NCBI RefSeq assembly: GCF_003018235.1 | Contig: NZ_CP027437.1 | Reading direction: 5' to 3' (one strand) | Source of the DNA: Escherichia coli | Lineage (GTDB): Bacteria > Pseudomonadota > Gammaproteobacteria > Enterobacterales > Enterobacteriaceae | Length of the DNA: 64,000 bases | Part shown: piece after piece, positions 1 through 64,000 of the stretch | Layout of the letters: the number at the start of each line of letters is the position of its first letter | Position numbering within the stretch: the first letter of the stretch is position 1 | The notes under the pieces: generated by a model | The model's database searches: none | The model's input: the letters and a program-made list of their open reading frames with translations, nothing else | What the model was told of the DNA's origin: nothing | Made by a program: the position numbers and the translations under genes

Positions 1-12887: not shown

Positions 12888-14262
12888 CAGCCACACTGTT
12901 GACGACGGACTTTATCTGTTCGTCGGTGCCTGCACGGTTTCAGCCCCCGGAAGGGCTGCGTTCGGGGCTTCACCCCGTTCCCCGGCCTCAGGGTCGCGAT
13001 GCGTTTTCTGCTGCATGACCGTTCAGAACCTCCGTTGATACTCGTCACTCATTACCGTTCGGGCCTTCGGGTGTCATGCCCTACTATGCCCTCTGCTGAC
13101 TCCTGTCCGCCGGTCAGCGCCCCTTACGGTACGCTCAGTTCTGGATACAGAACGACGGACAGGCCTCCCGGGGTAAGTTCAGCTGCCTTCACCACACACC
13201 TGTCCGATTTACCACCCCGGTTCTTGATGGTTATGGCCTTCGCAATTCTTTGCTTGCTCCGCCAACCGGGTAGGCCTCGTATCGGATTTCTGTTCGTCAG
13301 GTCATGGATTTGCTTCACGCTTCCTTCAGACCCCGCTTCACGACGACGCCCTTGCGCTTCGCTAGTCCTTCGCTACCATCAGGCTGGACAGGGGACTTTC
13401 ACCCCCGAGCTGCTGAACATGCCCGGCACACAAAGAAAGCCCCTCCGGAGAGGGGCTGGTATGCGCAATGTTCCATCATCTGCATGGTGCCGGGTGCCTC
13501 CCGGTGAGTCCGGCATCAGCATCCGAACCCGCAATATTGCCCAAATAAAGCTAAAGGATGATTGTGACCTGCTGATTTGCCCCTCCGCACAGGGGGATTC
13601 ACCATGCAGACATTTTCTTAGCAAAATCACTGCGTGCCAGGCAACTCCCAACTACATAAAATGTGGAGTTTGTGGCATTTATGCACATAACTCACAGGAA
13701 TTATCTTAAAAAAGCTGACAGGGCTTCCCCGGCAACGTAATACCATCATTCCCTGAAATGACATCCCCGTATTATCGACAGGCTCAAAAAGGAGCCAGTC
13801 ATCTGAGGATGACTGGAAAAAGGAAAGATAAAAAATTATTCATCATACAACCTTCGTTGCAAGGGAGAATCCTGCGGTGCAGCAACATACAAAAACATAA
13901 GCCAACTAACAATATGCAGGCATAGCATTTTCGGATTTTGTTATATGGCACGGCAACTGAATGCTCACCTGATATACAGTCCGGTATAAAATTGCAAAAA
14001 AAAACGCCAGTTAAGGCGGCATTTAAACAGATAACAGGATTTTTTCGTAATTTCAACAACGTCGGGGTGGCGCATCGTCAGTCCCTGTCAGGAAGTACCA
14101 GCACTCCCACCAACAATGCACCACCCCATTCAGCGTTGTAAAACACGGCACAGGAACTATCAATGTTTTCTGTTACAGTTCGGGAAAAACGATAAACACG
14201 CCACGGGCTCTTTTTGCTGTGAATTAAAAACGGTCCTGAAAGCCGGCTCATCATTTTTTACT

Positions 14263-14339
14263 GGACCGTCACCGGGGACTCGAACCCCGCACTCTCAACA
14301 TAAAAGGTTGATGCTCTTTCCTGATGAGCTAGTGACGGC
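14263..14339 (-). tRNA. phage-encoded tRNA, anticodon read as UUU (Lys-type loop CUUUUAU); identity uncertain
   Basis: 77-nt cloverleaf with 7-bp acceptor stem CCGTCAC/GTGACGG, T-arm CGGGG-TTCGAGT-CCCCG, CCA end. Confidence 0.55.
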
Positions 14340-14340
14340 A

Positions 14341-14416
14341 TGGTGGCCCTTGCTGGATTTGAACCAGCGACCTGGCGGTTATGAGCCGCTCGCTCTCACC
14401 ACTGAGCTAAAGGGCC
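14341..14416 (-). tRNA. phage-encoded tRNA with CAU anticodon, ileX/ileZ-like (tRNA-Ile2 or Met)
   Basis: 76 nt GGCCCTTTAGCTCAGTGG...CTCATAA...GGTTCAAATCC...CCACCA; close to E. coli ileX as I recall it. Confidence 0.8.
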
Positions 14417-14535
14417 GCGCGCAGAATAATAACGTTACGGAATTAATACTGCAATATCTTCAGAAGGCCTGATTAAATGCTGTTCTTCACTTGTCCACCA
14501 GTGTGTTTACTGTACTGCACCAAGTTTACAGGTAC

Positions 14536-14563
14536 AAAAAACCCGCTCAGCGGCGGGTTCTTA
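14536..14563 (-). terminator. intrinsic terminator downstream of Q (tR'-like)
   Basis: minus-strand hairpin AACCCGCCGCTGAGCGGGTT followed by TTTTTT. Confidence 0.5.
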
Positions 14564-14595
14564 AATCTTATCAACGGTAGACATACAAAGCCCAT

Positions 14596-14624
14596 CGTTG
14601 GGAAAATCTTATCCATATTTTTTG
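14596..14624 (-). promoter_or_regulatory. putative late promoter PR' (sigma70-like)
   Basis: minus-strand TTGCAT - 17 bp - TAAGAT between Q stop and the terminator. Confidence 0.35.
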
Positions 14625-14665
14625 AAAAATGCAAGCATAATGTCGTCATCTTCGGCGAAAACCAT

Positions 14666-15418
14666 TTATCTTGTCACCTTTCTCAATTGTATCTCTGCAT
14701 ATGCTTCTTCCTGCCAGCACTTTGTAACCAGTTTATCAATGACATCTGCATATCCTTTGTACCACTGATAATCCGTCAGGTCTGGTACCAGATTCTGGAC
14801 ATGATGCCGCGCCAGTGTGGTTGGTAAACGGCTAAACCGGTTTCCATTGCAACGCCCACAAATCTTATAAACCGGCGTGCCATGAAGCCGGGTTCTTTTT
14901 TCATCCAGGACAATACCTTTACCCTTACACCCTCTGCACGCTGTGCTGACTTCTCCCTTACCATGGCAATGCTGACATAGTTTCTTCACCCACTCTTCCT
15001 TGATAACAGATTCCCCGCTTCTGGAGTGTTTCACCACTTCGCGCAATACATTATGAAATCCAGTACCAGCACAATGCTCACAGCGAGCCTTACTTGCCGC
15101 AGACCTGGAATAATCAGCAAAGGCAAAATTCACAAGGTAAGGGATAATCTGTAACCGGGTTTCTTCACTCAATTTATTCAATGTCGGGTTATCCAGTGCC
15201 ATCGCGTAATTGAGCAGACCTTCAATCGCAAACTGAGGATCCTGAACGCCAACTTTTGCCAGGAATAAGGCAAAACCAAGCGGTGCTTTCGACTGCACCA
15301 TCCCCTGCGCAGCCATTACATCCGTAATTGTTAAACCACCAGAGCCTGTCGCCGGTGCGTCATCGCTCAATTTTGGAGATTTTGGGGAGTAATATTTCGG
15401 TAAGGCTTCAAGGTTCAT
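14666..15418 (-). CDS. antitermination protein Q (QuuQ-like, 250 aa)
   Basis: multiple C-x2-C zinc-binding pairs; size and position (after DUF968, before late promoter) as in Qin prophage. Confidence 0.75.
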   Translation of the reverse strand: MNLEALPKYYSPKSPKLSDDAPATGSGGLTITDVMAAQGMVQSKAPLGFALFLAKVGVQDPQFAIEGLLNYAMALDNPTLNKLSEETRLQIIPYLVNFAFADYSRSAASKARCEHCAGTGFHNVLREVVKHSRSGESVIKEEWVKKLCQHCHGKGEVSTACRGCKGKGIVLDEKRTRLHGTPVYKICGRCNGNRFSRLPTTLARHHVQNLVPDLTDYQWYKGYADVIDKLVTKCWQEEAYAEIQLRKVTR

Positions 15419-15431
15419 GCTCGTTCTCCAC

Positions 15432-16427
15432 TTACGCCAGTACGCCTATTGCCAGCGCACGATCGATAAAACGAAATATCAGCTCCAGCTGGGAGCCATA
15501 CTTCTCTTCAAATGCCACGGTATCCGCATGCAGCTCGTCGTGATGCTTTCTGCACAAAGGCAACACAAAGAGGTCATGCGCTTTTGTTCCCATTCCACCC
15601 TGACCGTGACCTATCAGGTGGTGGGGATCATCAGCAGGCTTTCCACAACATGCACACGGCTGTGTCTTAACCCAGCGCGTGTACTTTTCATTAACCCAGC
15701 GGCGACGTTTTGGGCGTAACATAAAAGACTCCGGCGACTCCGGATCCACTTTCAGCGCCAGCACCTTTTTCGCCTTATCCTGGATGATGCTGGTGGCAGG
15801 AACCGAAGGCACAAGGTCACTTTCCCGGGTGACAGACTGCACAACAGGCTTCGGTAATCTCAGTGCCTTACGGGCTGCACTTTCCGGTAAGGCATCCGCC
15901 AGGTCATTACGAATCAGCCACCAGCACAGTTCCGGCATTGTCACAACGTGACTGTCATCAAAACCGAGATCTCGACGCACAACAGACAACACCCAGCGGG
16001 CACAGTTATCCGTTGCCATTGATTCCAGCCGTTCCGTGAACTGATCGCGCAGCTGGTTATCGCAGTGCCAGCACAGACGGATTGCGCCCGGAGCGTGTCG
16101 CATTGTTATCATGTTTTCGCTGTGCCAGTCGGAATGAGACCACTGGCAGCCTTTTTCACGAAGTAACCAGCTTTCAAGACATTCCACGCCACCAGCACGA
16201 CGGATCACTGCCTCATTGCGGAACACGGCCCGAACGGCAGGATCATCCGCCAGCGGTTGTGATGCCGCCGGAACGGCACCACTGGCGAAAGATGAATAAC
16301 GTTCCGGCTCAGGCTCCAGCAGGACACGCCCCTGCATAAACAAGGGCATCAGCTCTGAACCTGGTCTGAACAATACGATCCCCATACGCGGGGCAATTTC
16401 AGGGGTCAGTAGTGCTCTCACGGTCAC
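15432..16427 (-). CDS. DUF968 family protein with C-terminal HNH-like motif (YdfU-like)
   Basis: CACCGK...HHLIGHGQGGMGTKAHDLFVLPLCRKHHDELH; adjacent to Q as in Qin; start may be ATG 16385. Confidence 0.65.
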   Translation of the reverse strand: MTVRALLTPEIAPRMGIVLFRPGSELMPLFMQGRVLLEPEPERYSSFASGAVPAASQPLADDPAVRAVFRNEAVIRRAGGVECLESWLLREKGCQWSHSDWHSENMITMRHAPGAIRLCWHCDNQLRDQFTERLESMATDNCARWVLSVVRRDLGFDDSHVVTMPELCWWLIRNDLADALPESAARKALRLPKPVVQSVTRESDLVPSVPATSIIQDKAKKVLALKVDPESPESFMLRPKRRRWVNEKYTRWVKTQPCACCGKPADDPHHLIGHGQGGMGTKAHDLFVLPLCRKHHDELHADTVAFEEKYGSQLELIFRFIDRALAIGVLA

Positions 16428-16428
16428 C

Positions 16429-17244
16429 TCAATGAACGGTATCGAGCAGCTTTAACAGCTCAGGGAATCGGGATTCGAAGAAATGCGGCTGCGTCTCGCG
16501 CGGATTTGCAGGACTGGTGATGTTCTTGCCGAACATGCAGCCTTTCGCCGTCAGCGACCAGAATTTTTTGATGTTGTTAATCGCGGTACGGCTGTATCGT
16601 TCGCGTTGTTCAACGATCCCCAGCTTCGCCATCTGGTGATATGCCTGATTAGCCGTCAGGCGGATACCATACTGCTTCAGCAGTGCACTCAGCGACAGCG
16701 TAGGGCGGCTTGAACCATCTGGCGCATCAGCAGGTGCATCAATGGCATAGATCGGCATAAGTTCAGGAAGACCAGCTACCTTTGATAATTTCTGGTATGC
16801 ACCAAGTTTCGAGGAGTTTGACAGATTTAGAGTCTTTGCTGCTGATTCAAGCAGAATGACCCCGGATTTAATTTTGTCGGATGTGGTTTCTTCTGGTGAT
16901 GAATTATGAAGCGCATCAAAAGTACGTATCACTTTTAAGCTGAATGCCGGGCTGATCCACATTGCATATGCATAGACCAGCTCTTTACAGACATACGTCC
17001 CACCATTGCGCCCCTGAATGGTGATGACAGGAATACTACGGGAATCTCCCGTAGTTTCTTCTTCCAGTAATTCCACAAGAGCCTTCGTTTCAGGACGACG
17101 CATAAACTCGTGAACTTCCAGCGAACGGGAGGAGCGATTCTCACCAGCGGCAAGAAGAGCAGCTTTCTGAAGGTCGTTAAGACAGTAGTTAGATTCGAAG
17201 TACTGGCGCACAGAAACGCCATCAATTACAAGCAACTGATTCAT
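16429..17244 (-). CDS. KilA-N domain protein
   Basis: N-terminal KilA-N signature (LLVIDGVSVRQYF...GTYVCKELVYAYAMWISPAF); GGAGAAA RBS. Confidence 0.7.
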   Translation of the reverse strand: MNQLLVIDGVSVRQYFESNYCLNDLQKAALLAAGENRSSRSLEVHEFMRRPETKALVELLEEETTGDSRSIPVITIQGRNGGTYVCKELVYAYAMWISPAFSLKVIRTFDALHNSSPEETTSDKIKSGVILLESAAKTLNLSNSSKLGAYQKLSKVAGLPELMPIYAIDAPADAPDGSSRPTLSLSALLKQYGIRLTANQAYHQMAKLGIVEQRERYSRTAINNIKKFWSLTAKGCMFGKNITSPANPRETQPHFFESRFPELLKLLDTVH

Positions 17245-17406
17245 TGGTTTCTCCACAAATTTTTATCCACGAGCGGGACTGCACTCCCTTTTCGTTGATG
17301 CAGGATGAACTTACTGCGATTTTTAATAGTTATCAAGGGTACACTGTTCATAAACACAGTATCTTTAACGAGGTAATACCCCAATTTAGGGTGTTGCTCA
17401 ATTCCG

Positions 17407-17802
17407 TTACCGAGTTGCTAATTTGCAACTCGCTTTTTCGTACTTACTGATAGTGATCTCGACCTTCCCTTCCGGGATAACCGGTCCCCACTCCACCAGC
17501 ATTCTTTTCACCTGACTGTCGTCTTCCCACACACCCGCGTGGGTCAGGGCGTCAAACAGCGCCTTGTTATAGTTGTCCAGATCGCGGATCCGGTTATCCG
17601 GAGGAAACAACACGATCTCTACTGAAGCAGGTGCCGACGTTGGTTTCGGAATACGACGTAACTGCTCAACTATTGCTGCGCACGCCGCGCTCTGGAATTT
17701 GCGCCCCGCCGCGCTTATCAGGCTTTTACCAGCAAACGCCCCTTTGTTAGGGTGTCGCCAGTACGTATTCACGCTGGGCGGGAAAGGCAAGATCAGCTTC
17801 AT
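17407..17802 (-). CDS. rusA: Holliday junction resolvase RusA
   Basis: LILPFPPSVNTYW...DLDNYNKALFDALTHAGVWEDD signature; ATGA overlap with upstream gene. Confidence 0.9.
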   Translation of the reverse strand: MKLILPFPPSVNTYWRHPNKGAFAGKSLISAAGRKFQSAACAAIVEQLRRIPKPTSAPASVEIVLFPPDNRIRDLDNYNKALFDALTHAGVWEDDSQVKRMLVEWGPVIPEGKVEITISKYEKASCKLATR

Positions 17803-18125
17803 ACTTTCAGGCCCCTCTCATGTAACCAGTGGGCTGCACGCAGCCTGGCGTTTTCCTCACCGGCAAGCAGTGAGCGGATAATCCCGACCGCCTCGCTGTC
17901 GTCGTCCTTCACCGCAGTATGAAGCGTGATACCCCGGGCCACGCCACGCTTTATCGTGATGACGCCTTTTTTCTCCAGCGCGCGAAGATGCTCCACCACT
18001 GCATTCACCGAACGGTATCCCAGCATGGTTGCCACCTCCTGATTGGTTGGCGGGAAGCCACGTTCTTTCTGATAAGAAATCAGCATATCCAGCACCTGCT
18101 GCTGGCATTGAGTTAACGTCGTCAT
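17799..18125 (-). CDS. LexA-type winged-helix DNA-binding protein (no peptidase domain)
   Basis: LTQCQQQVLDMLISYQKERGFPPTNQEVATMLGYRSVNAVVEHLRALEKKGVI resembles LexA N-domain. Confidence 0.55.
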   Translation of the reverse strand: MTTLTQCQQQVLDMLISYQKERGFPPTNQEVATMLGYRSVNAVVEHLRALEKKGVITIKRGVARGITLHTAVKDDDSEAVGIIRSLLAGEENARLRAAHWLHERGLKV

Positions 18126-18607
18126 TAAGCCCCCACGTAATTCCCTGACAGATACCACTCTTCACCCGATGCAGCGCTCTTACTGCTTTTCCGTAAGCAC
18201 CGCTCACGACGCGCCAGAAAATTGTTTCGTTCTGACTGGGAGTGGCTTTCACGGAATGCCGCCATCCACACGGTTGCAGCACGACGGTATAAGCCCCTCG
18301 ACTCCAGTTCTTCAGCCTGGCGGGTCAGGCACAAAATCACCCGGGGGTCGTTAGTGCCGACATAGCAATTACGCACAGGTCTGGTTTCACAAACTGGTTC
18401 CGGCTCCTGCGCTCTCTCAGTCAGGCGCGGGAAATGTCTGCGTGTATATCCTTCGCAACGGTGATCCACACGCCCACTCTGACGTAACTTGCTTGCTGAC
18501 TGCAGAACGCGCTGCCGTGAGTAACCTGCAAAAGCATCCGCAATGTCTCCGGAAGTACACCCCGGATGGGCTTCAATGAATTTCTGAACGTCATTTAACA
18601 GACTCAT
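18125..18607 (-). CDS. PerC-like transcriptional regulator with N-terminal extension
   Basis: LESRGLYRRAATVWMAAF resembles PerC family core motif; assignment from memory only. Confidence 0.4.
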   Translation of the reverse strand: MSLLNDVQKFIEAHPGCTSGDIADAFAGYSRQRVLQSASKLRQSGRVDHRCEGYTRRHFPRLTERAQEPEPVCETRPVRNCYVGTNDPRVILCLTRQAEELESRGLYRRAATVWMAAFRESHSQSERNNFLARRERCLRKSSKSAASGEEWYLSGNYVGA

Positions 18608-18609
18608 GA

Positions 18610-19428
18610 TCACCCCCTGAATCCTGCCGGGATCTGGCTGTAATCCACGTTGTCGTAACTGGATTTGAAGTACGGGTCCTCACGTCTGGCTGCAGATACC
18701 GCAGGAACTTCCCAGGATTCTTCGAAATGACGATCCGGACCAAAGAACGTGACAGCCTGTTTCACAAATTGTGTGCCGCTGTTACCCATCGCAGATACCC
18801 AGCCCGCATAGCGTTTCACACCTTCCAGCATGGTTTCGGGGTTTACCCCCTCATTCAAACGGGCTTTCCAGGCTTTGAAGGCTGCAGATTTTGAATTGCC
18901 ACCAGCACGTTTGGGATATGCCAGCCATGCCTGCTCAAACTCCGGAGAGTATTCCGGTCGGTTTGAACGAACTCGCACGGACTCATCAACTGATGCACCA
19001 ACAGCTATTGGTTCATTGACTGATTCTTTGACTGGTTCAAAAGAGTGACTGGTTCTGGGTGAATCTCCTGCACTACCCCCTGGTGCAACTCCTGCACTAC
19101 CTGGTGAATTTGCTGCACCAGATAATGAATTATTTGCACTACCCCCTAGTGAATCTCCTGCACCATCCAGATGAAGGAGATAGATATTACTTGAGTTACC
19201 TTTTTCACCTTTCCGGGTGACTTTTTTTACCAGCCCGGACTCACAAAGGGCCGCAATATGATTCATCACAGAACGTTTGCTAATCTCGCACTGGTCAGCA
19301 ATATGCTGGTAGCTGGGCCAGCACTCACCCTGATCGCTGGCATTATCAGCCAGCTTGATCAGAACCAGTTTTCGCAATGGATTACCCACTCGAATTTTCA
19401 TCGCTTTAACCATCAGCTCCATACTCAT
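18610..19428 (-). CDS. replication initiator (lambda O-like N-terminal HTH domain, DnaT-like C-terminal domain)
   Basis: N-terminal wHTH; G/S/A-rich linker encoded by DNA repeats; C-terminus ...DNVDYSQIPAGFRG parallels host DnaT ...[13 protein letters not shown]. Confidence 0.7.
   Translation of the reverse strand: MSMELMVKAMKIRVGNPLRKLVLIKLADNASDQGECWPSYQHIADQCEISKRSVMNHIAALCESGLVKKVTRKGEKGNSSNIYLLHLDGAGDSLGGSANNSLSGAANSPGSAGVAPGGSAGDSPRTSHSFEPVKESVNEPIAVGASVDESVRVRSNRPEYSPEFEQAWLAYPKRAGGNSKSAAFKAWKARLNEGVNPETMLEGVKRYAGWVSAMGNSGTQFVKQAVTFFGPDRHFEESWEVPAVSAARREDPYFKSSYDNVDYSQIPAGFRG
19060..19165. repeat. iteron-like direct repeats inside the initiator gene (putative origin)
   Basis: five copies of a (C/T)TGCAC core at about 19067, 19092, 19113, 19135, 19159, spacing 21-25 bp. 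Confidence 0.45.
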
Positions 19429-19661
19429 GCTGCACCTCCGAGATGCTTCATGTTTTTTCCGGAGCAAAAGGCTATAAGCGGCATACTGATGCGGTAATTA
19501 CGGCCCAGCGGTTCACAAATCACCTTCTGACATTCACGGTCAACCAGGCTAACACGTAGAACATGCCCTGCAGGCGTGGTGTACCACTGCCCAACTGTAG
19601 GAATTGATGTTTTTTTACGCTGAAGCAAACGGCAAATATTGAGGATCAACGGATTAAGCAT
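19425..19661 (-). CDS. hypothetical protein (78 aa)
   Basis: ORF between initiator and upstream gene; no recognisable motif. Confidence 0.35.
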   Translation of the reverse strand: MLNPLILNICRLLQRKKTSIPTVGQWYTTPAGHVLRVSLVDRECQKVICEPLGRNYRISMPLIAFCSGKNMKHLGGAA

Positions 19662-20490
19662 GACGATGCCCTCCGTTGATATTCAGGAGACGGTGAATAT
19701 GAAAATTAGCCTTATCCGCCAAACGAATACGTTCAGCCTGCAAGTTAAGAAGTGTTTCTACCAGAACCTGATGCGCCTGCGGATCCGAAAGAGTTACCTT
19801 GCGCAGAGCACGTAGTGCAGTTGTTACATAACTGAGTTTATGTAAGTCTTCATCATTCAGACGAGTGAGGGCTGGGACAGTAGCCATGATGGCAGCCTCC
19901 TTGATCGGTGAAATACTTCCACCACCGGAAACGCCAATTTCGCTGGTGGTGAACTGAACGGGGTTGGCGTAACCGGTGATCAAGGAAACCGGCGCATCTT
20001 TCGATGCCCCCGCCCAGCCCACCATAACTTTGATGTGAGCAAATGCGGACGATAAAAAAGACGCTGGCGCGTCATATATCGCCTTGATCAATTCCAGGAC
20101 GCCAATCCCGGCACCCGCTTTATAAGGTGCCTGAACAGTGTAACGTCCCGGAATGGCAGAATCAATGTGCTGGTGGTCCTTCACACTCAACAAAATCACG
20201 CCTGAATTTCCACAAAGGACTAAAGCACTCATGCGGGTAGTCTTTGCGAAGATAGATAACGCGCTGTGTTTCTGGCTCCCAACGAATAACATGGACATAA
20301 AGCCCTCTTCCGTCACGAAACCAGCGGTTAAGTTCCTGCACAACTCGCCCCCCACAGTCAGGTAAAGTTCTCTGTGGTTACTTACAGCCAGGTGATTTGG
20401 TAATCTGCATTCATGCCGTAACAACAGGTGTTCAGCGACGCTGACCACCAGCTGTTGCGACAAACGGTTATTTGCCGTTAAACTGTTCAT
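19654..20490 (-). CDS. hypothetical protein (278 aa)
   Basis: long coherent ORF in early-right operon; family not recognised. Confidence 0.5.
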   Translation of the reverse strand: MNSLTANNRLSQQLVVSVAEHLLLRHECRLPNHLAVSNHRELYLTVGGELCRNLTAGFVTEEGFMSMLFVGSQKHSALSIFAKTTRMSALVLCGNSGVILLSVKDHQHIDSAIPGRYTVQAPYKAGAGIGVLELIKAIYDAPASFLSSAFAHIKVMVGWAGASKDAPVSLITGYANPVQFTTSEIGVSGGGSISPIKEAAIMATVPALTRLNDEDLHKLSYVTTALRALRKVTLSDPQAHQVLVETLLNLQAERIRLADKANFHIHRLLNINGGHRHA

Positions 20491-21038
20491 GCGTTAGTTT
20501 CTCCACAGACACAAAACGCCACGACGCCCGGAGCTGCACACTCGCGGGCGTCACTACTTTCTGAAACGCAAAAGATTTTGTAGACCAGTGCTGCATGCTC
20601 CTGGAGCTTCGAAATTGACAGATACAACTCATCATTAATTGCTGTCTGCTCGTGTGGCTCCACTACCCCATCTTCGATTGCCGAACGAATCTGCTTTGAG
20701 TAACTCCCGATCTGTTCGATGACTTCCAGCAGGCGCTGGTTTATATCGGCGTTCTCTACTTCCTCAATTTCAGGAAGCGATACAAACACCCCACCTGCAG
20801 ACTGTGCGACAGCATCCGCAATGTAGTGAGTGCCAGCCGCGCGCTGTAAAATCATTGCCCATCCCAGCGGGAAAATCTGATCGCCATCTGCACGAAGGCG
20901 GTTGAATAAAGCGTTCTCTGTTACATCCAGCCACTCAGCAGCTTCAGCGTAACCCCCCGGCAACGCCGCGATAGTTTTTCTGACAGCTTTCACGTACCAC
21001 TCAGGCTGTTTTTCTACTTTCCAGTGATGCTTACCCAC
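20487..21038 (-). CDS. YdaT-like / CII-analogue protein (start uncertain; ORF extends to 21143)
   Basis: directly downstream of cro-like gene; AAGGAG RBS then GTG at 21038. Confidence 0.35.
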   Translation of the reverse strand: MGKHHWKVEKQPEWYVKAVRKTIAALPGGYAEAAEWLDVTENALFNRLRADGDQIFPLGWAMILQRAAGTHYIADAVAQSAGGVFVSLPEIEEVENADINQRLLEVIEQIGSYSKQIRSAIEDGVVEPHEQTAINDELYLSISKLQEHAALVYKIFCVSESSDARECAAPGVVAFCVCGETNA

Positions 21039-21060
21039 GGCTATCTCCTTAAAACTGTGG

Positions 21061-21309
21061 TTACTTTTCATCTGATGAGTCTTTAATCTTTTGAAAAATA
21101 TCTGGACGTAATTTTTCTTTTGATACGCCAGTGGTCTTTTCAATGAAAATCGAGAGCTTTGCAGGGGGACGCTTTTCTCTGTTCAACCAGTTCCAGACAT
21201 GTTGTTGCTTTACTAAATGACCGCTGCTGGCTGTGAGCTTCCGAGCCAATTCTGATTGACCACCAGCCAGAGCGATTGCCTCCGATAAGGCTAATTGCTC
21301 AGGTGTCAT
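21061..21309 (-). CDS. Cro-like HTH repressor (YdaS family)
   Basis: LAGGQSELARKL...VKQQHVWNW...EKTTGVSKEKLRPDIF; AGGAGA RBS; divergent from cI. Confidence 0.7.
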   Translation of the reverse strand: MTPEQLALSEAIALAGGQSELARKLTASSGHLVKQQHVWNWLNREKRPPAKLSIFIEKTTGVSKEKLRPDIFQKIKDSSDEK

Positions 21310-21324
21310 AGCTTTCTCCTTTTT

Positions 21325-21420
21325 CGGTAGTTAAGTTGTTACGAGATGCAAGAATACAACATTAACAACTTTTATCACAACTTTTAGGTGTTGGAAAGCT
21401 AAAACATAAAGTTGTAACCT
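21325..21420. promoter_or_regulatory. OR-like operator/promoter region between cro and cI
   Basis: repeated AAGTTGT / ACAACTT half-sites and ACAACTTTTAGGTGTTGG motif. Confidence 0.5.
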
Positions 21421-21444
21421 CATCAGAAAAGAGAGGGATATGTT

Positions 21445-22131
21445 GTGAAAACACTGGCAGAACGATTAAAGATAGGTAGAGAGAAAGCTGGCATGAGCCA
21501 AGCTCAACTAGCTGAAAAAATTGGACTTTCACAACAATCTGTAGCCAAAATAGAGAATGGAGAAACTCTACAACCGCGCAAAATTAAAGAAATTGCAAAA
21601 ATTTTAGGTGTATCACAAAAGTGGTTACAACTTGGTATTGAAGACAACGCATCCATACCTGATCTTGTTGTAAAAGAAGCAGAAAGCACCGCATTAGACC
21701 CCGATATTTTCGTAAACATTCCTGTTTTAGATGTCGAGTTATCGGCTGGTAACGGATGTCTGGCTGAAATAGTTGAATCAGCTATTGACTGGTTTCCGTT
21801 AAGAAGAGCAGATTTGAGAAAATCTGGCGTATGTGCATCTAATGCCAAGATCGTAAAAATCTGGGGGAACAGTTTATTACCGGTTCTCAATAATGGAGAT
21901 CTTGTTGCCGTTGATATTTCTCAAACCGTTCCTATTCGTGATGGCGATCTTTATGCCGTACGAGATGGTGTATTGCTAAGGGTTAAAATACTTATCAACT
22001 TACCTGACGGTGGCTTGATTCTTAGAAGCTTCAACAAAGATGAGTACCCAGATGAAATACTCACCTTTGAGGATAGACGAGCCAGAATTCATGTTATAGG
22101 TAGGGTATTCTGGTCATCGCGAACTTGGTAA
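21445..22131 (+). CDS. CI-type repressor (HTH_XRE plus S24 LexA-like peptidase domain)
   Basis: N-terminal HTH MSQAQLAEKIGLSQQSVAKIENGE; C-terminal GNSLLP ... RVK; GTG start after GAGAGGG RBS. Confidence 0.85.
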   Translation: MKTLAERLKIGREKAGMSQAQLAEKIGLSQQSVAKIENGETLQPRKIKEIAKILGVSQKWLQLGIEDNASIPDLVVKEAESTALDPDIFVNIPVLDVELSAGNGCLAEIVESAIDWFPLRRADLRKSGVCASNAKIVKIWGNSLLPVLNNGDLVAVDISQTVPIRDGDLYAVRDGVLLRVKILINLPDGGLILRSFNKDEYPDEILTFEDRRARIHVIGRVFWSSRTW

Positions 22132-22653
22132 TGCGTCGAAAAGCATTTCTTCAGAAATAATTTTAAGTTTTGCACCATTATCATCCCGATAAGATATAGC
22201 CTTTTCGATCTTCCTTCCGTGACTTGAGAATTTCCAATCACGGGAGGAAAGCGTCCCTATTACTAAAAAATCCAACTTTTGAGTAATTCCACTACTGATG
22301 TTCCCACCAGCATTTTTAATCAAATTTTCAACTACGGCTCTCTTTCCTGCAACAAAAGTGCCTGTAAGACAATAGGTTTTACCCTCTAACTCTATCGAAG
22401 CCCCTACATCAATAGGCAGCCTGGTCGCCAAACCATCCACCACCCCACTTTCCAAGTCACATCCAGTGAAGTCTACTAATGCCTTATGTAGAGTTAAACT
22501 CTCATCTTCAGTAATAACACCATCTTTAAGAATTTCCTTTACAAGTGCATAAAGGTTTTTTCCTGGGTAGTTGTTCCTCAAAGCTCCATTTTGCTCAAGC
22601 CACCAATTAAGATATCTTATTTCTTCTTGAGTTAAGTTTCGATCAGCAATTAA
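22114..22653 (-). CDS. in-frame continuation after TGA: two TerB-like motif copies plus C-terminal BRCT-like domain (no ATG; TTG at 22581)
   Basis: frame open from the TGA at 22654-22656 to 22114; LIADRNLTQEEIRYL and ILKDGVITEDESL motifs; BRCT-like GKTYCLTGTF...DFLVIG. Confidence 0.45.
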   Translation of the reverse strand, partial: LIADRNLTQEEIRYLNWWLEQNGALRNNYPGKNLYALVKEILKDGVITEDESLTLHKALVDFTGCDLESGVVDGLATRLPIDVGASIELEGKTYCLTGTFVAGKRAVVENLIKNAGGNISSGITQKLDFLVIGTLSSRDWKFSSHGRKIEKAISYRDDNGAKLKIISEEMLFDALPSSR

Positions 22654-23004
22654 TCATTTACATAGTCCATTAAGTAAATGGACATCTACATCTTTGGAGT
22701 AAAAATCAATTTCAGGGATATCAAGAATTTCTCTCTGTATTTGAAGAAGGCTATTTTTAAGGTCATCACGTTCTTCTGATGTGATTATTCCATCCGCAAG
22801 AATATCCGATACCCGTGCTGATAGACTTTTTATAACTCCATTATTGATAATCTGCTTTGCTTCAAGTAACCATGTATCTAAGTAAAGAACCTCCTCTTCA
22901 CGGACAACTCCATCTGCAATGATTCCATCAATGATGCTAATCAAGTTAGCAAATAACTTGTCCCGGTTCTGTGTGTAATTAAAAGCGTAAAGCGCGTCTT
23001 CCAT
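22654..23004 (-). CDS. TerB-like repeat protein (116 aa), ends at in-frame TGA
   Basis: ATG 23004 with AGGAGG RBS; two copies of I-[IL]-A-D-G-[VI]-x-x-E-E motif. Confidence 0.6.
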   Translation of the reverse strand: MEDALYAFNYTQNRDKLFANLISIIDGIIADGVVREEEVLYLDTWLLEAKQIINNGVIKSLSARVSDILADGIITSEERDDLKNSLLQIQREILDIPEIDFYSKDVDVHLLNGLCK

Positions 23005-23060
23005 ACAACCTCCTTTTTTTGATAATCCTTGCACTCCTTGACTACACGTTCAAACTACAT

Positions 23061-23115
23061 AAAGTTGTTGACAACATTCAAAACAACAACCAGATTACAA
23101 CTTAAAGGTGTTGAG
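23061..23115. promoter_or_regulatory. OL-like operator cluster
   Basis: AAAGTTGTTGACAACATTC palindrome-like site and ACAACTTAAAGGTGTTGAG, matching the OR motif. Confidence 0.45.
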
Positions 23116-23184
23116 ATGACGAACAGGCAGGACGCCCACGAAGTAGCCGTCTGGGGCATATGAAGTCCAGGATGATTCGTTAGC

Positions 23185-23215
23185 AACAAAAAAGCGCCCT
23201 ATAGGACGCTTCGCT
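23185..23215 (-). terminator. intrinsic terminator after periplasmic-protein gene
   Basis: minus-strand AGCGTCCTATAGGGCGCT followed by TTTTTT. Confidence 0.45.
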
Positions 23216-23237
23216 CTTTAACAATCTGGATGACTTA

Positions 23238-23750
23238 TTACTCAGATTTGAACTTTGGTTCTGGCAAAAGAGGAGGAGTTGAGTCCTCGAATCGTAGCCA
23301 GTGCTCCCAGATATCGTGGGATTGTAATTCCAGAAGACCAATTTGACGTGATGCAACTGCAGTGCCAGCTATAGTTCCTCCTGCATAATCAACCTGGACG
23401 GACTTTGACGCTTTCTCAATTAATTCTGTCCAAGCTTCACTTTCCGCGTTAAAAGAAGCAGTTAATTCCTGCAGACGCTGTGGATCATCCTTGTTGTCTT
23501 GTTTCAAACGATTCAGGGCGGCCACCGAATACTTATTCTTAACCCAGCTAACCTGAGCTAACTGAACTCTCTGACAAGCGTCCATATCAGTAGTTGTTTC
23601 CTGAGGCATATCAAAGCAGGAAATAAAAAAAGTCTCAACACCATCATTTAGACTACTGCTCGGCTGGTTCAAAGCATCAGAAGCATTGGATGCTATCGGT
23701 ATTATCAGTGCTACCGACAGAATCAAACGTTTAACATAAATCGCTCCCAT
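23238..23750 (-). CDS. secreted/periplasmic protein (signal peptide; possibly DUF1311/LprI-like)
   Basis: ATG 23750 with GAGGGG RBS; N-terminal signal peptide; two Cys. Confidence 0.5.
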   Translation of the reverse strand: MGAIYVKRLILSVALIIPIASNASDALNQPSSSLNDGVETFFISCFDMPQETTTDMDACQRVQLAQVSWVKNKYSVAALNRLKQDNKDDPQRLQELTASFNAESEAWTELIEKASKSVQVDYAGGTIAGTAVASRQIGLLELQSHDIWEHWLRFEDSTPPLLPEPKFKSE

Positions 23751-24218
23751 TTAATTATCCCCTCTAAGAACAGAGTCATCCAGATTATCTGAATCCTTGT
23801 TGTTGGGGAATAACCAGGCCCACCTCGCCTGATGTGGCTAAAAGCAGGCACATAACAGCTAAGTATTTTCAACCAGAGAGAATCCTTAGCGTTGTGGTGA
23901 ATGCGGCTCAGCGCACGCGGGCTAAGGTTGAGGCTGACAGTCGACCTTCTGTGGATACCCACCCGCCTGGTGTGCAACCTTCGCCAGGCACCGGGAGGCA
24001 CCCGGCACCACAACTTTATGCTGTGTATAGTCCTGGCGGTACCAGTTTGTACCCTTGCTTCCGGCTGGTACCGCTCTTTTTACAAAACAGAGAAGAGCAT
24101 CACCGGACGACGGGCTCATAACCCAATCCACCCGGGCGGCTGCCACCGCAGGTGTTCTTCTCTGTTTTGTGGAGAAACCAACCGACCTTGCAGGGTCGAT
24201 ATGATGAGGAGCAGCAAA

Positions 24219-24581
24219 ATGGCTAGCGAACGCAGTACCAACGTGCAGGAATTTATCGTAGAACTGGACGGCGGCGTATTTGAAACTAAACTCGGCGCAG
24301 TTCTCAGTGAAGTCGCTTCCGGTGTGATGAACACGAAAAACAAAGGTAAAGTCTCGGTCAATCTGGACATCGAACCGTTTGATGAGAACCGTGTAAAAAT
24401 CAAACACAAACTCTCATATGTTCGCCCGACTAACCGCGGGAAAATTTCTGAAGAAGACACCACCGAAACGCCGATGTATGTCAATCGCGGTGGTCGCCTG
24501 ACTATTCTGCAGGAAGACCAGGGACAGTTACTGACTCTTGCCGGTGAACCTGACGGAAAACTCCGTGCAGCAGGTCGTTAA
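24219..24581 (+). CDS. YfdP-like protein (120 aa)
   Basis: AGGAG RBS; first gene of a yfdPQRST-like block as in CPS-53. Confidence 0.55.
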   Translation: MASERSTNVQEFIVELDGGVFETKLGAVLSEVASGVMNTKNKGKVSVNLDIEPFDENRVKIKHKLSYVRPTNRGKISEEDTTETPMYVNRGGRLTILQEDQGQLLTLAGEPDGKLRAAGR

Positions 24582-24646
24582 TATCGTTTTTAATAAACTG
24601 ATTATTTATCTCATCACTGAATATCTTTATATAGTGAGGACTTATT

Positions 24647-25471
24647 ATGTCTCAGAACTTAGACGCAACCGCAATTAATCAAATCCATGCTCTTATTTCT
24701 GCTCAGGGTGTTAATGAAATTATCAGTAAGATTGGTGCCGATGCCGTGGCATTGCCTGAGAATTTCCGCATTCATGATCTGGAAAAATTTAATTTAAATC
24801 GCTTCCGTTTCCGTGGTGCGCTTTCCACTGCCAGCATTGATGATTTTACCCGTTATTCTAAAGATCTTGCAGATGAAGGCACCCGCTGCTTTATCGATGC
24901 CGATAATATGCGAGCCGTCAGTGTGCTTAACCTGGGTACTATTGATGAACCAGGTCACGCAGATAACACCGCCACTCTCAAACTGAAAAAGACAGCACCG
25001 TTCTCTGCCCTGTTGTCTGTTAACGGCGAGCGTAACTCCCAGAAGTCACTGGCAGAATGGATTGAAGACTGGGCCGACTACCTTGTGGGCTTTGATGCTA
25101 ATGGTGACGCCATTCAGGCAACAAAAGCGGCTGCGGCAGTCCGTAAAATAACGATTGAAGCAAACCAGACCGCTGATTTTGAAGATAATGACTTCAGCGG
25201 CAAACGCTCCCTGATGGAATCTGTCGAAGCGAAGACCAAAGACATTATGCCAGTGGCATTTGAATTTAAATGCGTTCCGTTTGAAGGCCTGAAAGAACGT
25301 CCGTTTAAATTACGCCTCAGCATTATCACTGGCGATCGTCCTGTACTGGTTCTGCGCATTATTCAGCTGGAAGCAGTGCAGGAAGAAATGGCTAACGAAT
25401 TTCGTGATCTGCTTGTTGAGAAATTCAAAGACAGCAAAGTAGAAACCTTTATTGGTACTTTTACCGCCTGA
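24647..25471 (+). CDS. YfdQ-like protein (DUF2303)
   Basis: 274 aa; order and size match yfdQ. Confidence 0.65.
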
Positions 25472-25598
25472 TTTCCTTACTGCAAATGCCCCTGCGGGGG
25501 CATTTATGGAAACATAATTGACTCAATAATCGCCTGATGGCGAGGGTTTTCTTTAACCAAAATTCTGCGCGGTGCAGCGCATATACGTGGAGAACAAA

Positions 25599-26135
25599 AT
25601 GTCATTTATTAAAACTTTTTCCGGGAAGCATTTTTATTATGACAAGATAAATAAAGACGACATCGTGATTAACGATATCGCGGTTTCCCTTTCAAATATC
25701 TGTCGCTTTGCAGGACATCTTTCACACTTCTACAGTGTCGCCCAGCATGCAGTGCTTTGCAGCCAACTGGTGCCGCAGGAATTTGCTTTTGAAGCGTTAA
25801 TGCATGATGCAACAGAAACGTATTGCCAGGACATCCCCGCACCACTGAAACGACTTCTTCCTGACTATAAACGGATGGAAGAAAAAATAGACGCCGTAAT
25901 CCGTGAGAAATACGGGTTACCTCCTGTTATGAGCACGCCAGTGAAATATGCCGATCTCATTATGCTGGCAACCGAACGCCGCGATCTCGGACTTGATGAT
26001 GGCTCTTTCTGGCCTGTATTGGAAGGTATCCCGGCAACAGAGATGTTCAAAGTTATTCCACTGTCGCCAGGTCATGCCTACGGGATGTTTATGGAACGTT
26101 TTAACGAGTTATCGGAGTTACGCAAATGCGCATGA
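25599..26135 (+). CDS. HD-domain 5'-deoxynucleotidase (YfdR-like)
   Basis: HD-domain residues (H...HD...D); 178 aa from ATG 25599. Confidence 0.7.
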   Translation: MSFIKTFSGKHFYYDKINKDDIVINDIAVSLSNICRFAGHLSHFYSVAQHAVLCSQLVPQEFAFEALMHDATETYCQDIPAPLKRLLPDYKRMEEKIDAVIREKYGLPPVMSTPVKYADLIMLATERRDLGLDDGSFWPVLEGIPATEMFKVIPLSPGHAYGMFMERFNELSELRKCA

Positions 26136-26488
26136 ATGTTTTCGAAATGGAAGGGTTTCTTCGCGGGAAATGTGTACCGCGAGATCTGAAAGTGAACGAA
26201 ACAAATGCTGAGTACCTAGTACGTAAATTCGACGCGCTTGAAGCTAAATGTGCGGCACTGGAAAACAAAATAATACCAGTGTCAGCTGAATTGCCACCTG
26301 CAAATGAAAGTGTTCTGTTATTTGATGCTAACGGAGAAGGCTGGCTGATTGGCTGGCGTTCTCTCTGGTACACCTGGGGACAAAAGGAAACCGGAGAATG
26401 GCAGTGGACATTTCAGGTCGGGGATCTTGAAAACGTCAATATCACTCACTGGGCAGTAATACCAAAGGCACCGGAGGCAGGGGCATAA
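26126..26488 (+). CDS. YfdS-like protein
   Basis: 120 aa; overlaps yfdR-like stop. Confidence 0.55.
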   Translation: MRMNVFEMEGFLRGKCVPRDLKVNETNAEYLVRKFDALEAKCAALENKIIPVSAELPPANESVLLFDANGEGWLIGWRSLWYTWGQKETGEWQWTFQVGDLENVNITHWAVIPKAPEAGA

Positions 26489-27108
26489 TGACCACATTTA
26501 CCGACAAAGAACTGATTAAAGAAATCAAAGAGCGCATAGGCAGTCTGGATGTGCGAGACAATATTGAGCGCCGTGCTTATGAAATTGCTTTGGTATCGCT
26601 GGAAGCAGAACCGGTGGCATGGCTGCATTCAGACAATGGCTTAGGTATTCCGGCAATAACACGGAGTAAAAACATTGCTGACAGTTGGTTATCAAAGGGC
26701 TGGTATGTTCAGCCGCTATATATAGCCAAGCCAGTGCCGATGGTGCCAGATGTTCGTCCGTCTTTAAATAATGGCATAGTCGGCTTTGATGAAGGCTGGA
26801 ACGCCTGCCGCGCCGCCATGCTTCATGGTGCCGAACCTGTAAGCCAGACTTACAAGTTGAACGAGCTGTCGGGCAACTCTCCGGTAACTCCGGATGGTTG
26901 GATAAGCTGTAGTGAGCGAATGCCGGACGATAAACAGTATGTTTGGTGTTGGGGTAAGTCTTACGGCTGGACTGAGTGCGATACCTTCGAAGGGTATTAC
27001 GATTGGTCGAGAAACAAATGGTGGGCAGTTACTGACGATGGGGAAGAACCGGCATCGAAAGTAACCCACTGGATGCCGCTACCGGAGCCACCGCAGGAGG
27101 TGAAGTAA
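26488..27108 (+). CDS. YfdT-like protein (Trp-rich C-terminal domain)
   Basis: 206 aa; ATGA-type coupling with neighbours. Confidence 0.5.
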   Translation: MTTFTDKELIKEIKERIGSLDVRDNIERRAYEIALVSLEAEPVAWLHSDNGLGIPAITRSKNIADSWLSKGWYVQPLYIAKPVPMVPDVRPSLNNGIVGFDEGWNACRAAMLHGAEPVSQTYKLNELSGNSPVTPDGWISCSERMPDDKQYVWCWGKSYGWTECDTFEGYYDWSRNKWWAVTDDGEEPASKVTHWMPLPEPPQEVK

Positions 27109-27302
27109 TGAACAACTTAATGACAACTAAACAAGTCGCCGACTTCTGTGGCGTTTCAGTATCGACCGTTCTTCGATGGAACAGCGTAAACAGGAGAACT
27201 GGCCAGAAATACAGGCCTGAGTTTCCAGATCCTGATATTAAATCCTGCCCAAATAAATGGGCATCACACAAGATTTACAGATTTGCGGGAGTGATTGATT
27301 AA
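27108..27302 (+). CDS. AlpA-family HTH regulator / excisionase
   Basis: 64 aa; TTKQVADFCGVSVSTVLRW HTH; next to integrase module. Confidence 0.7.
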   Translation: MNNLMTTKQVADFCGVSVSTVLRWNSVNRRTGQKYRPEFPDPDIKSCPNKWASHKIYRFAGVID

Positions 27303-27584
27303 TATGTATTAGCTTAGATGTGAGCTGACACATCTATGATTAGATGCCAAACCTAATCTGAGCGTCCACTCTTTACCAAGAGCGGACGTTACCAATGACC
27401 ATATGACATGAATCGATAAGATCAAAACATTATCGCCAAGAAATGTCATACCATTGATACAAATAAAATTGATTACCCCCTTACTCTTGTTGAAAAGTTA
27501 GTCGTAGAGTACCTATCGCAATGTAATCAGCTTTAATCATTTGAAAATTACTCCTTAAAAATTAGCTTTTATATACTGAACAAA

Positions 27585-28304
27585 TTAAATCTCTGTTTCT
27601 TTTCCTGTTCGGCTCAACCAATACTCCATTGTTTGAGTATGAATCTTTTCAGCGTATATTTTATCAATTAATTTATCTCGTTTTTCTTTAATGACTTTAC
27701 GCAGTGAATCATATAACATAAAAAAACGTTCATCGTCTTCCTCATTATTACCGTAATTTATTTGATTGAGTTCTGAAAAAATATGATAATACCTTTTTTT
27801 CTTGGTCCCCGGCAATATTAAAACCAAGCCACATTGATCATATTCGAATTCACCTTTATGGGCAGCAAAGTTATGTCTAACATTCATAATAGAATCATGT
27901 AAATCTCTGTATTTTTCTGGCACATGCTTTCTCTGCAATGTGAATCGACGCCCTTTCGCCTCTGTAAAACACTTACCGTAAGTAACAACTTTTGATATAA
28001 ATAAAGACTTTAATATTAGATTCTTTTCTAAATCAGGATAAATAAAGTGTTGTTCTCTATTAATGTTATTACAAATGTTTTTTATTATATTCTCCCAACC
28101 AATAACATTCCGAAGATCTTTATCCAGCAACTGTAAGGCCACATATTGTTCTACAAAGCGGCCTTTTAAAGGTATTCGTGGTAATATTACACCTTTCTGC
28201 TTATAAACTCTTTCTATCGTATTATCTGGATATTGGATCTTCCTTATTTCTATTCCGTCTTCTTCTGATACCCTTACTAATGGTTCATTTTTTAACTTTG
28301 ACAT
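27585..28304 (-). CDS. hypothetical protein, AT-rich moron between xis and int
   Basis: 239 aa, K/E/N-rich; AGAGGG RBS; sits in a low-GC island 27300-28590. Confidence 0.55.
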   Translation of the reverse strand: MSKLKNEPLVRVSEEDGIEIRKIQYPDNTIERVYKQKGVILPRIPLKGRFVEQYVALQLLDKDLRNVIGWENIIKNICNNINREQHFIYPDLEKNLILKSLFISKVVTYGKCFTEAKGRRFTLQRKHVPEKYRDLHDSIMNVRHNFAAHKGEFEYDQCGLVLILPGTKKKRYYHIFSELNQINYGNNEEDDERFFMLYDSLRKVIKEKRDKLIDKIYAEKIHTQTMEYWLSRTGKETEI

Positions 28305-28589
28305 GTTAACCCTCTTAAATAAAAAACTAACTTTATCCAGATAGTGTCCGTTAAGAAGTTTTCGTTACAACTAAGTTTCTAGGTAAATCATGAATCATCC
28401 TATAGTATCAAAAACATTTGGTGGTAAACATCTGCATTTATCAAATAGCAGGAGCGATTTAGGGGCATAGGGATAGTGATGATATCTATACCCGCCCCCT
28501 CTTATGTCAACACAATGGAGTAAACTTAACGCTCACATTTCGCTCAAAGTGTGCTAGGAGATTTGGTTATGTTCAGGTGATACAAACCG

Positions 28590-29813
28590 TCAGTTTGAAT
28601 CAGAGATAGTACAATTAACAATCGATTCAACCCTCTTCCACCATGCCAGGTAAGCTTTACGCTGTTCTTCTAGATAATCGCTCTTATCATAAACTTGCCA
28701 TACCCCTGGCAGCTTATGACCAAGCATAATTTCTGCGATATGAGGCGCAGTAAGATCAGAAAAATTTGTTCGTGCTGTCCGTCTCAAGTCATGAAGAGAC
28801 CAATGAGGGAATTGATATCCTAAACGCCGCCACGCGTACTGCATTAAATTGTAAGGCAGCGACTGTAATGATGTCCTACCGACGGGTTCCCTGCTTCCTT
28901 CCTTAGTAAAAAGCATATCGGAACCGTTGTTCATAGAGATAACGTATTTTATAAGCTCTTCAACCGGTTCAATAATGGGCCGCTTTAGCGGTTTGCCTGT
29001 TATGTCCCCTGTCTTATGTCGTTCAGGTGGTACAGTCCATACCTTATTTATGAAATCAAAATCACCCACCCTAGCAGTAATTAGCTCCGAACTACGGCAA
29101 CCAAAATGCAGTAATAGTTTAATGAAGGCCCGGTATTTGGGAACCATTCTAGAGCCATCGATCGCAGCATAAAGAATTTTAATTTCATCGTGTGTCAGAA
29201 ACCGTTTCTTCTGACCTTTACGGATATCCATATCTTTACCCGTGATATCCGACAGCGGGCGAGTTTCAATAAGCTTTCTCTTATACGCCCAGACATGGGC
29301 CTGCTTTGCGTTAATTAGCAATCGGTCTGCTATTGCTGGAGTCTTAGTGCTAAGAGGCTCCAAGACTTCTAACCAATCATGCAATGTAGCTGCATCGTGA
29401 GGGATATTCCCGATTTTAGAGAACAGGTGCAGCTCAAACGAGCGGAGTATCTGTTCAGAACCCTTTTTATTTTTTACACAATATGCTTCATACCAGGCAC
29501 GGATCACAGACTCTACCGTCATGGCTTCAGTAGCTTTTCGTTTTTCAGCCTGCTTGACCAATCGTGGATTACGGTTTGACTCGAGTTCACCACGGAGACG
29601 GATAACTTCTTCTCTGGCCTCTTTTAATCCAGTTGCCGGGTAAGTTCCGATATCAAGACGCTCACCTTTCCCTGCCCATTGATAACGATATTGGAACACT
29701 ACGCGACCTTTCGGTGATACTCTGACAGACAGACCATCACGATCGGATTTAACCAAAACCTTATCACGTTCCTTTCCAACGACTGAACGCAACCACGCAT
29801 CAGACAGCGCCAT
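28590..29813 (-). CDS. tyrosine-type phage integrase (P4-like, N-terminal arm-binding domain)
   Basis: 407 aa; C-terminal catalytic region with R...H-x-x-R...Y; prophage-chromosome junction nearby. Confidence 0.9.
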   Translation of the reverse strand: MALSDAWLRSVVGKERDKVLVKSDRDGLSVRVSPKGRVVFQYRYQWAGKGERLDIGTYPATGLKEAREEVIRLRGELESNRNPRLVKQAEKRKATEAMTVESVIRAWYEAYCVKNKKGSEQILRSFELHLFSKIGNIPHDAATLHDWLEVLEPLSTKTPAIADRLLINAKQAHVWAYKRKLIETRPLSDITGKDMDIRKGQKKRFLTHDEIKILYAAIDGSRMVPKYRAFIKLLLHFGCRSSELITARVGDFDFINKVWTVPPERHKTGDITGKPLKRPIIEPVEELIKYVISMNNGSDMLFTKEGSREPVGRTSLQSLPYNLMQYAWRRLGYQFPHWSLHDLRRTARTNFSDLTAPHIAEIMLGHKLPGVWQVYDKSDYLEEQRKAYLAWWKRVESIVNCTISDSN

Positions 29814-29823
29814 TACTCACCTT

Positions 29824-29879
29824 GTACAAATCGCAAAACACCTCTGCTGCTTTGTACATTATGTACAAGCACATGTACA
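29824..29879. repeat. four TGTACA repeats immediately upstream of int (putative arm/regulatory sites)
   Basis: TGTACA at 29824, 29854, 29862, 29874. Confidence 0.3.
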
Positions 29880-30198
29880 GATTTTTGATGAAAGCAACCT
29901 GATCGATTTAAAGTTACATGAAAGAATTTTCAATTAAAGAAGCCACATAACTATATGTATTTAAATGATTTATATAGCTAGACCTCAATTAACTGAAAGG
30001 ATTTTGAAAGAGTAAAAGAGCTTTAATTTGGGATTAATTATTGGGGTGAGAAATAATGGCAAAAGTGCGGCGCTTCGCCACCTCTTGCAAATAAGGAGAC
30101 AACGTCATAATTCTTTCTTCTTGAGTAAGCGGCATCGCGCCGCGCTTGTTGAAAACGAAAAATTGCGGCTATTTTACCCATCAACGGGGGGGAGGCAA

Positions 30199-30876
30199 TC
30201 AGTGTTTACACAGGAGCTGCTCCAGTTCGTGCAACGAAGAAACGGTCCAGGTGGGCGCGATGCCTTCTGGTTGCTCGCGATTGTGCGCATTCAGCCAGCA
30301 GGTCGCAAGCCCGGCGTTGATGCCACCGAGAATATCGGACTCGGCAGTGTCGCCAACCATCAGCACGCGTGAACGGTCAGGATTGCCCGCCTGTTCCAGC
30401 GCATAATCGAAAATTTTCTTATTCGGTTTGGCAACGCCAACTTCTTCGGAAATCACCAGCAAATCGAAATAATCACGCAGGCCCGTGCGTTCCAGACGCA
30501 CTTGCTGCAAGGCGCTAAAGCCGTTGGTGATGATGCCAATTTTAGCGTTGCCACGAATGGCGTTAAGCAGAGAAACCGCGCCCGGCAGCGGCGTACAGAT
30601 TTCCGCCATCGCATTAATAAAGGCTTCGTTGAGTTTACCCGGCTCGACGTTCAGCCGTTCGGCCCAGCTCTCAAACCGCCCGTGCTGAAGCTGTAATGAA
30701 GTGATCGCGCCGTTTTGATAATCCACCCACAGTGGCTTGTTAACGGCCTGATAGTCCTGAAAATCTTCAGCGGTAAAGGTGACGCTGTAATCAAGAAACA
30801 TCCGCTGCAGGCCGGTGAATGAGTCAAAGGTAAACAGCGTTTCATCGGCATCAAAGAAAATCCAGTCCCACTTCAT
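30199..30876 (-). CDS. yjjG: pyrimidine 5'-nucleotidase YjjG (HAD family)
   Basis: 225 aa; HAD motif FFDADETL. Confidence 0.9.
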
Positions 30877-30890
30877 TATTCCACCTTGTC

Positions 30891-31337
30891 TTACATACTG
30901 ATTGGCAACGCCATGATGATGGCGTCTTCGCGACCGTCCGTGGTGGGGTAGTAATTGCGGCGAATCGTCGCCTCGTTAAAGCCTAAACTTTCGTACAGTG
31001 CAATGGCGGCAGCGTTTGAGGCACGGACTTCCAGCCATAGCGTCGCCACGCCGCGTTTTTCCAGTTCGTCGATCAGATGTTCCAGCAGCGCCCTTCCCAA
31101 TCCCTGACGCTGATAGTCAGGATCGACCGCAATATTGAACAATGTAGCTTCATCCAGCACCACTTGCGTAATCGCAAACGCCGCCATTTTGCCGTTTTGC
31201 GTTAACTGAAAGTTGAGATAACGCTCGCCCTGGTTGCTGGCAAAGGTTTTTTCACTCCACGGAAAGGCGTGGGCGCGTTGTTCAATGTGGTAAGCCGCTG
31301 GTAAATCAGTCGTTTCGAGGGAAGAAATCGTGTTCAT
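30891..31337 (-). CDS. rimI: ribosomal-protein-S18 alanine N-acetyltransferase
   Basis: 148 aa GNAT; conserved context holD-rimI. Confidence 0.9.
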
Positions 31338-31719
31338 ATGTGCAAATTTGTTGCCATAACGCGGCGCGTGCCGTTGGGTTTGCCCGTAATTCGGTGAGCG
31401 CCGGTGATGCCACCTGAGCGCCTTCCAGTGATAGCGGTTCGTCAGTACCCAACCGCCAGCTGTTGCAGCGACTGCCTTGCGGCAGCATCGCGATTTTTTC
31501 TGGCGTCAGTTGCAGCACTTGATCGGGGCTGACGGTTAATGCGCGCAGAACATCGCTCACTAAAGGATCAGTCAGGGCGGGAAGATCGTTTGCCACCATC
31601 ACCAGACGGACGTGTGCCGGGATCGCAATGGCAATCTCCCCCTGCAACGCGCCAGGGCGACGCAGCGACCACTGGGTAATGCCCAGTTGCTGTAACTGCC
31701 AGTCTCGTCGGGATGTCAT
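31306..31719 (-). CDS. holD: DNA polymerase III psi subunit
   Basis: 137 aa; overlaps rimI start. Confidence 0.9.
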   Translation of the reverse strand: MTSRRDWQLQQLGITQWSLRRPGALQGEIAIAIPAHVRLVMVANDLPALTDPLVSDVLRALTVSPDQVLQLTPEKIAMLPQGSRCNSWRLGTDEPLSLEGAQVASPALTELRANPTARAALWQQICTYEHDFFPRND

Positions 31720-31821
31720 AGCGAATCGCTCCTGTTGTCAGGGGCGCAAATATAGCAAATTCGTCGATACCGCGCCAACATATGGCTATAATCGCCGCCA
31801 GTATCAATTGAGGAGCATTCC

Positions 31822-32853
31822 ATGTCTGCATTTACCCCGGCAAGTGAAGTCTTGCTGCGTCACAGTGATGATTTCGAACAAAGCCGTATTCTTTTTGCCG
31901 GAGACTTACAGGATGACCTGCCCGCGCGTTTAGATACCGCGGCCAGCCGTGCTCATACCCAGCAATTCCACCATTGGCAGGTGTTAAGCCGCCAGATGGG
32001 GGATAACGCCCGTTTTAGTCTGGTCGCCACGGCGAATGATGTCGCAGATTGCGATACGTTGATTTACTACTGGCCGAAGAACAAACCGGAAGCCCAGTTC
32101 CAGTTGATGAATTTACTTTCTCTGCTGCCGGTGGGCACGGATATTTTTGTCGTTGGCGAGAACCGCAGCGGCGTGCGCAGCGCCGAACAGATGCTGGCAG
32201 ATTATGCGCCGTTGAATAAAGTCGACAGCGCCCGTCGCTGTGGCCTCTATTTTGGTCGTCTGGAAAAACAGCCGGTGTTTGATGCCGATAAATTCTGGGG
32301 CGAATACAGCGTCGATGGCCTGACGGTCAAAACGCTGCCGGGCGTGTTTAGCCGCGACGGTCTGGATGTCGGTAGCCAGTTGCTGCTCTCGACGTTAACT
32401 CCGCACACGAAAGGTAAAGTGCTGGATGTCGGCTGCGGCGCGGGCGTGCTTTCGGTTGCCTTTGCGCGCCATTCACCGAAAATTCGTCTCACTCTGTGCG
32501 ATGTCTCTGCGCCAGCGGTAGAAGCCAGCCGCGCAACACTTGCGGCCAACGGTGTTGAAGGTGAAGTCTTTGCCAGTAACGTCTTTTCCGAGGTGAAAGG
32601 TCGTTTTGATATGATCATCTCCAACCCGCCGTTCCACGATGGGATGCAAACCAGCCTCGATGCGGCGCAAACGCTGATTCGCGGCGCGGTGCGTCATCTT
32701 AATAGCGGCGGCGAGCTGCGAATTGTAGCGAACGCCTTCCTGCCTTATCCGGACGTGCTGGATGAGACATTTGGCTTCCACGAAGTGATCGCGCAAACCG
32801 GGCGCTTCAAGGTGTATCGCGCCATTATGACCCGCCAGGCGAAGAAAGGTTAA
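31822..32853 (+). CDS. rsmC: 16S rRNA (guanine1207-N2)-methyltransferase
   Basis: 343 aa; SAM-binding motif DVGCGAG. Confidence 0.9.
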
Positions 32854-33052
32854 GTATCTGATATCTGTCGCCGCATACCGTGTCGGATGCGGCGTACACG
32901 CCTTCTCTGACCGACAAACGAATTATCCACAATCCGCTGATGGACATTTTTCCAGCAATTACACCTCCGGCGATAATTAACTATTGACGAAAAGCTGAAA
33001 ACCACTAGAATGCGCCTCCGTGGTAGCAATTCTTTTTAAGAATTGATGGTAT

Positions 33053-33139
33053 GCGAAGGTGGCGGAATTGGTAGACGCGCTAGCTTCAGGTGTTAGTGTC
33101 CTTACGGACGTGGGGGTTCAAGTCCCCCCCCTCGCACCA
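33053..33139 (+). tRNA. leuV: tRNA-Leu (CAG)
   Basis: 87-nt GCGAAGGTGGCGGAATTGGTAGACGCG...CTCGCACCA; first of three identical copies (copy naming tentative). Confidence 0.9.
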
Positions 33140-33167
33140 AAAACCACGTTGATATTGCTCGCACTGG

Positions 33168-33254
33168 GCGAAGGTGGCGGAATTGGTAGACGCGCTAGCT
33201 TCAGGTGTTAGTGTCCTTACGGACGTGGGGGTTCAAGTCCCCCCCCTCGCACCA
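33168..33254 (+). tRNA. leuP: tRNA-Leu (CAG)
   Basis: identical second copy. Confidence 0.9.
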
Positions 33255-33288
33255 AACGAGGCGATATCAAAAAAAGTAAGATGACTGT

Positions 33289-33375
33289 GCGAAGGTGGCG
33301 GAATTGGTAGACGCGCTAGCTTCAGGTGTTAGTGTCCTTACGGACGTGGGGGTTCAAGTCCCCCCCCTCGCACCA
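33289..33375 (+). tRNA. leuQ: tRNA-Leu (CAG)
   Basis: identical third copy. Confidence 0.9.
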
Positions 33376-33413
33376 ATTATCTTTACTTCCTTTCTTGTTT
33401 CTTCCCTGATTTT

Positions 33414-33650
33414 TCATCCCTGATTCAAATTCATTATCATCAGCATGATGCCAGCAATAAGCGCCAGGCACGATGGCAGCAAAACGTAATGCCGCAACTG
33501 TTTGTGATACAGCATCACCGGCGTCAATATTAATCCCATCAGAATGACAATCCGCCACTGATCCGGCGATAAATCCGCATACATCAGCCCTGCAATCAGC
33601 AATCCCGGCAGCAACACTCCCCAGCCACTGCCCAGCGTACGTTGCAACAT
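33414..33650 (-). CDS. yjjZ: small inner-membrane protein YjjZ (DUF1435)
   Basis: 78 aa from ATG 33650; hydrophobic. Confidence 0.55.
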   Translation of the reverse strand: MLQRTLGSGWGVLLPGLLIAGLMYADLSPDQWRIVILMGLILTPVMLYHKQLRHYVLLPSCLALIAGIMLMIMNLNQG

Positions 33651-33790
33651 GGTTTCATCTCTTTCATTGATAATGATAACTAATATCATATGATAATTTT
33701 TATCATTTGCAAGCCAGAGAAATCCCTTGCTATCGGGTAAACCTATCGCTAGGATTAGCAATCATTATCATTTAGATTACTATCCCGATT

Positions 33791-34579
33791 ATGGCCTATC
33801 GTTCCGCACCGCTCTATGAAGATGTTATCTGGCGAACGCATCTCCAGCCGCAGGATGCTGGGCTTGCACAAGCCATACGGGCGACGATCGCCGAACATCG
33901 TGAACATTTGCTCGAGTTTATCCGCCTGGATGAACCCGCTCCGCTTAACGCCATGACGCTGGCGCAATGGTCATCAACGAATGCGCTAAGTTCTCTACTG
34001 GCGGTCTATTCCGATCATATCTATCGCAACCAACCAACGATGATCCGCGAGAACAAACCGCTGATCTCACTATGGGCGCAATGGTATATCGGCCTGATGG
34101 TGCCACCATTAATGTTGGCGCTGCTGACGCAGGAAAAAGCATTAGATGTGTCGCCGGAACATTTCCACGTTGAGTTTCACGAAACCGGACGCGCCGCCTG
34201 TTTCTGGGTCGATGTGTGTGAAGATAAAAACGCAACACTACATTCGCCGCAGCAGCGAATGGAAACGTTAATCAGTCAGGCGCTGGTTCCGGTAGTGCAG
34301 GCATTAGAAGCAACGGGAGAGATCAACGGCAAACTTATCTGGAGCAATACCGGTTATTTGATCAACTGGTATCTGACTGAGATGAAACAGCTGCTTGGCG
34401 AGGCGACGGTTGAATCGCTGCGCCATGCCCTCTTTTTTGAGAAAATGCTCACGAACGGTGAAGATAATCCACTCTGGCGTACCGTGGTACTGCGCGACGG
34501 CCTGCTGGTGCGCCGCACTTGCTGCCAGCGTTATCGCTTACCGGATGTGCAGCAATGTGGCGATTGTACGCTGAAATGA
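33791..34579 (+). CDS. fhuF: ferric-siderophore reductase FhuF
   Basis: 262 aa; C-terminal C-C-x10-C-x2-C motif. Confidence 0.9.
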   Translation: MAYRSAPLYEDVIWRTHLQPQDAGLAQAIRATIAEHREHLLEFIRLDEPAPLNAMTLAQWSSTNALSSLLAVYSDHIYRNQPTMIRENKPLISLWAQWYIGLMVPPLMLALLTQEKALDVSPEHFHVEFHETGRAACFWVDVCEDKNATLHSPQQRMETLISQALVPVVQALEATGEINGKLIWSNTGYLINWYLTEMKQLLGEATVESLRHALFFEKMLTNGEDNPLWRTVVLRDGLLVRRTCCQRYRLPDVQQCGDCTLK

Positions 34580-34616
34580 AAGCACTGCCGGGGAAGTAAA
34601 CCCGGCATCATGCGGA

Positions 34617-35294
34617 TTAATAGGGATGCAACACATTACTTGCTTCGCAATGCCGCATACATAACAGAATATCTGCGGCCTCCAACAACCCTGCATCAGA
34701 ACTGACGCCCAGTTTCGACATCACATTAAATTTATGTGCACGGATCGTTTTGATATTGCGTTTAAGCTGCTCGGCAATTTGTGTCATTGAGTAGCCACGC
34801 GACATAAAGCGCAATATTTCTCTCTCCGTCGGGCTTAGCGTTCGGCTTTGATTAATGTACCACTGATTGTTCAGTCGGTCGGTCGCCTGACGTACACCAT
34901 TTAATGACAAAAAGAGTTCCTGATGAAAAATCTCCAGCGTTGACGCTTTACTTAATACACCGTCCAACGGTGATGGCGACAATGAACCAATCAGCCGAGC
35001 TTCAATATCATCATCCGCAATAACTAAACGCCGGGTACGCGGAAACTTAATCGCCAGTTCAGTCAGGCAAGATAATCCCTCTCTGCGCTCACTTCTCATG
35101 GCAGAAAAAGAAAAAATGACCGCCGCAAACGAGATCCGCGACATGGCATCCTGAAATGACTCCTGACTGGTATAGGTATGGAGCTTATAAGGGTTACCCG
35201 CAAACTTTCTGAATAAACTCTCAATACCGATACTACTCATGACGCATTTTTCTATGAGTGCGACATTTCTCTTCTTAATTCGGCTGTGTTCCAT
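34617..35294 (-). CDS. bglJ: LuxR-family transcriptional regulator BglJ
   Basis: 225 aa; C-terminal LuxR HTH; overlaps yjjQ. Confidence 0.85.
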
Positions 35295-35977
35295 TCTGCG
35301 GCATCTCCATAAACAGAAGGCAAGTTAAGTTCTCTTGCACCCTGCGCGCTATTTATCCATGCATACATTTCAGCGTTGCTGTGAATTGCCAGTCGACGCA
35401 TCGCACTGTTTTTTTGGGCGCTGATAGTTTTATTACTTTTCTTAAGCAATGAAGCTATCTGGTTGATGCCCCATCCTTTACCTAATAGCCGCAGTACCTT
35501 GCGCTCTGAAAGAGTGAGAATGACGGAGCGATAGCTAAAATCATGAGTTTCAGTCATTGCCGGAGAGGTCAGCATGGCGCTGATACGCTCTGCGTGCGTA
35601 TTGCCGGAACGTACGGTCTTGACCAGATTCTCAATGGGTTCAACATCAGACAATAACGTCGCCGTAGGGCACATAAGCAGTTCTACTGCCTGGGAATACC
35701 AGGAGCGTGACACCATGAAAACCCAGTGAATTTCCCGATATTGTGAGATTAAAGAATAATAATGTTCACAAACAGAACGTGGATCTTCACTTTCACCGGC
35801 TAAATCAGCAATGACTAATCCGGAACGACGTAATTGTAATAAGGTAAGGTCCTCCGCAGAGGCGCTGGATATTATTTCATATTCAGGGAAGTGAGTCCTC
35901 ATGACCTCTTTTAACCCTGCTTGCATAACAGGTATTTTACTGATAACAATTCCATTTTTGCAGCATCCTGGCAACAT
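35252..35977 (-). CDS. yjjQ: LuxR-family transcriptional regulator YjjQ
   Basis: 241 aa; C-terminal LuxR HTH. Confidence 0.85.
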
Positions 35978-36595
35978 ATTTCCTCCACATCCACTGTCTA
36001 AAAATTATGATGGTTTATTCAGGATATTCATTCCTTAAATGTTTCCAGCAAATTAATAGATTAAGCGAATAAATTATCCTTAGCATTCACTTTCATATCA
36101 GCATACTCCTGCTGCACAACAACTCCACTGCATGTGTCAGAAGGTTAGCATCAAATGATAACCTGGTGAAATAGCCTGGAGACATTTAAAATATCTACAT
36201 TAAGTTGTTAGAAATACTTAATGAAAAACAGAATTCTCATTCATTTAATTTATAATTAACTGATATCCCTTCCCGCAGAATGCAAAATCACACAATCAAT
36301 ATTTATTCAATAAAATCTGATAGTTTTAACTTGTAAAAATTAAAAAACGCGCCCAGTTATCTTTTATCCTGATTCGTAAAGGCTAAACAATAAATTCATT
36401 ATAGTGATAATATTCATGTGATAATTTGTTTGCGACGAGAGATAATTCGCTTTTTATCACCGAGCTTCTCCCGATAACCAGGATTAATCAGCGCAATTTT
36501 GATCTTAACCTACCGCAAAACAACCGTGCTTCATGATACAAATGGATTCTCATTATCTGAACAATACGCAGCACGTCTATGACAAAGGGCGAGTT

Positions 36596-37366
36596 ATGCA
36601 AACTGAGCAACAGCGAGCCGTAACACGGCTTTGTATCCAGTGTGGATTATTTCTTTTGCAACATGGTGCGGAAAGCGCGTTGGTTGATGAGCTTTCCTCA
36701 CGACTGGGTCGGGCGTTGGGAATGGACAGCGTCGAAAGTTCTATCTCTTCGAACGCCATAGTGCTGACAACCATTAAAGATGGGCAATGCCTGACATCGA
36801 CACGAAAAAATCACGATCGCGGCATTAATATGCATGTGGTGACTGAAGTCCAGCACATTGTGATTCTGGCGGAGCATCATCTGCTGGATTACAAAGGTGT
36901 AGAGAAACGATTTAGCCAAATTCAGCCATTACGTTACCCGAGATGGCTGGTAGCCTTAATGGTCGGCCTTTCTTGCGCCTGTTTCTGTAAACTCAATAAA
37001 GGTGGCTGGGATGGTGCCGTCATCACCTTCTTTGCCAGTACGGTCGCGATGTATATCCGCCAGCTGCTGGCACAACGTCATCTTCATCCACAGATCAACT
37101 TTTGCCTCACCGCTTTCGCCGCCACCACCATTTCCGGTTTGCTTTTGCAACTTCCCACTTTCAGCAATACACCCACTATCGCGATGGCCGCCAGCGTTCT
37201 GCTGCTGGTGCCGGGTTTTCCGTTGATTAATGCCGTCGCCGATATGTTTAAAGGCCACATCAATACCGGGCTGGCACGCTGGGCGATCGCCAGTCTGCTG
37301 ACACTGGCTACCTGCGTCGGCGTAGTAATGGCACTGACGATTTGGGGGCTACGCGGATGGGTGTGA
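36596..37366 (+). CDS. yjjP: inner-membrane protein YjjP (ThrE family)
   Basis: 256 aa from ATG 36596. Confidence 0.85.
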
Positions 37367-37830
37367 TCGAATTTCTGTTTGCATTGGCGCAGGATATGAT
37401 CCTCGCCGCCATTCCTGCGGTCGGCTTTGCGATGGTGTTCAACGTTCCCGTGCGGGCGTTACGCTGGTGTGCGCTGCTTGGCTCGATAGGTCATGGTTCC
37501 CGAATGATCTTAATGACCAGCGGGCTGAATATTGAGTGGTCAACTTTTATGGCTTCTATGCTGGTCGGCACCATTGGTATTCAATGGTCGCGCTGGTATC
37601 TGGCGCATCCGAAAGTGTTTACCGTGGCGGCTGTTATTCCTATGTTCCCTGGCATATCGGCTTATACCGCAATGATTTCGGCGGTAAAAATCAGCCAGCT
37701 AGGTTACAGCGAACCGTTGATGATTACCCTGTTAACCAACTTTCTTACAGCTTCATCAATTGTTGGTGCGTTATCCATCGGTCTTTCCATTCCTGGATTA
37801 TGGTTGTACCGCAAGCGCCCTCGCGTATAA
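37357..37830 (+). CDS. yjjB: inner-membrane protein YjjB
   Basis: 157 aa; overlaps yjjP end. Confidence 0.85.
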
Positions 37831-37936
37831 AATTGCCTCGCTTAAGCACACGGATGAGAGACAGCCTCCTCTCCTCCGTGTGTTACTATAAAAGTTATCT
37901 CCCTTCTCGTTCATCGTTCCATATTTGAGAAACAGT

Positions 37937-38476
37937 ATGTCTTCCAGAGTTTTGACCCCGGACGTCGTTGGTATTGACGCCCTGGTACACGATCACCAAA
38001 CCGTTCTGGCAAAAGCTGAAGGCGGTGTGGTTGCCGTATTTGCTAACAATGCCCCGGCGTTTTATGCCGTCACGCCTGCACGCCTGGCTGAACTGCTAGC
38101 GCTGGAAGAAAAGCTGGCGCGTCCGGGAAGCGATGTCGCTCTGGACGATCAACTCTATCAGGAACCGCAAGCTGCTCCCGTAGCTGTACCCATGGGGAAA
38201 TTCGCCATGTATCCGGACTGGCAACCCGATGCCGACTTTATCCGCCTGGCGGCGCTATGGGGCGTGGCACTAAGAGAGCCGGTGACCACCGAAGAACTGG
38301 CCTCATTCATTGCCTACTGGCAGGCGGAAGGTAAAGTCTTTCACCATGTGCAGTGGCAACAAAAACTGGCGCGCAGCCTGCAAATCGGTCGTGCCAGCAA
38401 CGGCGGACTGCCGAAACGAGATGTGAATACGGTCAGTGAACCTGACAGCCAAATTCCACCAGGATTCAGAGGGTAA
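37937..38476 (+). CDS. dnaT: primosomal protein DnaT
   Basis: 179 aa [21 protein letters not shown]...IPPGFRG. Confidence 0.95.
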
Positions 38477-38478
38477 CG

Positions 38479-39216
38479 ATGAAAAACGTTGGCGACCTGA
38501 TTCAACGCCTGCAAAAAATGATGCCTGCCCATATCAAACCTGCTTTCAAAACGGGTGAAGAACTACTGGCCTGGCAGAAAGAACAAGGGGCGATCCGCTC
38601 CGCCGCTCTCGAACGTGAAAATCGGGCGATGAAAATGCAGCGCACCTTTAACCGCTCCGGTATTCGTCCACTGCATCAGAACTGCTCCTTTGAGAACTAT
38701 CGCGTTGAGTGTGAAGGGCAGATGAATGCGTTAAGCAAAGCGCGCCAGTATGTCGAAGAGTTTGACGGCAACATCGCCAGCTTCATCTTTTCTGGTAAGC
38801 CAGGAACCGGCAAAAACCATCTGGCGGCGGCAATCTGCAACGAGCTGCTGCTACGCGGTAAATCCGTATTGATCATCACCGTGGCCGATATTATGTCGGC
38901 GATGAAAGATACCTTCAGGAATAGCGGTACCAGCGAAGAACAACTGCTTAACGATCTGAGCAACGTTGATCTGCTGGTGATCGATGAGATCGGCGTGCAG
39001 ACCGAATCGAAATACGAAAAAGTGATCATCAACCAGATCGTCGATCGCCGCTCTTCTTCCAAACGCCCAACCGGGATGCTGACCAACAGTAATATGGAAG
39101 AGATGACCAAGTTGCTGGGCGAACGCGTGATGGACCGTATGCGCCTGGGTAACAGTTTGTGGGTGATCTTCAACTGGGATAGCTACCGTAGCCGGGTAAC
39201 GGGTAAAGAGTATTAA
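38479..39216 (+). CDS. dnaC: helicase loader DnaC
   Basis: 245 aa; Walker A GKPGTGKNH, Walker B LLVIDE. Confidence 0.95.
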   Translation: MKNVGDLIQRLQKMMPAHIKPAFKTGEELLAWQKEQGAIRSAALERENRAMKMQRTFNRSGIRPLHQNCSFENYRVECEGQMNALSKARQYVEEFDGNIASFIFSGKPGTGKNHLAAAICNELLLRGKSVLIITVADIMSAMKDTFRNSGTSEEQLLNDLSNVDLLVIDEIGVQTESKYEKVIINQIVDRRSSSKRPTGMLTNSNMEEMTKLLGERVMDRMRLGNSLWVIFNWDSYRSRVTGKEY

Positions 39217-39261
39217 TCCCCGTTTCTGGCGGTATACTGCGACACAATTCCACCTTGAGTA

Positions 39262-39759
39262 ATGATGATGAAAACTGTTAAACATCTTCTGTGCTGTGCC
39301 ATTGCCGCCAGCGCATTAATTTCCACCGGGGTGCATGCTGCGTCCTGGAAAGATGCGCTCTCCAGCGCCGCCAGCGAACTTGGCAACCAAAACAGCACGA
39401 CACAGGAAGGCGGTTGGTCGCTCGCGTCATTAACTAACTTGCTTAGCAGCGGAAACCAGGCCTTAAGCGCAGATAACATGAACAATGCCGCAGGCATTCT
39501 GCAATACTGCGCGAAGCAAAAGCTGGCTTCGGTAACCGATGCCGAAAACATCAAGAATCAGGTACTGGAAAAACTGGGCCTGAACAGTGAAGAGCAAAAA
39601 GAAGACACCAATTATCTGGATGGCATTCAGGGTTTGCTGAAAACTAAAGATGGTCAGCAACTCAATCTGGATAATATCGGAACGACTCCGCTGGCAGAAA
39701 AGGTGAAAACCAAAGCCTGCGATCTGGTGTTAAAGCAGGGGCTGAACTTCATTTCCTGA
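39262..39759 (+). CDS. yjjA: periplasmic protein YjjA (DUF2501)
   Basis: signal peptide; about 164 aa. Confidence 0.8.
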   Translation: MMMKTVKHLLCCAIAASALISTGVHAASWKDALSSAASELGNQNSTTQEGGWSLASLTNLLSSGNQALSADNMNNAAGILQYCAKQKLASVTDAENIKNQVLEKLGLNSEEQKEDTNYLDGIQGLLKTKDGQQLNLDNIGTTPLAEKVKTKACDLVLKQGLNFIS

Positions 39760-40012
39760 ACCGCGAAACGCCGCGTTTTAGCTGTTACCCGGCTGACGCG
39801 GCTCTCTCCTGCCCTTTTCCCTGCTCCTGGACGGTTTTCCCCCTGTTACACGGGAAGCGACCGTAATCAAAAAAGTCTGTTTATAAACTAATTCCTAACA
39901 ACATCGCATTTTTTTGACACTAGAATTGCAGCAATATGGCGACGCCATTACATTGTGCTTCTCAAAAAGCTTAAACGTTGGCTAAACGGCCCGGTTTAGT
40001 GAGGATCGCCCG

Positions 40013-42304
40013 TTGTCAGAACTACTCTCTTTCGCCCTTTTTCTCGCCTCTGTGCTGATTTACGCATGGAAAGCGGGACGTAACACCTGGTGGTTTGCAG
40101 CCACATTAACGGTACTGGGGCTATTTGTCGTTTTAAATATCACCCTGTTTGCCAGCGACTATTTTACTGGCGATGGTATTAACGACGCGGTTCTCTATAC
40201 CTTAACCAACAGCCTGACCGGTGCTGGTGTCAGTAAATACATCCTGCCTGGTATCGGCATTGTGCTGGGGCTGACGGCGGTGTTCGGTGCGCTGGGCTGG
40301 ATCCTGCGCCGTCGTCGCCATCATCCGCACCATTTTGGTTACAGCCTGCTGGCACTCTTACTGGCGCTGGGTTCAGTGGATGCCAGCCCGGCATTTCGTC
40401 AGATAACGGAACTAGTGAAATCCCAGTCACGCGACGGCGACCCGGACTTTGCGGCTTATTATAAAGAGCCGTCGAAAACTATCCCTGACCCGAAACTCAA
40501 CCTGGTTTATATCTACGGCGAAAGTCTCGAGCGGACCTATTTTGATAACGAGGCTTTCCCGGATCTCACGCCTGAACTGGGCGCGTTGAAAAATGAAGGC
40601 CTGGATTTCAGCCACACGCAGCAGCTGCCAGGAACGGATTACACGATTGCGGGCATGGTGGCTTCTCAGTGCGGCATACCGCTGTTTGCCCCCTTTGAAG
40701 GCAACGCCTCCGCCTCTGTCTCCAGCTTCTTCCCGCAGAACATCTGTCTGGGAGATATCCTGAAAAACTCGGGTTATCAGAACTATTTCGTGCAGGGCGC
40801 AAATCTGCGTTTTGCAGGTAAAGATGTGTTCCTGAAATCGCACGGCTTCGATCACTTATACGGCTCAGAAGAGCTGAAAAGCGTGGTGGCCGACCCGCAC
40901 TATCGCAACGACTGGGGATTCTACGACGATACCGTTCTCGATGAAGCGTGGAAAAAGTTTGAAGAGCTTTCCCGTTCTGGTCAGCGATTCTCACTGTTTA
41001 CCCTGACGGTCGATACCCATCACCCGGATGGTTTTATCTCGCGCACCTGTAACCGCAAAAAATATGATTTTGACGGTAAGCCTAATCAGTCATTCAGCGC
41101 GGTAAGTTGCAGTCAGGAGAATATCGCGACGTTTATCAACAAAATCAAAGCGTCACCGTGGTTTAAAGATACCGTCATCGTCGTCTCTTCTGACCATTTA
41201 GCGATGAACAACACGGCGTGGAAATACCTTAATAAACAGGATCGCAATAACCTGTTTTTTGTCATCCGTGGCGACAAGCCGCAGCAAGAGACGCTGGCGG
41301 TGAAGCGTAACACGATGGATAACGGCGCGACGGTGCTGGACATTCTCGGTGGCGATAACTATCTCGGACTTGGTCGTAGCAGTTTATCCGGGCAGTCAAT
41401 GTCAGAAATCTTCCTCAATATCAAAGAGAAAACATTGGCGTGGAAGCCGGATATCATCCGCCTGTGGAAATTCCCTAAAGAGATGAAAGAGTTCACCATC
41501 GACCAGCAGAAAAACATGATTGCCTTCTCGGGTAGCCATTTCCGTTTGCCGCTGCTGTTGCGGGTTTCAGACAAACGCGTGGAACCGCTGCCGGAAAGCG
41601 AATACTCAGCACCGCTGCGTTTCCAGCTGGCCGATTTCGCTCCACGCGACAATTTCGTCTGGGTTGACCGTTGCTACAAGATGGCACAACTTTGGGCTCA
41701 GGAACTGGCACTCTCCACCGACTGGTGTGTCTCGCAAGGGCAGCTTGGCGGTCAGCAAATTGTCCAGCATGTTGATAAAACAATGTGGAAGGGCAAAACG
41801 GCATTTAAAGATACGGTCATCGACATGGCGCGTTACAAAGGCAATGTCGATACGCTGAAGATTGTTGATAACGATATTCGCTACAAAGCCGACAGTTTCA
41901 TCTTTAACGTCGCCGGTGCGCCAGAAGAGGTGAAACAGTTTAGCGGGATTTCCCGTCCGGAGTCGTGGGGCCGCTGGTCCAACGCGCAACTGGGCGACGA
42001 AGTAAAAATCGAGTACAAGCATCCGCTGCCGAAGAAATTTGACCTGGTGATTACCGCCAAAGCATACGGCAATAACGCCAGCCGTCCTATTCCGGTACGC
42101 GTAGGCAATGAAGAACAAACTCTTGTGCTGGGCAATGAAGTGACCACCACCACGCTGCATTTCGATAACCCAACCGATGCCGACACGCTGGTAATTGTGC
42201 CGCCGGAACCTGTCTCAACCAACGAAGGGAATATCCTCGGACACTCGCCGCGTAAGCTCGGGATCGGCATGGTAGAAATTAAAGTGGTAGAACGTGAAGG
42301 ATAA
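40013..42304 (+). CDS. opgB: phosphoglycerol transferase I (OPG biosynthesis)
   Basis: 763 aa; TTG start; N-terminal TM segments plus sulfatase-like domain. Confidence 0.9.
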
Positions 42305-42317
42305 TTCCTGACTGATG

Positions 42318-42344
42318 TGTAGGTCGCATAAGGTGCGACCTACA
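42318..42344. repeat. REP-like palindromic unit / terminator hairpin
   Basis: TGTAGGTCGCATAAGGTGCGACCTACA. Confidence 0.5.
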
Positions 42345-42441
42345 CGCCTTCTCCGGCTTACAACACACTATTAAGAAACAAAAAAAACAGCGCCCAACAC
42401 TTCCCCGGACGCTGCATGGCAACTTTAATAATCTCGCCTTA

Positions 42442-43464
42442 TCAGAAAGTAATTACACCCTTAATCAACTCACGATTGTTAATCACATCACGCTCGTAGG
42501 TTTCTGCCAGCGTGGCGAACGGGTAGCGATGGGTTAACATCATGTCGGCAGTGATTTTCCCTTCCGCCATCAGTCGACCGACTTTAGCGAAATCTTCCGG
42601 CGTGGCGTTGCGGCTACCCATCATCGTCGTTTCTTTTTTATGGAATTCTGGATCGGAGAACTGCAACTCACCTTTAAACAGACCGACAAATACCACCGTG
42701 CCGCCGTGACGAATCAGATTCACGGTGTTATTCATCGCATGTTGATTACCTGTCGCGTCGATCACTTTCTGCGCCAGAGAACCACCAAACTGCGCCCGCA
42801 GCTGCGCGTCAAAATCTTCGGCTGATGGGTCCAGCACGGGCAACTCCAGACGCGTTGCCACATGTTCACGGCGCGCCGGACTGGTATCCGCCACCACCAC
42901 CTGTGCGCCATCGGCTTTAGCGATTGCCGCCGCGCCCAGACCGATTGGCCCCGCCCCGACCACCAGCACCTGCTCGCCGGGAGCAATGGCTGCGCGACGT
43001 ACCGCATGAGCGCTAATAGCGAAAGGTTCAATCAATGCTGCCGCCTGCGGGTCAATACCATCTGCGGGCAAAATGTTCGCCACCGGCACGCTCAAATACT
43101 CACTAAAACCGCCATCCTGATGCACGCCAATGACTGAAATTTTTTCACAGCAATTGGTACGCCCGCTTTTACACGCCGGGCATTGCTGACAGGCAACATA
43201 AGGGATCACCGCTACTTGCTGTCCATTTTTAAGATTTGCAATATTTTTACCCAGCCCAACAATCTCCCCACATATTTCATGGCCTAAAACCCGTGGATAA
43301 CTAAAAAATGGTTGATTTCCACCCCAGGCATGAATATCGGTACCGCAAATCCCGACAGACTTAATTTTTATTAATGCTTCATTGTCACCCGGAATAGGTA
43401 TCTCGCGTTGTTTCCAGACTAATTCTTTCGGCTGCTGGCAAATTAAAACATTCATCGTAGACAT
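42442..43464 (-). CDS. lgoD: L-galactonate 5-dehydrogenase (Zn-dependent ADH family)
   Basis: 340 aa; GHE..G zinc-ADH motifs. Confidence 0.85.
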   Translation of the reverse strand: MSTMNVLICQQPKELVWKQREIPIPGDNEALIKIKSVGICGTDIHAWGGNQPFFSYPRVLGHEICGEIVGLGKNIANLKNGQQVAVIPYVACQQCPACKSGRTNCCEKISVIGVHQDGGFSEYLSVPVANILPADGIDPQAAALIEPFAISAHAVRRAAIAPGEQVLVVGAGPIGLGAAAIAKADGAQVVVADTSPARREHVATRLELPVLDPSAEDFDAQLRAQFGGSLAQKVIDATGNQHAMNNTVNLIRHGGTVVFVGLFKGELQFSDPEFHKKETTMMGSRNATPEDFAKVGRLMAEGKITADMMLTHRYPFATLAETYERDVINNRELIKGVITF

Positions 43465-43602
43465 GATTCGGCTCTCCATTTTTTGTTGCCTTAGATATCA
43501 ATGAAAATGAAAAATGGCAGCGGAACGGAAAATCTGTTTTGTGAAAACACACGCATAAAAATGTTTTAAATCGGGTTTTAATGGACTCACAAGGAGGAAA
43601 AT

Positions 43603-44517
43603 ATGAGTCGTTCACAAAATTTACGCCACAATGTGATTAACCAGGTCATTGATGATATGGCGCGGGGTCATATCCCTTCCCCACTTCCATCGCAAAGTGC
43701 GCTGGCGGAAATGTACAACATCAGCCGCACTACAGTGCGTCATATTCTCAGCCACTTACGCGAATGCGGCGTCTTAACGCAGGTTGGAAACGACTATGTG
43801 ATTGCGCGTAAACCTGACCATGATGACGGTTTCGCCTGTACTACCGCTTCAATGAGTGAACAAAACAAAGTGTTTGAGCAGGCTTTTTTCACGATGATAA
43901 ACCAGCGCCAGTTACGCCCTGGGGAAACTTTTTCTGAACTGCAACTGGCTCGGGCCGCGGGTGTCAGCCCGGTTGTAGTAAGAGAATATCTTTTAAAATT
44001 CGGCCGTTATAATCTTATTCAAAGCGAAAAGCGCGGCCAGTGGAGCATGAAGCAATTCGATCAATCCTACGCCGAGCAGCTGTTTGAACTACGCGAAATG
44101 CTCGAAACACATTCACTTCAGCACTTTCTCAACCTGCCTGATCATGATCCCCGCTGGCTGCAGGCGAAAACCATGCTCGAACGTCATCGGCTACTGCGTG
44201 ACAACATCGGCAATAGCTTTCGCATGTTCTCGCAACTTGACAGAGATTTTCACTCCTTACTGCTTTCAGCTGCCGACAATATCTTTTTTGATCAATCTCT
44301 TGAGATCATCTCAGTCATCTTTCATTTTCACTATCAATGGGACGAAAGCGATCTTAAACAGCGCAATATCATTACCGTCGATGAGCATATGACCATTCTC
44401 AGCGCTCTGATTTGCCGCAGTGACCTTGATGCCACCCTTGCGCTCCGTAACCATTTGAATTCAGCTAAACAATCAATGATTCGATCCATTAATGAGAACA
44501 CGCGTTATGCTCATTAA
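43603..44517 (+). CDS. lgoR: GntR-family regulator of L-galactonate operon
   Basis: 304 aa; N-terminal GntR HTH. Confidence 0.85.
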   Translation: MSRSQNLRHNVINQVIDDMARGHIPSPLPSQSALAEMYNISRTTVRHILSHLRECGVLTQVGNDYVIARKPDHDDGFACTTASMSEQNKVFEQAFFTMINQRQLRPGETFSELQLARAAGVSPVVVREYLLKFGRYNLIQSEKRGQWSMKQFDQSYAEQLFELREMLETHSLQHFLNLPDHDPRWLQAKTMLERHRLLRDNIGNSFRMFSQLDRDFHSLLLSAADNIFFDQSLEIISVIFHFHYQWDESDLKQRNIITVDEHMTILSALICRSDLDATLALRNHLNSAKQSMIRSINENTRYAH

Positions 44518-44731
44518 GTACGGATTAAAAACAGCAAACTATTAGCGGGGGCACGGTTTTATCAAAAGATAAATACCGGGAAATTCCCGCTTACCTATGC
44601 TCACAATCAGTCGACTAAAAATGTTTTTGTGAGCGGTAGTAAAGTCCTAAAACTTTAACCTGCCGTTAATGTCAACCTTGCGTAATGCACAATTACGTAA
44701 ACAATTAAAATTATAAATACAGGAGTCCGGC

Positions 44732-46093
44732 GTGGAAAAAGAAAATATCACCCTCGATCCGCGTTCTTCATTTACTCCATCTTCGTCGGCAGATATTCCC
44801 GTGCCACCAGATGGATTAGTTCAACGCAGTACCCGAATTAAACGCATTCAAACCACCGCCATGTTGTTATTATTTTTTGCGGCGGTAATCAATTATCTCG
44901 ACCGCAGTTCGCTGTCGGTAGCAAATTTAACGATTCGTGAAGAATTGGGATTAAGTGCCACCGAAATCGGCGCTTTGCTCTCCGTGTTTTCACTCGCTTA
45001 CGGGATTGCGCAACTTCCTTGCGGCCCACTATTGGATCGTAAAGGCCCACGCCTGATGCTGGGACTGGGGATGTTCTTCTGGTCACTGTTCCAGGCCATG
45101 TCTGGCATGGTGCACAGCTTTACGCAGTTCGTGTTGGTGCGTATCGGTATGGGGATTGGTGAAGCGCCGATGAACCCATGTGGCGTAAAAGTCATTAACG
45201 ACTGGTTCAACATCAAAGAGCGCGGACGCCCGATGGGCTTCTTCAACGCAGCTTCTACCATTGGCGTTGCCGTAAGCCCACCGATTCTGGCGGCGATGAT
45301 GCTGGTGATGGGCTGGCGTGGGATGTTTATTACCATTGGTGTGCTGGGGATTTTTCTCGCCATTGGCTGGTATATGCTCTATCGCAACCGCGAGCACGTA
45401 GAACTGACTGCCGTTGAACAAGCTTATCTCAATGCAGGTAGCGTCAATGCCCGCCGAGATCCGCTCAGTTTTGCCGAATGGCGCAGCCTGTTCCGTAACC
45501 GCACAATGTGGGGAATGATGCTCGGATTCAGTGGCATCAACTACACTGCGTGGCTGTATCTGGCCTGGCTTCCTGGTTACCTGCAAACAGCCTATAACCT
45601 GGATTTAAAAAGCACAGGGTTGATGGCGGCTATCCCTTTCCTGTTTGGGGCTGCCGGGATGCTGGTCAACGGTTACGTTACTGACTGGCTGGTCAAAGGG
45701 GGAATGGCTCCGATTAAAAGCCGTAAGATCTGCATTATTGCCGGGATGTTCTGTTCTGCCGCCTTTACGCTGGTCGTACCGCAAGCGACAACATCCATGA
45801 CGGCGGTTCTGCTGATTGGCATGGCACTGTTCTGTATTCACTTTGCCGGAACATCCTGCTGGGGCTTGATCCACGTCGCAGTTGCTTCTCGCATGACGGC
45901 GTCGGTGGGCAGTATCCAGAACTTTGCCAGCTTCATCTGCGCCTCTTTTGCGCCGATCATTACTGGTTTTATTGTTGATACCACCCACTCATTCCGTCTG
46001 GCACTAATCATCTGCGGTTGCGTCACCGCAGCGGGAGCACTGGCGTACATCTTCCTGGTTCGTCAGCCGATCAACGACCCGCGTAAAGATTAA
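44732..46093 (+). CDS. lgoT: L-galactonate:H+ symporter (MFS)
   Basis: 453 aa; 12-TM MFS. Confidence 0.85.
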   Translation: MEKENITLDPRSSFTPSSSADIPVPPDGLVQRSTRIKRIQTTAMLLLFFAAVINYLDRSSLSVANLTIREELGLSATEIGALLSVFSLAYGIAQLPCGPLLDRKGPRLMLGLGMFFWSLFQAMSGMVHSFTQFVLVRIGMGIGEAPMNPCGVKVINDWFNIKERGRPMGFFNAASTIGVAVSPPILAAMMLVMGWRGMFITIGVLGIFLAIGWYMLYRNREHVELTAVEQAYLNAGSVNARRDPLSFAEWRSLFRNRTMWGMMLGFSGINYTAWLYLAWLPGYLQTAYNLDLKSTGLMAAIPFLFGAAGMLVNGYVTDWLVKGGMAPIKSRKICIIAGMFCSAAFTLVVPQATTSMTAVLLIGMALFCIHFAGTSCWGLIHVAVASRMTASVGSIQNFASFICASFAPIITGFIVDTTHSFRLALIICGCVTAAGALAYIFLVRQPINDPRKD

Positions 46094-46141
46094 ACTCCCT
46101 ATGCCCGATAACATTTTGCTTATCGGGCATTTTTATGGCGA

Positions 46142-47806
46142 TTAAAACGTTTCCCAGTTCTCCCCGCTATCTGCCACTGCCATTTTACGCGGCGTAGCTG
46201 GCGTCACGTTTTTTACCACAGCCGATGTTTCACGCTGCTGTTGCTGCTGTTGCTGAATCCGGAACACTGCCACAGCTTCGGTCAGGCGACTGGCCTGCTC
46301 TTCCAGCGCGGCGGCGGCAGCGGCAGATTCTTCCACCAGCGCAGCGTTCTGTTGAGTTACCCGGTCCATCTCAGCAACCGCTAAGCCAACCTGATCGATA
46401 CCACGGCTCTGCTCATCAGAAGCAGAAGCAATTTCGCCCATAATGTCCGTCACGCGGGTCACAGCGCTGACAATCTCCGCCATTGTTTCCCCGGCGCTTT
46501 CGACCAGCGTAGAGCCAACATCCACTTTCCCCACCGAGTCTTCAATCAGGCTTTTAATTTCGCGAGCCGCCTGGGCGCTGCGCTGGGCCAGATTACGCAC
46601 TTCGCCCGCGACCACCGCAAAACCGCGCCCTTGCTCACCCGCACGCGCAGCCTCAACCGCCGCGTTCAAAGCCAGAATATTGGTCTGGAAGGCAATGCCG
46701 TCAATTACGCTGATAATATCGGCGATTTTCTGCGAACTGGTGGAGATATCGCGCATGGTCTGCACCACGTTATCCACCACTTTGCCGCCGCGTTGCGCCG
46801 TTTCGGAAGCACTTAACGCCAGGTGGCTGGCCTGACGCGCATTTTCGGCGTTCTGCTTCACCGTTGCGGTCAGTTGCTCCATGCTGGCTGCCGTCTCTTC
46901 CAGCGAAGCGGCCTGTTGCTCGGTGCGCGAAGAGAGATCGTTATTGCCGGTGGCGATTTCGCTGGCACCGCTATAGATGGCATTGGCCCCGTTGCGCACA
47001 TCACCGACGGTACGCATCAGCTCTCCCTGCATATGGCGCAAACTCTCTGCCAGTTGCCCCATCTCATTAGAGCCATCCACCTCAATCGGTTTCACCAGAT
47101 CGCCGCCTGCAATATGACGAATGCTGTCAATCAGGCGATTCATTGGCGCTACCAACGAGGCTTTAATACCGAACCAGACGGCGAAGATGACCGCCAGTAC
47201 GACGATCATCACGCCCACCAGGATCCACATCGCCTGGCTGTAGGAGGCATTATTATCGCTGACGGCGATATCATAGAGCCGATCGTTTTGCTCCATGTAA
47301 GCCACATACTGCTTCTCGAAACCGTCCTGATATCCCTGGGTCGGCTGATCAAAGAACTCGTTGATTTTGCCTGCACCTAACAGTTGGATCAGCTCCGCCA
47401 GCGCATTGTGATAAATATCGTAATTACGTTTGATCTCTGCCGCTGCGGCGGTGCTCTGACGCGGGTCACGCGGCAACGCTTCGTAATCCGCCCAGTTTTT
47501 TTCCGCCTGTTTCAGCGAAATACTGGCACTCTGCATCAGCTCAGCAACGGTTGAACCGCTACCAATATTATTCTGATCCATCATGTAGCGGATACCCGCG
47601 CGGTTGAGGGTGTTACGCGTCTGCAACAACGCGACCCAGCTGCCATTCAGCGTGGATTGCTGCTGGCGAATGGTTTGTAAAACAGTGAAATTTTCTTTGT
47701 CATTCTTTAAGGCATTAAAGAACAGACCGCCTGATGTCAGTTGTAAAAGGCCAAAAACGGCCAAAACCAGCAGTAAGCTGGTCACAATTTTGATACGTTT
47801 TAACAT
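46142..47806 (-). CDS. tsr: methyl-accepting chemotaxis protein I (serine sensor)
   Basis: 554 aa; HAMP, methylation helices, C-terminal NWETF pentapeptide. Confidence 0.95.
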
Positions 47807-47924
47807 GTTTTCTCTTTCCTGTGGACCGATGCAAGATTTTCGGCCTGGAAAGGAAAAACTTTATGAAAAGGTGTAACCCGCCATCCATGGAAAAACCAGG
47901 CGCTGGTTATCAGATATTAAAAAG

Positions 47925-48371
47925 TTATTCATTATCGCCCGGGATGTCTTCTTGTCGGGAATTACCCAGAGCAATAAATTCCTCTAACAGATGGGTTAAC
48001 TGTTGCATTTTCTCGGCAGTAAACTGAGCTTCAATCTGCCGATAGGCCTCTTCAATCTGTGTCTGAGCGCGGTTATACAGCGCCTGCCCCTCTTTGGTCA
48101 GCGAGATATAGAGCTTCCGCTGATCATTGATCGGCTTTAATCGCAACACTAAACCGTCGCGTTCCATCCGCGTAAGGATCCCGGTCAGGCTTGGGCGCAA
48201 AATGCAGGCGCGATACGCCAGATCGTGAAAATCCATTGATGGGCTTTCCGCCAGAATACGCACGATGCGCCACTGTTGCTCAGTCAAATTATGCCGTTTA
48301 ACGATTGGGCGAAAATAACTCATCGCCGCTTCTCGCGCCTGGAGCAACGCAATGGTTAGAGAGTCGTGCAT
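47925..48371 (-). CDS. hpaR: MarR-family repressor of hpa meta-cleavage operon
   Basis: 148 aa from ATG 48371; divergent from hpaG. Confidence 0.8.
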   Translation of the reverse strand: MHDSLTIALLQAREAAMSYFRPIVKRHNLTEQQWRIVRILAESPSMDFHDLAYRACILRPSLTGILTRMERDGLVLRLKPINDQRKLYISLTKEGQALYNRAQTQIEEAYRQIEAQFTAEKMQQLTHLLEEFIALGNSRQEDIPGDNE

Positions 48372-48642
48372 TATCTTTCCCCTGAAAAATTCAAAATCAT
48401 TAATATAGAAACAGTTAATCATCACGTTACCGGGACTGCGCTGCCCCTGCAATTCTTCATTTTATCAAAATTGAGCATGTTTTGTTAACTTGCTGATATT
48501 TAATATTTTATTATCTTTAAATGTAAATGGTTTGTTAATTAGATCACATTTACATCACTTACTTTTGCCAAACTACGCAATCGGGAATAAAAGTAATCAT
48601 TAACATATTAATGATTAAGATGATCGAATCCGAGGAGTGGTA

Positions 48643-49932
48643 ATGAAAGGCACTATCTTCGCCGTAGCGTTGAACCATCGCAGCCAGCTTGATGCATGGC
48701 AGGAAGCGTTCCAGCAATCCCCCTACAAAACCCCGCCTAAAACTGCGGTCTGGTTTATTAAACCACGCAATACGGTGATTGGTTGCGGTGAACGGATTCC
48801 CTTTCCACAGGGTGAAAAGGTACTGAGCGGTGCGACTGTTGCGTTGATGGTGGGGAAAACGGCGACGAAAGTACGTGAAGAAGATGCGGCAGAGTACATC
48901 GCCGGATATGCGCTGGCTAACGACGTCAGCCTGCCGGAAGAGAGCTTTTACCGCCCGGCAATCAAAGCAAAATGTCGTGATGGATTCTGCCCCATTGGCG
49001 AAACCGTGGCTCTCAGCAATGTCGATAATCTGACTATCTATACCGAGATCAACGGGCGTCCTGCCGATCACTGGAATACCGCCGATTTACAACGTAACGC
49101 CGCACAGTTGCTGAGCGCCCTGAGCGAATTTGCCACGCTGAATCCAGGCGATGCCATTCTGCTCGGCACGCCACAGGCGCGCGTGGAAATACAGCCAGGC
49201 GATCGCGTGCGTGTTCTCGCAGAAGGTTTCCCGCCACTGGAAAATCCGGTAGTGGACGAACGTGAAGTGACCACGCGCAAGAGCTTCCCAACGCAGCCAC
49301 ACCCGCACGGCACGCTGTTTGCCCTCGGCCTGAACTACGCCGACCACGCCAGCGAACTGGAATTTAAGCCACCGGAAGAACCGCTGGTGTTCCTGAAAGC
49401 GCCGAATACCCTCACTGGCGATAACCAGACCTCCGTGCGCCCGAACAATATTGAATACATGCACTACGAAGCGGAGCTGGTGGTAGTTATTGGCAAGCAG
49501 GCGCGTAACGTCAGCGAAGCCGATGCCATGGATTATGTCGCGGGCTACACCGTGTGTAACGACTACGCCATTCGCGACTATCTGGAAAACTACTACCGCC
49601 CTAACCTGCGGGTAAAAAGCCGCGACGGACTGACGCCGATGCTTTCAACCATCGTGCCGAAAGAGGCGATCCCGGACCCGCATAATCTGACCCTTCGCAC
49701 CTTCGTCAACGGCGAGTTACGCCAGCAAGGCACCACCGCCGATCTGATCTTCAGCGTGCCCTTCCTGATCGCCTACTTAAGCGAATTTATGACCCTGAAT
49801 CCGGGCGACATGATCGCCACCGGCACACCAAAAGGCTTATCTGACGTGGTGCCTGGCGATGAAGTAGTGGTGGAAGTAGAAGGCGTGGGCCGCCTGGTGA
49901 ACCGAATTGTGAGTGAGGAAACAGCGAAATGA
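48643..49932 (+). CDS. hpaG: bifunctional isomerase/decarboxylase of the 4-hydroxyphenylacetate pathway (FAH family)
   Basis: 429 aa, duplicated FAH domains. Confidence 0.85.
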   Translation: MKGTIFAVALNHRSQLDAWQEAFQQSPYKTPPKTAVWFIKPRNTVIGCGERIPFPQGEKVLSGATVALMVGKTATKVREEDAAEYIAGYALANDVSLPEESFYRPAIKAKCRDGFCPIGETVALSNVDNLTIYTEINGRPADHWNTADLQRNAAQLLSALSEFATLNPGDAILLGTPQARVEIQPGDRVRVLAEGFPPLENPVVDEREVTTRKSFPTQPHPHGTLFALGLNYADHASELEFKPPEEPLVFLKAPNTLTGDNQTSVRPNNIEYMHYEAELVVVIGKQARNVSEADAMDYVAGYTVCNDYAIRDYLENYYRPNLRVKSRDGLTPMLSTIVPKEAIPDPHNLTLRTFVNGELRQQGTTADLIFSVPFLIAYLSEFMTLNPGDMIATGTPKGLSDVVPGDEVVVEVEGVGRLVNRIVSEETAK

Positions 49933-51395
49933 AAAAAGTAAATCATTGGATCAACGGCAAAAATGTTGCAGGTAACGACTACTTCCAGACCACCAATCCG
50001 GCAACGGGTGAAGTGCTGGCAGATGTGGCCTCCGGCGGTGAAGCGGAGATCAATCAGGCGGTAGCGGCAGCGAAAGAGGCGTTCCCGAAATGGGCCAATC
50101 TGCCGATGAAAGAGCGTGCGCGCCTGATGCGCCGTCTGGGCGATCTGATCGACCAGAACGTGCCTGAGATCGCCGCGATGGAAACCGCGGACACGGGCCT
50201 GCCGATCCATCAGACCAAAAATGTATTGATCCCACGCGCTTCTCACAACTTTGAATTTTTCGCGGAAGTCTGCCAGCAGATGAACGGCAAGACCTATCCG
50301 GTTGACGACAAGATGCTCAACTACACGCTGGTGCAACCGGTAGGCGTTTGTGCGCTGGTATCGCCGTGGAACGTGCCGTTTATGACCGCCACATGGAAGG
50401 TCGCGCCGTGTCTGGCGCTGGGCAATACCGCGGTGTTGAAAATGTCGGAACTCTCCCCGCTGACCGCTGACCGCCTGGGTGAGCTGGCGCTGGAAGCCGG
50501 TATTCCGGCGGGCGTGCTGAACGTGGTACAGGGCTACGGCGCAACCGCAGGCGATGCGCTGGTTCGTCATCATGACGTACGTGCCGTGTCGTTCACCGGC
50601 GGTACGGCCACCGGGCGCAACATCATGAAAAACGCCGGGCTGAAAAAATACTCCATGGAACTGGGCGGTAAATCGCCGGTGCTGATTTTTGAAGATGCCG
50701 ATATTGAACGCGCGCTGGACGCTGCCCTGTTCACCATCTTCTCGATCAACGGCGAGCGCTGCACCGCCGGTTCGCGCATCTTTATTCAGCAAAGCATCTA
50801 CCCGGAATTCGTTAAACGCTTTGCCGAACGCGCCAACCGTCTGCGCGTGGGCGATCCGAACGATCCGAATACCCAGGTTGGGGCGCTTATCAGCCAGCAA
50901 CACTGGGAAAAAGTCTCCGGCTATATTCGTCTCGGCATTGAAGAAGGCGCAACCCTGCTGGCGGGCGGTCCGGATAAACCGTCCGACCTGCCTGCGCACC
51001 TGAAAGGCGGCAACTTCCTGCGCCCAACGGTGCTGGCTGACGTTGATAACCGTATGCGCGTCGCCCAGGAAGAGATTTTCGGGCCGGTCGCCTGTCTGCT
51101 GCCGTTTAAAGACGAAGCTGAAGGTCTGCGCCTGGCAAATGACGTGGAGTATGGCCTCGCGTCGTACATCTGGACGCAGGATGTCAGCAAAGTGTTACGC
51201 CTGGCGCGTGGCATTGAAGCAGGCATGGTGTTCGTCAACACCCAGAACGTGCGCGACCTGCGCCAGCCGTTTGGCGGCGTAAAAGCCTCCGGCACCGGGC
51301 GTGAAGGCGGTGAGTACAGCTTCGAAGTGTTCGCGGAAATGAAGAACGTCTGCATTTCCATGGGCGAGCATCCAATTCCGAAATGGGGAGTCTGA
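49929..51395 (+). CDS. hpaE: 5-carboxymethyl-2-hydroxymuconate semialdehyde dehydrogenase
   Basis: 488 aa aldehyde dehydrogenase. Confidence 0.85.
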   Translation: MKKVNHWINGKNVAGNDYFQTTNPATGEVLADVASGGEAEINQAVAAAKEAFPKWANLPMKERARLMRRLGDLIDQNVPEIAAMETADTGLPIHQTKNVLIPRASHNFEFFAEVCQQMNGKTYPVDDKMLNYTLVQPVGVCALVSPWNVPFMTATWKVAPCLALGNTAVLKMSELSPLTADRLGELALEAGIPAGVLNVVQGYGATAGDALVRHHDVRAVSFTGGTATGRNIMKNAGLKKYSMELGGKSPVLIFEDADIERALDAALFTIFSINGERCTAGSRIFIQQSIYPEFVKRFAERANRLRVGDPNDPNTQVGALISQQHWEKVSGYIRLGIEEGATLLAGGPDKPSDLPAHLKGGNFLRPTVLADVDNRMRVAQEEIFGPVACLLPFKDEAEGLRLANDVEYGLASYIWTQDVSKVLRLARGIEAGMVFVNTQNVRDLRQPFGGVKASGTGREGGEYSFEVFAEMKNVCISMGEHPIPKWGV

Positions 51396-51396
51396 T

Positions 51397-52248
51397 ATGG
51401 GTAAGTTAGCGTTAGCCGCCAAAATCACGCACGTACCGTCGATGTATCTCTCTGAACTGCCAGGGAAAAACCACGGTTGCCGCCAGGGTGCGATCGACGG
51501 GCATAAAGAGATCAGCAAGCGTTGCCGGGAAATGGGCGTCGATACCATTATCGTTTTCGATACTCACTGGCTGGTCAACAGTGCTTATCACATCAACTGT
51601 GCAGACCATTTTGAAGGCGTCTACACCAGTAACGAGCTGCCGCATTTTATTCGTGACATGACCTACAACTACGAGGGCAACCCGGAGTTGGGGCAGCTTA
51701 TTGCCGATGAAGCGTTAAAACTCGGCGTGCGGGCAAAAGCGCACAATATTCCCAGCCTGAAACTGGAATACGGCACGCTGGTGCCAATGCGCTACATGAA
51801 TGAAGACAAGCACTTCAAAGTGGTCTCCATTTCGGCTTTCTGCACGGTTCACGATTTTGCCGACAGCCGCAAGCTTGGCGAAGCGATTTTGAAAGCAATC
51901 GAACAGTACGACGGCACCGTGGCGGTCCTTGCCAGCGGTTCGTTATCGCACCGCTTTATTGACGATCAGCGTGCAGAAGAAGGGATGAACAGCTACACCC
52001 GCGAGTTCGACCGCCAGATGGACGAGCGCGTGGTGAAGCTGTGGCGCGAAGGCCAGTTCAAAGAGTTCTGCAATATGCTGCCGGAGTACGCCGACTACTG
52101 CTACGGCGAAGGCAATATGCACGACACGGTGATGCTGCTGGGGATGCTCGGCTGGGATAAATACGACGGCAAGGTGGAGTTTATTACCGAGCTGTTCCCA
52201 AGCTCTGGCACCGGTCAGGTTAACGCTGTTTTCCCGCTTCCCGCGTAA
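51397..52248 (+). CDS. hpaD: 3,4-dihydroxyphenylacetate 2,3-dioxygenase (extradiol, LigB type)
   Basis: 283 aa. Confidence 0.85.
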   Translation: MGKLALAAKITHVPSMYLSELPGKNHGCRQGAIDGHKEISKRCREMGVDTIIVFDTHWLVNSAYHINCADHFEGVYTSNELPHFIRDMTYNYEGNPELGQLIADEALKLGVRAKAHNIPSLKLEYGTLVPMRYMNEDKHFKVVSISAFCTVHDFADSRKLGEAILKAIEQYDGTVAVLASGSLSHRFIDDQRAEEGMNSYTREFDRQMDERVVKLWREGQFKEFCNMLPEYADYCYGEGNMHDTVMLLGMLGWDKYDGKVEFITELFPSSGTGQVNAVFPLPA

Positions 52249-52257
52249 GGAACCACC

Positions 52258-52638
52258 ATGCCGCACTTTATCGTGGAATGTACTGAAAATATTCGTCAAG
52301 AAGCCCGCTTACCTGAGCTGTTTGCCAGTGTTAACACCGCACTGGCGGCGACGGGGATTTTTCCGCTTGGGGGAATACGTAGCCGGGCGCACTGGATCGA
52401 TACCTGGCAAATGGCTGATGGCAAGCACGATTACGCCTTTGTGCATATGACGCTAAAAATCGGCAGCGGGCGCAGTCTGGAAAGCCGTCAGGAAGTGGGC
52501 GAAATGCTGTTTGATCTGATTAAAACGCACTTCGCCTCACTGATGGAGAGCCGTTACCTGGCGCTTTCATTTGAGATTGCAGAGCTGCACCCGACGTTGA
52601 ATTTCAAACAGAACAACGTACACGCGTTGTTTAAATAA
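52258..52638 (+). CDS. hpaF: 5-carboxymethyl-2-hydroxymuconate isomerase
   Basis: 126 aa. Confidence 0.85.
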
Positions 52639-52656
52639 ATTTGCACCAGCTTCCAG

Positions 52657-52686
52657 GCCGGATGATAAGGCGCAGCCGCATCCGGC
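52657..52686. repeat. REP element
   Basis: GCCGGATGATAAGGCGCAGCCGCATCCGGC. Confidence 0.6.
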
Positions 52687-52705
52687 AATGCCACAGGATA
52701 TCGCT

Positions 52706-53509
52706 ATGTTCGATAAACACACCCACACCCTGATCGCCCAGCGTCTGGATCAGGCAGAAAAACAGCGCGAACAGATCCGCGCGATCTCGCTGGATTACCC
52801 GGAGATCACCATCGAAGACGCTTACGCGGTACAGCGTGAATGGGTTCGACTGAAAATCGCCGAAGGTCGCACGCTGAAAGGCCACAAAATCGGCCTGACC
52901 TCGAAAGCGATGCAGGCCAGCTCACAAATCAGCGAGCCGGATTACGGTGCCCTGCTGGATGACATGTTCTTCCACGATGGCAGCGATATCCCGACTGATC
53001 GCTTTATCGTGCCGCGCATTGAAGTGGAGCTGGCTTTCGTGCTGGCAAAACCGCTGCGTGGGCCAAACTGCACGCTGTTCGACGTCTACAACGCCACGGA
53101 CTATGTGATCCCGGCGCTGGAGCTGATCGACGCTCGCTGCCACAACATCGATCCGGAAACCCAGCGCCCGCGTAAAGTGTTCGACACCATTTCTGATAAC
53201 GCCGCCAATGCCGGGGTGATCCTCGGTGGTCGTCCCATTAAGCCCGATGAGTTGGATCTGCGTTGGATCTCCGCCCTGATGTATCGCAATGGCGTGATTG
53301 AAGAAACTGGCGTCGCCGCTGGCGTGCTGAATCACCCGGCAAACGGCGTAGCCTGGCTGGCGAACAAACTCGCACCGTATGACGTACAACTGGAAGCCGG
53401 GCAAATCATTCTCGGCGGTTCGTTCACCCGCCCGGTTCCGGCGCGTAAGGGCGACACCTTCCACGTCGATTACGGCAACATGGGCTCCATTAGCTGCCGC
53501 TTTGTTTAA
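52706..53509 (+). CDS. hpaH: 2-oxo-hept-3-ene-1,7-dioate hydratase
   Basis: 267 aa. Confidence 0.85.
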
Positions 53510-53519
53510 GGAGAGAACG

Positions 53520-54323
53520 ATGGAAAACAGTTTTAAAGCGGCGCTGAAAGCAGGCCGCCCGCAGATCGGATTATGGCTGGGGCTAAGTAGCAGCTACAGC
53601 GCAGAGTTACTAGCCGGAGCAGGATTCGACTGGTTATTGATCGACGGTGAGCACGCGCCGAATAACGTGCAAACCGTGCTCACCCAACTACAGGCGATTG
53701 CGCCCTACCCCAGCCAGCCGGTAGTACGTCCGTCGTGGAACGATCCAGTGCAAATCAAACAACTGCTGGACGTCGGCACACAAACCTTACTGGTGCCGAT
53801 GGTACAAAACGCCGACGAAGCCCGTGAAGCGGTACGCGCCACCCGTTATCCCCCCGCCGGTATTCGCGGTGTGGGCAGTGCGCTGGCTCGCGCCTCGCGC
53901 TGGAATCGCATTCCTGATTACCTGCAAAAAGCCAACGATCAAATGTGCGTGCTGGTGCAGATCGAAACGCGTGAGGCAATGAAGAAATTACCGCAGATTC
54001 TGGACGTGGAAGGGGTCGACGGCGTGTTTATCGGCCCGGCGGATCTGAGCGCCGATATGGGTTATGCCGGTAATCCACAGCACCCGGAAGTACAGGTCGC
54101 CATTGAGCAGGCGATCGTGCAGATCCGCGAAGCGGGCAAAGCGCCGGGGATCCTGATCGCCAATGAGCAACTGGCAAAACGCTATCTGGAACTGGGCGCG
54201 CTGTTTGTCGCCGTCGGCGTTGACACCACCCTGCTCGCCCGCGCCGCCGAAGCGTTGGCAGCACGGTTTGGTAATAGTTCTTCTATTTCGATGGCGAAGC
54301 AAAACAACAACTCTGTCTACTAA
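53520..54323 (+). CDS. hpaI: 4-hydroxy-2-oxo-heptane-1,7-dioate aldolase (HpcH/HpaI family)
   Basis: 267 aa from ATG 53520. Confidence 0.85.
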
Positions 54324-54344
54324 ACGTACGATGTGGAGCGCATC

Positions 54345-55700
54345 ATGACGACCTCTACCCTGCAATATAAAGATAATAAAACTGTTGAAATTGAACATCG
54401 TGTCATTAATAAATTATTTCGTCGCCTAATCATTTTTCTTTTTATTCTGTTTGTTTTTTCGTTTCTTGATCGCATCAATATAGGATTTGCCGGACTGACA
54501 ATGGGCAAGGATCTTGGCCTGACGTCCACAATGTTTGGCCTCGCCGCGACACTCTTTTATGTCACGTACGTCATGTGCGGGATCCCCAGTAATATGATGT
54601 TAGCGAAAATTGGCGCTCGTCGATGGATCGCTGGGATCATGGTGGTCTGGGGAGTTGCTTCCACCTGCACAATGTTTGCAACAAGCCCCGAAACACTCTA
54701 TCTACTGCGTATGCTGGTTGGTATTGCTGAGGCGGGTTTTTTACCTGGTATTTTGGTTTATCTGACCTGGTGGTTCCCGGCATATCATCGGGCCAGAGCC
54801 AATGCCTTATTTATGATAGCGATGCCAGTCACTATGATGCTGGGATCGATCCTTTCAGGCTACATTCTGGCCTTGGATGGACTGTGGAATCTAAAAGGCT
54901 GGCAATGGCTCTTTTTGCTGGAAGGTCTGCCATCGGTCATTCTTGGTGTCGTCACCTGGTTTTATCTCAACGACACACCAGACCAGGCGACCTGGCTTGA
55001 TGAAAACGAAAAACAGGCTTTAAAAACGATGATTCTCCGTGAACAAGAGAGTGCATTTGCCCATGCATCTGTTCCACGCTCAACCTTACGTGAAGTCCTG
55101 ACCCCAGCCATCATGCTATATACACTTGCTTATTTTTGCCTGACCAATACTCTGAGTGCGATTAATATCTGGACGCCGCAAATCCTACAGAGTTTCAATA
55201 CTGGCAGTAGCAACATCATGATTGGTTTGCTGGCGGCCATCCCCCAATTCTGCACAATTTTTGGCATGATCTGGTGGAGTCGTCGTTCCGACCGTCTTAA
55301 AGAACGCAAAAAGCATACGATTCTTCCCTACCTGTTTGCCGCTGCCGGATGGTTACTCGCTTCTGCGACTGATCACAGCCTCATTCAACTGAGCGGCATC
55401 ATTATGGCCTCAATGGGATCATTTACCGCAATGGCTATCTTTTGGACGACACCGGATCAAGTAATAAGCTTGCAATCGCGTGCCGTTGCGATGGCTGTCA
55501 TCAATGCTGTCGGTAATGTAGGTTCAGCAGTCAGTCCATTACTTATCGGTATTTTGAAAGATGCAACCGGCAGTTTTAGCTCAGGTTTGTGGTTTGTAGC
55601 AGGATTACTGGTACTGGGCGCGTTAGTCATGACCCGAATTCCTATGGGGAGTCGGGAACACTCTCTTTCATCTGAACTTATCGCACCAAAACCGCAATAA
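54345..55700 (+). CDS. hpaX: 4-hydroxyphenylacetate permease (MFS)
   Basis: about 451 aa. Confidence 0.8.
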   Translation: MTTSTLQYKDNKTVEIEHRVINKLFRRLIIFLFILFVFSFLDRINIGFAGLTMGKDLGLTSTMFGLAATLFYVTYVMCGIPSNMMLAKIGARRWIAGIMVVWGVASTCTMFATSPETLYLLRMLVGIAEAGFLPGILVYLTWWFPAYHRARANALFMIAMPVTMMLGSILSGYILALDGLWNLKGWQWLFLLEGLPSVILGVVTWFYLNDTPDQATWLDENEKQALKTMILREQESAFAHASVPRSTLREVLTPAIMLYTLAYFCLTNTLSAINIWTPQILQSFNTGSSNIMIGLLAAIPQFCTIFGMIWWSRRSDRLKERKKHTILPYLFAAAGWLLASATDHSLIQLSGIIMASMGSFTAMAIFWTTPDQVISLQSRAVAMAVINAVGNVGSAVSPLLIGILKDATGSFSSGLWFVAGLLVLGALVMTRIPMGSREHSLSSELIAPKPQ

Positions 55701-55709
55701 GGAGTCATG

Positions 55710-56600
55710 ATGTCCAGTGAAGCTATCTTTGAACATGGTTATGAAAATATTGATTTGGTCCGGGAATATGATGCCCGCTACGCTGGTGAAGATGTGCATT
55801 ATGAAACATTTGCCAGGTTAGCGAATTTCTTTGGACGCGATATGCGCCCTCACTGGCACGATAGATATTTTCAACTCCATTATCTGGTCACTGGACGCAT
55901 TACTTTACAGCTGGATGAGCACTTCTATTCTGTGCGCGCACCGCTTTTTGTACTAACACCACCATCGGTGCCACATACTTTCTTTACTGAGCCTGATAGC
56001 GACGGGCATGTTCTGACCGTACGTCAGGAGTTAATTTGGCCCCTGGTAGAAAAGCTCTGGCCTGGTAGTGGAGATGCCGCAATGCTACAAGGTATCTGTC
56101 TATCGCTGGAGGGAATGGAACATACACTGGCGGCATTAAATCATTATTGGCCGATAATATCCCTGGAGTTTCAACAAAATAAGCCAGGACGGGAAATTCT
56201 ATTGCAATCACTGGCGCAAAGTATTTTTACAATCCTACTGCGTGAAGCACCACCAAATGATATTTCAACATGCAGCGTGCGCGGCGAGATGTGTTTATTC
56301 CAGAAGTTTAATCGGCTGATTGACGAAAATTATCGCCAACATTTAATGGTCCCTGAATATGCAGCAATGCTCGGTATGAGTGAATCACGGCTTACCGAGC
56401 TGTGCCGACGTTTTGCCAATCAATCGCCGAAGAGATTGATTTTCGAACGAGTGAGCCGGGAAGCCAGACGGCTTCTGCTCTATAGCGAGCAAAGCATCAA
56501 CCAGATTGCCCTTGATCTTGGCTACAAAGATCCCGCCTATTTCGCCCGTTTTTTCAACCGAATGATGGGTTGCTCACCAACACAATTCCGTGGTCGCTGA
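55710..56600 (+). CDS. hpaA: AraC-family activator of hpaBC
   Basis: C-terminal AraC HTH; start 55707 or 55710. Confidence 0.8.
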   Translation: MSSEAIFEHGYENIDLVREYDARYAGEDVHYETFARLANFFGRDMRPHWHDRYFQLHYLVTGRITLQLDEHFYSVRAPLFVLTPPSVPHTFFTEPDSDGHVLTVRQELIWPLVEKLWPGSGDAAMLQGICLSLEGMEHTLAALNHYWPIISLEFQQNKPGREILLQSLAQSIFTILLREAPPNDISTCSVRGEMCLFQKFNRLIDENYRQHLMVPEYAAMLGMSESRLTELCRRFANQSPKRLIFERVSREARRLLLYSEQSINQIALDLGYKDPAYFARFFNRMMGCSPTQFRGR

Positions 56601-56626
56601 CCATTTATCAACCTGAGAGACTCGAC

Positions 56627-57565
56627 ATGAAAATATCTTTACGCTCACTATTTGTGGCGTGCCTGATTGCGCCAGTGGCATTCACCTACGCCTCCGAACC
56701 GCAAGAAATGAAAATTGTACTACTTGGAACGAAAGGTGGCCCTTCTTTATTAAAAGCTGACCGTTTGCCGATGGCAACGGCACTTATTATTGGCAATAAA
56801 ACATGGTTAATTGATGCTGGTTACGGGGCCAGCTTACAACTGGTAAAAAATAATATTCCACTGCGCCAGATTGATAATATTTTACTCACCCATTTACACA
56901 GTGATCATATTCTGGACTATCCCTCAGTCTTAATGAATGCATGGGCTAGCGGTCTGCAGGACAAAACTATTCATGTGTTCGGTCCGCCAGGCACCCGAGC
57001 CATGACCGCTGCCAGTTGGCAGGTCTTCGATCGGGACATCACACTGCGTATGGAAGAAGAAGGAAAACCCGATCCTCGCAAGCTCGTTACAGCTCAAGAT
57101 GTTGGTGAAGGCGTAGTTTATAAAGATGATACCGTGACCGTGACTGCATTAAAGGTTCCTCATTCTCCTTTCCCTGACGGTGAGGCTTTTGCTTATCGCT
57201 TCGACACACAAGGCAAGCGAATTGTCTTCTCAGGAGATACCTCGTACTTTCCCCCACTGGCAACTTTCTCAGAAGGCGCTGATATACTTGTGCATGAGGC
57301 CGTACATGAGCCCTCCGTCGCTAAGCTGGCAGACAGTATTGGCAATGGTAAAACACTGGCAAAAGCCATTGCTTCTCACCATACGACTATTGAGGATGTA
57401 GGCAAAATTGCCAATGAAGCAAAAGTGAAAAAACTCATCCTTAGCCACCTGGTACCAATCACCGTTCCGGATGAAACATGGAAGCAAGAAGCACAGAAAA
57501 ACTATTCAGGCCCTATCGTCGTTGGTCATGAAAATATGACGATTACCATTCCATTCGCCCCATAA
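56627..57565 (+). CDS. secreted MBL-fold metallo-hydrolase (HxHxDH)
   Basis: signal peptide MKISLRSLFVACLIAPVAFTYA then LTHLHSDHILD motif; inserted between hpaA and hpaB. Confidence 0.7.
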   Translation: MKISLRSLFVACLIAPVAFTYASEPQEMKIVLLGTKGGPSLLKADRLPMATALIIGNKTWLIDAGYGASLQLVKNNIPLRQIDNILLTHLHSDHILDYPSVLMNAWASGLQDKTIHVFGPPGTRAMTAASWQVFDRDITLRMEEEGKPDPRKLVTAQDVGEGVVYKDDTVTVTALKVPHSPFPDGEAFAYRFDTQGKRIVFSGDTSYFPPLATFSEGADILVHEAVHEPSVAKLADSIGNGKTLAKAIASHHTTIEDVGKIANEAKVKKLILSHLVPITVPDETWKQEAQKNYSGPIVVGHENMTITIPFAP

Positions 57566-57791
57566 AAAATTCCGTCCCCGTTAGCCCTTGTTAGCGGGGA
57601 ATATTATGATTTGCCTTACTGCAAGTTGATCACGATCGCAGTTTACTATTTAACTCCACCTTGCTGGCGAAAAGTACCAACGTTCGCCTGAAACGTCTCT
57701 TCCCGACAACCGCGTTCAACGCTTCAATTAAATAACAAAAACAACACACAAAATTAACAATCGTATTCCGATTAATACTGTAGAGGTCGAC

Positions 57792-59354
57792 ATGAAACCA
57801 GAAGATTTCCGCGCCAGTACCCAACGTCCGTTCACCGGGGAAGAGTATCTGAAAAGCCTGCAGGATGGTCGCGAGATCTATATCTATGGCGAGCGAGTGA
57901 AAGACGTCACTACTCATCCGGCATTTCGTAATGCGGCAGCGTCTGTTGCCCAACTGTACGACGCGCTGCACAAACCGGAGATGCAGGACTCTCTGTGTTG
58001 GAACACCGACACCGGCAGCGGCGGCTATACCCATAAATTCTTCCGCGTGGCGAAAAGTGCCGACGACCTGCGCCAGCAACGCGACGCCATCGCTGAGTGG
58101 TCACGCCTGAGCTATGGCTGGATGGGCCGCACCCCAGACTACAAAGCCGCTTTCGGTTGCGCACTGGGCGCGAATCCGGGCTTTTACGGTCAGTTCGAGC
58201 AGAACGCCCGTAACTGGTACACCCGTATTCAGGAAACTGGCCTCTACTTTAACCACGCGATTGTTAACCCACCGATTGATCGTCATTTGCCGACCGATAA
58301 AGTGAAAGACGTTTACATCAAGCTGGAAAAAGAGACTGACGCCGGGATTATCGTCAGCGGTGCGAAAGTGGTTGCCACCAACTCGGCGCTGACTCACTAC
58401 AACATGATTGGCTTCGGCTCGGCACAAGTGATGGGCGAAAACCCGGACTTCGCACTGATGTTCGTTGCGCCAATGGATGCCGATGGCGTGAAATTAATCT
58501 CCCGCGCCTCTTATGAAATGGTGGCGGGTGCTACCGGCTCGCCGTACGACTACCCGCTCTCCAGCCGCTTTGATGAGAACGATGCGATTCTGGTGATGGA
58601 TAACGTGCTGATCCCATGGGAAAACGTACTGATCTACCGCGATTTCGATCGCTGCCGTCGCTGGACAATGGAAGGTGGTTTTGCCCGTATGTATCCGCTG
58701 CAAGCCTGTGTGCGCCTGGCAGTGAAATTAGACTTCATTACGGCACTGCTGAAAAAATCACTCGAATGTACCGGCACCCTGGAGTTCCGTGGTGTGCAGG
58801 CCGATCTCGGTGAAGTGGTGGCGTGGCGCAACACCTTCTGGGCATTGAGTGACTCGATGTGTTCAGAAGCGACGCCGTGGGTCAACGGGGCTTATTTACC
58901 GGATCATGCCGCACTGCAAACCTATCGCGTACTGGCACCAATGGCCTACGCGAAGATCAAAAACATTATCGAACGCAACGTTACCAGTGGCCTGATCTAT
59001 CTTCCTTCCAGTGCCCGTGACCTGAACAATCCGCAGATCGACCAGTATCTGGCGAAGTATGTGCGCGGTTCGAATGGTATGGATCACGTCCAGCGCATCA
59101 AGATCCTCAAACTGATGTGGGATGCTATTGGCAGCGAATTTGGTGGTCGTCACGAACTGTATGAAATCAACTACTCCGGTAGCCAGGATGAGATTCGCCT
59201 GCAGTGTCTGCGCCAGGCACAAAGCTCCGGCAATATGGACAAGATGATGGCGATGGTTGATCGCTGCCTGTCGGAATACGACCAGAACGGCTGGACTGTG
59301 CCGCACCTGCACAACAACGACGATATCAACATGCTGGATAAGCTGCTGAAATAA
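57792..59354 (+). CDS. hpaB: 4-hydroxyphenylacetate 3-monooxygenase, oxygenase component
   Basis: 520 aa. Confidence 0.9.
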   Translation: MKPEDFRASTQRPFTGEEYLKSLQDGREIYIYGERVKDVTTHPAFRNAAASVAQLYDALHKPEMQDSLCWNTDTGSGGYTHKFFRVAKSADDLRQQRDAIAEWSRLSYGWMGRTPDYKAAFGCALGANPGFYGQFEQNARNWYTRIQETGLYFNHAIVNPPIDRHLPTDKVKDVYIKLEKETDAGIIVSGAKVVATNSALTHYNMIGFGSAQVMGENPDFALMFVAPMDADGVKLISRASYEMVAGATGSPYDYPLSSRFDENDAILVMDNVLIPWENVLIYRDFDRCRRWTMEGGFARMYPLQACVRLAVKLDFITALLKKSLECTGTLEFRGVQADLGEVVAWRNTFWALSDSMCSEATPWVNGAYLPDHAALQTYRVLAPMAYAKIKNIIERNVTSGLIYLPSSARDLNNPQIDQYLAKYVRGSNGMDHVQRIKILKLMWDAIGSEFGGRHELYEINYSGSQDEIRLQCLRQAQSSGNMDKMMAMVDRCLSEYDQNGWTVPHLHNNDDINMLDKLLK

Positions 59355-59371
59355 CGCAGCAGGAGGTTAAG

Positions 59372-59884
59372 ATGCAATTAGATGAACAACGCCTGCGCTT
59401 TCGTGACGCAATGGCCAGCCTGTCGGCAGCGGTAAATATTATCACCACCGAGGGCAACGCCGGGCAATGCGGGATTACGGCAACGGCTGTCTGCTCGGTC
59501 ACGGATACACCACCGTCGCTGATGGTGTGCATTAACGCCAACAGTGCGATGAACCCGGTTTTTCAGGGCAACGGTAAGTTGTGCGTCAACGTCCTCAACC
59601 ATGAGCAGGAACTGATGGCACGCCACTTCGCGGGCATGACAGGCATGGCGATGGAAGAGCGTTTTAGCCTCTCATGCTGGCAAAAAGGTCCGCTGGCGCA
59701 GCCGGTGCTAAAAGGTTCGCTGGCCAGTCTTGAAGGTGAGATCCGCGATGTGCAGGCAATTGGCACACATCTGGTGTATCTGGTGGAGATTAAAAACATC
59801 ATCCTCAGTGCAGAAGGTCACGGACTTATCTACTTTAAACGCCGTTTCCATCCGGTGATGCTGGAAATGGAAGCTGCGATTTAA
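59372..59884 (+). CDS. hpaC: 4-hydroxyphenylacetate 3-monooxygenase, flavin reductase component
   Basis: 170 aa. Confidence 0.9.
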   Translation: MQLDEQRLRFRDAMASLSAAVNIITTEGNAGQCGITATAVCSVTDTPPSLMVCINANSAMNPVFQGNGKLCVNVLNHEQELMARHFAGMTGMAMEERFSLSCWQKGPLAQPVLKGSLASLEGEIRDVQAIGTHLVYLVEIKNIILSAEGHGLIYFKRRFHPVMLEMEAAI

Positions 59885-60273
59885 GCTCCAGACCCTTCAC
59901 GTATTCGTCGAAGGGGCATTTTTATTGTGATCTCAATCACATATCCACCCGATGAATAATTCTTGCCCAACCGCTCACCGCCATTCCTGACCGCTTACAT
60001 CCCTAAAATAACCACTCAGTTATTTACCTTACTTTACGCGCGCGTAACTCTGGCAACATCACTGCAGGATAGCGGTCAATTTACCTCCTCAAACGCAACG
60101 CAAACCTAGAACGGCTTCGGCCTATGATTAACAAATTACTCTATGGATTTTGGTTTGCAGGAAGGCAGCAAGTGAGTGAACCAGGAGCTTACAACAGTAA
60201 GTGACAGGGGTGAACGAACCCAGCTGCGGCACCTGTAAGCCAAAAGACGACGAGTAAAATGCCAGGTTTTACT

Positions 60274-62424
60274 ATGGATACGAAAAAACTATTCAAGCAC
60301 ATACCCTGGGTGATTCTCGGAATCATCGGTGCATTCTGCCTCGCGGTAGTTGCATTACGTCGGGGGGAGCACGTCAGCGCCCTGTGGATCGTGGTCGCCT
60401 CTGTGTCGGTGTATCTGGTGGCGTATCGCTACTACAGTCTGTACATCGCCCAGAAGGTGATGAAACTCGACCCCACGCGCGCGACGCCTGCGGTTATTAA
60501 CAACGACGGTCTGAACTACGTTCCGACCAACCGTTACGTGTTGTTTGGTCACCACTTCGCCGCTATCGCCGGTGCTGGTCCGCTGGTGGGTCCGGTTCTC
60601 GCCGCGCAGATGGGCTACCTGCCTGGCACGCTGTGGCTGCTGGCGGGGGTAGTGCTGGCCGGTGCGGTACAGGACTTTATGGTGCTGTTTATCTCCTCTC
60701 GCCGTAACGGCGCATCTCTCGGTGAGATGATCAAAGAAGAGATGGGACCAGTACCGGGGACTATCGCGCTGTTTGGCTGTTTCTTAATCATGATCATCAT
60801 CCTCGCCGTCCTGGCGCTGATTGTGGTTAAAGCCCTGGCCGAAAGTCCGTGGGGTGTCTTCACCGTTTGCTCAACCGTACCGATTGCGCTGTTTATGGGT
60901 ATCTACATGCGCTTTATCCGTCCGGGGCGTGTGGGTGAAGTCTCTGTCATTGGTATCGTGCTGCTGGTTGCCTCTATCTACTTCGGTGGCGTGATTGCTC
61001 ACGATCCGTACTGGGGTCCGGCACTGACCTTTAAAGACACCACCATTACCTTCGCGCTGATTGGCTATGCGTTTGTTTCCGCACTGCTGCCGGTGTGGCT
61101 GATCCTCGCACCGCGCGACTATCTGGCAACCTTCCTGAAAATCGGTGTTATCGTCGGCCTGGCACTGGGTATCGTGGTGTTGAACCCGGAACTGAAAATG
61201 CCTGCGATGACCCAGTACATTGACGGTACTGGCCCGCTGTGGAAAGGCGCTCTGTTCCCGTTCCTGTTCATCACCATCGCCTGTGGTGCGGTATCTGGCT
61301 TCCACGCGCTGATCTCTTCCGGTACGACGCCGAAACTGCTGGCTAACGAAACCGACGCGCGTTTCATTGGCTACGGCGCAATGCTGATGGAGTCCTTCGT
61401 GGCGATTATGGCGCTGGTTGCTGCGTCCATCATCGAACCGGGTCTTTACTTCGCGATGAACACCCCGCCTGCTGGCCTTGGCATCACCATGCCTAACCTG
61501 CATGAAATGGGTGGCGAGAACGCGCCGATCATCATGGCGCAGCTGAAAGACGTTACCGCACACGCGGCAGCGACCGTCAGCTCCTGGGGCTTCGTGATTT
61601 CGCCAGAGCAGATCCTGCAAACCGCGAAAGACATTGGTGAGCCTTCTGTCCTGAACCGTGCAGGTGGTGCGCCGACGCTGGCGGTAGGTATCGCTCACGT
61701 GTTCCACAAAGTGCTGCCGATGGCTGACATGGGCTTCTGGTATCACTTCGGTATTCTGTTCGAAGCCCTGTTCATCCTGACCGCGCTGGATGCGGGTACC
61801 CGTTCTGGCCGCTTTATGCTGCAAGATCTGCTGGGTAACTTCATCCCGTTCCTGAAAAAAACCGACTCCCTGGTTGCCGGTATCATCGGTACGGCGGGCT
61901 GTGTGGGTCTGTGGGGCTACCTGCTGTATCAGGGCGTGGTCGATCCGCTGGGCGGCGTTAAGAGCCTGTGGCCGCTGTTCGGTATCTCCAACCAGATGCT
62001 GGCAGCCGTGGCGCTGGTACTGGGTACCGTTGTGCTGATTAAGATGAAGCGCACCCAATACATCTGGGTAACTGTTGTTCCGGCTGTATGGTTGCTTATC
62101 TGCACCACCTGGGCGCTGGGCCTGAAACTGTTCAGCACCAACCCGCAGATGGAAGGCTTCTTCTACATGGCAAGCCAGTACAAAGAGAAGATTGCTAACG
62201 GTACTGACCTGACGGCGCAGCAGATTGCCAACATGAACCACATCGTTGTGAACAACTACACCAACGCAGGCCTGAGTATTCTGTTCCTGATTGTGGTGTA
62301 CAGCATCATCTTCTACGGTTTCAAAACCTGGCTTGCGGTGCGTAACAGCGACAAACGTACTGACAAAGAAACACCGTACGTTCCAATCCCGGAAGGCGGC
62401 GTGAAGATCTCTTCGCACCACTAA
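60274..62424 (+). CDS. btsT: pyruvate/H+ symporter BtsT (CstA family)
   Basis: 716 aa from ATG 60274. Confidence 0.9.
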   Translation: MDTKKLFKHIPWVILGIIGAFCLAVVALRRGEHVSALWIVVASVSVYLVAYRYYSLYIAQKVMKLDPTRATPAVINNDGLNYVPTNRYVLFGHHFAAIAGAGPLVGPVLAAQMGYLPGTLWLLAGVVLAGAVQDFMVLFISSRRNGASLGEMIKEEMGPVPGTIALFGCFLIMIIILAVLALIVVKALAESPWGVFTVCSTVPIALFMGIYMRFIRPGRVGEVSVIGIVLLVASIYFGGVIAHDPYWGPALTFKDTTITFALIGYAFVSALLPVWLILAPRDYLATFLKIGVIVGLALGIVVLNPELKMPAMTQYIDGTGPLWKGALFPFLFITIACGAVSGFHALISSGTTPKLLANETDARFIGYGAMLMESFVAIMALVAASIIEPGLYFAMNTPPAGLGITMPNLHEMGGENAPIIMAQLKDVTAHAAATVSSWGFVISPEQILQTAKDIGEPSVLNRAGGAPTLAVGIAHVFHKVLPMADMGFWYHFGILFEALFILTALDAGTRSGRFMLQDLLGNFIPFLKKTDSLVAGIIGTAGCVGLWGYLLYQGVVDPLGGVKSLWPLFGISNQMLAAVALVLGTVVLIKMKRTQYIWVTVVPAVWLLICTTWALGLKLFSTNPQMEGFFYMASQYKEKIANGTDLTAQQIANMNHIVVNNYTNAGLSILFLIVVYSIIFYGFKTWLAVRNSDKRTDKETPYVPIPEGGVKISSHH

Positions 62425-62473
62425 CCGTGTTTAGCCCCGCTTCGGCGGGGCTTTGTTCTTATCAGAGTGAACT

Positions 62474-62677
62474 ATGTTTGGTAACTTAGGACAGGCAAAA
62501 AAATATCTCGGCCAGGCGGCAAAGATGTTGATTGGCATTCCAGACTACGACAACTACGTCGAGCATATGAAGACCAACCATCCCGACAAGCCGTACATGA
62601 GCTATGAAGAATTCTTCCGCGAACGCCAGAACGCGCGCTACGGCGGCGATGGTAAAGGCGGTATGCGCTGTTGTTAA
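62474..62677 (+). CDS. yjiX: DUF466 small protein YjiX
   Basis: 67 aa, directly downstream of btsT. Confidence 0.8.
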
Positions 62678-62687
62678 TGGAGAGAGC

Positions 62688-63644
62688 ATGAACCCGATTG
62701 CAGTTACCCTACTCACCGGTTTTTTAGGCGCGGGCAAAACCACCCTGCTGCGCCATATTCTTAACGAACAACACGGCTACAAGATTGCCGTGATTGAAAA
62801 CGAATTCGGCGAAGTCTCCGTTGATGATCAATTGATTGGTGATCGCGCCAGGCAGATCAAAACGCTGACCAACGGCTGCATCTGCTGTTCGCGCTCCAAC
62901 GAGCTGGAAGACGCACTACTCGACCTGCTGGATAATCTCGACAAGGGCAATATTCAGTTCGATCGTCTGGTCATTGAATGCACCGGCATGGCCGATCCCG
63001 GCCCGATTATTCAGACCTTTTTCTCCCATGAGATTTTATGCCAGCGCTACCTGCTGGACGGCGTGATTGCGCTGGTGGATGCGGTACATGCCGATGAGCA
63101 GATGAACCAGTTCACCATCGCCCAGTCCCAGGTGGGCTACGCCGACCGTATTCTGCTGACTAAAACCGACGTCGCAGGTGAAGCAGAAAAACTGCGCGAA
63201 CGCCTGGCACGCATCAACGCCCGCGCACCGGTCTACACCGTCACCCACGGTGACATCGACCTGGGCCTGTTGTTCAACACCAACGGTTTTATGCTGGAAG
63301 AAAACGTCGTCAGCACCAAACCGCGTTTCCACTTTATCGCGGATAAACAAAACGATATTTCGTCGATTGTGGTGGAACTGGATTACCCGGTAGATATCAG
63401 CGAAGTTTCCCGCGTGATGGAAAACCTGCTGCTGGAATCGGCAGATAAACTGCTGCGTTACAAAGGGATGCTGTGGATTGACGGCGAACCTAACCGCCTG
63501 CTGTTCCAGGGCGTCCAGCGCCTCTACAGCGCCGACTGGGACAGGCCGTGGGGTGATGAAACACCGCATAGCACAATGGTGTTTATCGGGATTCAGCTGC
63601 CGGAGGATGAGATTCGGGCAGCGTTTGCGGGGTTGAGGAAGTAA
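62688..63644 (+). CDS. yjiA: P-loop GTPase YjiA (CobW/COG0523 family)
   Basis: 318 aa; GFLGAGKTT P-loop; CxCC motif. Confidence 0.9.
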   Translation: MNPIAVTLLTGFLGAGKTTLLRHILNEQHGYKIAVIENEFGEVSVDDQLIGDRARQIKTLTNGCICCSRSNELEDALLDLLDNLDKGNIQFDRLVIECTGMADPGPIIQTFFSHEILCQRYLLDGVIALVDAVHADEQMNQFTIAQSQVGYADRILLTKTDVAGEAEKLRERLARINARAPVYTVTHGDIDLGLLFNTNGFMLEENVVSTKPRFHFIADKQNDISSIVVELDYPVDISEVSRVMENLLLESADKLLRYKGMLWIDGEPNRLLFQGVQRLYSADWDRPWGDETPHSTMVFIGIQLPEDEIRAAFAGLRK

Positions 63645-63654
63645 GGGGTTATGG

Positions 63655-63680
63655 GCCGGATAAGGCGCAGCCGCATCCGG
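63655..63680. repeat. REP element
   Basis: GCCGGATAAGGCGCAGCCGCATCCGG. Confidence 0.6.
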
Positions 63681-63689
63681 TCTGATATT

Positions 63690-64000
63690 TCACTCAAAAT
63701 AGTCCATATCCAGTTTCGGCACCTTCAACAAACGTGAAGAAACCCCTACTTCGTTTTCGATCATTAAGTGCACCAGGCGTTCCCCATCAACCAGCACCAT
63801 ACCCTCGACGGATTGGGCAAAGTCACGCGCCTGAGAAGTAAATCCAGAAGTGGTAATAAACACCCCACGTTTCGCTTTTTGCCCAGCCAGTGCGCCGTAA
63901 AATGCCTGTAATTCTGGCCTGCCTACAGTATTCTGCCAACGTTTTGCCTGAACATAAACTTTCTCCAGGCCAAGTTTATCAAGCGATATCACACCATCGA
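63690..64000 (-). CDS. mrr: Mrr restriction endonuclease, C-terminal part (gene continues beyond window end)
   Basis: C-terminal catalytic domain; stop at 63690; N-terminus outside window. Confidence 0.8.
   Translation of the reverse strand, partial: DGVISLDKLGLEKVYVQAKRWQNTVGRPELQAFYGALAGQKAKRGVFITTSGFTSQARDFAQSVEGMVLVDGERLVHLMIENEVGVSSRLLKVPKLDMDYFE

Follow-up and report, generated by a model that had tools for sequence, protein, structure and literature searches.

In the stretch of Escherichia coli DNA analyzed here (64,000 nucleotides, called the window), the cluster for 4-hydroxyphenylacetate (4-HPA) catabolism includes a twelfth gene, which separates hpaA from hpaB. This gene is predicted to encode an exported hydrolase of the metallo-beta-lactamase (MBL) fold. 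We hold with high confidence that it specifies a real, selected, exported hydrolase that is functionally tied to hydroxyphenylacetate, tyramine and tyrosine/homogentisate catabolism. As an overall explanation, a periplasmic hydrolase that acts on O-ester conjugates, most likely sulfates, and thereby frees 4-hydroxyphenyl compounds has in our estimate an even chance of being correct. The following features were delineated.

54273 to 57720, no strand: mosaic segment replacing the canonical E. coli hpaX-hpaA stretch (BLAST against the canonical cluster L001, GC content, alignment)
54345 to 55700, + strand: hpaX, divergent 4-HPA permease allele, alternative start GTG at 54333 (NCBIfam, RefSeq coordinates from L002)
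55710 to 56600, + strand: hpaA, divergent allele, AraC-type activator of hpaBC (NCBIfam)
56603 to 57622, + strand: MBL module of ribosome-binding site, coding sequence and hairpin (comparison with L091 and L087)
56615 to 56619, + strand: Shine-Dalgarno-like GAGAG, 7 nt 5' of the ATG (direct sequence reading)
56627 to 57565, + strand: MBL gene, predicted exported MBL-fold hydrolase, 312 aa plus stop (ORF listing, profile matches)
56627 to 56692, + strand: signal peptide, 22 aa, predicted cleavage between TYA and SE (sequence features)
56891 to 56908, + strand: metal-binding motif HLHSDH, aa 89-94 (read from sequence)
57575 to 57600, + strand: GC-rich hairpin 3' of the MBL stop codon, 11-bp stem, 4-nt loop (fold energy)
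57623 to 57791, + strand: hpaBC control region, donor-derived in 57623-57720, identical to canonical E. coli in ~57721-57791
57792 to 59884, + strand: hpaB and hpaC, 4-HPA 3-monooxygenase, canonical E. coli alleles (RefSeq, 99-100% aa identity to L001)

The cluster resembles that of E. coli W, B and C in possessing the full set of eleven hpa genes in unchanged order (hpaR, hpaGEDFHI, hpaX, hpaA, hpaBC) at the shared chromosomal site next to btsT-yjiX-yjiA. In the canonical E. coli cluster (L001), however, hpaA is followed by a gene-free spacer of 250 bp and then by hpaB, as an earlier note on this DNA had correctly stated. A BLAST comparison of the window with L001 yielded 97.8% identity up to position 54272 and again from 57669, and ~68% or nothing in between. 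The 3.4-kb mosaic segment comprises the hpaI tail, variant hpaX and hpaA and the MBL gene, extends over the upstream portion of the hpaBC control region, and has a GC content of 0.42-0.50 compared to 0.52-0.60 in the flanks. Its left junction is sharp in the alignment and lies within the 3' end of hpaI, the C-terminus of which is altered in the window. The right junction is located in the hpaBC promoter region, where 57669-57720 is homologous to the canonical sequence but only ~65% identical, and identity sets in from ~57721. The REP-like palindromes found between hpaI and hpaX in the canonical cluster are missing in the window.

The variant hpaX and hpaA are alleles ~68% identical to the canonical ones at the DNA level. 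Both products exceeded the cut-offs of their NCBIfam equivalogs (HpaX, 861 versus 615 bits; HpaA, 491 versus 275 bits). HpaX shares 70% aa identity with canonical E. coli HpaX and 71% with Salmonella HpaX, and HpaA 59% with either of its counterparts, which marks both as foreign alleles. The nearest named relatives of HpaA are those of Pluralibacter gergoviae (80%) and Entomohabitans (77%). A repeat search across 53900-58000 revealed no IS element, integrase or repeat scars, only short matches at chance level, among them a 16-nt inverted repeat at the starts of hpaX and hpaB. No Rfam match was obtained in 54000-58000. On the basis of the alignments, the MBL gene reached E. coli inside a 3.4-kb allelic replacement and not by a stand-alone insertion at this site. 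The earlier note had described a gene inserted between hpaA and hpaB and suggested inspection of the flanks for insertion scars; the gene is indeed extra at this position, but it arrived together with the exchange of hpaX and hpaA, and the flanks bear no such scars. A homologous replacement by a 3.4-kb donor stretch, with crossovers in the hpaI end and the hpaBC promoter region, would account for this arrangement.

Only a comparison of relatives of the donor lineage, some with and some without the MBL gene, reveals a presence/absence polymorphism of ~1.0 kb (56603-57622). In locus L091, which lacks the MBL gene and encodes an HpaA 84% identical to that of the window, hpaA is followed after 262 bp by hpaB. 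Homology to the window restarts at 57623, and ~58 bp of unrelated spacer occupy the place of the MBL module. Locus L087, whose MBL protein is 85% identical, displays the same layout of hpaA, MBL gene, hairpin and promoter as the window, with a hairpin of different sequence at the equivalent place. Relatives of the donor lineage with and without the MBL gene thus have a common downstream hpaBC control region. Within it, the blocks GAAAAGTACC, GTCTCTTC.CG and GCTTCAATT.AA.AACAAAAACAA are conserved between the window, the canonical cluster and L087/L091, and may represent the hpaBC operator or promoter. The hairpin behind the MBL gene is strong (66-nt fold of -20.3 kcal/mol, z -3.75 versus shuffles). 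It had been placed at 57585-57605 and called terminator-like; it lies at 57575-57600, has no U-tract and was not called by the terminator scan, and may be a terminator or an mRNA-stabilizing stem.

The donor is probably an enterobacterium with the gene order hpaI-hpaX-hpaA-MBL-hpaBC. In a scan of species-representative genomes the nearest MBL homologue was that of Salmonella (77%), and the closest relatives overall (85% and 78%) are located on short metagenomic contigs. The closest HpaA relatives (Pluralibacter, Entomohabitans, L090/L091) are not accompanied by the MBL gene. Salmonella is not the source of the E. coli cassette, as judged by hpaX and hpaA, which are equally far from the Salmonella and the canonical E. 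coli alleles.

The MBL protein (RefSeq WP_001672356.1, "MBL fold metallo-hydrolase") was first given as 313 aa long; its length is 312 aa, while the signal peptide and the HxHxDH motif (here HLHSDH) were recognized correctly. The N-terminus, MKISLRSLFVACLIAPVAFTYA followed by the predicted cleavage site and SEP, combines a positive n-region, a hydrophobic core of 13 residues and a T-Y-A cleavage motif. A hydrophobic leader is present in all aligned homologues, with RR (Tat-like) motifs in some of those from alphaproteobacteria. Processing as a lipoprotein via Cys12 was considered and rejected, as this residue is preceded by too short a hydrophobic stretch and lies in an atypical box (FVAC). 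In an alignment of 31 homologues, H89, H91, H94, H179, D204, H252 and H274 were invariant. D93 was kept in 30 of the 31; the exception is a Salmonella sequence (P0007) reading HLHSNH. The protein matched Pfam Lactamase_B_2 with 72.2 bits (gathering threshold 27, E 5.6e-20) and Lactamase_B with 45.8 bits (gathering threshold 22.7, E 8.6e-12). [quoted passage not shown] The open reading frame is predicted to be functional and to specify a hydrolase that is exported via Sec and contains two metal ions.

Only 26 nt separate the hpaA stop codon from the ATG of the MBL gene. A scan detected no promoter-like site on the + strand in 55931-57900; for this reason, the MBL gene is probably co-transcribed with hpaA.

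Homologues with 40-58% identity lie beside hpa meta-cleavage genes, genes of both kinds of 4-HPA 3-hydroxylase, homogentisate genes or amine oxidase genes in ~11 proteobacterial lineages. In Salmonella enterica, an orthologue with 76-77% aa identity and a signal peptide directly follows hpaA (order hpaG..I-X-A-MBL). The Salmonella hpaBC genes, in contrast to those of the window, lie downstream of hpaR at the opposite end of the cluster, and therefore the MBL gene is the last of its operon there and does not precede hpaB. Membership in reference hpa clusters, which the earlier note had named as the finding that would speak against an extra gene, is hence regular in S. enterica and not in E. coli. 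In Alcanivorax and Alloalcanivorax (four loci) and in P. putida the order is hpaG..HI-MBL. In Stutzerimonas stutzeri, a TRAP-MFS-MBL arrangement immediately precedes the genes for the two components of the Acinetobacter-type p-hydroxyphenylacetate 3-hydroxylase, both of which score above their equivalog cut-offs; hpaR and hpaA are situated ~4.5 kb upstream with other genes intervening. The same type of hydroxylase accompanies the MBL gene in Acinetobacter P8-3-8, together with OprD, HpaR and an MFS transporter. Acinetobacter ANC 3832 has the order MBL-GMC-aldehyde dehydrogenase-LuxR-copper primary-amine oxidase. The loci of Cobetia and Salinisphaera contain a phenol-hydroxylase-like gene and hpa genes.

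Further associations were observed as well. Thirteen Roseomonas-like loci have the order homogentisate dioxygenase-MBL-FAD hydroxylase (gaps of 15-17 bp in L058), and Achromobacter has MBL-HPPD. In ~38 loci of Bradyrhizobium and Tardiphaga the MBL gene is coupled to a TauE/TSUP permease gene, mostly with a flavin amine oxidase on the opposite side. Aromatic-catabolism neighbors were present at 11 of the 16 closest species-level loci, and also in the Roseomonas-like, Bradyrhizobium, Achromobacter and Rhizobiales groups; the other five of the 16 (P. sagittaria, P. linyingensis, Providencia, Castellaniella and Photobacterium) had no such neighbor. Comparative synteny thus gives good support to a pathway link, in which the MBL family would be a recurrent accessory of hydroxyphenylacetate, tyramine and tyrosine/homogentisate catabolic clusters. 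This synteny disfavors an unrelated insertion, one of the possibilities raised at the outset, and fits the other, an action on aromatic substrates. The Salmonella gene behind hpaA is presumably STM1109, a "putative periplasmic protein" by LT2 gene order; in the literature searched STM1109 occurred only in a proteomics list. No description of the MBL gene or family was found in the literature on the catabolon, on hpaA/hpaX, or on homoprotocatechuate combined with a periplasmic MBL. The "hpaY" gene of P. putida U, considered as a candidate, is a second hpaR instead.

The closest characterized relative is an arylsulfatase. The best sequence match in the PDB was 8GYG (phmmer E 1.5e-25, full-length alignment), which was also the best structural match of the AF2 model (pLDDT 88.9; Foldseek TM 0.82-0.84), with PNGM-1 and RNase Z ranking lower. 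Identity to 8GYG was 28.7% in the phmmer columns, 24-25% with Foldseek and 24% with MAFFT; eight other S4-like proteins gave 23-30%. Membership in SulfAtlas family S4 is defined by at least 30% identity to the characterized AtsA (PMC5066984), and the values obtained against 8GYG and S4-like proteins, not AtsA itself, are at or below this threshold. In the alignment, the MBL family and the S4-like group formed separate blocks. The protein has the HxHxDH trait of the ElaC/AtsA clade in the form HLHSDH, with 8GYG as its nearest relative.

Like the S4 enzymes AtsA of Pseudoalteromonas carrageenovora and 8GYG of Pseudoalteromonas atlantica / Paraglaciecola sp. T6c, the MBL protein has an N-terminal export signal and falls into the range of ~310-330 aa, and all metal ligands are common to both (HxHxDH, H179, D204, H252, H274). 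With 8GYG it also shares two helical inserts that are absent from RNase Z. Helical inserts in place of the RNase Z flexible arm, and the helices before the HH motif, are likewise common to the MBL protein and the S4 enzymes. The S4 proteins differ, however, in reading LGTMGGP and HLHFDH where the MBL protein reads LGTKGGPS and HLHSDH, and in a lid of G-H-Y-G-V-P-G-Q in place of D-I-x-x-R-x-x-x-E-G-K/R-P-D. The invariant residues K36 (in LGTKGGPS), D137, R141 and E145 (lid) of the MBL family have no counterpart in the arylsulfatases, and two insertions of 6-7 residues in S4 are absent from the MBL family. Because of these family-specific residues and missing insertions, the substrate, and even the bond type, may differ from those of the arylsulfatases. 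S4 has been described as a small clade beside RNase Z with activity known only on an artificial substrate (PMC5066984). The 4-hydroxyphenyl catabolic context seen for the MBL family is unreported for S4.

These data lead us to favor a hydrolase acting on phenolic O-esters in the periplasm. The MBL gene would be transcribed with hpaX-hpaA as far as the hairpin, and its product, for which export is predicted from the sequence, would reach the periplasm. There it would hydrolyze 4-hydroxyphenyl compounds esterified at the phenolic oxygen, most likely aryl sulfates (4-HPA-, tyramine- or tyrosine-O-sulfate), alternatively aryl phosphates. The freed phenol would be taken in by HpaX and hydroxylated by HpaBC. 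A bond at the phenolic oxygen fits all genomic contexts, because the neighboring pathways differ in the side chain (acetate, ethylamine, pyruvate/alanine) and have the para-hydroxyphenyl ring in common. The chemistry is something we only infer. That the hydrolase works upstream, releasing the substrate, seems to us a balanced proposition. The assignment of the cleaved bond as an aryl sulfate is tentative.

A first alternative, essentially that of the earlier note, is a periplasmic esterase, amidase or lactonase that splits side-chain conjugates such as 4-hydroxyphenylacetic acid esters or amides to 4-HPA; we consider it improbable. MBL-fold enzymes include esterases and lactonases, and the periplasmic location and the position in the hpa cluster fit this proposal equally well. 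It also has an analogy in the scavenging role proposed for penicillin G acylase of E. coli W, a release of phenylacetate-type acids from conjugates for catabolism. The acylase gene, pac, maps to the immigration-control region of E. coli W, within a few kb of the hpa cluster (PMC3032704). The likeness, that of a periplasmic hydrolase encoded near hpa genes, is purely functional: the acylase has the Ntn hydrolase fold, cuts side-chain amides and esters and is encoded outside the hpa operons. A side-chain hydrolase, however, would yield the acid only and leaves the adjacency to amine oxidase, HPPD and homogentisate genes unexplained. Moreover, the ElaC/AtsA branch is known for the hydrolysis of phosphodiesters and sulfate esters, and no esterase or lactonase family appeared among the sequence or structure matches. 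The lactonase activity suggested initially finds no evidence; the nearest characterized relatives are the S4 arylsulfatase, RNase Z and PNGM-1.

Equally improbable is an ElaC/ZiPD-type enzyme of the periplasm (phosphodiesterase, nuclease or aryl-phosphatase), whose link to hpa would be indirect (e.g., phosphate scavenging) or mere hitch-hiking. RNase Z and cyclic-nucleotide phosphodiesterase models matched at E 1e-23 to 1e-37, and structures of RNase Z, YhfI, the PhnP family and Apyc1 were among the Foldseek matches. The MBL protein has the fold and motif order of RNase Z/ElaC/ZiPD (E 8e-20 to Bacillus subtilis RNase Z, TM 0.72-0.73), and several databases tag its homologues as "ribonuclease BN/Z". 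However, the RNase Z models of NCBIfam stayed far below their cut-offs (NF000801, 127.1 versus 252; TIGR02651, 125.4 versus 292.95; TIGR02649, 49.8 versus 563.7 bits), as did a further model (84 versus 400). RNase Z is cytoplasmic, whereas the MBL protein is predicted to be exported, and the tRNA-binding flexible arm of RNase Z is replaced by a different helical lid. An RNase Z function is rejected on the basis of the predicted export, which would put tRNA precursors out of reach, together with scores of about half the cut-offs or less; the label is almost certainly an over-annotation. Hitch-hiking, for its part, does not explain independent associations with differing gene orders in ~11 lineages.

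The distribution of the gene bears on a further possibility, that of a neutral passenger, decaying or non-functional in E. coli, brought in by the hpaX-hpaA replacement. The MBL gene was found in 48 of 5426 complete E. coli genomes (~1%). About 2070 of the complete genomes are hpa-positive and ~2020 of these (~98%) are devoid of it, so that it constitutes an addition to the canonical hpa cluster of E. coli, as first noted. For growth on 4-HPA itself the gene is dispensable, because it is missing from these E. coli genomes and from the closest HpaA relatives. This scarcity fits a passenger, as do truncated copies in Shigella flexneri and several Salmonella entries and the D93N exchange in the metal motif of one Salmonella sequence. 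On the other hand, none of the 48 copies in complete genomes is truncated, their identity is 99.4% or higher, and the exact protein is present on 754 contigs. Comparison with Salmonella and metagenomic relatives gave pN 0.10-0.16 and pS 0.77-0.80; synonymous sites are saturated at this distance and an exact dN/dS is therefore not computable, but the values indicate strong purifying selection across this divergence. We regard the passenger as less probable still than the two enzymatic alternatives. A beta-lactamase-like resistance or detoxification enzyme akin to PNGM-1 is very improbable: PNGM-1 structures matched (TM 0.78-0.79, phmmer E 4e-16), but at ~21% identity and below 8GYG, the context is chromosomal and catabolic, not resistance-linked or mobile, none of the copies in complete E. 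coli genomes is plasmid-borne, and members of the family often occur in soil alphaproteobacteria next to amine oxidase genes, so that neither the close relationship nor the resistance context of PNGM-1-type, subclass B3-like beta-lactamases was found.

The Hpa pathway is a textbook route of aromatic catabolism that is used for biosensors and, through the HpaBC hydroxylase, in biotechnology. To our knowledge, its gene set has so far been treated as complete. The recurrence of an exported hydrolase beside HpaBC, homogentisate dioxygenase, the hydroxylase of the Acinetobacter type and amine oxidases of both the copper and the flavin type suggests that a periplasmic step not yet described feeds the breakdown of hydroxyphenylacetate, tyramine and tyrosine. 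It would imply that many bacteria meet conjugated forms of these compounds and un-mask them in the periplasm. In its broadest form, which is more speculative than the assignment of the bond, the family would open the catabolism of tyrosine-derived phenolics with a previously unrecognized periplasmic reaction, in which de-sulfation, possibly de-phosphorylation, of 4-HPA-, tyramine-, dopamine- and tyrosine-O-esters supplies the Hpa, homogentisate and amine-oxidase routes. Such esters are abundant host and plant metabolites. For the population genomics of E. coli, the locus provides a clean case of allelic replacement within a catabolic island. If the substrates are aryl sulfates, the MBL family would tie gut and soil bacteria to the large pools in which tyramine, dopamine, tyrosine and phenolic acids exist as sulfates. 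The poorly understood MBL-type (S4-like) sulfatases would thereby gain their first physiological substrates or role, and the "dihydroxyphenylacetate catabolon" a new point of entry.

The open reading frame between hpaA and hpaB, encoding a metallo-beta-lactamase-fold (MBL-fold) protein, lies in the following setting.

56627-57565, + strand, MBL gene, 312 codons plus stop
57575-57600, GC-rich hairpin 3' of the MBL gene; the surrounding 66 nt fold at -20.3 kcal/mol (z -3.75)
57792, start of hpaB

The earlier note had given the protein as 313 aa, one residue too many. Its Sec signal peptide and HxHxDH motif were recovered: the N-terminus (MKISLRSLFVACLIAPVAFTYA|SEP) is organised like a Sec signal peptide, and residues 89-94 read HLHSDH. 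The terminator-like hairpin it had placed at about 57585-57605 exists, slightly upstream, but has no U-tract and was not called by a consensus terminator scan. Upstream, the hpaX and hpaA products each exceed their respective NCBIfam equivalog cut-off. Since only 26 nt, containing a GAGAG ribosome-binding site, separate the hpaA stop from the MBL ATG, and no promoter-like site was found on the strand of the MBL gene, co-transcription with hpaA appears the simplest reading.

The borders of the low-GC segment carrying the gene were defined against the canonical E. coli cluster (L001). Identity to L001 is 97.8% up to position 54272, within the last codons of hpaI, and returns to this value at 57669; of the intervening stretch, only hpaX and hpaA can be aligned, at ~68%. 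The GC content of this cassette is 0.42-0.50, compared to 0.52-0.60 in the flanks. Its HpaX and HpaA are 70% and 59% identical to the canonical E. coli proteins and as distant from the Salmonella alleles. The left junction is sharp. Here the ~170 bp of REP/BIME-like palindromes between canonical hpaI and hpaX are missing (54273-54345 versus L001:4774-4983), hpaX starts 10-22 bp past hpaI, and the HpaI C-terminus is altered and 5 residues longer. At the right border, 57669-57720 shows homology to the region upstream of canonical hpaBC, at only ~65% identity, and the sequences are identical from ~57721. The MBL gene is thus not a bare insertion between hpaA and hpaB, as had been proposed, but part of a replacement that includes hpaX and hpaA. 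The insertion scars to be looked for in the flanks were not seen: the cassette borders are marked neither by repeats or IS elements nor by structured RNAs. A 16-nt inverted repeat (94% complementary; 54343-54358 and 57780-57795) near both cassette ends overlaps the hpaX start and the hpaB ribosome-binding site and start, and is probably due to chance. In hpa-negative E. coli genomes, similarity to the window begins only at ~59908-59972, just upstream of btsT (region ~59908-60300); this is the right-hand limit of the entire hpa island.

The hpa region is present in ~2070 of 5426 complete E. coli genomes, and ~98% of these are arranged canonically (hpaA, 250 bp, then hpaB), as the earlier note had stated. 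The MBL gene occurs in 48 of the 5426; all copies are chromosomal and full-length, with an identity of 99.4% or more. Sixteen E. coli records align to 56400-57800 at 90-99% identity but over <80% of its length, and may represent additional recombinant versions of the hpaA-hpaB spacer. The exact protein, labelled 'MBL fold metallo-hydrolase' in RefSeq, was found on 754 contigs of a large protein collection. Its 90% protein cluster includes 255-aa shortened versions from Shigella flexneri (e.g. AAN45792.2, AAP19570.1), from which the gene appears to be decayed in that species. In Salmonella enterica (subsp. enterica, arizonae, diarizonae) the orthologue stands immediately after hpaA, at the end of hpaG-E-D-F-H-I-X-A; the gene is therefore standard in hpa clusters of Salmonella but not of E. 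coli. The Salmonella copy L003:7216-8154 (GCA_002507705.1) carries HLHSNH, an Asp to Asn change in the metal motif, and HEAGH; arizonae and diarizonae copies retain HLHSDH and HEAVH. Truncated sequences are frequent among Salmonella database entries, one from Typhi being 237 aa long, and some serovars may therefore have lost the function.

A metagenomic relative of the donor lineage (L087; MBL protein 85% identical) shows an HpaA C-terminus, MBL gene, hairpin and the same conserved hpaBC control blocks, so the hpaA-MBL-hpaBC order is native to this lineage. A further relative (L090/L091; HpaA 84% identical) has hpaA, 262 bp, then hpaB and no MBL gene, and its homology to the window restarts at 57623. 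The gene is thus a discrete presence/absence module of ~1.0 kb (56603-57622) in the donor group. Among named organisms, HpaA is most similar in Pluralibacter gergoviae (80%) and Entomohabitans (77%), neither of which has the MBL gene, and a one-genome-per-species scan revealed nothing closer to the MBL protein than Salmonella enterica (77%). Comparison of 57623-57760 with L087:1080-1209, L091:1172-1317 and L001:7388-7480 identified three short blocks upstream of hpaB kept across diverged lineages (GAAAAGTACC, GTCTCTTC.CG and GCTTCAATT.AA.AACAAAAACAA), which may serve as operator or promoter elements for HpaA. In the window, a foreign HpaA (59% identical) accompanies a hybrid hpaBC control region.

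Genomic context of MBL homologues (identity to the window MBL protein)
Alcanivorax/Alloalcanivorax, 4 loci; 57-58%; hpaG..HI-MBL
P. putida; 53%; hpaG..HI-MBL
Stutzerimonas stutzeri KOS6; 52%; hpaR and hpaA ~4.5 kb upstream with other genes between, then TRAP-MFS-MBL
Acinetobacter sp. P8-3-8; 46%; Acinetobacter-type p-hydroxyphenylacetate 3-hydroxylase, OprD porin, HpaR, MFS transporter
Acinetobacter sp. ANC 3832; 47%; MBL-GMC oxidoreductase-aldehyde dehydrogenase-LuxR-copper primary-amine oxidase (1361 bits vs 1278)
P. guariconensis; 56%; HpaR-like repressor, then OprD-MBL
Cobetia, Salinisphaera; 47-48%; phenol-2-monooxygenase-like gene and hpa genes
Roseomonas-like, 13 loci; 42-44%; homogentisate 1,2-dioxygenase-MBL-FAD aromatic hydroxylase (gaps 15-17 bp in L058)
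Bradyrhizobium/Tardiphaga, ~38 loci; 43-47%; co-oriented TauE/SafE-family permease just upstream, with a flavin amine oxidase on the opposite flank in most
Achromobacter; 40%; 4-hydroxyphenylpyruvate dioxygenase (HPPD)

In S. stutzeri KOS6 the oxygenase (748 bits vs 650) and reductase (548 vs 340) of an Acinetobacter-type p-hydroxyphenylacetate 3-hydroxylase directly follow the MBL gene. Five of the 16 closest loci have no such aromatic-catabolism neighbour. Gene orders vary, and the adjoining enzymes often lack homology to one another, as with HpaBC versus the Acinetobacter-type hydroxylase or copper versus flavin amine oxidases, a pattern that argues for a functional link of the family to these pathways rather than common ancestry of one operon, and against the unrelated insertion that had been considered. 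In the ~38 Bradyrhizobium/Tardiphaga loci (among L019-L082; e.g. L019:9166-9939), 50-190 bp separate the homologue from the upstream TauE/SafE-family (sulfite or sulfonate anion) permease gene, a possible sulfur link for the family. P. putida encodes a second, unrelated MBL-fold protein of 358 aa (L085:19681-20757) ~9 kb from the hpa-linked one; its gene adjoins an MFS transporter and OprD porin beside a Rieske dioxygenase cluster.

Pfam assigned the protein to Lactamase_B_2 (72 bits, cut-off 27) and Lactamase_B, and NCBIfam scores for GntH (130 bits vs 333), RNase Z (127 vs 252) and a cyclic-nucleotide phosphodiesterase (84 vs 400) were sub-threshold. The best PDB sequence match was the arylsulfatase 8GYG (E 1.5e-25, full-length alignment), followed by B. 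subtilis RNase Z and PNGM-1. The AlphaFold model (pLDDT 88.9) also matched 8GYG best (TM 0.82-0.84), then PNGM-1, RNase Z, YhfI and ELAC1. 8GYG, a 328-aa Paraglaciecola sp. T6c protein with its own leader, groups with AtsA-type enzymes, SulfAtlas family S4, a small clade adjoining RNase Z with known activity only on an artificial aryl sulfate (PMC5066984). In a joint alignment, S4 shares all metal ligands and two helical inserts with the MBL protein, whereas RNase Z is without these inserts. However, S4 proteins have LGTMGGP and HLHFDH where the MBL family has LGTKGGPS and HLHSDH, carry two additional insertions, and show no counterpart of the invariant MBL-family lid motif D137-x3-R141-x3-E145-G-K/R-P-D. 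Because of these differences and an identity of 23-30%, the protein was not assigned to S4 and is placed, by alignment, as a sister family within that branch. The predicted export signal and the sub-threshold scores rule out an RNase Z role, so 'ribonuclease BN/Z' labels on homologues are almost certainly over-annotations.

Compared to Salmonella and metagenomic relatives, non-synonymous divergence amounts to 0.10-0.16 per site and synonymous sites are saturated (0.77-0.80); judged by this pattern, selection maintains the gene. Together, the comparisons show an intact gene under selection, encoding a predicted exported two-metal hydrolase and tied by synteny to 4-hydroxyphenyl catabolism. That it is a functional exported hydrolase linked to these pathways seems highly probable. 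The neighbouring pathways handle different side chains, namely acetate (Hpa, homogentisate routes), ethylamine (amine oxidases) and pyruvate/alanine (HPPD), but have the para-hydroxyphenyl ring in common; the gene often adjoins the first hydroxylase as well as transporters or porins, and cytoplasmic ring-cleavage intermediates are beyond reach of a periplasmic enzyme. The most economical role would therefore be that the enzyme un-masks the phenolic oxygen of conjugated substrates in the periplasm, ahead of uptake; such upstream release of substrate has about an even chance of being correct. Aryl sulfates would be the first candidate substrates because the nearest characterised chemistry is aryl sulfate hydrolysis; aryl phosphates would come next. 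The sulfur-anion permease beside Bradyrhizobium homologues may point, more weakly, to aryl sulfates too, and an aryl sulfatase is a tentative assignment. Rival readings are an esterase or amidase that acts on side chains, in the manner of penicillin G acylase, a general periplasmic phosphodiesterase, a beta-lactamase-like enzyme and a decaying passenger; the last would resemble the shortened S. flexneri forms and runs against the selection seen on the gene.

Public genomes already annotate the gene in generic terms, and in Salmonella it is commonplace. A literature search revealed no description of the family's association with these pathways and no characterised member. The locus is best described as an hpa cluster with an added, predicted periplasmic hydrolase from a sister family of the S4/ElaC enzymes. 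As a mere E. coli oddity the gene is of low interest; the added interest lies in the family-wide association.
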